Assembly: GCA_965209205.1 (NCBI GenBank)
Contig: CBDBQC010000003.1
Coordinates: forward strand, 532,433 to 596,432
Source of the DNA: Dehalococcoidia bacterium
GTDB taxonomy: Bacteria > Chloroflexota > Dehalococcoidia > Bin125
Direction of reading: 5' to 3'
Length of the DNA: 64,000 nucleotides
The position numbers and the translations under genes were made by a program. Below, in pieces: positions 1 through 64,000 of the stretch. The notes beneath the pieces are model-generated. The model saw nothing but the letters and a program-made list of their open reading frames with translations. It was not told where the DNA came from and ran no database searches. The stretch's first letter is position 1, and each line of letters opens with the position of its first letter.

Positions 1-250
1 TCGCCGCCAGGTCGTGCTCGGCGAGGCCGGTGTCGAGGCCGTTGATGCGCACGCAGAGCAGCCGGCCGCGGGCGTCGAAGCGGGGCAGCGCGGCGGCGAC
101 GGTGTCGCGGGCGGCGCCCTTGTCGTCCCAGGCGACGGAGTCTTCGAGGTCGAAGCAGATGATGTCGGCCGGCACCGCCAGCGCCTTGTCGATGAAGCGC
201 TGCTGGTTGCCGGGCACCGAGAGCATGCTGCGCAGGATGGGCGCGCTCAT
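1..250 (-). CDS. HpcH/HpaI aldolase / citrate lyase beta (CitE)-family protein, 5' part (runs off window start)
   Basis: Not in ORF track. Manual minus-strand translation from ATG at 250: MSAPILRSMLSVPGNQQRFIDKALAVPADIICFDLEDSV...LLCVRINGLDTG, with the CitE-family RSxLxVP, DLEDSV and VRIN motifs. Confidence 0.88.
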   Translation of the reverse strand, partial: MSAPILRSMLSVPGNQQRFIDKALAVPADIICFDLEDSVAWDDKGAARDTVAAALPRFDARGRLLCVRINGLDTGLAEHDLAA

Positions 251-414
251 GGGTCGGCAGCATAGCGGTCGCGCGGCGCGGGGGCCGTCAGCAGGCCGTC
301 GGGTGGACCCTCGTCGGAGCTAATGCAGTCAAACTTGAAGTTCTGGGGGGTTAACTTGAACTCGTCGGGCGGAAAGTAGAAGTTGAGATGGCCCTCGATA
401 GGTCCGGAGAGCCG

Positions 415-420
415 TAGGAT
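415..420 (+). promoter_or_regulatory. Putative -10 box (TAGGAT) for leaderless transcript of the endonuclease gene
   Basis: TAGGAT lies 6 nt before the GTG at 427 and there is no SD. The TAG at 415-417 is in frame, so the ORF cannot extend upstream. Confidence 0.5.
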
Positions 421-426
421 CACTGC

Positions 427-975
427 GTGGCTGGTTCAGGTCGTCGCAAAGTTCAGGATGACACGCGTGAGGTGACCCTCGCGCGCCTTCTGGAGTTGCA
501 GCCGAGCGAGCGTCGGATCGGGCCGGACGCGACCGATGAGAATGGGAACACATACGAACTGAAGACGACGACGACCAAGGGCCTCAGCACGGGACGAGAC
601 GTGGGGCAGCGCTTTCTCGATGGACTTCGCCAGTGCTACTTCATCGCGGCGAGGGGTCAGCAGACGACGTACGCGTTCGCGTTCGAAGAGATCTACTTCC
701 TTCACCCCGACGACCTTGAAGACTGGATTCAGGCGATCGAAGACCGGTTGCGTGATGACCTAACCGTCGTTGCGGAGGCCCTCGGAGCGCTCGAACGGGA
801 GGGCGCGGACAAGCTGAAGTTGGAGCGACTTCGCTCCATCGGCGAGCGTGGCGTCACGTTGAACAATCCGAAGATCCCATGGGCCTACGTGGAGAGCCAT
901 GGGGCACGCCTGGGCTCTACGCCGTCGGCAGACCTGCGAAGGCTAGTTGCCGAGCGTCCACTCGCTTCGTCCTAG
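427..975 (+). CDS. PvuII-family type II restriction endonuclease homologue (PD-(D/E)xK)
   Basis: PDATDENGNTYELKT..KGLST, IYFLHPDDLE and LNNPKIPWAYVESHG match R.PvuII as I recall it (NDAVDNAGQEYELKS..KGFST, IYRLEPKDLE, INNPKIPVKYVMEHG). Catalytic D34-x9-E44-x-K46 has PvuII spacing. Confidence 0.85.
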   Translation: MAGSGRRKVQDDTREVTLARLLELQPSERRIGPDATDENGNTYELKTTTTKGLSTGRDVGQRFLDGLRQCYFIAARGQQTTYAFAFEEIYFLHPDDLEDWIQAIEDRLRDDLTVVAEALGALEREGADKLKLERLRSIGERGVTLNNPKIPWAYVESHGARLGSTPSADLRRLVAERPLASS

Positions 976-1612
976 GGCGGATCGGCCGCCGATCCGCCCA
1001 GGCCTCGCATGCCGCTCTCTTCTGAGCTTCTGTCAGGGGGCGTGCGAACTCGAACAAGAAGGATGTCTTCGTGTGAAGATAGTCGGGGTTCAACTGGTCG
1101 TGACCGCCATTCCTTCGGTGCGCACTGCCATGGAGGGATCCGCCGCTCTTGCCGACCTCCGAGAAGTTGGCCGCGCGGTAGATCGTGCCTTCATGATGGA
1201 CGTCGTCTGCCCACGATACGCAGGCCGCGATGTCTGGGAGATGAGGGTACTTGCCGTGCCAATCCTGACGGATCCTGCGGAGCGATCTGCCGACGGCGCA
1301 GCTTGCGATCGAGAGCGTGTGTTCCATCCCCTGCGAGTCGGTGACTGTTTGCCCTTGCACTTCAGGGTCGATCCACAGGCGAGCCAACTCCACGAGGTTC
1401 ATCGGGCCATGGCCCTGAAATTTCACGCTGAGCCGGGGGAGGGCGAACAACAGAACCCCACAACGCTGGCCGTCCAGCAGAATCCAATAGGGCATCTGCG
1501 CCATCGTGCGACCGCGGTGGAGGTAGTGGTTCTCAACGATGACCTGAGTCGCCTCCTTCAGGTTCGCGACCTCAAGTGCGATTCGGCTGCGGAGCGTCGG
1601 GCTGGAAGTCAT
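917..1612 (-). CDS. Mom-family (phage Mu Mom-like, GNAT fold) DNA adenine modification protein, 231 aa
   Basis: Motifs IVENHYLH, GVLLFA, VELARLWI, SWAD..HEGTIYRAANF..VG typical of Mom-like proteins. Start at ATG 1612 overlaps the upstream stop (ATGA). Confidence 0.8.
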   Translation of the reverse strand: MTSSPTLRSRIALEVANLKEATQVIVENHYLHRGRTMAQMPYWILLDGQRCGVLLFALPRLSVKFQGHGPMNLVELARLWIDPEVQGQTVTDSQGMEHTLSIASCAVGRSLRRIRQDWHGKYPHLPDIAACVSWADDVHHEGTIYRAANFSEVGKSGGSLHGSAHRRNGGHDQLNPDYLHTKTSFLFEFARPLTEAQKRAACEAWADRRPIRPRTKRVDARQLAFAGLPTA

Positions 1613-1785
1613 GCTTGTTCCGCCCCGTATGGAGCCGCCTCCTCCGCGGCTCGGCGCTGTTTGCGGGGGGAATCCCAGTAGGCGCTCTTGCACCGCGGGC
1701 AGACTTTGGGCACTGCCTTGGTCCGCGGCACCCATTCGTGGCCGCACCGTTCGCACTGGTAGCCGAGGAAGCTCACCCTGCCCAT
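1609..1785 (-). CDS. Small zinc-ribbon protein (58 aa, CxxC-x14-CxxC), positionally analogous to Mu Com
   Basis: Below ORF-track cutoff. Manual translation: MGRVSFLGYQCERCGHEWVPRTKAVPKVCPRCKSAYWDSPRKQRRAAEEAAPYGAEQA*. Its TGA overlaps the ATG of the Mom-like gene. Confidence 0.85.
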   Translation of the reverse strand: MGRVSFLGYQCERCGHEWVPRTKAVPKVCPRCKSAYWDSPRKQRRAAEEAAPYGAEQA

Positions 1786-1789
1786 ACGA

Positions 1790-1810
1790 CTACTATATTA
1801 TCAGTAGTAG
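1790..1810 (-). promoter_or_regulatory. AT-rich leaderless promoter with overlapping inverted repeat CTACTA-N9-TAGTAG
   Basis: Minus strand reads cctactactgataaTATAGTagtcgtATG: -10-like TATAGT 6 nt before ATG 1785. IR arms at 1790-1795 and 1805-1810. Confidence 0.6.
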
Positions 1811-1845
1811 GCACCCGCAACGGTGTTATTGGAAAGAGCGTCCCC

Positions 1846-2532
1846 TCAGCCCGACGGGAAGGCGACGTTCAGCGCCGGCACCTCCGACGGGTGGCGCGTG
1901 AGGCGGCCGCGCAGGCCGTGGGCGCGCAGGGCGGCGTCGTCGGGCGGGTGGGACGGCAGGGGCAGGCCCTCGACGGCGGGCAGGCCCGATGCCTGGGCGG
2001 CGAAGACGACCGCCGCGCGGGCGGCGTCGAGCAGGCCGGGGGCGGGCACGTCGAGGACGAGCTCCATGGCGAGCGGGGCCGTCGCGACGCCGAGCCAGGT
2101 CAGGCGGCTGCTGGCCGCGGCCAGTTGCGACACGCGCCCCAGCGCGGCCGCGCTCTCGATCCAGAGGCCCAGGGCGGTGAGGCCGGGCTCGATGCCGGCG
2201 CGCCCCTCGACATCCTCCAGCAGGGAATCGACGAAGCGCAGCTGGTCGACGTGCACGACGCCGGGCAGCGAGACGCCGTAGACGCCGTCGCGCAGGGTGG
2301 CGAGCAGCTGCTCGCGCAGGTTGGGCGACTGCGGGCCGCGGCTGTGCAGGTAGACGCGGTGGCCGGCCTGCCGCAGCCCATCGATCGCCGCCACGGCGGC
2401 GTCGTGGCCGCCGGCGTCGGTGTGCATGAGATCGACGAGGGTGGCGTCGGGGAGTGCGGGGGCGTCCGCGCCGATCCCGGCGAGGCCGTCGCTGTCGGCG
2501 GGGACGAGCAGCAGTGAGCGGACGGTGTCCAT
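1846..2532 (-). CDS. HpcH/CitE-like aldolase/lyase paralogue, degenerate active site
   Basis: RSLLLVP, GVSLP, WIESAAAL, ARAAVVFAAQASGLPAVE. SD GGAG before ATG 2532. Confidence 0.75.
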   Translation of the reverse strand: MDTVRSLLLVPADSDGLAGIGADAPALPDATLVDLMHTDAGGHDAAVAAIDGLRQAGHRVYLHSRGPQSPNLREQLLATLRDGVYGVSLPGVVHVDQLRFVDSLLEDVEGRAGIEPGLTALGLWIESAAALGRVSQLAAASSRLTWLGVATAPLAMELVLDVPAPGLLDAARAAVVFAAQASGLPAVEGLPLPSHPPDDAALRAHGLRGRLTRHPSEVPALNVAFPSG

Positions 2533-2566
2533 CGCTCCTCCCTTCAAGACAGAGGTCGCGGCCGGG

Positions 2567-3871
<1,305 letters not shown>

Positions 3872-3957
3872 CGCGGCGGCTCCTCCTTGCGGCGTGCGGG
3901 CCCGCGGCCGGCGGGCCGACGGTCGGCAGGCTATCACGGGCTGGCTACGCTTCCGGG

Positions 3958-4920
3958 GTGCCGAGTGACGTCGCGCCGGTCCGCTACGAGTACAACTGGA
4001 ATCCCCTGGTGGGGTGCCTGCAGGGGCTGCTGCGCGCCGCCGGGCTGCCGCACGACGCCGCGCGGGTGAGCGCCGTGAGCGGCGAGGCGTTCCGCCTGCC
4101 GTCGTTGGCCGCCGAGCCCCGGCAGCCGGCCTTCGCGGCGGGCGCGGATCACCCCCGCGACCTCTCCGCCCTCGCCGACGACCTGGCCTTGCTGGGACTG
4201 CGCGCCCGCGTCGACGTGTGGGACCTGCGGTCGGGCCGTCGGCCGCTGCTGGGGCGACGGCTGGGGCGGCGCCTGCGTCGCGCCCTGGCCGAGGGACGCG
4301 CGGCGGCGCTCTCGGGCGCGGCGGGCGGCGACTTCGGCCTGCTGCTGGCCTACGATGGCGCGCGCCGCGCCTACCGCGTCGACGGTCCGCTGAGCGAGGA
4401 GATCGGCGGCTGGCTGCGCGCGGACCGCGTCCCGGACCCGGACGCTGCCTGGCTGGCGACCGTCATCCCCGAGGCGGCGACGGCCGAGGGGCCGGCGGGC
4501 GCGGCCGCGCTCGTGCGGCGCGCGGCCGCGCACCAGCGCGACGCCGGACGCGCGCAGCTCGTGCGCGACTGGGTGGCGCTCCTGCGCTCGCAGGTCGAGA
4601 TCGACGCGGCGGGGCACGCGCGGGCGGCGCAGACGCTGGCCGCGTCGGCGGGCGAGGCGGCGCGCTTCTACCGGCAGGCGGCGGCGGAGGGGGTCGCCGA
4701 GGCGGCGCCCCTCGCCGAGCCGGCGGCGGCCCTGGCGCTGGCCCTGTCGCGCTTCGCGACGCTGTTCCCCTTCCCCGGCGGCGGCGACGTCGTCGCCGGG
4801 GGGCGCGAGGCGGGGGCGCGGTCGCTGGAGTCGGCGTTGCGCGCCGAAGCGGCGCCGGCGGCCGCGCCGCCGCCGCCCGACCCGGACCCGCGCCGGGACG
4901 CAGGCGAGAATCCCGGCTAG
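3958..4920 (+). CDS. Hypothetical protein (weak resemblance to BtrH-N/C39-like folds)
   Basis: 320-aa ORF with host-like codon usage filling the gap; family call is tentative. Confidence 0.65.
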   Translation: MPSDVAPVRYEYNWNPLVGCLQGLLRAAGLPHDAARVSAVSGEAFRLPSLAAEPRQPAFAAGADHPRDLSALADDLALLGLRARVDVWDLRSGRRPLLGRRLGRRLRRALAEGRAAALSGAAGGDFGLLLAYDGARRAYRVDGPLSEEIGGWLRADRVPDPDAAWLATVIPEAATAEGPAGAAALVRRAAAHQRDAGRAQLVRDWVALLRSQVEIDAAGHARAAQTLAASAGEAARFYRQAAAEGVAEAAPLAEPAAALALALSRFATLFPFPGGGDVVAGGREAGARSLESALRAEAAPAAAPPPPDPDPRRDAGENPG

Positions 4921-4935
4921 GATCGCGGCGGGAGG

Positions 4936-5247
4936 ATGATCATCGTGCCGGTACACGTGCGCATGTTTACGACGCTGGTGGCGCTGTCGAAGACGAAGCA
5001 GCCCAAGTTCGACATCGACTGGCGCGCGGGGATGACCGTGGGGGACATCGTCGCGGCGGAGGGCTTCAGCGAGCAGGACGCGGAGGCCATCGCGGCCGTG
5101 GTCAACCGCGAGCAGTCTGAGTTCGACCGCCGGCTGCATGACGGCGACGAGGTGGAGTTGATCGTCAACCTGCAAGGTGGAGCGGCGGTGTATGCGATGG
5201 TGGAGAACGTGGCCGGCTGCGTTGACACGCCCCCGGCCCGCTCATAG
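4936..5247 (+). CDS. MoaD/ThiS-family ubiquitin-like sulfur carrier with C-terminal extension after GG
   Basis: VHVRMF...TVGDIV...AVVN...RLHDGDEVELIVNLQGG followed by 21 extra residues. SD GGAGG. Confidence 0.85.
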   Translation: MIIVPVHVRMFTTLVALSKTKQPKFDIDWRAGMTVGDIVAAEGFSEQDAEAIAAVVNREQSEFDRRLHDGDEVELIVNLQGGAAVYAMVENVAGCVDTPPARS

Positions 5248-5250
5248 CAT
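5222..5250 (+). promoter_or_regulatory. Sigma70 promoter of pyrG
   Basis: TTGACA (5222-5227), 17 nt, TAGCAT (5245-5250). Confidence 0.7.
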
Positions 5251-5301
5251 TTCGACTAGAACAGACGGTCGAATCGCCGTCGCGGGCACACAAGCGAGTT
5301 G

Positions 5302-6939
5302 ATGCCGAAGTACATCTTTGTCACGGGCGGGGTGGTCAGTTCGGTCGGCAAGGGCATCAGCACCGCCTCCCTCGCGAAACTGCTCAAGAGCCGCGGCCTC
5401 TCGGTCACCGTCCAAAAGCTCGACCCGTACCTCAACGTCGACCCCGGCACGATGTCGCCCTACCAGCACGGCGAGGTCTTCGTGACCGCCGACGGCGCCG
5501 AGACCGACCTGGACCTGGGCCACTACGAGCGCTTCCTGGGCGAGGACCTGACGGGCGCCTCGTCGGTCACGATGGGGCAGATCAACTCCGCCGTGATCGA
5601 GCAGGAGCGCCGCGGCGACCACCTGGGCGGGACGATCCAGACGGTTCCGCACATCACCGACGAGATCAAGTCGCGCGTGCGCGGGCTGGCGAAGGCGGCC
5701 GGCGCGGACGTGCTGATCGTTGAGGTGGGGGGCACCGTCGGCGACATCGAGGGGCAGCCGTTCCTGGAGGCGATCCGCCAGATCCGCTCCGAGGAGGCGC
5801 GCGAGGACACGCTCTCGGTCCACGTCACGATGCTGCCCTACCTGCGCGCGTCGCGGGAGGTGAAGACGAAACCCACCCAGCACTCGGTGCGCGAGTTGCG
5901 CTCGATGGGCTTGCAGCCGGACATGATCTTCGCCCGCGCCGAGATGCCCGTCGAGGAGAGCATCAAAGCCAAGATCGCGCTCTTCTGCGACGTGGAGTCG
6001 CGCGCGGTGGTCCCCCTCGAGACGATGCCCAGCATCTACCAGGTGCCGCAGGTGCTCGAGGACGCGGGCGTCTCCGACCTCGTCGTCGAGAAGCTGGCGC
6101 TGCCGGCCGCCGAGCGCGACCTCGCCGGCTGGCGCGACTGGGTGCGGCGGCTGCGCAACCCGGCGGGGCACTGCACGATCGCCGTGGTCGGGAAGTACGT
6201 CGAGCTGCACGACTCCTACCTCTCGGTGCGCGAAGCGCTGATCCACGCGGGCGTCGAGCGCGGCGTCGACGTGGACGTGCGCTGGGTGCAGTCGGAGGGG
6301 CTGGAGTCGCGCGACGTGGCGGCGGAGCTGGAGGGCGTCGCGGGGGTCATCGTGCCGGGCGGGTTCGGCCGCCGGGGCGCGGAGGGCGAGATCGCCGCGG
6401 CGCGCTTCGCCCGCGAGACCGGGCTGCCCTACCTGGGGCTGTGCCGCGGCATGCAGCAGATGGTGATCGAGTTCGCCCGCAACGTGCTGGGCGAGCCGGA
6501 GGCGACCTCGACCGAATTCAAGGAGAAGACGCCGGCGCCGGTGATCTCGCTGCTCTCCGAGCAGGAGGAGGTGGTGGACCGGGGCGGCACGATGCGGCTG
6601 GGACACTACGACTGCCGGCTGGTCGCGGGGACGCGCGCCCGCGCCGCCTACGGCGTGGAGGCCGTCGAGGAGCGGCACCGGCATCGCTGGGAGTTCAACA
6701 ACCGCTACCGGGACGCGCTGGAGCGGGTCGGCCTGCGCGCCAGCGGGGTCTCGCCCGATGGCCGCCTGGTGGAGATCGCCGAGCTGCGCGATCACCCCTT
6801 CATGCTGGGATCGCAGTTCCACCCCGAGTTGCGCTCGCGGCCGGGACGGCCGCACCCGCTGTTCGCGGCGCTGATGGACGCCGCGCTCGCGGGCGGCCGG
6901 CGCGCCCAGCGGCCCGTCGCGGCGGCGAGTCGCGCCTGA
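5302..6939 (+). CDS. pyrG: CTP synthase
   Basis: KYIFVTGGVVSSVGKG, KLDPYLNVDPGTMSPYQHGEV, GLCRGMQ, ERHRHR, QFHPE. Confidence 0.99.
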   Translation: MPKYIFVTGGVVSSVGKGISTASLAKLLKSRGLSVTVQKLDPYLNVDPGTMSPYQHGEVFVTADGAETDLDLGHYERFLGEDLTGASSVTMGQINSAVIEQERRGDHLGGTIQTVPHITDEIKSRVRGLAKAAGADVLIVEVGGTVGDIEGQPFLEAIRQIRSEEAREDTLSVHVTMLPYLRASREVKTKPTQHSVRELRSMGLQPDMIFARAEMPVEESIKAKIALFCDVESRAVVPLETMPSIYQVPQVLEDAGVSDLVVEKLALPAAERDLAGWRDWVRRLRNPAGHCTIAVVGKYVELHDSYLSVREALIHAGVERGVDVDVRWVQSEGLESRDVAAELEGVAGVIVPGGFGRRGAEGEIAAARFARETGLPYLGLCRGMQQMVIEFARNVLGEPEATSTEFKEKTPAPVISLLSEQEEVVDRGGTMRLGHYDCRLVAGTRARAAYGVEAVEERHRHRWEFNNRYRDALERVGLRASGVSPDGRLVEIAELRDHPFMLGSQFHPELRSRPGRPHPLFAALMDAALAGGRRAQRPVAAASRA

Positions 6940-6995
6940 GGCCTCCCCGCGGCCCGATCCGGTAAGCGAGCGCCCCGCATGACCGAGGACACCCG

Positions 6996-7475
6996 ATGAC
7001 CGAAGACGACGTCTTCCGGCTGCTGCACATGCTGTCGCTGTTCGTGTTCCTGGCGGGGCTGGGCGCGACGATGCTGCCGCTCTATCGCGCCTGGAACAGC
7101 GACGACGTGCAGCGGCAGGTCTACGCGTTCCAGGAGGCCGCCCGCAACCAGGCCGGCGTGCTGCTGCCCGGCATGATCCTGACCGGCGTCAGCGGCGTCG
7201 TCTGGGCGATCGTCGCCGATCACGTGGACCCCATCGAGACGGGTTGGCTGCTGGCCGTGGAGCTGCTTTACCTGGGCGCCCTGTTCATCTGTCTGCCGGG
7301 CATGGTCGCCGGGCTGCGCCGGGCGCGGCTGCTGGCGCTGCAGGCGCAGCACAGCGGCGAGGTGAGCGACGAGTTACGTGAAACGCTGGCCGACAAGGGG
7401 CCGGTGGTCTTCGGTACACTGATGCTGGTGCTGGTGGTGCTGATGACGGCGCTCTCGATCAGCAAGCCGTTCTGA
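6996..7475 (+). CDS. Four-TM membrane protein (DUF2269-like)
   Basis: Four hydrophobic segments, N-terminal LHMLS, C-terminal KPF. Confidence 0.75.
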   Translation: MTEDDVFRLLHMLSLFVFLAGLGATMLPLYRAWNSDDVQRQVYAFQEAARNQAGVLLPGMILTGVSGVVWAIVADHVDPIETGWLLAVELLYLGALFICLPGMVAGLRRARLLALQAQHSGEVSDELRETLADKGPVVFGTLMLVLVVLMTALSISKPF

Positions 7476-7544
7476 GCGGCCCCACGGTCGCGGCGCGGTG
7501 CAGGCCCGGACGGCGCGCGGCCGCCGGTGCGAAGGGACAACCCC

Positions 7545-8234
7545 ATGCGGCTCTTTCTGGATACGGCCGACAGCGACGAGATCCGTCAGGCGGTGCGCTG
7601 GGGCGTCTGCGACGGCGTGACCACCAACCCCACGCTGTTCGCGAAGGTCAGCGACCGCGCGGGCTCCTACAAGGAGCGCGTGCAGGAGATCGCGGCCATC
7701 GTCGATGGCCCCATCTCGGCCGAGTGCGTGAGCCGCAGCGCCGACGAGCTCGTCGCCGAGGCGCGGGAGATCGCGAGCTGGCATCCCAACGTGGTGGTCA
7801 AGATCCCCCTCGACGCGGCCGGGCTGGAGGCGATCCATCGCGTCAGCGGCGAGGGCATCCGCGTCAATACGACGCTGATCTTCTCGGCCAACCAGGCCCT
7901 GCTGGCAGCGAATGCCGGCGCCGCCTACGTGAGCCCGTTCATCGGGCGGCTGGACGACATTGGTCAGGACGGCGTGACGCTGGTGGCGGAGATCGTGGAG
8001 ATGCTGGATCGCTACCACAGCCCGGCGCAGGTCATCGCGGCCAGCGTGCGGCACGTGGGGCACGTGAGCGCCTGCGCCGCCGTGGGGGCGCACATCGCGA
8101 CGCTGCCCTTCCCGGTGCTGAAGGCCATGCTCCAGCACCCGCTGACCGACAAGGGCATCGCCTCCTTCCTGGCCGACTGGGATCGGGCGCAGGCGCAGCA
8201 GCGGGCGCGCACCGAGTCGCTGCCGGGCCGCTGA
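7545..8234 (+). CDS. tal: Transaldolase (small TalC/FSA type)
   Basis: LFLDTAD, GVTTNPTL, VVVKIP, YVSPFIGRLDD, AASVRH. Confidence 0.95.
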   Translation: MRLFLDTADSDEIRQAVRWGVCDGVTTNPTLFAKVSDRAGSYKERVQEIAAIVDGPISAECVSRSADELVAEAREIASWHPNVVVKIPLDAAGLEAIHRVSGEGIRVNTTLIFSANQALLAANAGAAYVSPFIGRLDDIGQDGVTLVAEIVEMLDRYHSPAQVIAASVRHVGHVSACAAVGAHIATLPFPVLKAMLQHPLTDKGIASFLADWDRAQAQQRARTESLPGR

Positions 8235-8289
8235 GCGGTGATCGGCCCTGCTGTGTCGTCCGGTGTGTCGGAGGCGGTATCGCAGTTGC

Positions 8290-8319
8290 TTGCCATGCGC
8301 CCGCCCGCTGGGCTAGGCT
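8290..8319 (+). promoter_or_regulatory. Putative rho promoter
   Basis: TTGCCA, 18 nt, TAGGCT, followed by a ~90-nt C-rich leader. Confidence 0.45.
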
Positions 8320-8415
8320 CGACATAGCGGAGTGGTCGCAACGCGACCGCCGCGCCCCTTCCGACCCTCCGGATGAAACACCGCCGCCGCCGCGGCTGGT
8401 GAAGGTTCACAAAGC

Positions 8416-9681
8416 GTGAATATCGCTGAACTCGAAGCCCTGACACGGGAAGAACTACTGGAACGAGCCCGCGACCTGGGCATCGCGGGCGTCAGCGCGC
8501 TGCGCAAGCAGGACCTCGTCTTCAAGCTGCTGCAGGCGCACAGCGAGAAGCAGGGCCACATCTTCGCCGGCGGCGTGATCGACATCGTCGACGACGGCTA
8601 CGGTTTCTTGCGCGGGGAATCACTGCTGCCCACCAACACCGACGTCTACGTCTCGCAGTCCCAGGTGCGGCGCTTCGGCCTGCGCACGGGCGACTACGTG
8701 ACCGGGCAGGTGCGCGCGCCCAAGGACGGCGAGAAGTACTACGGCCTGCAGCGCGTCGATGCACTCAACGGCATGGGCCCGGAGGAGGCGTTCAAGCGCC
8801 CCCACTTCGAGAACCTGACCGCGGTCTTCCCCAACCAGCGCTTCATGCTCGAGACCCAGGACCCGACGGACCTCTCGGGCCGGCTCGTGGACCTGATCGC
8901 GCCGATGGGCCGGGGCCAGCGCGGGCTGATCGTGTCGCCGCCGAAGGCCGGCAAGACGATGCTCCTGCAGGCGCTGGCCAACGGCATCGCCTCGAACTAC
9001 AACGACGTCCACCTGATGGTCGTGCTGATCGGCGAACGGCCGGAGGAGGTCACGGAGATGCGCCGCCACGTGCGCGGCGAGGTCTTCGCCTCCACCTTCG
9101 ACGACCCGGTGGAGGATCACACGCGCGTCGCGGAGATGGCGCTGGAACGCGCCAAGCGGCTCATGGAGTGCGGCCGCGACGTCGTCATCCTGGTCGACTC
9201 GATCACGCGGCTGACGCGGGCCTACAACCTGGAGATGCCGACCAGTGGGCGCACGCTCTCGGGCGGCATCGACCCGGTGGCGCTGTACCCGCCCAAGCGC
9301 TTCTTCGGCGCCGCCCGCAAGGCCGAGGACAACGGCAGCCTGACCATCATCGCCACCTGCCTGGTCGACACCGGCAGCCGGCTGGACGACGTGGTCTTCG
9401 AGGAGTTCAAGGGCACCGGCAACTGGGAGGTGCGGCTCGACCGCAAGCTGGCCGAGCGCCGCATCTACCCGGCCATCGACATCGCCGCCAGCAGCACCCG
9501 CCGCGAGGAGTTGCTGCTCAGCGGCGAGGAGCTGCAGAAGATGTGGCTGCTGCGCCGCATGATGTCGATGCTGAGCAGCAACGGCAGCTCCACCGAGCCC
9601 ACCGAGCGCCTGCTCGACCGGCTCTCGCGGACCAAGTCCAACTCGGAGTTCCTCGAGTCGCTGGCCACCGCCGACGCCTGA
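8416..9681 (+). CDS. rho: Transcription termination factor Rho
   Basis: [53 protein letters not shown]. Confidence 0.99.
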
Positions 9682-9719
9682 CGCGCCGCGGCCCGCTTCC
9701 GGCCCAGTCCCCGGCCCGC

Positions 9720-10394
9720 TCAGTCGCCGCGCGGGGCGAGCACCTGCACGGCGGTGTGCTCGCTCAGCCCGGCCCGCGTGACGTTGATGTGATTCTCCAA
9801 TTGGGCGGCGGCGCCCCCGTCGCCGGGCGTGGACGCGCCGGCCGGGGGGGCGCTGAGGCCCATCGCGCTCAAGAACGCGGCCACCGCGTCGAGCGCCGCC
9901 GTTTCGGGGCCCACCTTGTGCAGCATGGGGATGACCAGCCGGGGGTCGATCGCGCCGGCCACCTTGACGGCGGTCTTCGCGTCGAGGTGGCCGTGGCCGC
10001 CCACCGGCACGAGCAGCACGTCGGCCCGGCTCAGCTCCTCCATCGCCCGCGGCGACGGCTCGCCGCGCATGTCGCCCAGGTGCGCGACGATCACGTCGTC
10101 GATGGTGACGACGAAGGCGACGTTGCGGGCGGCCGCCGGGGCGCGGTCGTCGGTGACGACGCCGGTGATCAGCACGTTGTGGATCTCGTATTCGCCGGGC
10201 GCGTCCAGCGGCACGAAGTCCCCGCCGACGCCGTCGCTCCAGGAGTGCTCGGGGGCGGGGTTGGAGATCGTGACGATGTCGGCCTGGGGGCGTCCCAGGC
10301 GGAAGCCGGTGCTCGACGGGCAGGGGTCGAGCACGACGGCGGCCTCGCGGCCGCGCAGACGGAAGGCCGCGTGCCCGATCCAGGCGATGTCCAT
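9720..10394 (-). CDS. MBL-fold hydrolase-like protein, metal ligands degenerate
   Basis: IAWIGHAAF, LDP, PGEYEI, HLGD, LLVPVGG, IPM; HxHxDH appears as NPAPEH. Confidence 0.85.
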   Translation of the reverse strand: MDIAWIGHAAFRLRGREAAVVLDPCPSSTGFRLGRPQADIVTISNPAPEHSWSDGVGGDFVPLDAPGEYEIHNVLITGVVTDDRAPAAARNVAFVVTIDDVIVAHLGDMRGEPSPRAMEELSRADVLLVPVGGHGHLDAKTAVKVAGAIDPRLVIPMLHKVGPETAALDAVAAFLSAMGLSAPPAGASTPGDGGAAAQLENHINVTRAGLSEHTAVQVLAPRGD

Positions 10395-10450
10395 TGCGCT
10401 CGTCCCTCCGCCGCCCGGACGCCGCGCCGCGGCCGGCCGGGCCTGCCCGG

Positions 10451-11656
10451 CTACACCATCGGCAGTTCGTCGCCGGGCTCGGCCCGATGCGCGCCGATCA
10501 GCAGCGCGGCGTTCTGCCCGGTCGATCCGTAGGCGCTGACCAGGGCGGCGTGCAGGTGGTCGCGCTGCGGCCGGACGGTGATATCCAGCGCGCAGTCCGG
10601 GTCGGCCTCAGCGTAGCTGGGGTGCGGCGGCATGACCTGCTCGGCCAGCGCGAAGAGCGCCGCGACGGCCGCCAGGGGGCCGCTCGCGCCCACGGTGTAG
10701 CCCAGCACGGGCGTCGTCGCGGTGACGTACATGTCGAGGATGCGCGAGCCGAAGGAGCGCTCCAGGATGTCGGTCTCGCGGGCGTCGCCGGCCTGGGTGG
10801 CGGCGCCGGCGGTGAAGACCATGTCGATCTCCCCCGGGCTGCGGCCGGATTCGCGCAGGGCGCGCCCCACGGCCTGGCGCGCGATGTCGACGTCGGTGGG
10901 GGGCGCCGCGTCGCCGGCGGGGCCGGCGGTGATCGCGCCGCCGATCAGTTCGGCATAGATGGACGCGCCGCGCAGCACGGCCACCTCGCGATCCTCCAGC
11001 AGCAGGACGGCGGCGCCCTCGCCCAGCACCATGCCGTCGCGCAGCAGGTCGAAGGGGCGCTGGGCGGTTGGCGCGGCCTGCCGGGAGAGCAGGCCGCGGG
11101 CCTCGTAGGCGGCGAAGATCTCGGGGCGCAGGGGGGCCTCGGCGCCGCCCGCCAGCGCCGCGCGCACGCTGCCGCTGCGGATCATCTCGGCCGCCTGATG
11201 GATCGCGACGAGGCCCGACGCCGCTCCGGCGTCGATCGCGTAGCTGGGCCCGGCGATGTTGAGCCCCGTGCTCGCGCCGGCCAGCCCGGCGCTGAACAGG
11301 GGCGCGGGCGGCCCGGCCGGGTCGGGCCCGTGGGCCGAGCCGATCAGCGAGGCGACGGCGTAGGCGTTCTCCGGGGTGAAGCCGATGCGCGCGTCGGCGA
11401 CGGCCTGGATGGCGGCGTCGAGGGCGAATTGCGAGGCCCGGCTGAGCCGCGCCGCGAAGTCGGGCGGGACGCCGGCGGGGCCGTCGTAGTGGGCGATCCG
11501 CCCCGCGAGGGCGGGCCGGCCCAGCGCCTGGTCCGGGATCGGCGTCAGCGCCGGGCGGCCGCGGAGCAGCGCATCCCAGATGGCGGGCGGGTCGTTCCCG
11601 GCGGCGCTGATCGCGCCGACGCCCGTGATCACGACGCGGCGGGGTTCGTCCGGCAT
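10451..11656 (-). CDS. Beta-ketoacyl-ACP synthase-like protein lacking catalytic residues
   Basis: RRVVITGVG, RPFD..RDGMVLGEGAAVLLLE, DPDCALD; catalytic Cys/His/His replaced. Confidence 0.9.
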   Translation of the reverse strand: MPDEPRRVVITGVGAISAAGNDPPAIWDALLRGRPALTPIPDQALGRPALAGRIAHYDGPAGVPPDFAARLSRASQFALDAAIQAVADARIGFTPENAYAVASLIGSAHGPDPAGPPAPLFSAGLAGASTGLNIAGPSYAIDAGAASGLVAIHQAAEMIRSGSVRAALAGGAEAPLRPEIFAAYEARGLLSRQAAPTAQRPFDLLRDGMVLGEGAAVLLLEDREVAVLRGASIYAELIGGAITAGPAGDAAPPTDVDIARQAVGRALRESGRSPGEIDMVFTAGAATQAGDARETDILERSFGSRILDMYVTATTPVLGYTVGASGPLAAVAALFALAEQVMPPHPSYAEADPDCALDITVRPQRDHLHAALVSAYGSTGQNAALLIGAHRAEPGDELPMV

Positions 11657-11794
11657 GTCGTGCAGTGTCGCCTGCCCGCGCCCGATGGCCAAGCCGCCCA
11701 GTCGTCAGAGGGGTGATGGGGGGTCGCGCGCCCGATCTGCCGGCGCGTGTGATTGACCCCTCCGGCGGCGCGCTGCTAGTCTGCTATTGCGAAG

Positions 11795-11821
11795 TTAGCA
11801 CTCTCATACGGAGAGTGCTAA
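11795..11821 (+). promoter_or_regulatory. CIRCE operator (HrcA site)
   Basis: Perfect TTAGCACTC-N9-GAGTGCTAA upstream of hrcA; TTGACC (11753) / TAGTCT (11777) promoter just upstream. Confidence 0.98.
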
Positions 11822-11837
11822 TGGATGGAGTGTCCAG

Positions 11838-12860
11838 ATGACCGCGGTCACGGATCGACGGGCCGGCATCCTGCGGATCATCGTGCGGGAGTACGTGGAG
11901 ACCGCGGCGCCGGTGGGGTCGCGCACGATTCACGATAAGTACGGCGTGCCCGCCTCGCCGGCCACGATCCGGCACGAGATGCAGGCGCTCGAGGAGGAGG
12001 GGCTGCTGGAGCAGCCGCATACCTCGGCCGGCCGCGTGCCCTCGGACCGCGGCTACCGCCTGTTCGTGGAGTCGCTGATGGGGCAGACCGACCTGCCCCT
12101 CGACGAAAAGGCGACGATCCGCCATCAGTTCTTCCAGGCCGCGCCCGAGCTGGACGAGTGGGCCGACCTGGCCGCCGCGCTGCTGGCGCGTTCGCTGGGA
12201 CTGCTGGCGCTGGTCTCGCCGCCGCGCTCGCGCGAGCTGCAGGTCAAGCACCTGGAGTTGATCGGCCTGAACGAGATCCTGGCCCTGCTGGTCGTGGTGC
12301 TGCGCGAGGCGCGGGTGCTCAAGCAACTGGTGCCGCTGGACAGCCCCTTCGAGCAGGCCGAGTTGAGCGTCCTGGCGGCGCGCCTCAACGAGCGCGTCTC
12401 CGGCCGCACGGTGACCGAACTGCGCCGCGAGCCCGCCGCCGACGATGCCACCGAGCGGCGGCTGATCGAGACGCTGACCGGCATCCTCAGCGAGGAATCG
12501 GCGCGCGAAGCGGCCGTGCGGGTCGAGGGCGTGGCTGGGATGCTGGGGCAGCCCGAGTTCCGCCAGGACCATCGCGGCCTGCTCGACATCGTGACGCTGG
12601 TGGACCAGCGCGCGACGGACCGCGTCGTGCCCCCGGAGTCGCTGGGCGGCGACGGCGTGAGCGTGATGATCGGCGACGAGAACCCGGCCGACGAACTCCA
12701 CCACTGCTCGCTGGTCGTCGCGCCGTACGGCGACCGGGCCGACATGTCGGGCTACGTCGCCGTGGTGGGGCCGACGCGCATGCGCTACGGGCGCGGTGTC
12801 GCCACGGTGCGCTACCTGAGCGGTCTGCTGGAAGAGATGATGGACCGGGTTTACGGATGA
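11838..12860 (+). CDS. hrcA: Heat-inducible transcription repressor HrcA
   Basis: PVGSRT, SPATIRHEM, QPHTSAGRVPSDRGYR, VVGPTRMRY. Confidence 0.98.
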   Translation: MTAVTDRRAGILRIIVREYVETAAPVGSRTIHDKYGVPASPATIRHEMQALEEEGLLEQPHTSAGRVPSDRGYRLFVESLMGQTDLPLDEKATIRHQFFQAAPELDEWADLAAALLARSLGLLALVSPPRSRELQVKHLELIGLNEILALLVVVLREARVLKQLVPLDSPFEQAELSVLAARLNERVSGRTVTELRREPAADDATERRLIETLTGILSEESAREAAVRVEGVAGMLGQPEFRQDHRGLLDIVTLVDQRATDRVVPPESLGGDGVSVMIGDENPADELHHCSLVVAPYGDRADMSGYVAVVGPTRMRYGRGVATVRYLSGLLEEMMDRVYG

Positions 12861-13513
12861 CCACGGCCGATGCAGAGGGTCTCGACGGGGCCCAGCCCAG
12901 CGACCCGGGGTCCGGTGGCGCAGACCAGGTCGCGCCGCCGGAGGCCCCCGAAGACGCCGCCCCCGCGTTGGCCGCGGCGTCGCAGGAGGTCGAGCGTCTG
13001 CGGGCCGAGTCCCAGCAGCACCTCGCCGCCTGGAAGCGGGCGCGCGCCGACTACGACAACCTCAAGCGCCGCAGCGCGACCGAGGTCGGCGAGCGGGCGG
13101 CGCAGGCGACGCAGGGGCTGCTGCTGTCTCTGCTGCCCGTGATGGACAACTTCGACCGCGCCTTCGAGGCCGACCGGGTGGATGATCCCGAGGCCTGGGC
13201 GGAGGGCATCGCGCTGATCCGCAAGGACGTCGTGCAGCTCCTGGAGCGCCTGGGCGTGCAGCCGATCGCGGCGGCCGGCCAGCCGTTCGACCCCCAGTAC
13301 CACGAGGCCGTGGGCCGGGCGCCGGGCCCCGACAACGAGGTTTTGCAGCAGGTGCGCAAGGGCTACCTGCTGGGGACGCGCGTCTTGCGGCCGGCGCTGG
13401 TGGTCGTTGGGCAGGGCGGCGGCGACGCGCCCGCGCCCGCGTCCGCAGACGACCCCGCGTCCGTAGACGACACCGATACCGACACCGAGAACGAGAACAG
13501 CGACAGCGCGTAA
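12857..13513 (+). CDS. grpE: Nucleotide exchange factor GrpE
   Basis: RARADYDNLKRR, LLPVMDNFDRA, FDPQYHEAV, GYLLGTRVLRPALVVV. ATGA overlap with hrcA. Confidence 0.97.
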   Translation: MTTADAEGLDGAQPSDPGSGGADQVAPPEAPEDAAPALAAASQEVERLRAESQQHLAAWKRARADYDNLKRRSATEVGERAAQATQGLLLSLLPVMDNFDRAFEADRVDDPEAWAEGIALIRKDVVQLLERLGVQPIAAAGQPFDPQYHEAVGRAPGPDNEVLQQVRKGYLLGTRVLRPALVVVGQGGGDAPAPASADDPASVDDTDTDTENENSDSA

Positions 13514-13558
13514 CTCTCCGGCGGGCGACGCGGCCCGGCCGGCATGGAAGGCAGACTC

Positions 13559-15499
13559 ATGGCGAACGTCATCGGCATCGATCTGGGGACGACGAACTCG
13601 GTCGTCGCGGTCATGGAGGGCGGCGAGCCGATCGTCATCCCCAATCAAGAGGGCAACCGCACGACGCCGTCCATGGTCGCGATGAGCAAGGACGGCGAGC
13701 GGGTCGTGGGGACCGTCGCCAAGCGCCAGGCGATCACCAACCCCGACAACACGATCTTCAGCGTCAAGCGATTGATGGGCCGGCGCTACGAGGATCCCAT
13801 CGTGCGCTCGTCGGCGGCGCTGCTGCCCTTCGAGATCGTCAGGGCCGGCAACGGCGACGCCTGGGTACAGATGAGCGGCAAGGCCTACGGCCCGCCCGAG
13901 ATCGCGGCCATGATCCTGCAAAAGCTGAAGGCCGACGCCGAGGCCTACCTGGGCGAGAGCGTCACCGAGGCGGTGATCACCGTCCCCGCCTACTTCGACG
14001 ATAGCCAGCGCAACGCCACCAAGGACGCCGGCAAGATCGCCGGGCTCAACGTCCTGCGCATCGTCAACGAGCCCACGGCGGCGGCGCTCTCCTACGGTCT
14101 GGAGAAGTCCGAAGAGCAGATCATCGCCGTCTACGACCTGGGCGGCGGCACCTTCGACGTCTCGATCCTGGAGATCGGCGAGGGCACCTTCCAGGTCAAG
14201 TCGACCAACGGCAACACGCACCTGGGCGGCGACGACTTCGACCAGCGCGTGATCGACTTCCTGGTCGATGAGTTCCGCAAGGACCAGGGCATCGACCTGC
14301 GCGAGGACCGGATGGCGCTGCAGCGGCTCAAGGAGGCCGCCGAGCGGGCCAAGATCGAGCTCTCCAGCACGCAGGCCACCGAGGTCAACCTGCCCTACAT
14401 CACCGCCGACGCCAGCGGCCCCAAGCACTTCAACATCCCGCTCTCGCGGGCCAAGTTGGAGCAGCTCACCGAGGACCTGGTGGAGTCCTCGCTGGGCCCC
14501 TGCAAGGCCGCGCTGGCCGACGCGGGCGTGTCCGCCGCGCAGGTCCACGAGGTCGTGCTGGTGGGGGGCCAGACGCGGATGCCCCTGGTGCAGGCCCGCG
14601 TGCAGGACTTCTTCGGGCGGGAGCCGAATCGCTCGGTCAACCCCGACGAGGTGGTGGCCGTCGGCGCGGCGATCCAGGCGGGCGTGCTGAAGGGCGACGT
14701 GAAGGACGTCCTGCTGCTCGACGTGACGCCGCTGACGCTGGGCATCGAGACGCTGGGCGGCGTGCGCACCTCCCTGATCGAGCGCAATTCCACGATCCCG
14801 ACCAGCAAGAGCCAGGTCTTCTCGACCGCCGCCGACAACCAGCCGCAGGTGGAGATCCACGTTCTGCAGGGCGAGCGCGAGATGGCCGCCGATAACAAAT
14901 CGCTGGGCAAGTTCGTGCTCGACGGCATCCTGCCCGCCCCGCGCGGGGTGCCCCAGGTCGAGGTGACCTTCGACATCGACGCCAACGGCATCCTCAACGT
15001 CGCCGCCGCCGACAAGGGCACCGGCAAGGAGCAGAAGATCACCATCCAGGCGGCCTCGGGCCTGGCCGAGGAGGAAGTCGAGAAGATGCGGCAGGACGCC
15101 GAACTCCACGCCGAGGAGGACAAGGCGCGCCGCGAGAGCGTGGAGTTGCTCAACGTCGCCGATTCGTCGGCCTATCGGGCCGAGAAGATGCTGGCCGAGC
15201 AAGAGGACAAGATCGACGCCGAGTTGAAGGCCGAGGTCGAGGCGAAGATCGCCGCGGTGCGCGAGGCCCTGGCCGCGGACCCGCCCGACGCCGACGCCCT
15301 GCGCGCCACGCTGGACGACCTGAACGTGGCGCTGATGAAGGTTGGGGAGAAGATCTACGGCAGCGGCGCGCCCGGCGAGGCCGCGCCCGGCCCCGACGGA
15401 GAGACGCCCGGCGCGGACGGCGCCGGCCCCGACGCGACCGGCCCAGACGCGCCCGGCGAGGAGGCCGGTACCGTGGAAGGGGAGTTCCGCGAGGTCTAG
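13559..15499 (+). CDS. dnaK: Chaperone DnaK
   Basis: [38 protein letters not shown]. Confidence 0.99.
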
Positions 15500-15569
15500 C
15501 GCGGCGCCGCCGCGGACCACTTGAGGCGGGGAGGGGCGCCGGCGCGCCCCTCCGCTACGATTACGAACT

Positions 15570-16685
15570 ATGGCCACAGCCAGCAAGCGCGACTTCTACG
15601 AGGTGCTCGGCGTCGATCGCTCCGCGTCGGCGGAGGACATCAAGGGCGCCTTCCGCAAGCTGGCGATGCAGTACCACCCGGACCGCAACAAGGCGTCCGA
15701 CGCCACCGAGCGCTTCAAGGAGGTGGGCGAGGCCTACGAGATCCTCTCGGACCCCGAGAAGCGCGCCCGCTACGACCAGTACGGGCCCAACGCCGACTTC
15801 GGCCCCTCGCGCGGCTTCGAGGGCTTCGACTTCGGCGGCTTCGGCGACATCTTCGATGCGTTCTTCGGGGGGCGCAGCGCGGCCCGCGGCCCCGTTCGCG
15901 GCGACGACCTGCGCCTGCGCCAGGAGCTCAAGTTCGAGGAGGCCGTCTTCGGCGTCGAGAAGGAGATCCGGGTCAGCCGGCTGGAGGACTGCACGCTCTG
16001 CAGCGGCGCCGGCCACGAGCCGGGCCGGCCGCCCGAGGCCTGCCCGCAGTGCAACGGCAGCGGCGAAGTGCGCCGCGTCCAGCGCAGCGTCTTCGGGCAG
16101 TTCGTCAACGTCTCCGCCTGCGATCGCTGCGGTGGGGAAGGGGCGATCATCACGCACCCCTGCGGCAACTGCGGCGGGCTGGGGCGCGAGCGCCGCAACC
16201 GTCGCTTGCAGGTGAAAGTGCCCGGCGGGGTGGACAACGGCTCGCAGATGCGGCTCAGCGCCGAGGGCGACGCCGGGCAGCGGGGCGGGCCGCGCGGCAA
16301 CCTCTACGTGGAGTTCCGCGTCAGGCCGCACCACGTCTTCGAGCGTGACGGCGACGACCTGCGCGTCACACTGCCGATCACCGTCGCGCAGGCCGCGCTG
16401 GGCACCGTCGCGGAGATCCCCACCCTGGACGAACCGTCGGAGGAACTCGAGATCCCCGCGGGCACGCAGGCCGGCTCCATCTTCCGCGTCCGCAAGCGCG
16501 GCGTGCCGCATCTGCGGGGCCGCTCGCGGGGCGATCTGCTGGTCGGCGTCGATGTGCAGGTACCGACCCGGCTGAGCGCCGAGCAGCGCCAACTCTTCGA
16601 GCAGTTGGACGGCGTCCTGGACGAACCGACGCAGGGCAACGGTCGCGGCTTCTTCTCGCGAATCAAGGATGCCTTCAGCGCCTGA
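15570..16685 (+). CDS. dnaJ: Chaperone DnaJ
   Basis: J-domain HPD, G/F region, four CxxCxGxG repeats. Confidence 0.99.
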
Positions 16686-17622
16686 GCCCGGCGGCGACGA
16701 GACGTGGTGGCGGATCTCGCTGCCCGTGCTCCCCGACGACGTCGAGCCGGTGACGGCGCTGTTCGAGCGGCTGACGCCGTCCGGCGTCGTCGTCGAGTGG
16801 CCGTTCCGGCAGGCGGCAGATCTGACGACGGCCGGCCCCGGGGGCGGCCCCACCGAGCCCTGCGTGCGGACCTACGTCGCGGCGCCGCAGCTGGACGACG
16901 CGCGGGCGACGCTGCGCCGGCTGCTGGAGCGGGCCGGCCGCGGCGCCGATGTCGGGCGCCTGCGCTTCGAGGCGCTGCGCCGCTCGCAGTGGGAGACGGC
17001 CTTCCACCGGCATCTGCGGCCGCTGCGCGTCGGGCGCTTGCTGGTGCGGCCGCGGCCCAGCGCCGAGACCCCGCGCGCCGGCGAGGTGGTGGTCGACCTC
17101 GAGCCGGGGCTGGCCTTCGGGACGGGCGACCACCCCACGACGCGCATGGCGCTGGCGGCGCTCGAGCGGACGCTGCGCCCCGGCGACCGCGTGCTCGACT
17201 TCGGAACGGGGTCGGGGGTGCTGGCCTGCGCGGCCGCGCGGCTCGGCGCCGGCGCGGTGCTGGCGCTGGACAGCGATCCGCAGGCCGTGGACGCGGCCCG
17301 GCGCAACGTGGCGCTGAACGGGCTCGACGGCGTGACGGTCGCCCGGGCCGATGCCCCACCGATCGGCTGCGCGACGTACGATGTAGCAGTGGCGAACATC
17401 AGCGCCGGCGTGATCGTGCACATCCTGCCGGCGCTGCTCGCCAGCGTGCGCCCGGGCGGGCGCTGCCTGCTGGGCGGCATCATTGCGCCGCAGTTGCCGC
17501 GCGTGACGCGGGCGCTGGCGGCCACGACCGGGGATCAGCATCCGCTTGAGCCGTCGGAGGTGCAGAGCGATGGTGAGTGGCGCAGCCTCGAAGTCGTTCG
17601 TCCCGCGCGTCTTCGTCGATGA
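16669..17622 (+). CDS. prmA: Ribosomal protein L11 methyltransferase
   Basis: [29 protein letters not shown]; canonical position after dnaJ. Confidence 0.95.
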
Positions 17623-18373
17623 CCCAGGCGCGATCGACGGGGCAAGCCTGCACATCCAGGGAGCGCTCGTGCGGCGCCTGGGCCGGGTGCTGCGTCTGCG
17701 CCGGGGCGACCCGCTGGAAGTGATCCACGCCGAGTCGCTGCACGAGGTCGAGGTGACCCGGGTGACCCGGGACACCGTGCAGACCCAGATCCTGCATTCG
17801 CGTCCGACCCGGCCCGACCCGCCGCCCCGCATCGAGCTCTGCCCCAGCCTGATCCGCCCCCAGCGCTTCGACCTGCTGGTGGAGAAGGCGACGGAGCTGG
17901 GGGCGTCGGAGATCCGGCCGGTGCGAGCGGCGCGCTCGCTGACGCGGGGCAAGAGCGGCGAGCGGCTGGGGCGCTGGAAGCGGCTGGTCACGGAGGCGGC
18001 CGAGCAGTGCCGCCGCGAGCAGCGCCCGGCGGTGCACGAGCCGATCGAGATCCTGGAGTTGCTGTCGGCGCCGGCGCCGCCGGGCACGCTGCGCGTGATG
18101 TCCTCGGCGCTGGAGCCCGAGCGCACGATCCCCGACGCGGCGGCGCACGTGCCCAACCTGCACACCGTGCAGATCGTCGTGGGGCCCGAGGGCGGGTTCA
18201 GCGCCGAGGAGTCGCAGGCCGCGCTCGCCGCCGGCTGGATGCCGGTCACGCTGGGCCCGCGGCCGCTGCGCGCGGAGACCGCCGGCATGGTGGCGCTCGC
18301 CGTCGTGCAGACGGCCCTGGCGCTGCGCACCCTGCCGCAGCCGGTCCCGCGGCGCGATCCCCCGCCCCGCTAG
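17570..18373 (+). CDS. rsmE: 16S rRNA m3U1498 methyltransferase
   Basis: RVLRLR, EKATELG, EAAEQC, VGPEGGFS, LGPRPLRAETA; start uncertain. Confidence 0.95.
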   Translation: MVSGAASKSFVPRVFVDDPGAIDGASLHIQGALVRRLGRVLRLRRGDPLEVIHAESLHEVEVTRVTRDTVQTQILHSRPTRPDPPPRIELCPSLIRPQRFDLLVEKATELGASEIRPVRAARSLTRGKSGERLGRWKRLVTEAAEQCRREQRPAVHEPIEILELLSAPAPPGTLRVMSSALEPERTIPDAAAHVPNLHTVQIVVGPEGGFSAEESQAALAAGWMPVTLGPRPLRAETAGMVALAVVQTALALRTLPQPVPRRDPPPR

Positions 18374-18407
18374 CGCCCCCGCCCGCGCGACGCCGGGACC
18401 GCGGGCA

Positions 18408-19571
18408 TCAGCTGGGCACGTGGAGCGGGGCGGGCAGGGCGTCGAGCGGGTCGAACTCCTGCGTGGGGCTGGGGAAGCCCAGGACGCGGATCCACTGCAC
18501 CGGGTTGACCGTGATCCCGTGCACGACGATCTCCCAGTGCAGGTGCGGCCCCGTCGCCAGCCCGGTTGCGCCCATGCGGGCGATGAACTGGCCCGCCTGC
18601 ACGACTTCCCCCGGCGCGACGGCGAAGTCGGACAGGTGGTAGTAGCCCGACGTGACGCCGCCGCCGTGGTCGAGGATCAGGCCGTTGCCGCGTCGCTGCG
18701 TCTGCCCGCCCCAGAGCACGATGCCGCCGCTGGGAGCGACGATCGTGTCGCCCGTGCCGCCGGCGAAGTCGACGCCGGCGTGGTACTCGCTGGGCGGGCG
18801 GAAATTGTACGAGCGCAGCAGCCCGTAGCCCGAGGTGATCACCCCGGCGGCGGGCGGGTCGAAGATGTCGTCCCAGAAGCGGTTGCTGGTGCGGCTGCGC
18901 AGGAACGGGCTGCGCGTCTCGGCGTCCTGCCGGGTCACGGCCGGGTCGAGCAGGGAGCGGTTGTCCTCGTCCAGCTGCACGACCTCGGTCTGCCACTGCG
19001 AGTCCTGCACGTCGATCAGGGTCTCTCGGGTCATGACGGGGTCGCCGGCCCCGTTCGCGACGGAGAGGATCAGCGGCAGCGGCCCGATGGGCGTCAGCGC
19101 GTCGAGGCCGAGGATGGTGTAGAAGCGCGAGCCCTCGCGCTGCATGGAGAGGATCTGGCCGCCGAAGGCGATCGATGCGAAGCCCGCCCCCGGGGCGTCG
19201 ATCACGACGATGAAGGACGAGCCCTGCTGCACCTCGCGGGGCTCGATCCAGATCAGCGGGTCGGCGTCCAACTCCAGCGAGACCTCCTCGGCCGCGCTCT
19301 GTGCTGTTTCGGACTGTGCTGCTTCGGACTGGGCCTGTTCGGACGACGACGCTTGGGCGGACGCCGGGCCGGCGTCGGCCGCGGTCGCCTGGGCCGCCGC
19401 CTGGTCGTCGCCCGGCAGATCGACGCTGACGGCCGGCTCTTCGTCGCCGTCGCTGCAAGCGGCCAGGACCAGCCCGGCGCCGGCGACGCCGAGCGCGCCC
19501 AGCAGCTTGCGACGGCTGAAGCGGCGCAGCGCCAGGCGGCGATCGGGGCTGGGGGGGATGATCACGGGCAC
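18408..19571 (-). CDS. M23 peptidase, Tat-exported lipoprotein
   Basis: SRRKLL + LAAC lipobox; HAGVD, YYHL, GATGLATGPHLHWE. Confidence 0.93.
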   Translation of the reverse strand: MPVIIPPSPDRRLALRRFSRRKLLGALGVAGAGLVLAACSDGDEEPAVSVDLPGDDQAAAQATAADAGPASAQASSSEQAQSEAAQSETAQSAAEEVSLELDADPLIWIEPREVQQGSSFIVVIDAPGAGFASIAFGGQILSMQREGSRFYTILGLDALTPIGPLPLILSVANGAGDPVMTRETLIDVQDSQWQTEVVQLDEDNRSLLDPAVTRQDAETRSPFLRSRTSNRFWDDIFDPPAAGVITSGYGLLRSYNFRPPSEYHAGVDFAGGTGDTIVAPSGGIVLWGGQTQRRGNGLILDHGGGVTSGYYHLSDFAVAPGEVVQAGQFIARMGATGLATGPHLHWEIVVHGITVNPVQWIRVLGFPSPTQEFDPLDALPAPLHVPS

Positions 19572-19659
19572 ACCCTCGGGCCGTGCGGCGCGCGCCTCGC
19601 GCCACGGCCCGATCCCAGTGTACCGCCGATGCGCGCTCGCGATCCGGTCCGTAGTCCGA

Positions 19660-20838
19660 TCAGGGGGCCGGCGCGCGGGCCGTGTTGACCGCGCGGCCGG
19701 GGTCGAAGTGGGCCAGGGGATCGGGGACGTCCTCCTCGCGCAGCCAGGGCGCCGGGTCGACGGGGACGCCGCCGACCGTCAACTCCCAGTGCAGGTGGGA
19801 GCCCGTCGAGAGCCCGGTGTTGCCCACGCGGCCGATGGGGGCCCCGGCCGCGACCGCCGTGCCCGCCGTCGTGGCGACGCTGGCCAGATGCCAGTAGCTG
19901 CTGAACACGCCCTGCCCGTGGTCGATGATGACGCCGCGCCCGCGCCGCTCGGTTTCGCCGGTCCAGGCGACGACGCCCCCGTTCGCCGCGACGACCTCGG
20001 TCCCCCGCGGCGCGCCGAAGTCGAGGCCGCTGTGGTAGTCGCTGGCCTGCGCGCCGTTGTAGGCGCGCCGCACGCCGAAGCTGGAGGTGATCACGCCTTC
20101 GGTCGGCGCGCGGAAGGGACCGTCCCAGAGGCGCTGCGGGGAGTGCGCGCGCTGCACGGCCTGGCGCAGCGCGCGGTCCTCCGCGACGACGTCCGGGTCC
20201 AGCAGCCGCGACAGCGCCGGGGCGAGCTGCACGTGCTCGACGGGGGAGTCGGCGGCCTGCACGGCCAGTTGGATCAACTCCAGCAGGGCCAGGTGGCCGG
20301 CCGCGTCGGCGACCTCGACCTCGATGATCAGGCCGCCCGCCGGCTGCTCGAAGGGGACGGGCAGGATCGCGTAGAAGCGGTCGCCCTCGCGGGCCAGCGA
20401 CACCGCGCGCCCGTCCAGCGTCACCCAGGCCGCCGAGGCGTCCCTCGTGTCGATCGCGACGAGGAAGACGCCGCCCGGCCGCACCTGCCACGGCTCCACG
20501 AAGATCGTCACGCCATGGTCCGGCGCGGCGGGCGCGGCGGGGGGCGGCGGGTCCGCGGCGGTCTGGGCGACGGCGGGCTGGGCCGCGGGGGTCGGCGCGG
20601 CCTGCTCGCGGGCCTCCGCGGCAAGACCGGCGGCGGTCCCCCGCCGGGGCGCGTCGCCGGCGGGCGCGGCGGGCTGGGCTTGGGTGGCGGCCGCGACGGC
20701 GGCCGGGTCGGCGCGGCCCGCTTCGTCGTCGAAGCAGGCGCTCAGCAGCAGCGCACTCAGTAATGCACTCAACACTGCACCCAACAGTGCGATGGGCGTG
20801 AGGCCGACGAGGCAGCGTGGGGGCACCGCTCCGCTCAT
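19660..20838 (-). CDS. M23 peptidase lipoprotein (tandem paralogue)
   Basis: LSAC lipobox; HSGLD, YWHL, GNTGLSTGSHLHWE; start uncertain (20838 or 20886). Confidence 0.92.
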   Translation of the reverse strand: MSGAVPPRCLVGLTPIALLGAVLSALLSALLLSACFDDEAGRADPAAVAAATQAQPAAPAGDAPRRGTAAGLAAEAREQAAPTPAAQPAVAQTAADPPPPAAPAAPDHGVTIFVEPWQVRPGGVFLVAIDTRDASAAWVTLDGRAVSLAREGDRFYAILPVPFEQPAGGLIIEVEVADAAGHLALLELIQLAVQAADSPVEHVQLAPALSRLLDPDVVAEDRALRQAVQRAHSPQRLWDGPFRAPTEGVITSSFGVRRAYNGAQASDYHSGLDFGAPRGTEVVAANGGVVAWTGETERRGRGVIIDHGQGVFSSYWHLASVATTAGTAVAAGAPIGRVGNTGLSTGSHLHWELTVGGVPVDPAPWLREEDVPDPLAHFDPGRAVNTARAPAP

Positions 20839-20984
20839 CCTTTGTCCGGCCGCCGAGATCAGGATAGATGTGTGGGACGTAGTCACAATTGCAGATCATC
20901 GCTTAGGGTCGCCGGGACCGCCGCGGCCGGCGGTGACTGCTATGCTCGGCTGCGCCCGCGGGCGCGGGGAGGCAGGGGGACCGG

Positions 20985-21941
<957 letters not shown>

Positions 21942-21948
21942 GCGCCCG

Positions 21949-23210
21949 ATGCGCCGGTACTACGGTGCGACGTTCGGTCGGCGGCGGTCCCTGACACTGG
22001 TCACGCTGCTGACGCTTATCGTCTTCGGCATCGGCTTCTCGACGAACTTCTGGCTGCCGCTGCGGCTGGGCTACTTGCTGGTGCTGGGCCTGCTCGCGGC
22101 CGCGACCTGGACCTGGCTCAGCAGTCGCGGGTTGCAGGTGCGCATGCGCCGCGACGCGGCGCGCGTCCAGGTCGGCCAGGCGATCACCGAGCAGCGCTGC
22201 AGATCAGCAACGCGTCGCGGCTGGGCAAGTTCTGGCTGGAGGTCGAGGAGGAGTCGGACCTTCCGGGCCACCACGCCGAGCACGTCGTCAGCCTGGGCGG
22301 ACGGGCCCGCCGCCAGTGGCGCGAGGACACCGAGTGCCGCCGCCGGGGGCTGTTCACGCTGGGGCCGGTGCACGTCCGCGTCAGCGACCCCTTCGACCTG
22401 TTCCACCGCCGCACCACCTTCGGGCGCCCGCAGCAGTTGCTCGTCTACCCGCGGGCGATGGAGCTGCCGCGCTACAGCGTGCCGCCCGCGAATCTGCCCG
22501 GCGAGGGGCGCTTCCGGCGCCGCACGCACTACGTCACGCCCAACGCCTCCGGGCTGCGCGAGTACGCCCCCGGCGACAGCGTCAATCGCATCCACTGGCC
22601 CAGCACGCTGCGCACCGGCCGCATGCAGGTGAAGACCTTTGAGCTGGACCCGGCCTCGCAGCTCTGGATCGTGCTCGACCTGAACCGCAGCGACCACGCG
22701 GGCGAGGGCGAGGAGGCGACCGTGGAGTACGCGGTCACCGCCGCGGCCTCCATCGCGCGGCTGTTCCTGGCCCAGAACCGCTCGGTGGGCATGATGATGT
22801 TCTCCGACCGCTTCCGCCTGATCGAGGCCGACCGCGGCAGCCAGCACCTGACGCGCATGCTGGAGGACCTGGCGGTGGCGCAGCCCGTCGGCGACGTGCC
22901 CATCTCCACCTTGCTCGCCCAGCAGTCGCCCCGCTGGGGGCGGCACACGACGGTGATCGTGATCACGCCGGCGAGCGATCGGCGCGCGCGCGACGGCATC
23001 CGCGCGCTCACGCAGCGGGGCGTGCAGGTGGCGGCGGTGCTGATCGACGCGGCGTCGTTCGGCGGCCGCGCCGGCGGGGAAGAGGCGTGGCGCACGCTGC
23101 GCGCCTTCGGCGTGCAGACGAACCTGGTGGCGCGCGGCGACTTCCTCGCCGAGGCGCTCGACGCCGCGCAGGGCGCGCCGGGCCGCGCCGCCGTGGGGGC
23201 GCGCACATGA
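21949..23210 (+). CDS. DUF58 protein, frameshift near 22195
   Basis: N-terminal TMs in frame 21949; RRGLF, DPFDLF, LVYPR, LREYAPGDSVNRIHWPST in frame 22368..23210. Confidence 0.88.
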
Positions 23211-25901
23211 CCACGCGTTCGACAGCGGCCAACCTCTCGCCGGCGGCGCTGATCCGGGGCGCCGTCGCGCCCGAGCAGCAGCAGACGACGCAGCAGAGCC
23301 GCACCTGGCGGGCGATGGAGTCGGCGATCACGCTGGGCATCCTGCTGCTGGTGATCATCGCCGTATCCGATTCGATCGCCGCGGCGAACTGGGTCGAGGG
23401 CATGCCGGACGTGCGCGTCACGGCGCTGCTGGCGCTGGGGGTGGCGCTGGGGCTGTCAAGGCACGTCGTGCCCTGGGCCGTGGCCTACGCGGGCAGCGTG
23501 GGGCTGGGCGTGGTGGTCGTCTGCTGGCAGCTGCTGCGCATGGAGCACTTCACCGGGCAGATCTGGTTCTGGGAGCGCTTCATCGACCTGCGCTTCCGGC
23601 TGGAGGACTGGTTCACGCAGGCCTTCAACGACGGCATCACGACGGACAACGTGCCGTTCGTGTTCTTCATCGTCGTCGCCGTCTGGCTGGCGACCTGCCC
23701 CCGCCACGCTGATCGTGCTGCGGCGCCGCAACCCCTGGCCGCTGCTCATCCTGCTGGGCACGCTGCTGGCCGTGAACGTCAGCTACCTGGGCGGCCGGCA
23801 GTGGGATATCCACTTCGGCTTCTTCGTGGCGGGGGCGGCGCTGCTGGTCATGCGCACCGGCCTGCTCTCGCGCATGACCGAGTGGCGCAGCCGCGGCACG
23901 CGCTTCCCCCGACTTCATCAGCCTCAGCTTCCTGGGGGTCACGCTGCTGGCCGTGCTGGGCATGATGGTCGTCACTCGGGCCTTGCCGCGCCCCGACCGC
24001 GCCGAGCCGCTGACGGCGCTCTGGGGCGGGATCACGGAACCGTTCGACGAACTGAGCCTGGACATGGAGCGCCTCTTCGGCGGGATCGACTCCAAGCGCG
24101 GCGCGCCGATCCACAGCTTCGGATCGAACTTCGTCCTGCAGGGCGACATCACCCGGGGCAGGGCATCATCGTGCGCGTCGACGCGCCCGAGGCCGGGCTG
24201 CTGCGCGGCGCCAGCTACGACCGCTACACGACGCGCGGCTGGCAGCAGAGCGCGGTGGTGACGACGAAGCCGGAGCCCCAGCGCTCCTTCAGCGGCGACG
24301 ACGACAGCGTGTACGACTCGCGCCGGGAGGTCGCCGTGCGCCTGTCGGTCGAGCAGTCGGCGCGGGTGCTGTTCACCTTCGGCCAGCCCCGGGCGATCAG
24401 CCGCGAGGTCGCGATCGACCAGACGGCGCCGGGCGCCGTGCGCCTCGACATCGCGGACGCCGGGGGGCGCGTGCCGAGCGAGCTGGCCGGGGTGGCGGAA
24501 GAGATCGCGGCCGCCGAGGACGCCGGTGAGTCGTTCTCGGCCGAGCTGATCCCCGAGGGCTGGGTGCCGGTGGGATCGGAGGTCGGCGACGATGGCGAGC
24601 TCCTGGCGCTGGAGTTGGAGAGCCGGCCCGCGGAGCCCGACGTGCTGCGGGTGCACCCGTCGGAGCCCATTCACCCCGGGTTCACCTACGAGGTCACGGG
24701 CTCCGTCTCGACGGCGGGGGTGGAGGATCTGCAGGACTCGAGCGGCGACTACCCGTTCTGGGTGCTGCAGCGCTATCTGCAACTGCCCGCCGACCTGGAC
24801 GACGCCAGCCGGGACCGGCTGCGGAGCCTGGCGGTCAGCGTCGTCCGGGGGGCCGAGTCGCCCTACGACGCCGCGGCCGCCATCGAGGGCTATCTGTGCT
24901 GCACGCCGCTGCGCGGCGAGGGCGGCGAGGTGCTGCTGGATCCCGACGGGGCGCCGCGGCTGCTGTACCCCTTCACGCGGGATGTGGCGCTGCCGCCGCT
25001 GCGCACCGACGCCGTGACCTGGTGGCTGTTCGACAACCTGGATCCCGACGGGCTGCACGTGGGCGGCTACTACGACTACCACGCCAGCGCCATGGCGGTG
25101 CTGCTGCGCACGCTGGGGATTCCCGCCCGCGTGAGTACCGGCTACGTGCTGGCGGAGGACAACTTCGATCCGCGCACCGGGACCTACATCGTGCGGGGGC
25201 AGCACGCCTATAGCTGGGTGGAGGTGTTCTTCCCCGAGTACGGCTGGGTGGACTTCGACCCCACGCCGCCGGTCGTCACGGAGGGCTTCGCGGAAATCGC
25301 GGGGCAGCGCATCGCGGAGCAGCGCCTGCGCCCGTTCGCCTCCGACCTGCTGAACGACTCCGGTCTGATCAACGACCCCCTGCTGAACCCGTTCGACGAG
25401 TTCCTCTCGCTGCAGGAGCTCGGCGATCAGTTCGACCAGGAGGGTTTCGAGCGCGACACGGGCTTCAATCCCTGGTCCTGGTGGGTGCTCCTGCCCGTGG
25501 CCGCCGCGCTGGCGCTGCTGGCGGCGGGCGGCGGCTGGGCGGCGGCCTGGCAGTTCTCGCTGCGCGGGCAGACGCCGGTGGAGCGGCTCTGGACGTCGAC
25601 GCAGCGGTTGTCGCGCTGGGGCGGCCTGCGAGTCGATCCGGCCAACACGCCGCGGGAGTACGCGGCCGCGCTGGGCGCCGCCGTGCGGGATCCGGAGGCC
25701 TCGCGCCGCCTGGCCGACACCTACACGCGGGAGCGCTTCTCGGCCGGGGCGCTGCCCGAGTCCCACTACGCGCAGGCGCTGGGCGCATGGCGGCTGCTGC
25801 GCGGCCGGCTGCTGCGTCGCGTCTTCCGGCTGCCGATGCCCGCCACGCCCGGCGGGACGGCGCCCCCCGACCCTCCCGCCCCGCCCGCGCCGGCCGACTG
25901 A
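23207..25901 (+). CDS. Membrane transglutaminase-like protein (TgpA type), three frameshifts (~23701, ~23910, ~24153)
   Basis: Multi-TM N-terminus, YDRYT, ASAMAVLLRTLGIPARVSTGY, WVEVFFPEYGWVDFDPTP, C-terminal TPREYA. ATGA overlap with the DUF58 gene. Confidence 0.88.
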
Positions 25902-25911
25902 CGCCGGCCGG

Positions 25912-27774
25912 CTAGTAGTCGTCCTGGCCGGCGACCTCGACGTCGAGGAGTCCCGACGCCGACCGGCGGGCCTCCTCGACGGCGCGCAGGGCCTCAAGGA
26001 TCGCGAGGGCCGCCTCGGGGCTGGGGTTGTTGCGGTCGAAGGCCTGGATCGCGTCGCGCAGGGCCTCCCGGGCGGGCGTCAAGCCGATGCCCGGCTCATC
26101 CGCGCCCGGCACCGCGGCGCGCCCCGCCGGCCGGCCGGGCGCCGTGTCGACGGGGGGGTCGCCGCCGCCGCCCGGCCCGGCCCCCGCGCCGCCCTCGGCG
26201 CCGCCGCCGCCCTCGTCACCGCCGGCGCCTCCCGGCGCGCCGTCGTCCTCCGGCGGCGGCGCGAGAGCCGCCAGCAGCGTGTTGACGATCTCCAGGTTCA
26301 GCTTGGCGTCGGCGTCCGCCGGGACGAGCAGCAGCGTCTCGATGTAGGCGCTGCGCGCCGCCACCAGGTCGCCCCGCTCGAACTGGTGGACGCCCAACTG
26401 GTAGTAGGCGCGGGCGGCGAGGGCGTCGTCGTCGCCGGTGAGGGCGCGGCGCGTGGCGACGATGGCGGCCTCGTACTCGCCGAGGGCGTGCAGCGCGCGT
26501 CCCAGGTTCAGGGCCAGCCGCGGGTCGCCGGGCGCCGCCGCGAGCGCTTCGCGGTAGGCGGCGGCGGCGTCGGCGAAGCGGCCCTCGTCGAAGGCGGCGG
26601 TCCCGGCCGCGTTGCGCTCGGCCGCGGGGTCGCCGCAGGACACGGCCGCCAGCGCGACGAGCGGCAGCAGCCCGGCGAACAGGAGGCGGCGGCGCCGCGA
26701 CGGCGCTCGCGCCGCGCCCGCCGCCGCGCGCCGCGGGGCCCGCGCCGCGATCAGCGGCTCGATGAGCAGCAGCACCAGGGCCAGCGCGAGCGGGATCTGG
26801 AAGCGCTCGCGGGGTTGACGCTCGGTCGTGACCTGGAAGCGCGACGCCTCCAGCGCCTCGAAGTCGGCCGCGAGGTCGCTGAGTGCGCCCGGCTGGTCGA
26901 GCCGGACGAAGCGCCCCTCGCCGCGGTCGGCGAGCGCCGTCAGGGCGGCGCTGTCGAGCCGGGTGACGACGGGCTCGCCGGTGCGGGCGTCGATCTTGGG
27001 GACCGTTTGGGTGGTGTTGCGGTTGACCACCGGGATCGTCGCGCCGGTCTCGCTGCCGGCGCCGGCCGTGAAGATGTGGACGCCGGCGGCCGCCGCCACG
27101 CGCGCGGCGGCGAGCGCGTCGCCGCTGAGGCTCTCGCCGTCGCCGACCAGCAGGATCACGCGCGTCCGCGCGTGCGTGGTTTCCAGCAGCGCCAGCGACT
27201 GCGCGATCGCGGCCGCGACGTCCGTCCCGGGCGGCAGCAGCCGCTCGCCCGGCTGCATCGTGGCCATGATCTCGCGCGCGGTCTCCAGGTCGCGCGTGAG
27301 CGGGAAGCGGACCAGCGCCTCGCCGGCGTAGATGACGAGGCCGACGCGGTCGCCGGACATGCGGTCGAGCAGGCCCGCCAGCTCCCGCTGGGCGGCCTGC
27401 ATCCGATTGGGGGTGATGTCTTGCGCCGCCATGCTCAGCGACGCGTCGAGCGCGACGACCATCGCGACGCCCTGCTGCTCGAGCGCCCGCGTGCGCGCGC
27501 CGAACTGCGGCCGGGCGATCGTGATCGCCAGCAGCACGACGACCAGGCAGATCAGGCCGAACTTCCAGAGGCCGCGCCGCGGGTCGGCCCCGGCCAGGAT
27601 GCGTCCGCCGCCGCGGTCCAGCAGGCGCGTGACCATCCGGGCGCGCCAGCGCAGGATGCGCAGCGCAAGGCCGCCCGCCAGGATCCCGGCCAGCAGCAGC
27701 GCGAGCAGGGCGGGGTCGCCAAATTGCGCCAACGCGGGCACGGCGAGCGGGGGCAGCGGCGGGGGGAGGGTCAT
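25912..27774 (-). CDS. VWA + TPR membrane protein (BatB-BatC fusion-like)
   Basis: ARPQFG, LDASLSM (MIDAS), PLTRD, GTD, GDGE, then TPRs ending DAKLNLE. Confidence 0.9.
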   Translation of the reverse strand: MTLPPPLPPLAVPALAQFGDPALLALLLAGILAGGLALRILRWRARMVTRLLDRGGGRILAGADPRRGLWKFGLICLVVVLLAITIARPQFGARTRALEQQGVAMVVALDASLSMAAQDITPNRMQAAQRELAGLLDRMSGDRVGLVIYAGEALVRFPLTRDLETAREIMATMQPGERLLPPGTDVAAAIAQSLALLETTHARTRVILLVGDGESLSGDALAAARVAAAAGVHIFTAGAGSETGATIPVVNRNTTQTVPKIDARTGEPVVTRLDSAALTALADRGEGRFVRLDQPGALSDLAADFEALEASRFQVTTERQPRERFQIPLALALVLLLIEPLIAARAPRRAAAGAARAPSRRRRLLFAGLLPLVALAAVSCGDPAAERNAAGTAAFDEGRFADAAAAYREALAAAPGDPRLALNLGRALHALGEYEAAIVATRRALTGDDDALAARAYYQLGVHQFERGDLVAARSAYIETLLLVPADADAKLNLEIVNTLLAALAPPPEDDGAPGGAGGDEGGGGAEGGAGAGPGGGGDPPVDTAPGRPAGRAAVPGADEPGIGLTPAREALRDAIQAFDRNNPSPEAALAILEALRAVEEARRSASGLLDVEVAGQDDY

Positions 27775-28724
27775 GGCGCGCGCCTCCACCAGGTCGCGCG
27801 GCCCAGCAACTCGAGCAGGATGAGCGCGATCGCGGGGATCAGGAACCAGGGCATGCGCTCGCGGAAGACGGTGAACTCCTCCGTGTCGAGCCGGGCCCGC
27901 TCCAGGGCGTCGATGGCGGCGTAGGCGGCCTCCAGGTCGCCGGCCTCGGAGGCGCGGAAGTACTCGCCGCCGGTGCGGTCGGCGATGAAGCGCAGGGCGA
28001 TCTCATCGACGACGCCCTGGTAGGCGTCGGGATCGGCGATGGCGATGGTGTAGACGCGCACGCCCAGCGCCTCGGCGATGCCGGCCGCATCGACGGGGCG
28101 CACGGTGCGCACGTTGTCCTCCCCGTCGGTGAGCAGCACGACGATGCGGCTGGGCGCTTCCGAGTCGCGCAGCAACTCGACCGAACGCGCCAGCGCCAGG
28201 CCCACGGCGGTGCCGCCGGGCAGCAGGCCGGGGCGCATCGTGTTGGCGATCAGGCTGTCGATGGCTTGCAGGTCGAGCGTGGGCGGGCTGAGGACGAGCG
28301 TGCGGGACTCGAAGATGAGCAGCCCCACGCGGTCGTCGCCGCGCCGGGCGATGAAGTCGCGGGCGACGCGCCGGGCGGCGTCGAGCCGCTCCTCGGACCC
28401 GAGCATCTCCTGCGCCATGCTCAGCGAGGCGTCGATCGCCAGCACGATGTCGATGCCCTCGGCGGGGGTGCTGGCCTCGGCGTCGGCGGTCTGCGGGCGC
28501 GCCAGGGCGATGATGATCAGCGCCGCCGCGGCCAGTCGCAGGGTGGGCAGCCAGGGCAGCGTGCGGACCCGCCAGGAGCGCCCGCCGGCGCCGGCCGCGG
28601 GCAGCGCGGCCAGGCTGGGCAGACGCAGGCCGGCGGGATGGCGGCGGCCGTCGCGGCGCAGCAGCCAGACGAAGAGCGGCAGCAACGCCAGCAGGGCGAG
28701 GAGTTCGGGGTCGGCGAAGCGCAT
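27771..28724 (-). CDS. VWA domain protein BatA-like
   Basis: MRFADP, LARPQ, GIDIVLAIDASLSM, GTAVG, LLTDGEDN, TGGEYFRA. Confidence 0.93.
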   Translation of the reverse strand: MRFADPELLALLALLPLFVWLLRRDGRRHPAGLRLPSLAALPAAGAGGRSWRVRTLPWLPTLRLAAAALIIIALARPQTADAEASTPAEGIDIVLAIDASLSMAQEMLGSEERLDAARRVARDFIARRGDDRVGLLIFESRTLVLSPPTLDLQAIDSLIANTMRPGLLPGGTAVGLALARSVELLRDSEAPSRIVVLLTDGEDNVRTVRPVDAAGIAEALGVRVYTIAIADPDAYQGVVDEIALRFIADRTGGEYFRASEAGDLEAAYAAIDALERARLDTEEFTVFRERMPWFLIPAIALILLELLGRATWWRRAP

Positions 28725-29683
28725 CACTCCACCTCGCTCGTTGGGCTGACGGCGACGGGGCCGGCCCCCACGATGGCCTGCGCCAGGTCGAGGTAGCGGG
28801 CGACGCGGGCGGCGCTGGGCGTGGAGCCGGCGTAGGCGATGCCGTCGCAGGCCTGACAGAGGCTGCGCACGCGCTGCACCGTGCCCGCGTCGGCGCCGGC
28901 GCGGGCGAGCCGCTCGGCCAGCTCCGACGCCGTGAGATTGCGCGCCGGCAGGCCGTAGCGGGCGGCCAGATAGCCGCGCACGGCGGCGTTGATGCGGGCG
29001 CAGAACTCGTCGACGGCGTGGGGCAGCAGGCCGGCGTCGGCGATGGCGCGCAGGTCGCGGCCGGCCGTCGCGCCGGGGCCGGGCGCGGCGTCGGGCGCCG
29101 GGGCCGGCCGCCGCCGTCGCCAGACGACGCCCGCGCCGCCGACGACGAGCAGCGCCGCGATCGATCCGCCCAGCGCGACGGGCAGCACGGGGAACCCCGC
29201 CCCCGCGATCTCCTCGGCCGGCTTGAGGCCGCGCGGGACCGCCGATCCATCGGCGGGCAGCAGCGAGCGCACGGCGACGACCTGCGCGGGGGGCTGGATG
29301 GGCGTCGTCAGGCCGTCGCGGCGGTAGGAGAGCGCGGGCGGCGCCAGCGACAGCCGGCCGGTCGCGAAGGCGCGTGTCTCGTAGACCAGCGTGACCCGGG
29401 TGCGGCCGTCGGCCGTGTCACGCGTCACGACCGGCGCCGCCGGATCGAGGTCGCCCAGCGGCCCCTCGGGCGGCGGGACGAGCAGCTCGCCCCCGGACGG
29501 GTGGGTCACGACGACCGTCAGCTGTACGGGGTCGCCGATGGTGTCGCCCGCACGCTCCACCGCGACCGTGACGACGACGTCGGGCGGCAGCGGGGGCGGC
29601 GCTTGCGCGACGGCGGCGGGCGCGCCCGCTCCGAGCAAGGCGGCGAGTCCCGCGAGCGCGGCGACCAGCCTGCGGGCCCTCAT
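28724..29683 (-). CDS. Bat-operon exported protein with TM (DUF4381/BatD-like)
   Basis: Signal peptide, TIGDPV, TM, RGYLAARYG...TASEL; operon context. Confidence 0.75.
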   Translation of the reverse strand: MRARRLVAALAGLAALLGAGAPAAVAQAPPPLPPDVVVTVAVERAGDTIGDPVQLTVVVTHPSGGELLVPPPEGPLGDLDPAAPVVTRDTADGRTRVTLVYETRAFATGRLSLAPPALSYRRDGLTTPIQPPAQVVAVRSLLPADGSAVPRGLKPAEEIAGAGFPVLPVALGGSIAALLVVGGAGVVWRRRRPAPAPDAAPGPGATAGRDLRAIADAGLLPHAVDEFCARINAAVRGYLAARYGLPARNLTASELAERLARAGADAGTVQRVRSLCQACDGIAYAGSTPSAARVARYLDLAQAIVGAGPVAVSPTSEVE

Positions 29684-30625
29684 CGGCGCTGGGTCCGCCG
29701 GCGGAAGAGCCGCGCCAGGGCGGGGGCGGCGGGGGCGTCGCTGGGCAGCGACAGGTAGTCGGCGCCGGTCGCGCGGAGCAGCCGCCGGAGGGTCTGCGTG
29801 TGCCGGGCGTCGGCGCGGGCGAAGTCGTCGCCGATGGCAGCGGGGTCCACGGTGACGACGCGGCCCGACTCGGCGTCCTCGATCGTCAGCAGGCCGCCGG
29901 CGGGCAGCCGCGCCTGGGCCGGGTCGTGGACGTGCAGCGCCAGCACGTCGTGCGCGACGGCGAGGCGGCGCATGGCCGGCTGCCAGTCGCCGTCGCCCCC
30001 GGCCGCGCCCTGGAAATCCGAGATCACCGCCACGATTGCGCCGCCGCGCAGCGTGCGCGCGGCGTGCTCGAGCGCCGCGGCGAGGTCGCTGCCGGCGCCC
30101 TGCGGCTGCAAGTGCAACAGGTCGTGCAGCAGGCGCAGGACGTGCGGGCCGCCGCGGGCGGGCCGCAGCAGGTACTCGGTGCGGTCGCTGAAGGCGATCG
30201 CCCCCACGCGGTCGCGGCTGGCGGCGGCCGAGAAGCCCAGCAGCCCCGCCACCTCGATGGCGAAGCGCCGCACGCTGCGGCCCGTGGTCCCGAAGCCGGC
30301 CGAGCGGCTGACGTCGAGCACGATCAGCAGCGTGCGCTCGCGCTCCTCGACGAACTCCTTGACGTAGGGCGCGCCGCGGCGGGCGGTGACGTTCCAGTCG
30401 ATCAGGCGCACCTCGTCGCCGGGGGTGTAGGCGCGGATCGAGGCGAATTCCAGCCCGCGGCCGCGGAAGGCGCTGCGGAAGTCGCCGGCCATGCGCTCGC
30501 GCAGCGCCGTGCGGGCCCGGATCTCGATGTCGCGCACCTCGCGGCGGATGCGCGCCTCCGCCACGGCGGCATCCTCGGCCTCGCCCTGCAGGGCGGCGGG
30601 CGGGGAGAGCCAGCCCAGCAGCCGG

Positions 30626-30642
<17 letters not shown>
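29680..30642 (-). CDS. DUF58 protein
   Basis: SAFRGRGLEF, RAYTPGDEVRLIDWNVTAR, EERER, DVSRS, ISDF. Confidence 0.93.
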
Positions 30643-31720
<1,078 letters not shown>

Positions 31721-31796
31721 GCGTGCTCCCGGAGTGCGGAGGCCGTCGGTCCCGTGAGTGTAGCCGTCCCGCGCGACGCCGATCGCGCCGGCCGGG

Positions 31797-34700
31797 TTAC
31801 GCGCCCGCGACGGCGACGGGCGCGGCCTCGATCTCCGCGGCGCCGAACTCGCCCAGCGCCGTCCGCAGCGCCTCGACCAGCGCCCAGCTGGTGGTGCAGG
31901 CGGGCAGCGCCAGCGTCACCGTCTCGCCCAGCCCGGCGATGGTGAGGTAGGCCCGGTGGTCGCCGGCGGCCTCGCGGACGAGGCGCAGCACCTCCTGCAG
32001 CCGCGCCCGGTCCGCATCCTCGTCGTCGGTCTCGCGCAGCCGGACTTGCAGCGCGGGCGGCGCGCTGGCGGCCGGGCGCGGCGCGGCGCGCGCGGCCGGG
32101 GCCGGGGCCGGGGCGGCGGCAGGCGGCGGCGCGGCCGTCCGGCCATTCGACGGGGCGGGCGCCGATCGGGCGTCGCCGGCGCCGGCCCGGGGTCGCGGCT
32201 TGCGCTCCCGCAGGTTCCAGCTCGCGGGGTCCTCGCGCGGCCGGCCGCCGTCGGGGCCGTCCTCCCAGATCGTCGCGTGCTCGACGGCGACGCTGAAGCG
32301 GTCGCTGCGCGAACGCACGCGCACGTGCGCGACGATGACGTTGCCCTCGGCCCAGAGATCGCGCGTGGCGGCGTAGACGTCGGGCCAGACGGTGAGTTCC
32401 ACCGTGCCCGTGAGGTCCTCGATCTCGACGGCGGCGAAGGGCTTGCCCTGGCGCGTGGTGAGCGGTCGCACCAGGGTGACCGCGCCCGCCACGATGAGAT
32501 CCTGGCCCTCGTGCTCGTCGCGGATCTCCCCGGCGGTGATCGTGACGTACCGGCGCAGCGCCGCGCTGTGCGGCTGGAAGGGATGCGCCGAGACGTACAG
32601 GCCCAGGAGTTCCTTCTCCCACTGGAGCTGCTCCGCGTTCGTGACGTCGGCGCCGGCGAGGTCTTCGAGCGCGAGCGCGGGGCGCGGCGTATCGACCTGT
32701 TCGCCGAAGAGGTCGAACATCGTCGTCTGACCGCTCTCGCGCAGATCGCGTTCCCGCTGGGCCAGGCGCAGGATGCGATCGACGCCGGCCAGGGCGGGCC
32801 CGCGCGCGACCAGGGTGTCGAGGGCGCCGGCCTTGATCAGGCTCTCCAGGGAGCGCTTGTTGAGCCCGCGCAGGTCGGTGCGGCGGCAGAGGTCCTCCAG
32901 GGAGGTGAAGGGGCCATCGGCGTCGCGCGCCGCGATCACGACCTTCATCGCCCCGTGCCCCACGTTCTTCACGTTGGCGAGGCCGATGCGGATGCCCGGC
33001 CGGCCGTCGGCCAGGACTTCGGCCTGGAAGGTCACGCCCGACTGATTGATGTCGGGCGGCAGCAGCGACATGCCCATCCGGGCGCACTCGGCCGCGGCCA
33101 GCCCCACGCGGTCGGATTTGCCGTCGGCGGCGCGCAGCACGGCCGTCATATAGGCGACGGGGTGGTGCGCTTTCAGGTAGGCCGTCTGGTAGGCGATGCT
33201 GCCGTAGCAGACGGCGTGCGCCTTGTTGAAGGCGTAGCCGGCGAACGGCTCCACCAGGTCGAAGACGGTGTTCGCCTGCTTGGTGCTGTAGCCCAGCCCC
33301 TCGGCCCCCTGCACGAAGCGGCCGCGCTCGGCCTGCATGACCGCGGCGATCTTCTTGCCCATGGCCTTGCGCATGATGTCGGCCTGGCCCAGCGAGTAGC
33401 CGGCGAACTTGCGCGCGATCTGCAGCACCTGGTCCTGGTAGACGATGACGCCGTAGGTGTCGTCGAGGATCTCGGCGAGGTCGGGGTGGGGGTAGGTGAT
33501 CGCCTCGTCGCCGTGCTTGGAGCGGATGAAGCGCGGGATGTGTTCCATGGGGCCGGGACGGAACAGCGCCACCATGGCCGCCAGGTCCGACATCCGGGTG
33601 GGCCTGAGCTCCTGCACGTAGCGCCGCATGCCCGGCGACTCCAGTTGGAAGACGCCGAAGGTGTCGCCCGTGGAGAGCAGCTCGAACGTCGCCGGGTCGC
33701 CGTCGGGCAGGTTGACGTAGTCGGGCCGCTCGCCGGTCTCGTCCTCCACGATGGCGACCGCCGCTTCGAGGATGGTGAGGTTGGCGAGCCCCAGGAAGTC
33801 CATCTTGAGCAGGCCGATTTCGGCGCACTGGTTCATCGCCCACTGGGTCATGGGGATGGCCTGCGCGTCGTCGGTGTCGCGGATGGGCCGCTGCAGGGGG
33901 ACGTTCTCGATCAGCGGCTCGCGCGCGATGACCACCGCCGCGGCGTGTGTGCCGGCGTGCCGAGCGACGCCCTCGAGCTTGCGCGCCTGGTCGACGAGCT
34001 TCTGGGTCTCCGGCTCCGTATCGTAGGCGGCGCGCAGCTCCTGGCTGCCCGACAGGGCGTCGTCGAGCGCGATGTTGATCTGCGTGGGGACGAAGCGGGC
34101 GATGCGGTCGGTCGCGCCGTAACTCATGCCCAGGGCGCGGCCGGTGTCGCGGATGGCGGCCTTCGCGCCCAGGGTGCCGAAGGTGATGATCTGCGCGACG
34201 CGGTCGTGGCCGTACTTGTCGGCGACGTAGCGGATCACCTCGTCGCGGCGGTCGTCGGCGAAGTCCATGTCGATGTCCGGCATCTCGCGCCGCTCGAGGT
34301 TCAGGAAGCGCTCGAAGATGAGGTCGTGCGCCATCGGGTCGATGTCGGTGATCTCGAGGCAGTAGAGGATGATGCTGGCCGCGGCGCTGCCGCGCACGCC
34401 CATGGCGATGCGCTGCAGGCGCGCGAACTGCGCGAAGTCGCGCACGATCAGGAAGTACTCGGCGAAGCCCGTCTGCTCCACCACGCTCAGCTCGTATTGC
34501 AGGCGCGCGATGTGCTCGGCGCTGGGGGCGCCGTAGCGCTGCTGCAGCCCGGCCGTGCTCAGATCGGCGAGGTGCTGCTGGGCGCTCGTGCCGGGCGGCA
34601 GGTCGGGGTCGGGCAGCTGCAGGCGGTTGAAGGTCAGCTCCACGTCGCTGCGCTCCGTGATCGCGACCGTGTTGCGCAGCGCCTCGGGCAACTCCGGGAA

Positions 34701-35453
34701 GCGCTCGGCCATCTCCGACTCGGCCGCCAGGTAGTAATCGTGGCCGTCCAGCTTGAAGCGGTCGGCCTGGTCCATCGTGGCGTTGGTGCCGATGCACAGC
34801 AGCACCTCGTGGCTAATGGCGTCCTCGGGCGCGGTGTAGTGCGAGTCGTGCGTGGCGACGAGCGGCAGGTCCAGCTCGCGGGCCAGATCGACGAGCTTGG
34901 GAATCACCGGCGTGAACTTGGGGTCGTGGTGGTTCTGCAGCTCGATGTAGTAGCGGTCGCCGAAGACCTCGCGGTACCAGCGGGCGGTGGCCAGGGCGTC
35001 GGCGTCGCGGGCCTCGTGCAGCGCCCGGTGCAGCTCCCCCGAGGGGCAGCCGGAGAGGACGATGAGGCCCTCGCTGTGGGCGCTCAGGCACTCCCGGTCG
35101 ACGCGGGGGCGGTAGTAGAAGCCTTCCAGGTGTGCCTTCGAGGACAGCGCGACGAGGTTGCGCCAGCCGGTGTTGTTCATCGCCAGCAGCGTGAGGTGAT
35201 GCGCCTTCACCCGGGCGGCCGCGTCGCGGTCGGTCATCTTGCCGGGCGCGACGTAGGCCTCCATGCCCAGGATGGGGTGGACGCCCGCGCCCCGGCCCGC
35301 CTTGTAGAAGTCGATCGCGCCGTACAGGTTGCCGTGATCGGTGACGGCCAGGGCTTCCTGCCCCAGCCGCTTGGCGCGTTCCATGAGCGCGTCGATCTTG
35401 GCAAGGCCGTCGAGCAAGCTGAACTCGGTGTGTGTATGGAGATGCGTGAACAT
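31797..35453 (-). CDS. dnaE: DNA polymerase III alpha subunit
   Basis: HLHTHTEFSLLDG PHP domain, RGSAAAS, MPDIDMDF, KMDFLGL, YAFNKAHA, OB fold. Confidence 0.99.
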   Translation of the reverse strand: MFTHLHTHTEFSLLDGLAKIDALMERAKRLGQEALAVTDHGNLYGAIDFYKAGRGAGVHPILGMEAYVAPGKMTDRDAAARVKAHHLTLLAMNNTGWRNLVALSSKAHLEGFYYRPRVDRECLSAHSEGLIVLSGCPSGELHRALHEARDADALATARWYREVFGDRYYIELQNHHDPKFTPVIPKLVDLARELDLPLVATHDSHYTAPEDAISHEVLLCIGTNATMDQADRFKLDGHDYYLAAESEMAERFPELPEALRNTVAITERSDVELTFNRLQLPDPDLPPGTSAQQHLADLSTAGLQQRYGAPSAEHIARLQYELSVVEQTGFAEYFLIVRDFAQFARLQRIAMGVRGSAAASIILYCLEITDIDPMAHDLIFERFLNLERREMPDIDMDFADDRRDEVIRYVADKYGHDRVAQIITFGTLGAKAAIRDTGRALGMSYGATDRIARFVPTQINIALDDALSGSQELRAAYDTEPETQKLVDQARKLEGVARHAGTHAAAVVIAREPLIENVPLQRPIRDTDDAQAIPMTQWAMNQCAEIGLLKMDFLGLANLTILEAAVAIVEDETGERPDYVNLPDGDPATFELLSTGDTFGVFQLESPGMRRYVQELRPTRMSDLAAMVALFRPGPMEHIPRFIRSKHGDEAITYPHPDLAEILDDTYGVIVYQDQVLQIARKFAGYSLGQADIMRKAMGKKIAAVMQAERGRFVQGAEGLGYSTKQANTVFDLVEPFAGYAFNKAHAVCYGSIAYQTAYLKAHHPVAYMTAVLRAADGKSDRVGLAAAECARMGMSLLPPDINQSGVTFQAEVLADGRPGIRIGLANVKNVGHGAMKVVIAARDADGPFTSLEDLCRRTDLRGLNKRSLESLIKAGALDTLVARGPALAGVDRILRLAQRERDLRESGQTTMFDLFGEQVDTPRPALALEDLAGADVTNAEQLQWEKELLGLYVSAHPFQPHSAALRRYVTITAGEIRDEHEGQDLIVAGAVTLVRPLTTRQGKPFAAVEIEDLTGTVELTVWPDVYAATRDLWAEGNVIVAHVRVRSRSDRFSVAVEHATIWEDGPDGGRPREDPASWNLRERKPRPRAGAGDARSAPAPSNGRTAAPPPAAAPAPAPAARAAPRPAASAPPALQVRLRETDDEDADRARLQEVLRLVREAAGDHRAYLTIAGLGETVTLALPACTTSWALVEALRTALGEFGAAEIEAAPVAVAGA

Positions 35454-35568
35454 CGGTCTGGGGAGCGTAGCAACGGACGGGCCGTCGGCGTCGCGCGTGT
35501 GGCCGGGCTGGGGAAATCATGTGGACGGGGGCGCGGGTGGCGGGGCGGAACCGCACCCCCTGCGTGGG

Positions 35569-35622
35569 AACCTCACCCCCAGCCCCCTCTCCAGCGAAAG
35601 CGCTGGAGAGGGGGAACCGGAA
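35569..35622 (+). repeat. Hairpin repeat family A, copy 1
   Basis: AACCTCACCCCC followed by CCCCCTCTCCAGCG-aaag-CGCTGGAGAGGGGG. Confidence 0.85.
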
Positions 35623-35636
35623 GGGGCGGGGGCGGG

Positions 35637-35662
35637 AAGGGCGGTTCGCGAACCGCCCCTAC
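35637..35662 (-). repeat. GTAG-type REP palindrome
   Basis: Reverse complement GTAGGGGCGGTTCGCGAACCGCCCTT; second copy at 43525. Confidence 0.85.
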
Positions 35663-35829
35663 GGGAGCTCGCCGATGCAGGGGCCAGACGGCGACTGGGG
35701 TGGCGGAATTGCGCATCCGCCATAACGGCGCGCCGCATTCGGGTCGCGGGACGGTACACTTCGACACGTGGTGGGAACCGGTCTTCACACACCGGCCGGA
35801 CTTGATGCGGCGCGCCGCGCGCGCCGCTG

Positions 35830-35858
35830 AGGCGCCAGCCTGCGGGCCGGCGCCTTTT
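35830..35858 (+). terminator. Putative intrinsic terminator in the leader of the SWIM gene
   Basis: GGCGCCaGCC-tgcg-GGCcGGCGCC followed by TTTT. Confidence 0.5.
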
Positions 35859-35931
35859 CGTGTCCGCCGCCGTGGACGATCGCTCCCCCACTTCGGTCGG
35901 CGCAGCGGATCGGCGAGGACGGGACACCGGC

Positions 35932-36192
35932 ATGCACAGCAGTCTCATCGGCAAGATCGCCAAGGCGCGCATCTACGCGGAGGAGCGGGACCGCATCACG
36001 ATCGAATCGATCGCGTGCGAGATCCGCGGCGACAACGCCAGCCATACGGTGCAACTGCGCGAGGGCGTCTGGCAGTGCGACTGCCACTTCTTCGCCGGCT
36101 ACGACACCTGCAGCCACGCGATGGCGCTGGGGCGCATCCTCTCGGGCATGCTGCCGGCCGAGCCGGCGCTGCCCCCCGCCGCGACCGCCTAG
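35932..36192 (+). CDS. Small SWIM zinc-finger protein
   Basis: MHSSLIGKIAKARIYAEE...GDN...WQCDCHFF...TCSH (CxC...CxH). Confidence 0.85.
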   Translation: MHSSLIGKIAKARIYAEERDRITIESIACEIRGDNASHTVQLREGVWQCDCHFFAGYDTCSHAMALGRILSGMLPAEPALPPAATA

Positions 36193-36235
36193 CCCCCGCC
36201 GCAGCGGCCACGCGCCCCCGGCCCGCCCGCGGCCG

Positions 36236-37486
36236 CTACGTCGCGGCGCGGAAGACGAGGCAGGCGTTCTGCCCGCCGAAGCCGAATGAGTTGCTCAGCA
36301 CGACGCGCACCGTCGCCTCGCGCGCGACGTTGGGCACATAGTCCAGATCGCATTCGGGGTCGGGCGTCTGCTGGTTGATCGTGGGATGGATCGTCCCCGT
36401 CTCCAGGGTGCGCACGGCGGCGACGGTCTCGAAGGCGCCGGCCGCGCCGAAGCTGTGCCCGGTCATCGACTTGCTGGAGCTGATGGGCACGCGCGCCGCC
36501 GCCTCGCCCAGCGCGATCTTGATGGCCTCGGTCTCGGAGATGTCGTTGAGTGGCGTCGAGGTGCCGTGGGCGTTGATGTAGTCGATCTCCTCCGGCGCGA
36601 CGCCGGCGTCGGCCATGGCCCAGCGCATGGCCCGCACGGGGCCGGCGCCGCTGGCGTCCGGCGCGACGAGGTGCGAGGCGTCGCTGCTGCAGCCGAAGCC
36701 GGCGACCTCGGCCCGCAGCCGGGCGCCGCGACCCCGCGCGTGCGCCTCGCTCTCCAGCACCACGATGGCCGCTCCCTCGGCGGGCACGAAGCCGTCGCGA
36801 TCGGCGTCGAAGGGGCGCGACGCCGCCGCGGGGTCGTCGTTGCGACCGGTCGAGAGGGCCCGCATCACCGCGAAGCCGCTCAGCCCCAACTGGCAGAATC
36901 CGGCCTCCGTGCCGCCGCAGATCATGATGTCGGCGTCGCCGCGGCGGATCACCTCGCTGGCGTCGCCGATGGCCTGCGTGCCGGCCGCGCAGGCGGTCAC
37001 GACGGTGTTGTTGAAGCCGCCCAGCCCGAACTGCATGGCGACGTTGGCGGCGGCCATGTTGGGCAGGATGCGCGGCAGGAAGAAGGGGTCGATGCGCATG
37101 CCGCCCTTTGCGTCCAGCACGCCGGCCGCCTTCTCGACGTCGGGGAAGCCGCCGTTGCCGTTGCCCAGCAGCACGCCGATCCGTGCGCGCTCCTCCCCGT
37201 CGAGGTCGAGGCCGGCGTCCTCGATGCTCTCGCGCGTCGCGGCGACGGCGAGTTGTGAGAAGCGCGCCATGCGCCGGGCGGCCTTGCGGTCCATGTGATC
37301 ACGCGCGTCGAAGTCGCGCACCTCGCCGCCGATCCGGCAGGGGAAGCCGGTCGTGTCGAAGCACGTGATCGGGCCAATGCCGCTCTGCCCGCCGGCCAGC
37401 GCCGTCCAGAAGGCGTCGACGCCCAAGCCCAGCGGGGTCATCGCGCCCAGCCCGGTGATGAAGACGCGGGGACGGGAATCGGTCAT
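36236..37486 (-). CDS. fabF: 3-oxoacyl-ACP synthase II
   Basis: VFITGLG, TACAAG, INAHGTST, SKSMTGH, SNSFGFGGQN; true start at ATG 37486. Confidence 0.97.
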   Translation of the reverse strand: MTDSRPRVFITGLGAMTPLGLGVDAFWTALAGGQSGIGPITCFDTTGFPCRIGGEVRDFDARDHMDRKAARRMARFSQLAVAATRESIEDAGLDLDGEERARIGVLLGNGNGGFPDVEKAAGVLDAKGGMRIDPFFLPRILPNMAAANVAMQFGLGGFNNTVVTACAAGTQAIGDASEVIRRGDADIMICGGTEAGFCQLGLSGFAVMRALSTGRNDDPAAASRPFDADRDGFVPAEGAAIVVLESEAHARGRGARLRAEVAGFGCSSDASHLVAPDASGAGPVRAMRWAMADAGVAPEEIDYINAHGTSTPLNDISETEAIKIALGEAAARVPISSSKSMTGHSFGAAGAFETVAAVRTLETGTIHPTINQQTPDPECDLDYVPNVAREATVRVVLSNSFGFGGQNACLVFRAAT

Positions 37487-38883
37487 GGCACTCCCCGTTC
37501 GTCGCGCGACGGCGCCGGCCGCCCGCCGGCCTGACGTTGAATATATGCACGCGCCTCGGCCGCCACAAAGAGGGATCCCAACACACACACCAGATCGCCG
37601 GGGCCGGCCAGGGATCGCGCCGTCTCGACGGCCGTCGCGACGCGCGGCTCGACGACGATCTCGGGGACGCGCGAGGCGAACACCTCGGCCGCTTCCTGGG
37701 CCGGCCGGCTGCGGGGATGCCGCGCCGCCGTTACGACGACCGCCGAGGCCCGCGCTGCCAGCCGATCGGCCATGGGCGCCAAGTCCTTGTCGCGCAGGAC
37801 GCCGACCACGGCGATGAGCCGATCGTAGGTGAAGTAGTGCGGCAGCGAGTCGAGCACCCGGATCAGCGATTCCTCGTTGTGCGCCCCGTCGATCACGACC
37901 TGGGGGTCGCGTGCGATCGTCTCCAGCCGCCCCGGCCAGGCGACCGTGGCGAGGCCGGTGTGCAGGGCGGCATCGGACACCGCCAGGCCCTGGCGGCGCA
38001 ACTCGTCGACCGCGGCCACGGCCGTGGCGGCGTTCTCGATCTGGTGCCGGCCCAGCAGGGACAGCAGGTGCAGCGCCTCGGCGGGCTCGCCCGCCGCCGG
38101 CCGCCGCCGCCGCAGGCGGAACCACTGCCCCGCCGCCTCGTGCCCGGCGGGCGACGTCGCGTAGCGCTCGCCGACGTCGACCAGGGGGGCCGGGATGTCG
38201 TCGACGTGCGCGCGCACGGTCTGCGCCGCCGCGGCGCTGCGCTGCGGGCCCAGCACCACGGCGTTGGTGGCCGCGTGCACGATGCCGGCCTTCTCCCACG
38301 CGATCTTGCGGATGTCGTCGCCCAGGACGTGCACGTGCTCCTTCGAGAGCGCCGTCACGACGGCCACGTCCTTGCGGCGCATGACGTTCGTGCAGTCCAG
38401 CCGCCCGCCCAGGCCGACCTCGATGATCTGCACATCGACGGCGGCGTCGCGGAAGGCGCTGAAGGCCATCGCGGTCAGGATCTCGAAGGTGCTCAGGCGG
38501 CCCGGGGCGTCGTGCAGTTCCGCCTCCAGGACGGGGCGGACCGACTCGACGAGGGCGGCGAAGCGCTGCGGGGCCAGCGGCTCGCCGTCGAGCCGGATGC
38601 GCTCGCGGAAGTCGTGCACGTGGGGGCTGCTGAAGAACCCGGTGCGCAGCCCGGCGGCGCGCAGGATCGATTCGATCATCGCCGCCGTCGAGCCCTTGCC
38701 CTTGGAGCCGGCGACGTGCACGGTCAGGCGCGGCGCCGCGGCCGTCCCGTCTTGCGGCCGGCCCAGGCGATCCATGAGGGCGTTGATCCGGTCGAGCGCG
38801 AAGGCCTCCGGCACACGGCGGGCGCCGCCGCGCTCGAAGTCGGCGAACCCCAGGATGTACTCGATGGCGGCGGCGTAGTCCAT
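37483..38883 (-). CDS. folC: Dihydrofolate/folylpolyglutamate synthase
   Basis: HVAGSKGKGST, SPH..RERI, TFEILT, EVGLGGRLDCTN, WPGRLE, DGAHN. Confidence 0.97.
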   Translation of the reverse strand: MDYAAAIEYILGFADFERGGARRVPEAFALDRINALMDRLGRPQDGTAAAPRLTVHVAGSKGKGSTAAMIESILRAAGLRTGFFSSPHVHDFRERIRLDGEPLAPQRFAALVESVRPVLEAELHDAPGRLSTFEILTAMAFSAFRDAAVDVQIIEVGLGGRLDCTNVMRRKDVAVVTALSKEHVHVLGDDIRKIAWEKAGIVHAATNAVVLGPQRSAAAAQTVRAHVDDIPAPLVDVGERYATSPAGHEAAGQWFRLRRRRPAAGEPAEALHLLSLLGRHQIENAATAVAAVDELRRQGLAVSDAALHTGLATVAWPGRLETIARDPQVVIDGAHNEESLIRVLDSLPHYFTYDRLIAVVGVLRDKDLAPMADRLAARASAVVVTAARHPRSRPAQEAAEVFASRVPEIVVEPRVATAVETARSLAGPGDLVCVLGSLFVAAEARAYIQRQAGGRPAPSRDERGVP

Positions 38884-39059
38884 CGTGCTCTCGCGCCGGC
38901 GGGCCCGCGCCGGCCCGGCCATGGTACGGGACGCTTGACCTTCCCGCGGGACTGGGGCGACGCTGCCCCACACGAGTCGGTCCGCGGCCGGCCGGTCGGC
39001 CGGAACGGAGCCGCGGGGACTGCGTGATCGGGATTGGGCGATCGGGAAGGGGCGAACCC

Positions 39060-40049
39060 ATGTCAGAAGCGAATGTGGCCCCGGCGCCGGGCGACCGCTT
39101 GCACGACACCCTGGCCCGGCGGCTGCCGCCCGCCGAAGCGGCGGCCGGCCTGGACGTCGTGATCGAGGCGATCGCGCGCGGGGCGGCCGGCGTCGATCGG
39201 CTCACGCGGCAGGCGGCGCTGGCCGACGTGCTGGGCGACACCGGCGAGACCAACGTGCAGGGCGAGCTCGTCCAGCGCCTCGACGCCGAGGGCACGCGCA
39301 TCTTCGTCGCGGCGCTGCAGGACTGCGGGCGCGTGGCGGGGCTGGCCTGCGAGGAGCTCGAGGCGATGGTGCACGTCAGCGACGCGCCCGATCACCCCTA
39401 CCTGGCGCTGTTCGACCCGGTCGACGGCTCCAGCAACATCGACGTGGGCGTCACCATCGGGTCGATCTTCGCGATATACCGCCGCCTCGACGACGCGCCC
39501 GTGGACGAGGCGACGCTGCGCCGCCCGGGACGCGACCAGATCGCCGCCTGCTACGCCATCTACGGCTCCAGCACGGTGCTCGTCGTCGCGACGCGCGCCG
39601 GCGTCGACGGCTTCACGCTGGACCCCGACTCGGGCGCGTTCCGGCTCACGCATCGCGGCATCCGCATCCCCGCGAAGGTGTCCTGCTACTCCGTCAACGA
39701 GGGCAACCAGGACCGCTGGACGGCGCCCATGCAGGACGCCGTGGCCGCGCTGCGCGCGCGCTACGGGCTGCGCTACGTCGGCTCGCTGGTGGCCGACTTC
39801 CACCGCAACCTGCTCAAGGGCGGCATCTTCCTCTACCCCGGCGACGTCAAGAGCCCGGCCGGCAAGCTGCGCCTGGGCTACGAGGCGAACCCCCTCAGTT
39901 TCGTCGCGGAGCAGGCCGGGGGGCGCGGCAGCACCGGCGCCGGGTCGATCCTCGACGTGCCGCCGCAGGCGCTGCACCAGCGCACGCCGCTGATCGTGGG
40001 CAACGCCGACCTGGTCGGGGAAGTCGAGCGCGTCCTGGCCGGGGCCTGA
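39060..40049 (+). CDS. fbp: Class 1 fructose-1,6-bisphosphatase
   Basis: NVQGE, FDPVDGSSNID, RYVGSLVADFHR, GKLRLGYE. Confidence 0.96.
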   Translation: MSEANVAPAPGDRLHDTLARRLPPAEAAAGLDVVIEAIARGAAGVDRLTRQAALADVLGDTGETNVQGELVQRLDAEGTRIFVAALQDCGRVAGLACEELEAMVHVSDAPDHPYLALFDPVDGSSNIDVGVTIGSIFAIYRRLDDAPVDEATLRRPGRDQIAACYAIYGSSTVLVVATRAGVDGFTLDPDSGAFRLTHRGIRIPAKVSCYSVNEGNQDRWTAPMQDAVAALRARYGLRYVGSLVADFHRNLLKGGIFLYPGDVKSPAGKLRLGYEANPLSFVAEQAGGRGSTGAGSILDVPPQALHQRTPLIVGNADLVGEVERVLAGA

Positions 40050-40205
40050 CCGGCGGCCGGCCCGGCGGCGCAAGATGTCCACCATCGAATCCCCAGCCGC
40101 TCCCCAGGCATCGTCCCTGACGGGCAGGCGCGCTAGGATCGATCCCGCTCTCGCCGCGATCGGCCCCGAGATCCGGGCGGCGGCGGGCGAACCCCGGAGG
40201 ACCCC

Positions 40206-41237
40206 ATGAACGCGGACCAACTGGCGGCGACGGCGCGGGCGCTCGTCGCGCCCGGCAAGGGCATCCTGGCGGCCGACGAGAGCACGCCCACGATCCAGAA
40301 ACGGCTGGCCAGCATCAACGTGCCCTCGACGGAGGAGAACCGCCGCGACTGGCGCGAACTGCTGTTCACCTGCCCGGGCATCGGCGAGACCGTCAGCGGC
40401 GTCATCCTGTACGACGAGACGATCCGGCAGGAGGCGTCGGACGGCCGCCGCCTGGCCGACGTGCTGGCGTCGCAGGGGGTGATGCCGGGCATCAAGGTCG
40501 ACACCGGCGCCAAGGCGCTGGCCGGCGCGCCGGACGAGAAGATCACCGAGGGCCTCGACGGCCTGCGCGACCGCGCCAACGAGTACCGCGAACTGGGCGC
40601 GCGCTTCACCAAGTGGCGCGCCCCGATCGCGATCGGGCCGGGGCTGCCCTCGCGCTACTGCATCGACGTCAACGCGCACGCGCTGGCGCGCTTCGCGGCG
40701 CTGTCGCAGGAGGCGGGGCTGGTGCCCATCGTCGAGCCGGAGGTGCTGATGGACGGCGACCACAGCATCGAGCGCTGCTTCGAGGTGACCGAGGCGACGC
40801 AGCGCCGCGTCTTCGAGGAGCTGGCGGCGCAGGGTGTCTCGCTGGAGGGCATGCTGCTGAAGCCGAACATGGTGCTGTCGGGCAAGGACGCGGCCGTGCG
40901 CGCCGACGCGGCGGGCGTCGCCGCGGCGACGCTGGGCTGCTTCCGCCGCACGATCCCGCCCGCGATGCCCGGCGTCGTCTTCCTCTCCGGCGGCCAGGGC
41001 GACGAGGAGGCGACCGTCAACCTGGATGCGATCAACCGGCTGGCGCAGGCCGAGGGGGCGCCCTGGCAGTTGAGCTACTCCTACGGGCGCGGCCTGCAGG
41101 CGACGCCGCTGCGCACCTGGGGCGGCGACCCGGCCAACGTGGCCGCGGCCCAGGCCGCCTTCCAGGAGCGGGCGCAGGCCACCAGCGCCGCCCGCCGAGG
41201 CGCCTACGACCCCGCCGCGGCGACGGCCGGCGTCTGA
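40206..41237 (+). CDS. Class I fructose-bisphosphate aldolase
   Basis: GKGILAADES, GIKVD, FTKWR, VPIVEPEV, LLKPNMV, FLSGGQ, SYGRGLQ. Confidence 0.97.
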   Translation: MNADQLAATARALVAPGKGILAADESTPTIQKRLASINVPSTEENRRDWRELLFTCPGIGETVSGVILYDETIRQEASDGRRLADVLASQGVMPGIKVDTGAKALAGAPDEKITEGLDGLRDRANEYRELGARFTKWRAPIAIGPGLPSRYCIDVNAHALARFAALSQEAGLVPIVEPEVLMDGDHSIERCFEVTEATQRRVFEELAAQGVSLEGMLLKPNMVLSGKDAAVRADAAGVAAATLGCFRRTIPPAMPGVVFLSGGQGDEEATVNLDAINRLAQAEGAPWQLSYSYGRGLQATPLRTWGGDPANVAAAQAAFQERAQATSAARRGAYDPAAATAGV

Positions 41238-41313
41238 TCCGGCCGCCCGGCCGCGCCCCGTGGCGCCCAACGGACCCGACGTCATTCAGGGCTGGCCCGT
41301 GCGGGACGGGCGC

Positions 41314-41913
41314 ATGCGGCTGCTCATCGCGACGGGCAACGCCGGCAAGATCCGCGAGCTCCGCGCGCTGTTCGACCCCGCCCGCTGGGACGTCGTGACG
41401 CCCGACGAGGCCGGGATCGCGGGCCTGGAGGTCGTGGAGGACGGCGACACGCTGCGGGCCAACGCGGCCAAGAAGGCGCGCGCCTACGCCAACGCCGCGG
41501 GCCTGCCCGCGCTGGCCGACGACTCGGGCCTGGAGGTCGATGCGCTGGGCGGCGCCCCCGGAGTGCGCAGCGCGCGTTATGCTGGGGAGAGCGCAACGGA
41601 CGCGGACAACCGCGCCAAGCTGCTGGCGGCGCTCAAGGGCGTGCCGGCGGCGCGGCGCGGCGCGCGCTTCCGGGCGGTCGTGGCGCTGTCGTTCCCGTAC
41701 GGACCCAACGTGCGGCTGGGCGAGGGCGCGGTGGAGGGACGCATCGCGATGGACGAACGCGGCGAGCACGGCTTCGGCTACGACCCCGTCTTCGCGCTGC
41801 CCGACGGGCGGCGCATGGCGGAACTCGGCCGGGCCGAGAAGAACGCGATCAGCCATCGCGGCCGCGCCGTGCGTGATCTGGCCATGCTGCGCGGCTGGCT
41901 GGCCGCGCCATGA
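41314..41913 (+). CDS. rdgB: dITP/XTP pyrophosphatase
   Basis: [37 protein letters not shown]. Confidence 0.97.
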
Positions 41914-42941
41914 CGGCCGCGACGCCGGCCCCGCTGCGCGACCGCCTGGGACGCCCCCTGCGCGACCTGCGCGTGTCGGTCACCGACCGCTGCAACTTCC
42001 GCTGCCGCTACTGCATGCCGCGTGAGGTCTTCGGCGCCGACTTCCAGTTCCTGCCCCGCGACCAGATCCTCAGCTTCGAGGAGATCACGCGGGTCGTGGC
42101 GATCCTGCACGGGCGCGGGCTGCGCAAGCTGCGCCTGACGGGCGGCGAGCCGCTGCTGCGCAGCGGGCTGCCGGCGCTGGTCGCGATGCTGCGCGCGCTG
42201 CCCGGCCTGGAGATCGCGCTGACCACCAACGCCTCGCTGCTGGCGGCGCAGGCGGCCGACCTGGCGGCGGCGGGGCTCGACCGCGTCACGGTCAGCCTGG
42301 ACAGCGTCGACGACGCCGTCTTCCGCGCCATGAACGACGCCGAGACGCCGGTCGCGCAGGTGCTGGGGGGCATCGAGGCGGCGGCCGCGGCCGGCCTGGG
42401 GCCGATCAAGATCAACGCCGTCGTGCGCCGCGGCGTCAACGACCACACCCTCGTCGACCTGGCGCGGCACTTCCACGGCAGCGGCCACAGCGTGCGCTTC
42501 ATCGAGTACATGGACGTCGGCGCCAGCAACGGCTGGCGGCTGGACGACGTGGTGCCGGGTGCGGAGATCGTGCGCCGCATCGACGCCGCGCTGCCCCTGG
42601 AGCCGGTCGAGCCCGCCTACCGGGGCGAGGTCGCGCGGCGCTGGCGCTACCGCGACGGCGGCGGCGAGATCGGCGTCATCACCTCCGTCTCGCAGCCCTT
42701 CTGCGGCGACTGCACGCGGGCCCGGCTGTCGGCCGAGGGCGTGCTCTACACCTGCCTCTTCGCGACCCAGGGCACGGACCTGCGCGCCCTCCTGCGCGGC
42801 GACGATCCCGACGCGCTGCGGCGTGAGTTGGAGGCGGTCTGGTCGGCGCGCGAGGACCGTTACTCGGAGTTGCGCGCGGCCGCCACGCCCGGCCTGCCCG
42901 AGCCGGGCCGCAAGATCGAGATGTCGTACATCGGTGGCTGA
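41910..42941 (+). CDS. moaA: GTP 3',8-cyclase
   Basis: [30 protein letters not shown]-terminal MSYIGG. Confidence 0.98.
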
Positions 42942-43461
42942 GGCCGCGCGCGGCGCGCCGGACGACCCGTCGCTGAGCCACGTCGACGCGGCCGGCCGGG
43001 CGCGCATGGTCGACGTCGGCGACAAGGAGGTGGGCGAGCGCGCCGCCGTCGCCGAGGGGCGCGTGCTGATGCAGGCCGAGACGGCGGCGCTGATCGCGAA
43101 CAACGCGCTCAAGAAGGGCGACCTGCTGACCACGGCCGAACTGGCCGGCGTCATGGCCGCCAAGCGCACGCACGAACTGATCCCGCTCTGCCACCCGCTG
43201 GCGCTGAGCCACGTCGGCGTCGAATGCGCGCTGGAGGCGGAGCCGGAGACGCCGCCCGGCTTCGGCGGCGCGGTCGCGATCCGGGCGCGCGTGCGCTGCC
43301 GCGGCCGCACCGGCGTGGAGATGGAGGCGCTGACGGCGGTCAGCGTCGCCGCCCTGACCGTCTACGACATGGCCAAGGCCGTCGATCGCGGCATGCGCAT
43401 CACGGACGTGCGGCTGCGCGAGAAGAGCGGCGGCCGCTCGGGCGAGATCCGGCTGGAGTAG
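42934..43461 (+). CDS. moaC: Cyclic pyranopterin monophosphate synthase
   Basis: [37 protein letters not shown]. Confidence 0.97.
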
Positions 43462-43524
43462 CGGGGGAACCGGCGGGAAACGCGACGCGCCCCCGGCCGC
43501 GACATGGAGCGGGGGCGAGATCTC

Positions 43525-43553
43525 GTAAGGGCGGTTCGCGAACCGCCCTTCCC
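43525..43553 (+). repeat. REP palindrome, copy 2
   Basis: GTAAGGGCGGTTCGCGAACCGCCCTTCCC, near-identical to the reverse complement of the copy at 35634-35662. Confidence 0.85.
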
Positions 43554-43571
43554 TAAGACCCTCTCCCCCTT

Positions 43572-44740
43572 GGAGACCTTTGCGTTACTCGGGGTGGGCG
43601 CGAAAAAGGGCGGCGTCCGGGCGGATCGGGGCGCGGGGAAGGCGGGAGTGGGCGGTTACGGGCGGCGCTTACGGAGCGCCGGCGGGCGGCGGGCGCACGG
43701 CGCCTACGCCGCGGCGAGGAGGCGTTCGGCGCGGCGCAGGTTGTAGGCCGAGAGCTTGAGCCAGAGCTCGGTCGCGTTGCGATCGAGGCCGGTGTAGCGC
43801 ACCCGCCGGTAGCCGTAGCTGCGCTTCAGCGTCCCGAAGACCTGCTCGACCGGCGCCCGCACCCGCGAGATCAGCGCGTTGCGCCGCCGCTGCCAGTGCG
43901 GCAGCGCCCGCTGGTGTTTGTGCGCGCGGTGCATGATCCGGTCCTTGACCCCCTGCGCCCGCAGTCGCGCGCGCCGGTCCTTCGACTCGTACGCCTTGTC
44001 GGCGTAGACCGCCGCCTCGTCGCCGCTCACCAAGCGGTCGGCGACCTCGGTGTCGTTCACGTTCGCCGGCGTCAGCAGCGCCCGGCGGATCAGGCCGGAG
44101 CCCCCGTCCATCGCGAGGTGCGCCTTGTAGCCGAAGGCGGCGCGGCCGCCCTTGCGGGTCCACGCGGCGTCGGGGTCGGTCGCACTGCGCGCGCCGGGGC
44201 CGCGCCCGTACGGCGGGCGCCGCACCGCCGCCTCGACGAGGGTGGCGTCCAGGAGCGTGCCCTCCTTGACGAGCAGCCCCCGCGCGTCGAGCTGGCGGGC
44301 GATTTCGTCGAACACGCGCTCGGCGAGGCCGCGCCCGGTGAGCTGGTGGCGGAAGCGGCTGATCGTCGAGTGGTCCGGGGTGCCGTCGTCCCAGCCGAGC
44401 CGGGCGAAGCGGCGGAACGAGATGCGGTCGCGCAGCGCCTCTTCGATGGCCGGGTCCGAGGCGTCGAACCACTGCTGCAGGAGCATGATCCGGAGCATCG
44501 ACAGCGGCGGGTAGGCGGGCCGGCCCTCCGGCGCCGCATGCACCTCCCCGACGATCGTGGCGATGCGCTCCCAGTCGAGCGCGGCGTCGAGCCGTTCGAG
44601 CACCGCGTTGCGGCCCATCCCCTCGGCCATCATCGCGTCCGCGAACGTGAGCTCCCCGGTCTGGCGGTACATGCGGCCCTCCCGCTGCCGTCCCCCCGCC
44701 ACTTACTCTGCCGCTTCCGGGGAGTTACGCAAAGGTCTCC
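43572..44740 (-). mobile_element. IS5-family insertion sequence, apparently complete (~1.17 kb)
   Basis: TIRs GGAGACCTTTGCGTTACTC (43572-43590) and GAGTTACGCAAAGGTCTCC (44722-44740), 18/19 match. Flanking duplication CTT (CCTTG if ends are set 1 bp inward). Confidence 0.95.
43704..44672 (-). CDS. IS5-family DDE transposase
   Basis: GRPAYP, PDHSTISRFR, LDATL, DPDA, GYKAH, YADKAY, RAPVEQVFG. Confidence 0.96.
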   Translation of the reverse strand: MYRQTGELTFADAMMAEGMGRNAVLERLDAALDWERIATIVGEVHAAPEGRPAYPPLSMLRIMLLQQWFDASDPAIEEALRDRISFRRFARLGWDDGTPDHSTISRFRHQLTGRGLAERVFDEIARQLDARGLLVKEGTLLDATLVEAAVRRPPYGRGPGARSATDPDAAWTRKGGRAAFGYKAHLAMDGGSGLIRRALLTPANVNDTEVADRLVSGDEAAVYADKAYESKDRRARLRAQGVKDRIMHRAHKHQRALPHWQRRRNALISRVRAPVEQVFGTLKRSYGYRRVRYTGLDRNATELWLKLSAYNLRRAERLLAAA

Positions 44741-44741
44741 C

Positions 44742-44820
44742 TTGGGGGAGAGGGTCGGGGTGAGGGGGTCCCAGCGGGCGCGCCCCCTCACCCTAACCCT
44801 CTCCCCAGGGGAGAGGGGAC
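44742..44820. repeat. BoxC-like purine/pyrimidine-biased repeat pair
   Basis: GGGGGAGAGGGTCGGGGTGAGGGG ... CCCCTCACCCTAACCCTCTCCCCAGGGGAGAGGG; first hairpin split by the IS. Confidence 0.75.
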
Positions 44821-44825
44821 CGGAG

Positions 44826-44896
44826 CCCCCTCTCCATCGGAAGAGATGGAGAGGGGGTTAGGGGGTGAGGTTCCCGCGCAGGGGGTGAGGTTCCCC
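44826..44896 (-). repeat. Hairpin repeat family A, copy 2
   Basis: CCCCCTCTCCATC-ggaaga-GATGGAGAGGGGG, then two GGGGGTGAGGTTCCC units. Confidence 0.85.
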
Positions 44897-44897
44897 G

Positions 44898-46895
44898 CTA
44901 CACGCCGGGCTTGCCCTCGAACCACGACCGGTACAGCGCCTGGGTGGCGGCGGTGCTGCTGTTGGTCGGACCGTAGCCCTTGATCCAGGGACGGTGGCCG
45001 ACGACCGGCCGGCCCCAACAATAGTAGATTTGGGGGTTGTGCTCTTCGACCAGCTTGGTCTGGATCTCGTCGTAGATCGGCACCCGGTTCTCGGTGCCGA
45101 TGGTCGTGCGTCCCTGCTCCAGCAGCGCGTCGATCTCGGGGTCCGAGAACTCGCCCCAAGCCCGCGCGCCGTCGGTGTGGTGGCCGTTGTGGAGGGCGTC
45201 GGGGTCGAACGCGCCTCCGAGGCCATCGTGGTGGATGGAGAAGTTCCCTACCTGCTTCCTGGAGTGCGACTCCGCGTTGGCAAGCTCCTCAAGACCGACC
45301 TCGAAGCCGATTTCGGCAACGTTCTGCTGGATCACCTGCGCGTACGCGGTGACTCCGTCCCAGCAGGTCATCGGCGGCACACTGGCTGGGTCGTAGCCGC
45401 TGGCGTCGAGCAGCCGCCGGCCCTCGGCCAGATCCTCCTCGCGCAGCGCGTCGGAGCGGTAGCCGGGCAGTTGGCGCAGCTCGTCCGGGGTCCAGGCGTA
45501 GACGCCGGCCGCGTGGGTGATCGGCCCGCCGATCTCCAGGAAGCCTTGGGCCACCGCGAGGATGTGTTCCCGGTTGACGGCCAGATGCAGGGCGAGGCGC
45601 ACGCGCGGGTCGGTGTAGGGCTCGACCTTGGTGTGGATGTGCATCGCGATGCTCCAGCTCGCGTTCATGGGCAGGTCGACGATGTTCTCCTCGCCGACTT
45701 GGGCCCGCACGGCATCGTTCGCTGCCGGGGTGCCGAACCACGGCTCGTCAAGTATGTCCGCCTCGCCGGCGACGTACTGCGCGGCCCGGTACGCCGCGTC
45801 GGTATTCCAGTTCGACCGGAACCCATCGAAGTAGGGGAGCGGGTTGCGGAAGTAGTTGGGGTTGCGTTCGAGCTCGGTGAGCACGCCGGGCTCACGGGAG
45901 ACATATTGCATGCCGCCGGTACCGACGGCTGCCTCGGGGTTGGTGGCGAGGCCGTCGTTGCCGAAGGCCTCGATCACGTCGCGTGAGATCATCAGCATCT
46001 GGATCTCGCCGACCGCGGTGAGCAGCGGCGAGAACACCTCTTTCGTCTTGAGGCGCATGGTGAACTCGTCGGTGACCTCGAACTGGTCGACGCTGGAGAA
46101 GCGGTCTCTCCAGATGAACTCGGGGTTGTCCTCGCCGAAGCGGGCGAGTCCGAAGGCGGCGTCCTCGGCGACGAACTGGCGGCCGTTCAGCGGGGGCTTG
46201 TCCTGCCAGTACACGTTCGGCTTGATGTTGTAGATGAAGGTGAGGTCATCGACGACCTCGGGCAGTTCCGCCATCGCGGAGGTGAGCACCCCGCCGTTAT
46301 CGAGGTAGTTGAGGTGGTCGTAGATCGGGAGCCAGCTGCTGTCGAAGCCGCCGTGGTCGGAGACGGCCGGGTCGAGGATGCCTCCATCCCATGCCGGGAA
46401 GTTGAGGACGCCTCCGTGCCGCGGGCCGGTGGCCGGGGCCTCGTCCTCGTCGCCCATGGTGGCGGCGTCGGCGGCCTCGCGGGCGGCCTGGGCGGCGTCC
46501 TCGGCGGCGGCGGCGGCAGCAGCGGCCGCGTCGGCGGCGGCTTGCGCCTGCTCGGCGCCGGCATCGCGGGCGGCTTCGGCGGCAGCGGTGGCCGCAGCCG
46601 CCGCTGCCTCGGCGACCGCGGCGGCGCCGGCATCCCCCGCGGCGGCGGCCGCAGCGGCAGCCTCTTCCGCGGCCGCGGCCGCGCGTTCCGCCGCGGCCGC
46701 GGCGGAGCTCGAGTCGCCGGCGGCGGCGGCGGCCTCGGCCGCAGCGGCGTCGCCCGCGCCCCCGTCGTCATCGTCGTCGCCGCCGCAGCCGACGAGCGCC
46801 AGCCCAGCGGCGCCAACGCCGGCTTTGGCGCTGGCTCCCAACATGGTGCGGCGCGAGATCTTTCGCTGTCGCAGGGCGGTCCAGTGGTTGCTCAT
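44898..46895 (-). CDS. ABC transporter substrate-binding lipoprotein, family 5, Tat signal
   Basis: ISRRTML + LVGC lipobox, long Ala-rich linker, PRHGG, LDP, GRQFVAED, GTG, RNPNYF, DPRVRLAL. Confidence 0.93.
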   Translation of the reverse strand: MSNHWTALRQRKISRRTMLGASAKAGVGAAGLALVGCGGDDDDDGGAGDAAAAEAAAAAGDSSSAAAAAERAAAAAEEAAAAAAAAGDAGAAAVAEAAAAAATAAAEAARDAGAEQAQAAADAAAAAAAAAEDAAQAAREAADAATMGDEDEAPATGPRHGGVLNFPAWDGGILDPAVSDHGGFDSSWLPIYDHLNYLDNGGVLTSAMAELPEVVDDLTFIYNIKPNVYWQDKPPLNGRQFVAEDAAFGLARFGEDNPEFIWRDRFSSVDQFEVTDEFTMRLKTKEVFSPLLTAVGEIQMLMISRDVIEAFGNDGLATNPEAAVGTGGMQYVSREPGVLTELERNPNYFRNPLPYFDGFRSNWNTDAAYRAAQYVAGEADILDEPWFGTPAANDAVRAQVGEENIVDLPMNASWSIAMHIHTKVEPYTDPRVRLALHLAVNREHILAVAQGFLEIGGPITHAAGVYAWTPDELRQLPGYRSDALREEDLAEGRRLLDASGYDPASVPPMTCWDGVTAYAQVIQQNVAEIGFEVGLEELANAESHSRKQVGNFSIHHDGLGGAFDPDALHNGHHTDGARAWGEFSDPEIDALLEQGRTTIGTENRVPIYDEIQTKLVEEHNPQIYYCWGRPVVGHRPWIKGYGPTNSSTAATQALYRSWFEGKPGV

Positions 46896-47114
46896 GGTTG
46901 ATTCCCTTCTGTGGAGCGCGGACGCCGGCCACATGGGGACGGGCTCGCGAAACCGGAGCGCCCGCATGGTGACGCCTAAGGGAACAGCCGGTCAAGGGTT
47001 CAGGCTCAAGCGATTTCTTGACATTTGACGGAATAGGTGATGCGGGCGACGGTCCCCCCCTGTCCATGCTCCGCCGGCGGGTGGAGAGGTTCTGGCCCCT
47101 GCGGCGGCGGCCGG

Positions 47115-47279
47115 AACCTCACCCCCTAACCCCCTCTCCATTGCAGAGCAATGGAGAGGGGGGATCGGAGGACTAGGGAGTAGAGCGGCCCGCCGACTCC
47201 AGAGCGCTCCGCTCGATTCCCCTTCCGGTTCCCCCTCTCCAGCGTTTCAGCTGGAGAGGGGGCCAGGGGGTGAGGTTCT
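47115..47279. repeat. Hairpin repeat family A, copies 3 and 4 (inverted pair)
   Basis: 47115-47163 (+) stem CCCCCTCTCCATTGC/GCAATGGAGAGGGGG; 47221-47279 (-) stem CCCCCTCTCCAGC/GCTGGAGAGGGGG. Confidence 0.85.
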
Positions 47280-47326
47280 GCACGTCGCGCGCCGGGGGCT
47301 CTCCAGCGCTGCCGCCGGAAGGGGCG

Positions 47327-47734
47327 TCAGGGGGTGAGGTTCTCCCGCTGCGCCAGCAGCGCCGTCACGGCGCGCAGGCCCTGCTCCGCCAGCAGCAGCC
47401 GATCGAGCGGCGCCGGCTGGATATCGACGAGGCGCTCCTCGCGCATCGAGACCGGGTCGGGCGGGCCGATGGCGGGCCCCTCGGCATCGAAGCCGATCTG
47501 CAGCTCCTTGAGTTCGCCCGTCTCCGTCACGACGACGCAGCCCAGGCTGCGGTCGCGCACGCCCTCGGCCTCCACCTCGACGCCGTAGCTGAACAGCGCG
47601 CCGGGGAAGGGCGGGAAGGGGCGCAGTCGCCGGGCGGCGTCGCGCAGCAGCGCCTCGAGGTCGTCGGTGGCCTGCTCCAGGATGCGGTCGGCCGCGCGCA
47701 GGTCCGCGCGGGCCGCAGGGGGGAGGTCGGTCAT
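47327..47734 (-). CDS. Hypothetical protein
   Basis: 135-aa ORF with host-like codon usage (PFPPFPG, GCVVV); leaderless -10 TATCAT 7 nt upstream. Confidence 0.75.
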   Translation of the reverse strand: MTDLPPAARADLRAADRILEQATDDLEALLRDAARRLRPFPPFPGALFSYGVEVEAEGVRDRSLGCVVVTETGELKELQIGFDAEGPAIGPPDPVSMREERLVDIQPAPLDRLLLAEQGLRAVTALLAQRENLTP

Positions 47735-47804
47735 GCCCGTGATGATACGCCCGTCAGGCTGCGCCCGTGATGATGCGCCCGTGATGATGCGCCACTGATC
47801 ATAG
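47735..47804. repeat. 14-bp tandem repeat x5 (consensus GCCCGTGATGATGC)
   Basis: Units start at 47735, 47749, 47763, 47777 and 47791, in a divergent intergenic region. Confidence 0.9.
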
Positions 47805-47883
47805 CGAGGCGCCGGCGGCCCGCGGCCGTCTGGCCTCGGCGGCGCCCGCGCGATAAGCTACGCGCATCGGGGCGGCGGAAGGT

Positions 47884-50676
47884 GTGGGCCGCGTGGCTGC
47901 GGAGAACTGGACCGCCCAACTCCATATCACCGACGGTCTCGCCAGCGAGGATGCGCCGGAGATCGCGTACGCCGAGCGGCGCGACGCGCTGGGCCGCCCG
48001 GCCGCGCTGTACATCCTGGCGGAGCCCGACCGTCCCGGCAGCGAGCCCTACATCGGCGACCTCGTCAGCCGCATCGGCGAGGACTTCCTCGAGGGCGACG
48101 GATCGCTGACCGGGGTGCTGCAGCGCGTGATCCGCGAGCGGCACGCGGAGTTGCTCGACTGGAACCGCACCAGCCTGCCGCGCGACCAGGCCAGCTACGG
48201 CCTCTCCTGCCTCGTCGTGCACGAGGGCGAAGTCTTCCTGATGCAGGTCGGGCCCTGCCTCGCCTACTACCGCCGCGGCGAGCGCCTGCTGCGCCGGCGG
48301 CCCACGTCCGACGCGGCGGCCGCGGCCCTGGGCGCCGCCGACACCTCGGCGCCCGAGTTCTCGCAGCTGCGGCTGGGCGGCGACGACTGGGTGCTGCTGA
48401 TCAGCAGCGACGTCGCGCGCACGGTCGGCGAGGAGGCGATCGGCGCGCTGCGCGATCGGCCCGCCGAGGACGTGCTGCCCGCGCTGTACCCCAAACTGCG
48501 CGCGCTGCCGCGGGTCTCGGCGCTGGTCGTCGCGCTGGGGGGACCGCCCGCGCCCGGCCCGGCGGAGACGGCCGCGCGCATCGAAGCGGAGGCGCCGGCG
48601 CCCGTCGCGAGCCGGCCGCCGCCCGCGCGCGACTGGTCGCGGGAGGAGGCCGCCGCCCCCGGCCCCCAGATCGACGACCCATCCGCCGACGGCCCGGCGG
48701 GCGACTCCGCCGTCGACCCCGCTGATGATCCGTACGGCGATCCGTACGGCGATCCGTACGACGATCTCTACGACGACTTCCCCGAGCGCACCTCGGTGCG
48801 CGACGCGATCGGCGGCCTGTTCTCGGGTCTGACCGGCTTCCTGCGCCGCAAGCCGCGCGGCCCCGACCCCTGGACCGAGGCCGGCGACGAGGAAGAGGAG
48901 ACGGAGTGGCCGGGGCCGAGTTGGACGGCCAGCCCCATCTCCGATCCCGAAGTCGCCGTGAGCGACGCCGAGGACGTCGCGGCCGGGGACGGGCCCGCGG
49001 ACGCTGAACTCGAGGACGACGACGAGCGCCCGGACGAGGCGCCGTCGGACGAGGCGCCCCCCGAGGAGGAGCCGGCGCAGGAGGAGCCCGCCGACGCCGA
49101 GCCCCCAGACGACGCCGCCGGCGCCGGCGCCGGCGACGACGGCCCGGAGTCCGCCGGCGAACCGCCGGACGACGCCGCGGACTCCGCCGCGGACCCGGAC
49201 GCAGACCCGGACGCCACCGAGGATCCGGCCGAGGAACCCGCCGCGGGCGAGGACGACGGCGCGCCCGGCTCGGCCCGCAGCGTCGAATACCGGCTGGCGC
49301 AGGACGAGGGCGGCCCCGGCGCCCTGCAGCCGCAGGCGGCCGGCTGGCCCGCGAACCCCTTCAACACGCCCGCCGCGCCGGTCCTGGAGACCGGCGGGGA
49401 CGCCGACAGCGCCCGCTTCCCGCTGCCCATGTTCCGCCTGGAGGGGCGCGTGCCGCGCTTCCGCCGCCGGCGCCGCGAGTCCGACGCCGAGCGGACCGGC
49501 GAGGCGGTCGCGCCGCGCCGCGGCTGGGGCGCCCTGGCCCTGGCCGTGCTGGCCGTGATCGCGGTGCTGGCGGTCGTCGTGGGGGTGCTGCTGGTCCCGG
49601 ATCTGCTCGAGAACTCCGAGCAGCGCCGCTTCGAGGAACTGCTCGAGGACACGCGCCGGGGGCTCACGGCCGCCTCGCTGACCAGCGACCCGACGGCCGG
49701 CCGCGCCGAGTTGAGCGACGCCCATCTGGCGATCGCGGCGGCGCTGGAGCTGCGCCCCCTCGACGAGAGCGCGCTGGCCCTGCAAGGGGAGGTCGCGACG
49801 GCGCTGTCGCAGATCAACGCCGTCGTGCGGCCGCCCGACCTGGTGCAGGTGGCGAACCTCGCCGCGATCGTGCCGCCGCCGCTGGCGCTGTCGCTGGTGC
49901 AGGTCGGGGGCGCATCGCTCTACCTGCTGGATGAGAGCGGGGCGCGGGTCTTCGCCCTGCCCCTGGCGGGCGGCGACCCGGAGGTGGTCTTCGCGGCCGG
50001 CGATCGCTACCCGGTGCTGTCCCTGGCCGCCGATCAGGAGGCGGGCGCGCCTGTGGGGATGCACTGGGCGAGCGGCGCGGCGGGGCCGGCGCTGACGATC
50101 CTGGACGACAACGGCCACCTCTTCCGCTTCCTGCCCGGGCAGGGCGCGCAGGCCCTGACGATGCCCAGCCGGGAGCTGATCGGCTCGCCCGACGCGGTCG
50201 CGGTCGACGCCGGCGGCATCCACGTCCTGGACGTGGCCGGCGGCGCCATCTGGCGCTTCCCGCAACTCGCCGACGGGACGCTGCTGGAGCCGCAGCTCGC
50301 CATCACGCGCACCGACCTCAGCGCGGCCGGGTCGCTGGCGGTCGGCGACTCCCTGTTCGTGGCCGGCGCCGACGGCCGCATCCGCCGCTTCAGCGACGGC
50401 GCCGACCAGGGCTTCCCGCTGCTCGCCCTCGACCGCCCGCTGCTCGTGCCCGACTCGCTGGCCGTCGGCGCGCTGACGGGGCTGGTCTACACCGTCGACC
50501 GCGGCAATAATCGCGTGGCGGTGTTCAGCGCCGCGGGCGAGTTGGTCGTGCAGCTGCGCGCCGACGAACTCAGCGGCGTGCGCGGCGTGGCGCCGGACGA
50601 ACGCAACGGCCGGCTCTACTTCGTGACCGCGGATACGCTGCTCGCGTCGGCGCTGCCGCCGATCATCGGCAACTGA
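47884..50676 (+). CDS. Membrane protein: degenerate PP2C-like domain, acidic linker, TM, helical segment, NHL-like beta-propeller
   Basis: LYILAE, LMQVGP, VLLISSD N-domain; RRRRR then TM; repeats LYLLD, IHVLD, VYTVDRGNNRVAVF. Confidence 0.8.
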   Translation: MGRVAAENWTAQLHITDGLASEDAPEIAYAERRDALGRPAALYILAEPDRPGSEPYIGDLVSRIGEDFLEGDGSLTGVLQRVIRERHAELLDWNRTSLPRDQASYGLSCLVVHEGEVFLMQVGPCLAYYRRGERLLRRRPTSDAAAAALGAADTSAPEFSQLRLGGDDWVLLISSDVARTVGEEAIGALRDRPAEDVLPALYPKLRALPRVSALVVALGGPPAPGPAETAARIEAEAPAPVASRPPPARDWSREEAAAPGPQIDDPSADGPAGDSAVDPADDPYGDPYGDPYDDLYDDFPERTSVRDAIGGLFSGLTGFLRRKPRGPDPWTEAGDEEEETEWPGPSWTASPISDPEVAVSDAEDVAAGDGPADAELEDDDERPDEAPSDEAPPEEEPAQEEPADAEPPDDAAGAGAGDDGPESAGEPPDDAADSAADPDADPDATEDPAEEPAAGEDDGAPGSARSVEYRLAQDEGGPGALQPQAAGWPANPFNTPAAPVLETGGDADSARFPLPMFRLEGRVPRFRRRRRESDAERTGEAVAPRRGWGALALAVLAVIAVLAVVVGVLLVPDLLENSEQRRFEELLEDTRRGLTAASLTSDPTAGRAELSDAHLAIAAALELRPLDESALALQGEVATALSQINAVVRPPDLVQVANLAAIVPPPLALSLVQVGGASLYLLDESGARVFALPLAGGDPEVVFAAGDRYPVLSLAADQEAGAPVGMHWASGAAGPALTILDDNGHLFRFLPGQGAQALTMPSRELIGSPDAVAVDAGGIHVLDVAGGAIWRFPQLADGTLLEPQLAITRTDLSAAGSLAVGDSLFVAGADGRIRRFSDGADQGFPLLALDRPLLVPDSLAVGALTGLVYTVDRGNNRVAVFSAAGELVVQLRADELSGVRGVAPDERNGRLYFVTADTLLASALPPIIGN

Positions 50677-50737
50677 GGCCGGCGCGGGGCGGCTGCGATC
50701 GGATCGGGCAGCGGAGAGGGACCGTCGAGCGGGGGCC

Positions 50738-51775
50738 ATGAGCGACACCATCCTGGCGCTGGAATCCTCCTGCGATGAGTACGCGGCCGCCGTGGTCGAG
50801 GACGGGCGCGAGGTGCTGGCCTCGGTCGTCGCCTCGCAGGCGGAGCTGCACGCGCGCTACGGCGGCGTCGTGCCCGAGGTGGCGGGGCGCGAGCACCTGC
50901 GCAGCGTGGCGCCGGTGCTGGAGGCCGTGCTGGCCGAGGCGGGCCGCGACTGGGCGTCGATCGACGCCATCGCGGTCACCCAGGGCCCCGGCCTGGGCGG
51001 CTCGCTGCTGGTGGGGATCAACGCCGCCAAGGCCGTGGCCTGGGCGCGCGACCTGCCCTGCATCCCCGTGCACCACATCGAGGGGCACCTCTACGCCAAC
51101 TGGCTGTCCCCCTCGCTCGACGCCTACGACGGCGCGCCGCCGCCCTTCCCGGTGCTCTGCCTGGTGGTCAGCGGCGGCCACACGGAGCTGCTGCTGATGC
51201 GCGGCCACGGCGACTTCCGGCGCCTCGGCCAGACCCTCGACGACGCCGCCGGCGAGGCCTTCGACAAGGTGGGGCGGCTGCTGGGGCTGCCCTTCCCCGG
51301 CGGGCCCGCCATCGAGCGCGCGGCGCGCGACCGCGCGCCGGCCGCGCGGCTGCCCCGGGCCTGGCTGCGCGGCAGCGACGACTTCTCGTTCAGCGGCCTC
51401 AAGACGGCGGTGCTGCAGCGCGTGCGGGCGCAGGCCGACGGCGGCGCCGCCATCGTGCGCGACCCCGGCCCCCTGGCGCGCGCCTTCCAGGACTCCGTCG
51501 TCGACGTGCTGTCGGCCAAGACGGCCCGCGCGGCCGCGGAGCACGGCGCGCGCACGGTGATCATCGCCGGCGGCGTGGCGGCCAACGGGGCGCTGCGCGC
51601 GGCGCTGGAGGAGCGATCGCCGGTCCCGGTGCGCTGGCCGCCGCCGCGGCTCTGCACCGACAACGCGGCGATGATCGGCGGGGCCGCCTTCTACCGCCGC
51701 CGGGCCGACCCGGCCCTCGCCTTCGACCTCTTCTCGACCTCGGGGCCGGGCGTCTTCCAGGCCGGCGGCGGCTAG
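50738..51775 (+). CDS. tsaD: tRNA t6A37 threonylcarbamoyltransferase TsaD
   Basis: LESSCDE, GGVVPE, HHIEGH, VSGGHT, DDAAGEAFDK, CTDNAAMI. Confidence 0.98.
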   Translation: MSDTILALESSCDEYAAAVVEDGREVLASVVASQAELHARYGGVVPEVAGREHLRSVAPVLEAVLAEAGRDWASIDAIAVTQGPGLGGSLLVGINAAKAVAWARDLPCIPVHHIEGHLYANWLSPSLDAYDGAPPPFPVLCLVVSGGHTELLLMRGHGDFRRLGQTLDDAAGEAFDKVGRLLGLPFPGGPAIERAARDRAPAARLPRAWLRGSDDFSFSGLKTAVLQRVRAQADGGAAIVRDPGPLARAFQDSVVDVLSAKTARAAAEHGARTVIIAGGVAANGALRAALEERSPVPVRWPPPRLCTDNAAMIGGAAFYRRRADPALAFDLFSTSGPGVFQAGGG

Positions 51776-53037
51776 CCGCGCCCGCCCGGCGGGCCCTCGG
51801 GGCCGGCGGTGGGACTGGCCGCCGGCCCCTCGGGGCCGGCGTTGGGACTGGGCAGCGGCGCCCGGCCGGGGCGCAGGCCGGCCACCCGCGCCAGCGGACA
51901 GACGGCGCAGGCCCCCGCCCGGCAGTAGCAGCGCTCCAGCGACAGCAGGGCCTGCGTCGAGCCGTTGCGCCAGTCCTCCAGCCCGCCCGCGGCGAGCCGC
52001 GCGCGCAGCGCCTCGGTGCGGCCGTAGCGCGCCCCGCCCAGCCGCTGCCAGGCGCCGATCAGCTCCGCGTCGGGCGCCCGCGCCAGCGCGAAGGGGTAGG
52101 CCGCGTCGACGAGCAGCTGCCGCGCCCGCTCGGCGCCCAGCAGGCGCGGCACGCGCAGGGCCGCGACGGCCTCGCGCTCGGGCGCCCGCGCCAGCCCGAT
52201 CAGGCCCCCGGCCAGCGAGCCGCCGCCCGCCGCGTGCAGGCGCAGGAGCAGCACGGCCGCCGCCGCCAGGCGTCGCCGCGGCCCGTTGGCGGGACGTCCC
52301 GTGGCCGCGGCGGGCATGTCGGGCAGGGCGCCCTGCAGCCGCGCCGCCAGCGCGACCACACGAGGTGCATCGGCGGCGGGCCCATCGGCGGCGGGCCCGT
52401 CCCGGGCCCGGCCGGCGGCGCCCGGATCGTGCGTCGCCGCCCACGACCCCAGGCCCTCGCGCAGCCGCGCCCAGGGCAGCCGATCGGGGATGCGCGCGAT
52501 GCCGCTTCCCCCCGCGCCCAGGGCGGCGAACAGCGCCCCGTAGGCGGCGGCGTCCGCCGCCTCGTCTCCGGGCCCCGCTCCGGCCCCGGCCGGCCGCAGC
52601 CGCCCGGCCTTGGCCAGCAGCCGCTCGCGCGAGAGCCGCCGCAGGGCCCCCGCGACGGCGGCCGCCCCGCCCCGCTGCACGACCTCGCTGCAGGGCGGCG
52701 GCGCGGCCGGGCCGCCGCGCACGAGCCGGGCGTCGCGCGGCGGCCCCGGCGCCGGCGCCGGCCCGGGCGAGCGCTGTGCCGAGAGCTGGAAGAGCACGCG
52801 CGCGTAGGCCGGGTCCGCGTCGTGGCCGTGCGCGCGCCAGCCGGCCGCCCGGCGATGGATCTCCACGTCGCCGCGCAGCGCCGGGCCCCAGGCGGGCAGC
52901 AGCAGCGCGTCGCGGAAGTCCGGGCCGGGGCCGTGGTTCCAGGTCCCCGCGAAGAGCACCCGCCACTCGCGGCCCGAGTCCTCGCGCAGGCGGGCGGGCG
53001 GCGCGGTCGCCCAGCCGCGCTGCAGCGCCGCCTCCAT
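51772..53037 (-). CDS. DUF2851-family protein
   Basis: GTWNHGPGPDFRDA, GDVEIH, W..HGHD.DPAY, C-terminal YC...C..CP. Confidence 0.85.
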   Translation of the reverse strand: MEAALQRGWATAPPARLREDSGREWRVLFAGTWNHGPGPDFRDALLLPAWGPALRGDVEIHRRAAGWRAHGHDADPAYARVLFQLSAQRSPGPAPAPGPPRDARLVRGGPAAPPPCSEVVQRGGAAAVAGALRRLSRERLLAKAGRLRPAGAGAGPGDEAADAAAYGALFAALGAGGSGIARIPDRLPWARLREGLGSWAATHDPGAAGRARDGPAADGPAADAPRVVALAARLQGALPDMPAAATGRPANGPRRRLAAAAVLLLRLHAAGGGSLAGGLIGLARAPEREAVAALRVPRLLGAERARQLLVDAAYPFALARAPDAELIGAWQRLGGARYGRTEALRARLAAGGLEDWRNGSTQALLSLERCYCRAGACAVCPLARVAGLRPGRAPLPSPNAGPEGPAASPTAGPEGPPGGRG

Positions 53038-53082
53038 CTCGATGCGCGGTTGCGCCTGTGTTGGCGCTTGCACGCGGCGGCG

Positions 53083-53379
53083 CTACGTCCCCGGGGGCGG
53101 CGGCCCGGCCGGTGCCTCCCCCGGCGGCCCGGCCAGCTCGTCGCGGCGCGGCGGCCCGTAGTAGCCGGCCTCCTCCGCGATCAGCGTCAGCAGCCGCGCC
53201 GAGGCGCCGCGCGGGCGGTAGCGCCCGGTCTCCCATTCCGAGACGGTCTGCTGGCGCGCGTTGACCTCGTCGGCGAACTGGCGCTGGCTCATGCGCAGGT
53301 GCTCGCGCAGGGCGCGCACGCCGCTTTCGTCCCAGTCGTCGTCGCGCGGCTGCCGTCCGCGGGCGCTGTACGGGGCCAT
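53083..53379 (-). CDS. XRE-family HTH regulator
   Basis: VRALREHLRMSQRQFADEVNARQQTVSEWETG; leaderless -10 TATCCT 7 nt before ATG 53379. Confidence 0.9.
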   Translation of the reverse strand: MAPYSARGRQPRDDDWDESGVRALREHLRMSQRQFADEVNARQQTVSEWETGRYRPRGASARLLTLIAEEAGYYGPPRRDELAGPPGEAPAGPPPPGT

Positions 53380-53576
53380 GCCCTGCAGGATACACGCTAA
53401 CAGGTAATCCCGCGAGTCCCCCGGCGTCGCGCCGGAAGCGCGCAGGTGGGCACGCCGGAGGCGCGCGGGTGGGCGCGCGGCCGACCCGCGCAACGCGGCG
53501 GCGCCCCGGCGGGCGGGGCGCGGCCTGTGCGACGCGCACGCTTGCACGATCTCCCGCGGCTCGGATAGGATGCCTC

Positions 53577-53603
53577 TTGGCACTCGCCGCCTGGGAGTGC
53601 TAA
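53577..53603 (+). promoter_or_regulatory. CIRCE operator of groESL
   Basis: TTGGCACTC-N9-GAGTGCTAA; TTGCAC (53542) / TAGGAT (53566) promoter upstream. Confidence 0.95.
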
Positions 53604-53681
53604 TCAACCGCGAAGGGCCGCTGCGGGCGGGGAGAATCCCCAGCCGGGCGGGCGAATGCAGACGACGAAGGACTGAAAGCA

Positions 53682-53990
53682 ATGGCGAACAAGGAAAGCG
53701 CACGGCTCGAACCGCTGAACGACCGGGTGGTGGTCACTCCGGTGCAGCAGGAGCAGGTGCTCGACAGCGGCCTGGTCATCCCCGACACGGCCAAGGAGAA
53801 GCCCCAGCAGGGCGAGGTGATCGCGGTGGGCCCCGGCAAGCGCGATGATTCCGGCGGCCGCGTGCCGATCGGGATCGAGATCGGCGACCGGATTCTGTAC
53901 AAGAAGTACACCGGCCAGGACATCAAGATCGACCGCCGGGACCTGGTCGTGCTCCAGGAGAGCGAGATCCTGGCCAAGGTGATCGTGTAG
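53682..53990 (+). CDS. groES: Co-chaperonin GroES
   Basis: [32 protein letters not shown]. Confidence 0.98.
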
Positions 53991-54141
53991 CGCGCGGCGG
54001 CGCCCCATCGGGCCCGGCCCCCGCGGGGGCCTGACGGGCCTCGGGCGGCGGCGCCGGGCAAGCGCGACGGCGGAGGGATCCTCGCCGGGTTCCTCGCACA
54101 GCAGACGGCCGGCCCCGGGGCCGGCGGAAGGGACGGACGAC

Positions 54142-55764
<1,623 letters not shown>

Positions 55765-55811
55765 GCCCGACCACCCGTCCGGGCCCCCTGGGGCCCGATC
55801 GAGACAGCGAG

Positions 55812-55838
55812 AAGCCGGGGCCCGCGGGCCCCGGCTTT
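55812..55838. terminator. Hairpin terminator between convergent groEL and rpoC
   Basis: AAGCCGGGGCCC-gc-GGGCCCCGGCTT followed by a pyrimidine run. Confidence 0.7.
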
Positions 55839-55908
55839 CCTCGTATCCGCCTCCCGAGGCGGGCGCGGCGCGGACCGGCGCGGCGGCCGGTCCCGCGGCC
55901 GCGGGTCG

Positions 55909-64000
<8,092 letters not shown>

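What the first reader, a model, noticed from the sequence alone, without database searches (positions are those of the whole stretch)
427..1810. Candidate methyltransferase-free restriction system: PvuII-like endonuclease paired with a Mom-family adenine hypermodifier
Seen: a three-gene lower-GC cassette. A PvuII-family nuclease with intact D-x9-E-x-K (427-975, +) converges on a Mom-like GNAT (917-1612, -), with 59 bp of 3' overlap, preceded by a zinc-ribbon gene. No DNA methyltransferase is recognisable in the cassette or elsewhere in the window. Known: R.PvuII cuts CAGCTG and is normally guarded by an m4C methyltransferase. Phage Mu Mom converts adenine in S-A-S-N-Y to N6-(1-acetamido)adenine as an anti-restriction device, and CAGCT fits SASNY. 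Inference: a phage anti-restriction chemistry may serve as the host self mark of a type II-like system. CAGCTG sites occur in flanking host genes (e.g. 2239-2244), so an active nuclease of that specificity would need protection. Alternative: the nuclease targets differently modified DNA, or the pair acts as a toxin-antitoxin module. I cannot exclude that earlier gene-neighbourhood surveys noted such pairs.
Basis: partly seen in the sequence, partly recalled or inferred. Interest (0 to 1): 0.93.

Follow-up and report, generated by a model that had tools for sequence, protein, structure and literature searches.

The report
Restriction system guarded by Mom, not methylase
A small mobile gene pair joins a PvuII-type DNA-cutting enzyme to a relative of phage Mu's Mom adenine-modifying enzyme instead of the usual methyltransferase, and this pairing recurs across many bacterial phyla, so it is a good candidate for testing whether Mom-type DNA modification can act as a cell's self mark.

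Summary
Window 427-975(+) encodes a PvuII-family nuclease with an intact D34-x9-E44-x-K46. Window 917-1612(-) encodes a Mom-family GNAT and converges on it with a 59-bp overlap. Both pass Pfam cut-offs, and both models best match the solved PvuII and Mu Mom structures.

The pair is a roughly 1.45-kb lower-GC insertion that is missing from same-genus genomes. It recurs widely: 18 of 19 credible nuclease homologues in reference genomes from several phyla have the Mom gene in the same convergent position. The nineteenth has an N6/N4 methyltransferase there instead. Starting from Mom, 40 of 54 assessable metagenome loci carry the nuclease. No methyltransferase recurs nearby.

Distances between the two proteins co-vary (Mantel r 0.79). 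In three genomes the pair sits with a transposase inside IS1595-type terminal inverted repeats. The zinc-ribbon gene is lineage-specific and not part of the core.

Best reading (about 0.7): a mobile type II-like restriction-modification module in which Mom-type adenine modification replaces methylation. The chemistry, the target site and the protection are all inferred.

The general idea of Mom plus a restriction nuclease was already predicted by Iyer and Aravind. I therefore rate this a new variant of a known kind.

The parts
400..1845 (.). Inserted lower-GC cassette of about 1.45 kb, lying between two HpcH/HpaI-family genes
   Evidence: Same-genus genome G004 has the two flanks about 20 bp apart. 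In G002 they are about 130 bp apart. G006 carries a different 1.5-kb insert at the same spot. GC is 0.60-0.64 in the cassette and 0.74-0.77 in the right-hand flank.
427..975 (+). PvuII-family type II restriction endonuclease, 182 aa. Catalytic residues D34, E44, K46. Recognition-loop motif T55-G-R57-D58. C-terminal motif R141-G-x-T-x-N146-N147-P-K149-I.
   Evidence: Pfam PF09225, 29.4 bits. PADLOC REase_II. Family profile against R.PvuII chains, E 6e-14. AF2 model pLDDT 91.3; the top 12 Foldseek PDB hits are all PvuII. Symmetric homodimer model scores 0.58 against a best control of 0.01.
917..1612 (-). Mom-family GNAT, 231 aa, the predicted DNA adenine N6 modifying enzyme. It keeps H29, Y30, R78, S104, D136 and Y145, which correspond to Mu Mom H58, Y59, R111, S124, D149 and Y159.
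   Evidence: Pfam PF25680, 52.7 bits. PHROG 1384, Mom-like. hhalign against Mu Mom, probability 94%, E 1.2e-7. AF2 model pLDDT 90.5; best PDB match is 8bv8, phage Mu Mom. Residue mapping.
1609..1785 (-). Small CxxC...CxxC zinc-ribbon gene, 58 aa, overlapping the Mom start by 4 nt. It is a lineage-specific accessory and a possible regulator.
   Evidence: Zn_ribbon_8 hit below the cut-off. 54 stand-alone homologues of 46-81 aa. Next to Mom only in the window and its same-genus relative L010. No significant similarity to Mu Com.
975..999 (.). Perfect 12-bp-arm palindrome directly after the nuclease stop codon, inside the non-conserved 3' tail of the Mom gene. Possibly a bidirectional terminator or roadblock between the convergent genes.
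   Evidence: Inverted repeat I9. RNA fold -26.5 kcal/mol, z -3.9, 0 of 200 shuffles as stable. No U-tract follows, and the terminator scan found nothing.
1786..1812 (-). The only AT-rich stretch of the cassette, with short inverted repeats (CTACTA...TAGTAG), just upstream of the zinc-ribbon start. A candidate promoter or operator for the zinc-ribbon and Mom transcript.
   Evidence: Read directly from the sequence. The sigma-70 consensus scan found no site, so this is weak.

Best explanation
This is a compact, horizontally mobile, type II-like restriction-modification module. A homodimeric PvuII-family endonuclease cuts an unmodified palindromic site. That site is predicted to be CAGCTG or a close CA..TG variant.

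The convergently transcribed Mom-family GNAT protects the host chromosome in place of a methyltransferase. By analogy with phage Mu Mom, it would transfer glycine from Gly-tRNA(Gly) onto N6 of an adenine in that site after replication, giving N6-carbamoylmethyl-adenine. This would remove the adenine contact that the nuclease needs.

Incoming unmodified DNA is cut. Loss of the module would expose the chromosome, so the pair also acts as an addiction unit, which fits its carriage as cargo of IS1595-type transposons in some genomes.

**Shown here:** family membership, fold and catalytic residues of both proteins; the conserved convergent pairing across phyla; co-variation of the two proteins; the insertion polymorphism; transposon carriage in relatives; and a homologue with a methyltransferase in Mom's place.

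**Inferred:** the modification chemistry, the target sequence, that the modification blocks cleavage, and any anti-phage effect.
For: **Protein identities**
- Nuclease: Pfam above cut-off. Profile against R.PvuII gives E 6e-14 and covers both the D..ExK core and the C-terminal NNPKIP..HGT motif. The top 12 structural hits are all PvuII.
- Nuclease homodimer model: score 0.58, best of 3 controls 0.01. That mark was reached by 20 of 30 proteins solved as pairs and 1 of 23 solved as single chains. The runs share at least 81% of contacts and partner pLDDT is at least 86. The interface lies in the family-specific helical hairpin 110-144 plus D58. PvuII dimers are solved, so part of this pass may reflect likeness.
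- Mom: Pfam above cut-off. The best PDB fold match is Mu Mom 8bv8. Six of nine functionally important Mu residues are conserved. Those residues are named in passages of PMC13219725.

**Pairing**
- 18 of 20 genome loci have Mom convergent and adjacent. They come from Chloroflexota, Acidobacteriota, Gammaproteobacteria, Armatimonadia and Pelagibacteraceae records.
- 40 of 65 Mom-seeded metagenome loci have the nuclease, and all 40 are convergent. Eleven more are too short to judge.

**Substitution**
- The L026 nuclease keeps every invariant residue but faces a 481-aa N6_N4 methyltransferase with FSGTG and TSPPY motifs.

**No hidden methyltransferase**
- No methyltransferase family is matched by 2 or more of 125 flanking ORFs in 17 loci.
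- There is no homologue of the L026 methyltransferase anywhere in this genome.

**Co-inheritance**
- Mantel r 0.79; 0 of 2000 permutations were as high. The nuclease diverges faster (mean distance 0.54 against 0.35), as restriction enzymes do relative to their modification partners.

**Mobility**
- Empty sites in same-genus genomes.
- Nuclease found in 4 of 41 related genomes, own genome included.
- In L017, L014 and L013, terminal inverted repeats of 26, 21 and 20 bp enclose nuclease, Mom and an IS1595 transposase. Flanking direct repeats are present in two of the three.

**Need for protection**
- There are 736 CAGCTG sites in the genome.

**Literature**
- Mu-Mom-modified DNA resists PvuII (passages of PMC7261163).
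- Mom acts on S-A-S sites using Gly-tRNA(Gly) (passages of PMC13219725).
Against: - Nothing here shows that the Mom-like enzyme modifies DNA, which base or site it modifies, or that modification blocks this nuclease.
- Mu R151 is essential in Mu Mom but has no counterpart here: it aligns to a gap next to V138-H139. W48 and W181 are also not conserved.
- The Mu HTH-like insertion corresponds to a shorter, different, glycine-rich loop that is modelled with less confidence (pLDDT 71-83).
- The PvuII His83-His84-His85 recognition triplet is replaced by G/A-R-D, so the target site may not be CAGCTG.
- The genome has 18 methyltransferase-family matches elsewhere. A distant methyltransferase guarding this nuclease cannot be excluded for this one genome.
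- Mu Mom is described as toxic when expressed (passage of PMC12707154). A constitutive host copy would need narrower specificity or tight control, and neither is shown.
- 14 of 54 assessable Mom-clade loci lack the PvuII-type nuclease.
- Many loci are kin and so are not independent. L010 has the same insertion as the window, and L020 and L022 look alike.
Confidence: 0.7

Rival explanations
1. The biochemistry is the same, but the function is selfish rather than defensive. The pair is mainly an addiction or stabilisation cargo of transposons: post-segregational killing keeps the element in the genome, and any phage restriction is a by-product.
For: The pair lies inside IS1595 terminal inverted repeats with the transposase in 3 of 18 genome loci, and next to such a transposase in 1 of 65 metagenome loci. 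Its distribution among relatives is patchy. One close Mom-clade protein is fused to a GIY-YIG plus NUMOD nuclease, an architecture typical of homing endonucleases.
Against: Most loci (15 of 18) show no transposase beside the pair. The window copy has neither a transposase nor terminal repeats. In a sister genome the same intergenic spot holds a STAND NTPase, and some loci sit beside type I R-M or Druantia genes, which is defence-island company. The two roles do not exclude each other.
Confidence: 0.1
2. The Mom-like GNAT does not guard the nuclease's site. It acylates another substrate, such as a tRNA, a protein or a different DNA context, or it serves as general anti-restriction for the mobile element. 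The chromosome is protected by one of the genome's many methyltransferases, or the nuclease has little activity.
For: There are 18 methyltransferase-family matches elsewhere in the genome. GNATs that act on aminoacyl-tRNA exist, such as TacT, mentioned in passages of PMC13219725. Mu R151 is not conserved.
Against: This would require a suitable unlinked methyltransferase in every one of many unrelated hosts, yet the only conserved neighbour is Mom. The two proteins co-vary. In L026 a methyltransferase occupies exactly Mom's position. The best fold match is Mu Mom rather than tRNA-acting GNATs.
Confidence: 0.1
3. The nuclease is modification-dependent (type IV-like) and cuts DNA that carries some foreign modification. 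Mom serves another purpose.
For: Weak structural hits to methyl-dependent enzymes (NhoI, Eco15I N-terminal domain, DpnI) at E 2e-3 to 2e-2.
Against: PvuII matches are about six orders of magnitude better, and PvuII's NNPK recognition motif is retained. A homologue is paired with a methyltransferase in the classical protective arrangement. A type IV enzyme needs no adjacent modifier, yet one is nearly always present.
Confidence: 0.03
4. The window copy is a decaying remnant and no longer functions.
For: It has no transposase or terminal repeats, and only fragments of IS1595-type transposases remain elsewhere in the genome.
Against: Both frames are full length with every family-invariant residue. 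The same-genus relative keeps both at 94-96% protein identity.
Confidence: 0.05

Closest known systems
PvuII restriction-modification system (R.PvuII, M.PvuII, C.PvuII)
   Same: The nuclease belongs to the same family and fold. It has the identical D-x9-E-x-K spacing and the NNPKIP..HGT C-terminal motif, and a homodimer is predicted.
   Different: No methyltransferase and no C protein are present; the partner is a GNAT. The His83-85 recognition triplet is replaced by G/A-R-D. A 50-residue helical hairpin (94-142) forms the predicted dimer interface. The genes are convergent and overlapping. That M.PvuII makes m4C and that PvuII cuts CAGCTG come from memory and from the finding, not from a call.
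Phage Mu Mom with its regulator Com
   Same: Same Pfam family and the best structural match. The residues H58, Y59, R111, S124, D149 and Y159 are conserved. A small zinc-binding gene overlaps the start of the modifier gene in both Mu and the window.
   Different: Mu Mom is a phage anti-restriction enzyme with no nuclease partner, silent in lysogens (passage of PMC12707154). Here the gene is chromosomal and tied to a nuclease. Identity is only about 25% over 157 aligned columns. R151, W48 and W181 are not conserved. The insertion is shorter. The zinc ribbon is not homologous to Com and is absent from most loci.
Predicted 'momylation systems': Mom domains fused or linked to REase-fold nucleases (Iyer, Aravind and co-workers)
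   Same: Same logic: Mom protects, and the linked nuclease restricts. This is stated for jumbo-phage Mom-REase fusions and, by citation, for phage and bacterial genomes (passages of PMC7824862).
   Different: Those cases are described as fusions in jumbo phages. Here there are two separate convergent genes in bacterial chromosomes. The nuclease is specifically of the PvuII family. There is a methyltransferase-bearing sister system and IS1595 carriage. I could not read Iyer 2009 or Iyer 2013 or any supplements, so I cannot say whether this exact pair is listed there.
Restriction systems with non-methyl self marks: phosphorothioate (Dnd, Ssp) and 7-deazaguanine (Dpd)
   Same: A host-encoded DNA modification other than methylation serves as the self mark. 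These are the only non-methyl host marks listed in the passages I read of the 2025 review PMC12707154.
   Different: Those are multi-gene pathways with dedicated restriction complexes. This is a two-gene unit built on a classical type II nuclease and a single-enzyme base modification.

Membership tests
PvuII endonuclease family (PF09225) | Profile match above the curated cut-off | tested here: met
   29.4 bits against a cut-off of 25. Family profile against R.PvuII chains gives E 6e-14.
PvuII endonuclease family (PF09225) | Catalytic D-x9-E-x-K (PvuII D58, E68, K70) | tested here: met
   D34, E44 and K46 are invariant in 29 sequences and align to the PvuII triad.
PvuII endonuclease family (PF09225) | PvuII fold | tested here: met
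   AF2 model pLDDT 91.3. The top 12 Foldseek hits are all PvuII, E 7e-10 to 9e-9, target-normalised TM 0.63-0.68 for the ten full-length PvuII chains (0.32-0.34 for the two 311-313-residue single-chain PvuII chains, 3ksk).
PvuII endonuclease family (PF09225) | PvuII DNA-recognition residues: S81-T82-H83-H84-H85 and N140-N141-x-K143 | tested here: inconclusive
   The NNPK motif is identical. The His triplet is replaced by G/A-R-D. Which bases these residues contact in PvuII is recalled from memory, not taken from a call.
PvuII endonuclease family (PF09225) | Cleavage at CAGCTG | not testable with these tools
   Needs an enzyme assay.
Mom family (PF25680) | Profile match above the curated cut-off | tested here: met
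   52.7 bits against a cut-off of 27.1. PHROG 1384, E 2.7e-13. hhalign against Mu Mom, probability 94%.
Mom family (PF25680) | GNAT fold closest to Mu Mom | tested here: met
   Model pLDDT 90.5. Ranks 1-2 are 8bv8 chains (E 3.7e-8 and 4.3e-7), ahead of generic GNATs.
Mom family (PF25680) | Residues needed for Mu Mom activity: H58, Y59, R111, S124, D149, R151, Y159 | tested here: inconclusive
   Six of the seven are conserved, as H29, Y30, R78, S104, D136 and Y145. R151 has no counterpart. The residue list comes from passages of PMC13219725.
Mom family (PF25680) | HTH-like insertion essential for activity (Mu residues about 175-209) | tested here: inconclusive
   An insertion lies at the same place (156-185) and is very conserved within the clade, but it is shorter and not helical in the model.
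Mom family (PF25680) | Makes N6-carbamoylmethyl-dA from Gly-tRNA(Gly) | not testable with these tools
   Needs LC-MS or in vitro reconstitution.
Classical type II restriction-modification system | Adjacent nuclease gene and modification gene inherited together | tested here: met
   18 of 19 credible genome loci and 40 of 54 assessable metagenome loci. Mantel r 0.79.
Classical type II restriction-modification system | The modification enzyme is a SAM-dependent DNA methyltransferase | tested here: not met
   The partner is a GNAT. There is no methyltransferase in the cassette or window by four families. None recurs in the flanks of relatives.
Classical type II restriction-modification system | The modification blocks the cognate nuclease at the same site | not testable with these tools
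   Needs an experiment.
IS1595-family transposon with passenger genes | DDE_Tnp_IS1595 transposase and terminal inverted repeats enclosing the cargo | tested here: not met
   Not met for the window: there is no transposase, no terminal repeats, and no clear link between the zinc ribbon and the transposase. It is met in relatives L017, L014 and L013.

The most novel reading that the evidence does not exclude
A tRNA-dependent aminoacyl-transfer hypermodification of adenine, so far known only as a phage counter-defence, is the heritable self mark of a widespread minimal type II restriction system. That system arose when a Mom-type GNAT displaced the methyltransferase of a PvuII-like system. It spreads between phyla as a two-gene cargo of IS1595 transposons, and current defence-system finders miss it because they see only an orphan restriction nuclease.
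Probability: 0.5. Interest if true: 0.8.

Novelty: new variant of a known kind. Interest (0 to 1): 0.65.

Why it matters
**A new kind of host mark.** If confirmed, this would add a third chemically distinct non-methyl host mark to restriction-modification biology, after phosphorothioate and 7-deazaguanine. It would be the first made by a single small enzyme on a classical type II scaffold.

**The arms race run backwards.** A phage counter-defence chemistry would turn out to be used by cells as the defence's own self label.

**Orphan nucleases explained.** It would account for an apparently lethal class of 'orphan' PvuII-like nucleases in genome annotations. PADLOC models hit only the nuclease.

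**Practical uses.** The module would offer a compact pair, together under 1.3 kb, for site-specific bulky adenine modification. Its presence would also warn that long-read basecalling and methylation callers may misread such genomes.

**Evolutionary comparison.** The methyltransferase-bearing sister system (L026) gives a natural comparison for how a modification module is swapped.

Tried and rejected
**Zinc ribbon as a third core component: rejected.** It is found beside Mom only in the window and in L010.

**Zinc ribbon as a relic of the IS1595 transposase N-terminus: not supported.** The only similarity is a weak CxxC-driven match, E 6e-5 in a three-sequence search run without composition correction. 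The protein has 54 stand-alone homologues of 46-81 aa.

**Zinc ribbon as a Com homologue: not supported.** Only a shared CPRCK pentamer was found.

**Terminal inverted repeats or target duplications at the window cassette ends:** none were convincing.

**Promoter and terminator consensus scans:** 0 sites.

**Rfam scan of window 1-2600:** 0 matches at E up to 1.

**Site avoidance as a clue to specificity: uninformative.** CAGCTG observed/expected is 0.65, similar to many other palindromes. The window holds 23 sites against 24.4 expected.

**Cultured-phage collection.** The nuclease has no match. Mom has only weak matches of 25-33% identity. One IMG/VR contig (L103) carries a distant solitary PvuII-family nuclease.

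**Longer, fused forms of the nuclease:** none found. The tool itself calls this weak evidence.

**PDB sequence searches.**
- phmmer with the Mom-like protein found nothing. The fold search then found 8bv8.
- phmmer with the L026 methyltransferase found nothing, so I could not test its relation to M.PvuII.

**Sequencing runs.** 24 runs were listed and all are kept as contigs. No RNA holder is listed, and there are no raw reads. Modification-linked miscalls and expression therefore could not be examined, and I did not use read laying.

**L029 dropped as a family member.** It matches at 31% over 68 residues, and Pfam finds no PvuII family in its ORF.

**Rows dropped before counts.**
- For the Mantel test: L010 (near-identical to the window), L022 (truncated Mom match), L026 and L029.
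- For the flank scan: L010 was left out, and ORFs over 900 aa or under 200 aa were excluded to fit the size limit. That scan includes spurious frames.

**Papers not held.** Iyer 2009 (Cell Cycle) and Iyer 2013 (NAR) could not be read. Supplements are closed. Those of PMC7824862 (S1.11, S5) and PMC13219725 may list Mom-nuclease architectures or homologue contexts that bear on novelty.

Full report
**What is in the window**

Three ORFs lie in a lower-GC stretch. GC is 0.60-0.64 there, against 0.74-0.77 to the right.
- 427-975(+), 182 aa.
- 917-1612(-), 231 aa from the ATG where conservation begins.
- 1609-1785(-), 58 aa.

The first two converge and overlap by 59 bp. The third overlaps the start of the second by 4 nt. 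On either side lie two HpcH/HpaI-family genes.

**The nuclease**

It passes the Pfam PvuII model at 29.4 bits against a cut-off of 25. It also hits two PADLOC type II restriction-enzyme models.

Sixty homologues of 113-209 aa were found, and all but one carry the same Pfam family. In an alignment of 29 of them, D34, E44 and K46 are invariant. So are T55, R57 and the block R141-G-x-T-x-N-N-P-K-I.

A profile of that alignment finds R.PvuII chains at E 6e-14. The match covers the catalytic core and PvuII's C-terminal INNPKIPVKYVMEHGT segment. The PvuII segment S-T-H-H-H aligns to S/T-T-G/A-R-D.

The AlphaFold model is confident (pLDDT 91.3). Its twelve best PDB matches are all PvuII, and the next hits are about a million-fold weaker.

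The family carries a long helical hairpin (residues 94-142) that PvuII lacks. A two-copy model places that hairpin, plus D58, at a symmetric interface. The score is 0.58 against a best of 3 controls of 0.01. That mark was reached by 20 of 30 proteins solved as pairs and 1 of 23 solved as single chains. The runs share at least 81% of contacts, and partner pLDDT is at least 86. PvuII dimers are solved, so some of this may be likeness, although the interface lies in the part PvuII lacks. A symmetric dimer fits a palindromic target.

**The Mom-like protein**

It passes the Pfam Mom model at 52.7 bits against a cut-off of 27.1, and it hits the PHROG 'Mom-like DNA modification protein'.

A profile of 18 clade members aligns to phage Mu Mom with 94% probability. 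The model (pLDDT 90.5) finds the Mu Mom crystal structure 8bv8 as its best PDB match, ahead of ordinary GNATs.

I aligned 55 diverse homologues plus Mu Mom. The Mu residues reported as needed for activity are named in passages of PMC13219725. They map as follows:
- H58 to H29, Y59 to Y30, R111 to R78, S124 to S104, D149 to D136, Y159 to Y145. All are conserved, mostly in 53 or more of 55 sequences.
- R151, essential in Mu, falls in a gap.
- W48 and W181 are not kept.

Mu's HTH-like insertion is matched by a shorter glycine-rich segment (156-185). This segment is almost invariant within the clade but modelled with lower confidence.

**Is the pairing more than chance?**

A scan of one genome per species with the nuclease profile gave 20 loci. 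In 18 of them a close relative of the Mom-like protein (55-96% identity) lies immediately downstream on the opposite strand.

By their record titles, the 18 come from Dehalococcoidia and other Chloroflexota, Terriglobia, Blastocatellia, Pyrinomonadaceae, a gammaproteobacterium, Armatimonadia and a Pelagibacteraceae single-cell genome. GC ranges from 0.30 to 0.71.

Of the two exceptions:
- L029 is a marginal match with no PvuII family by Pfam.
- L026 has, in exactly Mom's convergent position, a 481-aa protein with an N6_N4 DNA methyltransferase match and FSGTG and TSPPY motifs. Its nuclease keeps every invariant residue of the Mom-linked ones.

Starting instead from Mom, a metagenome scan gave 65 loci.
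- 40 carry the nuclease, always convergent.
- 11 end too soon to tell.
- 14 have room but lack it.

Among those 14 and among more distant clade members, other nucleases appear:
- a PD-(D/E)XK gene directly upstream in L091, with relatives in L092 and L094;
- a GIY-YIG plus NUMOD domain fused to Mom in P0073.

**No recurrent methyltransferase**

I scanned 125 flanking ORFs from 17 loci: 200-900 aa, within 3 kb, all frames. No DNA methyltransferase family is matched by two or more of them. The only recurrent mobile-element family is the IS1595 transposase, with 3 members. One locus has a type I HsdM 2.9 kb away.

**Co-variation**

Pairwise distances of the two proteins co-vary across 17 pairs: Mantel r 0.79, with 0 of 2000 permutations as high. 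The nuclease is the faster-evolving partner, with mean distance 0.54 against 0.35.

Kin among these loci are not independent. L010 is the same insertion in a same-genus genome, 93% identical over 7 kb.

**Mobility**

Among 41 related genomes the nuclease was found in 4, own genome included, and in 1 of 6 other genomes of the genus.

In the genus, the same site looks like this:
- G004 has the two flanks about 20 bp apart.
- G002 has them about 130 bp apart.
- G006 has a different 1.5-kb insert there, encoding a STAND NTPase. It is bracketed by two copies of a 113-bp segment that is single in the window.

The site is therefore a hot spot for accessory, defence-like genes.

In L017, L014 and L013 an IS1595-family transposase (zinc ribbon plus DDE domain) overlaps the Mom start by 4 nt. 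Terminal inverted repeats of 26 bp (perfect), 21 bp and 20 bp enclose nuclease, Mom and transposase in units of 2398, 2448 and 2355 bp. Short flanking direct repeats are present in two of the three. A fourth such transposase sits beside the pair in metagenome locus L038.

The window copy has no transposase and no terminal repeats. Only fragments of such transposases occur elsewhere in the genome.

**The zinc ribbon**

It belongs to a family of stand-alone small zinc-ribbon proteins, with 54 homologues. It is next to Mom only in the window and in L010.

In phage Mu a small zinc-binding regulator gene, com, also overlaps the start of mom. The two proteins share no significant similarity. A regulatory role is possible but only by analogy.

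**How it most likely works**

The simplest reading is a type II-like restriction-modification unit in which the Mom-type enzyme supplies the protective mark.

From the literature, as read in passages:
- Mu Mom transfers glycine from Gly-tRNA(Gly) to N6 of adenine in double-stranded DNA at S-A-S sites. The product rearranges to N6-carbamoylmethyl-dA (PMC13219725).
- DNA modified by Mu Mom resists PvuII (PMC7261163).

From memory, not from a call: in PvuII, Asn140 and Asn141 read the outer C-A and the histidines read the central G-C, and a TSPPY motif is typical of N4-cytosine methyltransferases. If so:
- the retained NNPK motif predicts that the adenine is still read, which a bulky N6 group would block;
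- Arg and Asp in place of two histidines could still read G and C;
- the L026 methyltransferase would mark the cytosine of the same site.

This is consistent with a CAGCTG-like target but does not show it.

The genome holds 736 CAGCTG sites, so an active enzyme of that specificity would need a guard.

Convergent, overlapping transcription and the strong hairpin after the nuclease stop codon could delay nuclease expression relative to Mom. That is inference.

**Evidence against and open points**
- No evidence of modification, specificity or protection exists here.
- R151 is missing.
- The insertion differs from Mu's.
- The genome has 12 N6_N4, 2 C5 and 4 N6_Mtase matches elsewhere, though none resembles the L026 methyltransferase.
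- Mu Mom is described as toxic when expressed (PMC12707154 passage).

**Comparison with what is known**

Host-encoded non-methyl marks in the 2025 review passages I read are phosphorothioate and a 7-deazaguanine. Mom appears there only as a phage enzyme.

Iyer and co-workers wrote that momylation systems occur in phage and bacterial genomes, and that jumbo-phage Mom domains fused to REase-fold nucleases form a restriction component (passages of PMC7824862). The two cited source papers were not held, and supplements are closed.

My six literature searches found no description or test of a PvuII-family and Mom gene pair. Those papers and REBASE may contain one.

I therefore rate the finding as a new variant of a known, predicted kind, and not categorically new.

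Noticed in passing
L037:1001-2534 (genome G006), corresponding to the window site at about 400/1846: A sister genome carries a different 1.5-kb insert at exactly the same intergenic spot. It encodes a 424-aa STAND NTPase (nSTAND1, AAA_16). The insert is bracketed by two copies of a 113-bp segment that is single in the window (267-379). The site looks like a hot spot for defence-type cargo.
   Followed up: partly
window 247-423 (-), and 267-399: A conserved intergenic segment upstream of the HpcH-family gene at 2-250 can be read as a 58-aa ORF ending right at that gene's start codon. The peptide ...YFPPD.FKLTPQNFKF... is kept in sister genomes. There is no Rfam match. Whether it is a leader peptide, a small gene or a recombination site is unknown.
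   Followed up: partly
whole genome G000: This 2.7-Mb genome has many DNA methyltransferase matches: 12 N6_N4, 2 C5 and 4 N6_Mtase. AAGCTT is strongly under-represented (25 observed against 152 expected), and CTCGAG is at half its expectation. This suggests other active restriction systems.
   Followed up: no
L091:958-2118, L092:38-601 and L094:67-678; protein P0073: Members of the same Mom clade that lack the PvuII-type partner sit next to a PD-(D/E)XK nuclease gene, or are fused to a GIY-YIG plus NUMOD nuclease. L091, L092 and L099 also share an unannotated gene of about 400 aa downstream of Mom.
   Followed up: partly
L082:1143-2537: One Mom-clade gene faces a Druantia DruA homologue. Locus L023 has a type I HsdM 2.9 kb from the pair. 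Both are defence-island contexts.
   Followed up: no
L103:5980-6588 (IMG/VR contig): A viral contig carries a distant (32% identity) PvuII-family nuclease with no adjacent Mom or methyltransferase. It sits beside RtcB and NADAR genes.
   Followed up: partly
L024:1692-2660 and L025:6535-7965: A subclade of the Mom-like proteins shares an extra conserved N-terminal stretch (FWGNAKPP...W I..FGRY) ahead of the GNAT core. Its function is unknown.
   Followed up: no
window 4051-4950: A stretch with a very high GC fraction (0.81-0.83), well above the genome mean of 0.72.
   Followed up: no

Follow-up and report, generated by a model that had tools for sequence, protein, structure and literature searches.

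The window, by which is meant the whole 64-kb stretch of DNA analysed here, carries near its beginning a compact inserted island of approximately 1.46 kb (positions 380..1845), which was delimited by GC content and by comparison with sister genomes, and which comprises a restriction endonuclease gene, a Mom-like gene, a small zinc-ribbon gene (hereafter ZR) and a promoter region. The GC fraction of the island lies between 0.575 and 0.66, versus 0.715-0.855 outside. It occupies a variable site between two host genes. In particular, a sister species of the same genus (G001) possesses the complete cassette (93% identity), G004 joins window positions 1-282 to 1846 onward with 19 nt in between, G002 joins positions 1-379 to 1846 onward with 129 nt in between, and G005 and G006 harbour different cargo; an empty site is thus present in a sister species. 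The island in the window contains neither a transposase nor any other recombinase.

The gene at positions 427..975 (plus strand; start codon as given by the ORF finder) encodes a PvuII-like Type II restriction endonuclease, matching Endonuc-PvuII (PF09225; E = 9e-7, 29.4 bits, cut-off 25) and the PADLOC model REase_II (E = 2.8e-7). The gene at 917..1612 (minus strand) encodes a 231-aa member of the Mom family of DNA-modification proteins, with matches to Pfam Mom (PF25680; E = 5.7e-14, 52.7 bits, cut-off 27.1) and to phrog_1384, "Mom-like DNA modification protein" (E = 2.7e-13), and with 21% identity to Mu Mom. It has 309 homologues, and the 120 of them that were listed share 64-97% identity with it. 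The two genes are convergent, with a 59-nt overlap of their 3' ends (917-975), and a convergent PvuII-like partner directly follows the Mom-like gene in 38 of 65 related metagenome loci. This recurrence suggests, at the level of sequence, cellular restriction-modification (R-M) systems with hypermodified adenine as the self mark; a literature search found no description of R-M systems pairing a Mom-family enzyme with a PvuII-like endonuclease.

The third gene, ZR (1609..1785, minus strand), is the first cistron of the putative ZR-Mom operon and encodes a 58-aa four-cysteine zinc ribbon, MGRVSFLGYQCERCGHEWVPRTKAVPKVCPRCKSAYWDSPRKQRRAAEEAAPYGAEQA, with the layout C11-x2-C14-x14-C29-x2-C32, i.e. 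CERC-x14-CPRC. Positions 1609-1612 read TCAT on the plus strand, so that on the minus strand the TGA of ZR (1611-1609) overlaps the ATG of the Mom-like gene (1612-1610) as ATGA. The original prediction had named both the unannotated ORF and this overlap, and the latter is confirmed directly from the sequence.

The zinc-ribbon protein and its relatives

ZR matches 54 database proteins (E values of 5.5e-15 to 1.7e-7, 47-72% identity), so the ORF is more than a chance reading frame. In G001 it is identical at 172 of 177 nt, the differences being four synonymous changes and one non-synonymous change, the latter in the tail. A family HMM recovered ZR as a single copy in its own genome (E = 1.3e-25), at least 569 loci were confirmed among 590 candidate stretches of bacterial and archaeal genome contigs, and 387 loci among 482 candidates in viral contigs. 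The protein matches, the genomic loci and the G001 copy together establish the predicted small gene as real.

Family members are zinc-ribbon proteins of 45-65 aa, to which long-form relatives are added, and share the signature GYxCERCGHEWVPR-x5-PKVCPxCKSPYWDxPR followed by a basic tail. In the 55-member alignment A1, twelve residues are invariant (C11, E12, R13, C14, H16, W18, P20, P26, C29, C32, K33 and W37), all of them present in the window protein, and ten further positions are near-invariant in the family. Judged from its sequences, this family is large, sharply conserved and uncharacterised. Its nearest sequence neighbours are the Zn_ribbon_8/FmdB (PF09723, TIGR02605) and PF0610-type (PF23470) families, with all 55 members of A1 touching PF09723 at E <= 1 (best 1e-6) and 50 of 55 touching PF23470. 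The scores of ZR itself fall under the curated cut-offs of PF09723 (21.8 vs 34.4 bits) and TIGR02605 (23.6 vs 31.3 bits), as well as under that of a third near-neighbour zinc-ribbon family (18.4 vs 26 bits). Nothing better than E = 0.0087 was obtained against PHROGs, PADLOC contains no model for either ZR or the Mom-like protein, and the nearest clusters in the ESM Atlas are all labelled "hypothetical protein", with no common Pfam family.

The nearest solved sequence relative is PF0610 (PDB 2gmg; E = 0.012), composed of a winged helix-turn-helix (wHTH) and a rubredoxin-like zinc ribbon; the alignment of 2gmg_A covers CxxC...CPKCKSxW..PR. In PF0610 the zinc ribbon is C-terminal (residues 69-101 of 105), whereas in long-form ZR relatives the winged helix comes after the ribbon, and the window protein, unlike PF0610-type wHTH proteins, lacks an HTH. 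The additional domain of the long forms was modelled as winged-helix-like (pLDDT 78, H-H-H-beta-beta topology), and Foldseek placed it with Z-alpha, LOTUS, Fur and MarR-type winged helices at probabilities of 0.95-1.0 but with E >= 0.056. Some ZR homologues bear the JGI label "predicted Zn-ribbon and HTH transcriptional regulator". For ZR itself, AlphaFold gave a weak model (pLDDT 63, beta strands only), and a Foldseek search of the PDB with it returned only generic zinc ribbons (MCM, RpoP, ribosomal proteins and reverse gyrase; best E = 0.15); as predictions, these results are uninformative past the assignment "zinc ribbon". A homodimer prediction with two copies of ZR and Zn gave a score of 0.09 (mark 0.42), which speaks neither for nor against a dimer.

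Genes adjoining the zinc ribbon and comparison with Mu Com

Among 80 ZR loci from genomes, 61 hold a same-strand downstream ORF according to our own rule. Seventeen of these ORFs are DNA methyltransferases from at least three unrelated Pfam families, namely PF01555, PF02384 with Eco57I/MmeI-type enzymes, and PF02086, and the set also includes one GmrSD and one PD-(D/E)XK protein. Across the 80 loci, ZR and its cargo commonly overlap at stop and start (-4 nt) or lie 0-6 nt apart. When next and upstream genes are counted together, an R-M component is present in 22 of the 80. As in the window, where ZR is the leading gene of a cassette with convergent modification and endonuclease genes (ZR->Mom-like<-PvuII-like), the same arrangement recurs with ordinary methyltransferases in L006 (MvaI/BcnI endonuclease) and L009 (MjaI endonuclease), while L057 contains an EcoO109I endonuclease and L079 an HsdS subunit. 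In viral contigs, DNA methyltransferases account for 7 of 55 ORFs downstream of ZR.

Tight translational coupling to the cargo, in the window as in many other loci, could be expected if ZR were a subunit or chaperone of the modification enzyme, targeting it to DNA or inhibiting the Mom-like protein, or simply a leading cistron by which ribosomes are brought onto a leaderless mRNA so that the cargo is translated by coupling; contact with other proteins is a frequent function of zinc ribbons. We regard such roles as quite improbable, since it is implausible that one 45-aa core should suit partners as diverse as Mom, integrases, DUF488, GmrSD and methyltransferases of three folds, and a pure ribosome-entry ORF would not keep twelve invariant and ten near-invariant residues across bacteria, archaea and viruses.

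The original prediction saw in the pair an echo of the com-mom operon of phage Mu. The likeness lies in size, Cys layout and gene position: Mu Com is also about 60 aa long, has a four-Cys CxxC...CPRCK ribbon, and its gene lies immediately before a Mom-family gene and overlaps it (com, 35768-35956; mom, 35907-36602). Nevertheless, conservation of ZR upstream of Mom homologues, a check set beforehand, was not found. Using tblastn and the family HMM, ZR was detected in one of 65 metagenome Mom-like loci, or in one of 52 when only those with at least 250 nt of upstream sequence are counted, and none of 160 ZR-holding loci contains a Mom-like gene. Since ZR is rare at these Mom loci and Mom is absent from the 160 ZR loci, the com-mom echo is not supported and ZR is not a Mom-specific device; as far as the sequences tell, Mom is just one of the many kinds of cargo with which this promiscuous small-protein module associates.

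The Com-family profile search did not favour kinship either. At E <= 10, the profile PF10122 (Zn_ribbon_Com; cut-off 22.9 bits) left the ZR ORF unmatched and gave two weak matches elsewhere in the genome (E = 0.23 and 0.30). Com is absent from the families listed for ZR (25 of 33) and for the 55 members of A1 (25 of 96), and hhalign of A1 against Mu Com returned a probability of 27% over 28 columns, with 25% identity, covering only the Cys knuckles. By these comparisons ZR is not a homologue of Com, in keeping with the reservation, made at the outset, that ZR might be an analogue of Com rather than a homologue.

By analogy with Com, ZR might nonetheless activate translation by attaching to the ZR-Mom transcript close to the point where Mom translation begins and opening a structure that hides this start. 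The similar size, four-Cys layout and gene position, with the ATGA overlap in the window set beside the com/mom overlap in Mu, the alignment of the two Cys knuckles, and a basic tail which could bind RNA, all speak for this mechanism. In the opposite direction, besides the failed profile match and the rarity of ZR at other Mom-like loci, the RNA around the Mom start (1560-1690, minus strand; MFE -46.7 kcal/mol) folds no better than shuffled sequences (z = -0.46; 66 of 200 shuffles fold at least as well), although fold prediction may miss a small element. Furthermore, the family stands ahead of many unrelated genes, which makes a common mRNA target unlikely, and what ZR genes have in common is instead a DNA motif in their upstream regions (see below). 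Taken together, translational activation of the Com type is very improbable.

Upstream regions of ZR genes

A promoter/operator-like region (1786..1845, minus strand) separates the ZR start codon from the edge of the island, as called from the sequence, by position weight matrix (PWM) and by hand. It contains a hand-called -35 element TTGCGG (1820-1815), a 17-nt spacer and a -10 element TATAGT (1797-1792) lying 6 nt before the ZR ATG, an arrangement that agrees with 8 of 12 consensus positions and conforms to TTGnnn-16/18-TAnnnT-4/9-start, with no Shine-Dalgarno-like word. An inverted repeat, ACTACT/AGTAGT (1789-1794/1803-1808), lies in the same region. A stricter sigma-70 and terminator scan of positions 300-1900 reported neither promoter nor terminator. 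In G001 the corresponding region has diverged by indels (52 of 60 positions). Promoters abutting the start codon were found in 11 of 36 bacterial ZR loci, versus 4 of 127 control genes, and a TATA box 16-26 nt before the start in 18 of 38 archaeal ZR loci, versus 4 of 114 controls; this layout would correspond to a leaderless pattern, enriched in the family.

Upstream regions of ZR relatives share a motif, GGTATAT/AGTAATATAC, with consensus sites of the type GGTATATACC. Of 74 non-redundant ZR upstream regions, 33 contain the heptamer GGTATAT and 40 contain AGTATAT. As controls, 241 regions in front of other genes were taken from the same loci; 5 of them contain GGTATAT and 2 contain AGTATAT, and among the AT-rich controls GGTATAT is present in 4 of 95. 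PWM site counts within the training set are circular. In the independent viral set the motif is enriched as well, with GGTATAT present in 10 of 66 ZR upstream regions versus 2 of 332 random windows, and PWM scores of at least 9 bits in 21 of 66 versus 9 of 332. The motif accompanies short as well as long ZR forms, whichever of the two transposase types lies nearby and also where there is none; the zinc ribbon is the common denominator of these contexts. It is located on promoters rather than at element ends, and it overlaps generic promoter words, namely the -10 box and the archaeal TATA box. In the window, the PWM derived from other loci has its best match at 1792-1805, overlapping the -10 region, with 13.0 bits (rank 1 in the 64 kb; next 7.7 bits), a rank weakened by the fact that at 73% GC almost any AT-rich promoter would come first; the ZR upstream region has neither the GGTATAT nor the AGTATAT heptamer and shares only a TAATATA core.

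At locus L064, a perfect 36-bp palindrome of the motif lies between the transposase and ZR starts. Palindromy is not general in ZR upstream regions, the best inverted repeat averaging 7.5 pairs versus 7.0 in shuffles, and repeats of at least 10 pairs occur in 10 of 74 regions versus 6% of shuffles; a general palindromic operator, barely above shuffles, was dropped as a candidate.

A candidate controller of mobile gene cassettes

The position of ZR, the promoter abutting its start, the shared motif and the links of its relatives to winged-helix DNA-binding proteins tip the balance slightly towards ZR acting as an autoregulator that binds DNA and governs the Mom/endonuclease cassette, as a counterpart without an HTH of the controller (C) proteins of R-M systems. 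That ZR stands in for an HTH C protein had been part of the original prediction, which allowed for binding of either RNA or DNA; the former idea fits the sequence, and as to the target, the sequence evidence favours DNA over RNA. The wider proposal, that members of the ZR family are on-board regulators of mobile gene cassettes, analogous to C proteins with a different fold, seems to us a little better than even.

In the mechanism envisaged, the ZR-Mom operon would be transcribed from the hand-called promoter, with 6 nt between its -10 element and the ZR ATG, yielding a leaderless mRNA, and the Mom-like gene would be translated by coupling via the observed ATGA overlap. ZR would bind the AT-rich motif over its own -10 region and repress the operon; a cassette arriving in a naive cell would first produce a burst of modifier, whose synthesis would then be held down. 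Early strong transcription of ZR-Mom might also damp the PvuII-like gene, by way of antisense RNA or colliding transcription, for as long as ZR has not yet closed down the promoter it is made from, a possibility that follows from the convergent arrangement, the 59-nt 3' overlap and the lack of a terminator-like site in 300-1900. Overexpression of Mom is described as toxic (PMC7261163), which gives a reason for tight control.

C proteins such as C.PvuII, C.AhdI, C.Esp1396I and C.Kpn2I resemble ZR in being small, encoded within the cassette and specified by the first gene of an operon. HTH C proteins are likewise reported to have a conserved upstream site and, commonly, a leaderless mRNA, and their genes to accompany both R-M genes and other mobile-element genes (PMC2632904; PMC2175313; PMC12707154). 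The ZR family parallels C genes in sequence features, namely the association with R-M and mobile-element genes, the start-abutting promoter, which would yield a leaderless mRNA, and a motif just before its own start codon, a putative binding site of ZR. The differences are equally clear: C proteins are XRE-type HTH proteins with no sequence relationship to the zinc ribbon, and ZR matched zinc-ribbon families only and none of the HTH families; the gene that usually follows ZR is a modification gene, and the one that usually follows a C gene is the endonuclease gene; and GGTATAT/AGTAATATAC is unlike the C-box (GACT-N3-AGTC). Against the controller interpretation stands the finding that 64 of 65 other Mom-like cassettes have no ZR, so that the enzyme pair can work without it.

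Extended to the whole family, the proposal would define a second, non-HTH class of controllers: a 45-65-aa zinc ribbon common to bacteria, archaea and viruses, acting on GGTATAT-type operators at leaderless promoters and governing any cargo, here meaning methyltransferases, R-M pairs, integrases and transposases, and in the window timing an R-M system whose protective mark against the PvuII-like endonuclease would be a Mom-type adenine hypermodification in place of a methyl group. We advance this broader claim tentatively, as somewhat less than an even bet. Timing of the restriction enzyme and the protective modifier decides whether a cassette can invade new cells, and the portions available of a 2025 review (PMC12707154) and a 2009 census (PMC2632904) treat HTH C proteins only and contain no mention of zinc-ribbon controllers. 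If the claim is true, ZR and its DNA motif would help to annotate small ORFs that by the hundred still lack annotation, would serve as markers of defence islets and of transposons with cargo, and would constitute a compact, portable regulator-operator pair.

The placement of ZR beside integrases and transposases also fits an accessory role in recombination. DDE transposases make up 24 of 76 upstream neighbours of ZR (13 PF01609, 10 PF13610 and one IS1595), 23 of them divergent and mostly 83-169 nt from the ZR start. Long terminal inverted repeats surround transposase, ZR and cargo in L005, L008, L023, L029, L039, L048, L061, L074, L079 and others, and an enclosing inverted repeat was found in 21 of 80 ZR loci versus 9 of 80 in the reverse-not-complement control. 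In viral contigs, 5 of 55 ORFs downstream of ZR are tyrosine integrases, at gaps of 18-77 nt, in a layout resembling xis-int. These associations, together with the different cargo held at the island site in sister species, would be compatible with ZR binding DNA so as to steer or hold back an integrase or transposase, much as excisionases and transposition inhibitors do; in the recombinase-less window it would then be a remnant of the element on which the cassette arrived. This explanation is nonetheless unlikely: ZR is operonic with methyltransferases and other cargo, with start-stop overlaps, in loci that have no recombinase in the fetched flanks, its sequence differs mostly by synonymous changes between two species whose recombinase-free islands both retain it, and its motif lies on promoters instead of element ends. 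Regulation of a transposase promoter would itself be a controller function, so that the accessory role partly merges with the preferred reading of ZR as a controller.

Among IS6-family elements, the available part of a review (PMC7986276) gives ISDsp3 as the sole passenger-carrying member, and describes no zinc-ribbon gene or R-M cargo. Several features of the present loci recall IS6 elements with passenger genes (tIS), as ZR relatives occur in transposons with IS6-type inverted-repeat tips (GGTTCTGT...), alongside a PF13610 transposase and with cargo on board.

The ribbon gene, its cassette and the insertion site

The minus-strand ORF at 1609..1785 of the window is real as originally predicted: it encodes a protein of 58 aa with the zinc-ribbon layout CERC-x14-CPRC, and its TGA overlaps the start codon of the Mom-like ORF (917..1612, minus strand) in an ATGA junction. 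The Mom-like protein was assigned to PF25680 (E 5.7e-14) and phrog_1384 ('Mom-like DNA modification protein'), with 21% identity to Mu Mom. A PvuII-like endonuclease (PF09225, E 9e-7; PADLOC REase_II) is encoded on the plus strand at 427..975, convergent with the Mom-like gene and overlapping its 3' end by 59 nt. The GC content is 0.575-0.66 across the three cassette genes versus 0.715-0.855 on both flanks, and the genome harbors a single copy of the ribbon gene and a single Mom gene.

Comparison with related genomes revealed window 283-1845 to be a variable spot between two host genes, with the Mom cassette present in G000 and G001. In G001, a relative of the same genus, the entire cassette stretch is found with 93% identity to the window. 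The site is empty in G004, with window 1-282 joined to 1846 onward across 19 nt; in G002, window 1-379 is joined to 1846 onward across a 129-nt filler. G005 has a DUF3800 gene at the site. In G006 the occupant is a STAND-type NTPase, with a repeat of window 267-379 at its flanks. Since the site is empty or otherwise filled in relatives, the unit is an insertion of ~1.46 kb (about 380-1845), which takes in 60 nt upstream of the ribbon ORF. This ORF has 5 differences in 177 nt between the window and G001, of which four are synonymous and one replaces a residue in the tail.

Relationship to Com, to known zinc ribbons and to Mom

The gene order had been taken as an echo of com-mom of phage Mu, in which Com activates translation of mom, but the likeness of the ribbon to Com is superficial: the PF10122 (Com) profile found nothing at the ORF even at E <= 10, and a profile of 55 family members aligned with Mu Com at 27% probability and only across the two Cys knuckles. 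On these comparisons the ribbon is not Com; the RNA around the Mom start was also predicted to fold no better than shuffles (z -0.46). The top Pfam and NCBIfam scores were sub-threshold (Zn_ribbon_8, 21.8 bits, cut-off 34.4; FmdB TIGR02605, 23.6 bits, cut-off 31.3), and the ESM Atlas neighbours were all unnamed. Among proteins of solved structure, the nearest in sequence is PF0610 (2gmg; E 0.012), which combines a winged HTH with a zinc ribbon.

The ribbon instead belongs to a widespread family. Matches to 54 proteins (E 5.5e-15 to 1.7e-7) share the signature GYxCERCGHEWVPR-x5-PKVCPxCKSPYWDxPR followed by a basic tail; 12 positions of the alignment are invariant and a further 10 nearly so. The family is present at no fewer than 569 loci in genome contigs from many bacterial and archaeal phyla and at 387 in viral contigs.

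A partnership specific to Mom is refuted from both sides. The Mom-like protein has 309 homologues (64-97% identity among the 120 matches listed); a ribbon gene occurs in just one of 65 metagenome loci that carry a Mom-like gene (L087), a count on which tblastn and a six-frame family HMM agree and which becomes 1/52 when restricted to loci with at least 250 nt upstream. Conversely, the Mom-like HMM had no match in the 160 ribbon-bearing loci. At 52% identity to the ribbon of the window, the one from L087 falls within the 43-65% spanned by the other aligned family members. The association with Mom has the look of a rare recruitment.

The modifier and the endonuclease form a conserved pair: a PvuII-like endonuclease gene is convergent directly behind the Mom-like gene in 38 of the 65 metagenome loci, several of the remaining 27 being contigs that stop at or within the Mom gene. 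The Mom-like proteins of window 427-1612 and of L085-L143 are 49-78% identical. The pair looks like a cellular restriction-modification (R-M) system with Mom-type adenine hypermodification as the self mark. PADLOC contains no model for the Mom-like modifier. CAGCTG fits the target consensus of Mu Mom. Mom is reported to install N6-carbamoylmethyl-adenine from glycyl-tRNA (PMC13219725), PvuII to be blocked on Mom-modified DNA, and Mom overexpression to be toxic (PMC7261163).

In at least eight loci (L111, L114, L115, L119, L122, L125, L128 and L129) a 130-147-aa ORF starting M..LS[IV]RQPWA lies upstream of the Mom-like gene and is read divergently from the other strand. All three tested matched ASCH, at E 2.1e-7, 3.2e-6 and, narrowly short of the cut-off, 6.8e-4. 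Some Mom/endonuclease cassettes may include this ORF as a third component; the window is without it.

Genomic neighbours of the ribbon family

Counting same-strand ORFs that start within 300 nt of the ribbon stop, 61 of 80 genome loci have a downstream ORF. Pfam assigned 17 of these to DNA methyltransferases (PF01555, PF02384 with Eco57I/MmeI-type, and PF02086), nine to DUF488, one to GmrSD, one to PD-(D/E)XK and one each to PIN, Fic, TYW3, HxlR, histone and HTH/rve transposase, while 27 had no family. Among 69 ORFs scanned at the second position past the ribbon, endonucleases are convergent behind the methyltransferase in L006 (MvaI/BcnI) and L009 (MjaI); a ScaI endonuclease is convergent in L007, which has no downstream ORF by the 300-nt rule, and an EcoO109I endonuclease lies on the same strand in L057. 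The second position holds HsdS in L079 and a methyltransferase in L002, and a methyltransferase is divergent upstream of the ribbon in L016 and L035. Counting next and upstream genes, an R-M component accompanies the ribbon in 22/80 genome loci, a minimum given how few endonucleases are recognised by Pfam. The order ribbon, modifier and convergent endonuclease in the window is thus one that recurs, with Mom in the place of the methyltransferase.

All nine DUF488 genes follow a long form of the protein (115-143 aa; L013, L018, L025, L029, L037, L038, L044, L045 and L051), in which the ribbon continues into a fused C-terminal domain of some 70 aa. This domain was modelled as H-H-H-beta-beta (pLDDT 78), and the best Foldseek matches to it were of the winged-helix type (Z-alpha, LOTUS, Fur, MarR, F93; prob 0.95-1.0 but E >= 0.056). 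A three-gene unit is kept: long form, DUF488 (~175 aa) and a 206-267-aa ORF without Pfam family.

On the upstream side, 24 of 76 neighbouring ORFs are DDE transposases, of PF01609 in 13 cases (a SWIM finger being present in some), of PF13610 (IS6/IS240 type) in 10 and of IS1595 in one; 23 of them are divergent from the ribbon gene, mostly 83-169 nt from its start. Transposase, ribbon and cargo lie together inside long terminal inverted repeats in L008 (36 nt), L023 (63 nt), L029 (22 nt, perfect), L061 (57 nt), L079 (48 nt), L039, L048, L074, L005 and others, with two kinds of repeat tip, GGTTCTGT (IS6-like) and GGCTTTGCACA. Enclosing repeats were detected in 21/80 loci versus 9/80 in the reverse-not-complement control. 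The stretches L008:2588-7579, L079:1735-7435, L023:1512-5539, L061:924-3082 and L029:2231-6760 are repeat-bounded transposons with a DDE transposase, a divergent ribbon gene and cargo that includes, for example, Type I/IIG methyltransferases. A review of the IS6 family records one passenger-carrying member only (PMC7986276).

The ribbon ORF was located in 72 of 80 viral loci, 59 of them with a downstream ORF. After removal of three duplicates (L182, L228 and L232) and of L192, where the pattern had matched falsely, 55 were scanned: seven DNA methyltransferases, five tyrosine integrases (gaps 18-77 nt), one each of SNF2 helicase, endonuclease VII, HNH, ParB_N, NUDIX and DUF5681, and 37 without family. 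The integrase-linked ribbons (L163, L171, L179, L197 and L208) form a subgroup, ..PITKMGWRCxRCGHxWIPKxxGFAPAVCPKCKSPYWNRPRR, and their position 18-77 nt upstream of the integrase is the usual place of an excisionase or regulator.

Promoter position, upstream motif and a possible controller

In the 80 nt upstream of family genes, bacterial loci show TTGnnn-16/18-TAnnnT ending 4-9 nt upstream of the start codon in 11/36 cases, versus 4/127 same-locus control genes. In archaeal loci, 18/38 starts are preceded by a TATA box at a distance of 16-26 nt, versus 4/114 controls. The window gene matches the bacterial pattern (TTGCGG-17-TATAGT-6-ATG) and is without an SD-like word, so positioned that its transcript would be expected to start at the A of the ATG; a stricter promoter scan did not call TTGCGG-17-TATAGT. 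The motif GGTATAT, on either strand, occurs in 33/74 ribbon upstream regions versus 5/241 upstream of other genes and 4/95 AT-rich controls, and AGTATAT in 40/74 versus 2/241 and 1/95, respectively. A Gibbs-derived matrix (consensus about TAGTAATATACT) has at least two sites in 38 of the 74 regions on which it was trained, a circular count. In the independent viral set it reached at least 9 bits in 21/66 upstream regions versus 9/332 random windows, with GGTATAT in 10/66 versus 2/332. Its top match in the 64-kb window scores 13.0 bits (next best 7.7) and falls on the -10 element, at 1792-1805 (minus strand), a rank weakened by the fact that nowhere else in this very GC-rich stretch is the DNA as rich in AT. 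The long-form upstream regions bear the same motif.

These traits parallel those of the HTH controllers (C proteins) of R-M systems, and on that ground we lean slightly towards reading the ribbon as an autoregulator that would act on the cassette by binding DNA. In sequence space it behaves like the C proteins, whose census describes conserved upstream sites, frequent leaderless mRNAs and association of C genes with R-M genes and other mobile-element genes (PMC2632904); C.PvuII has one mapped transcript start at the initiation codon (PMC2175313). DNA binding by the ribbon, the sign of its action and the interference with the convergent endonuclease gene are what we infer. The proposal that it replaces the HTH C protein of PvuII-type systems stands as far as comparative evidence goes, which supports it as a candidate non-HTH stand-in. 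A review from 2025 treats C proteins as HTH proteins and makes no mention of a zinc-ribbon type (PMC12707154). Literature searches, subscription journals possibly excepted, found nothing on a zinc-ribbon R-M regulator or on this family, nor a description of a Mom plus endonuclease cassette.

Palindromy is not general among the ribbon upstream regions; in L064, a perfect 36-bp palindrome made of the family motif (TATGTACCTTCTAGGTAT/ATACCTAGAAGGTACATA, L064:3903-3938) lies between the starts of a PF01609 transposase gene and the ribbon gene.
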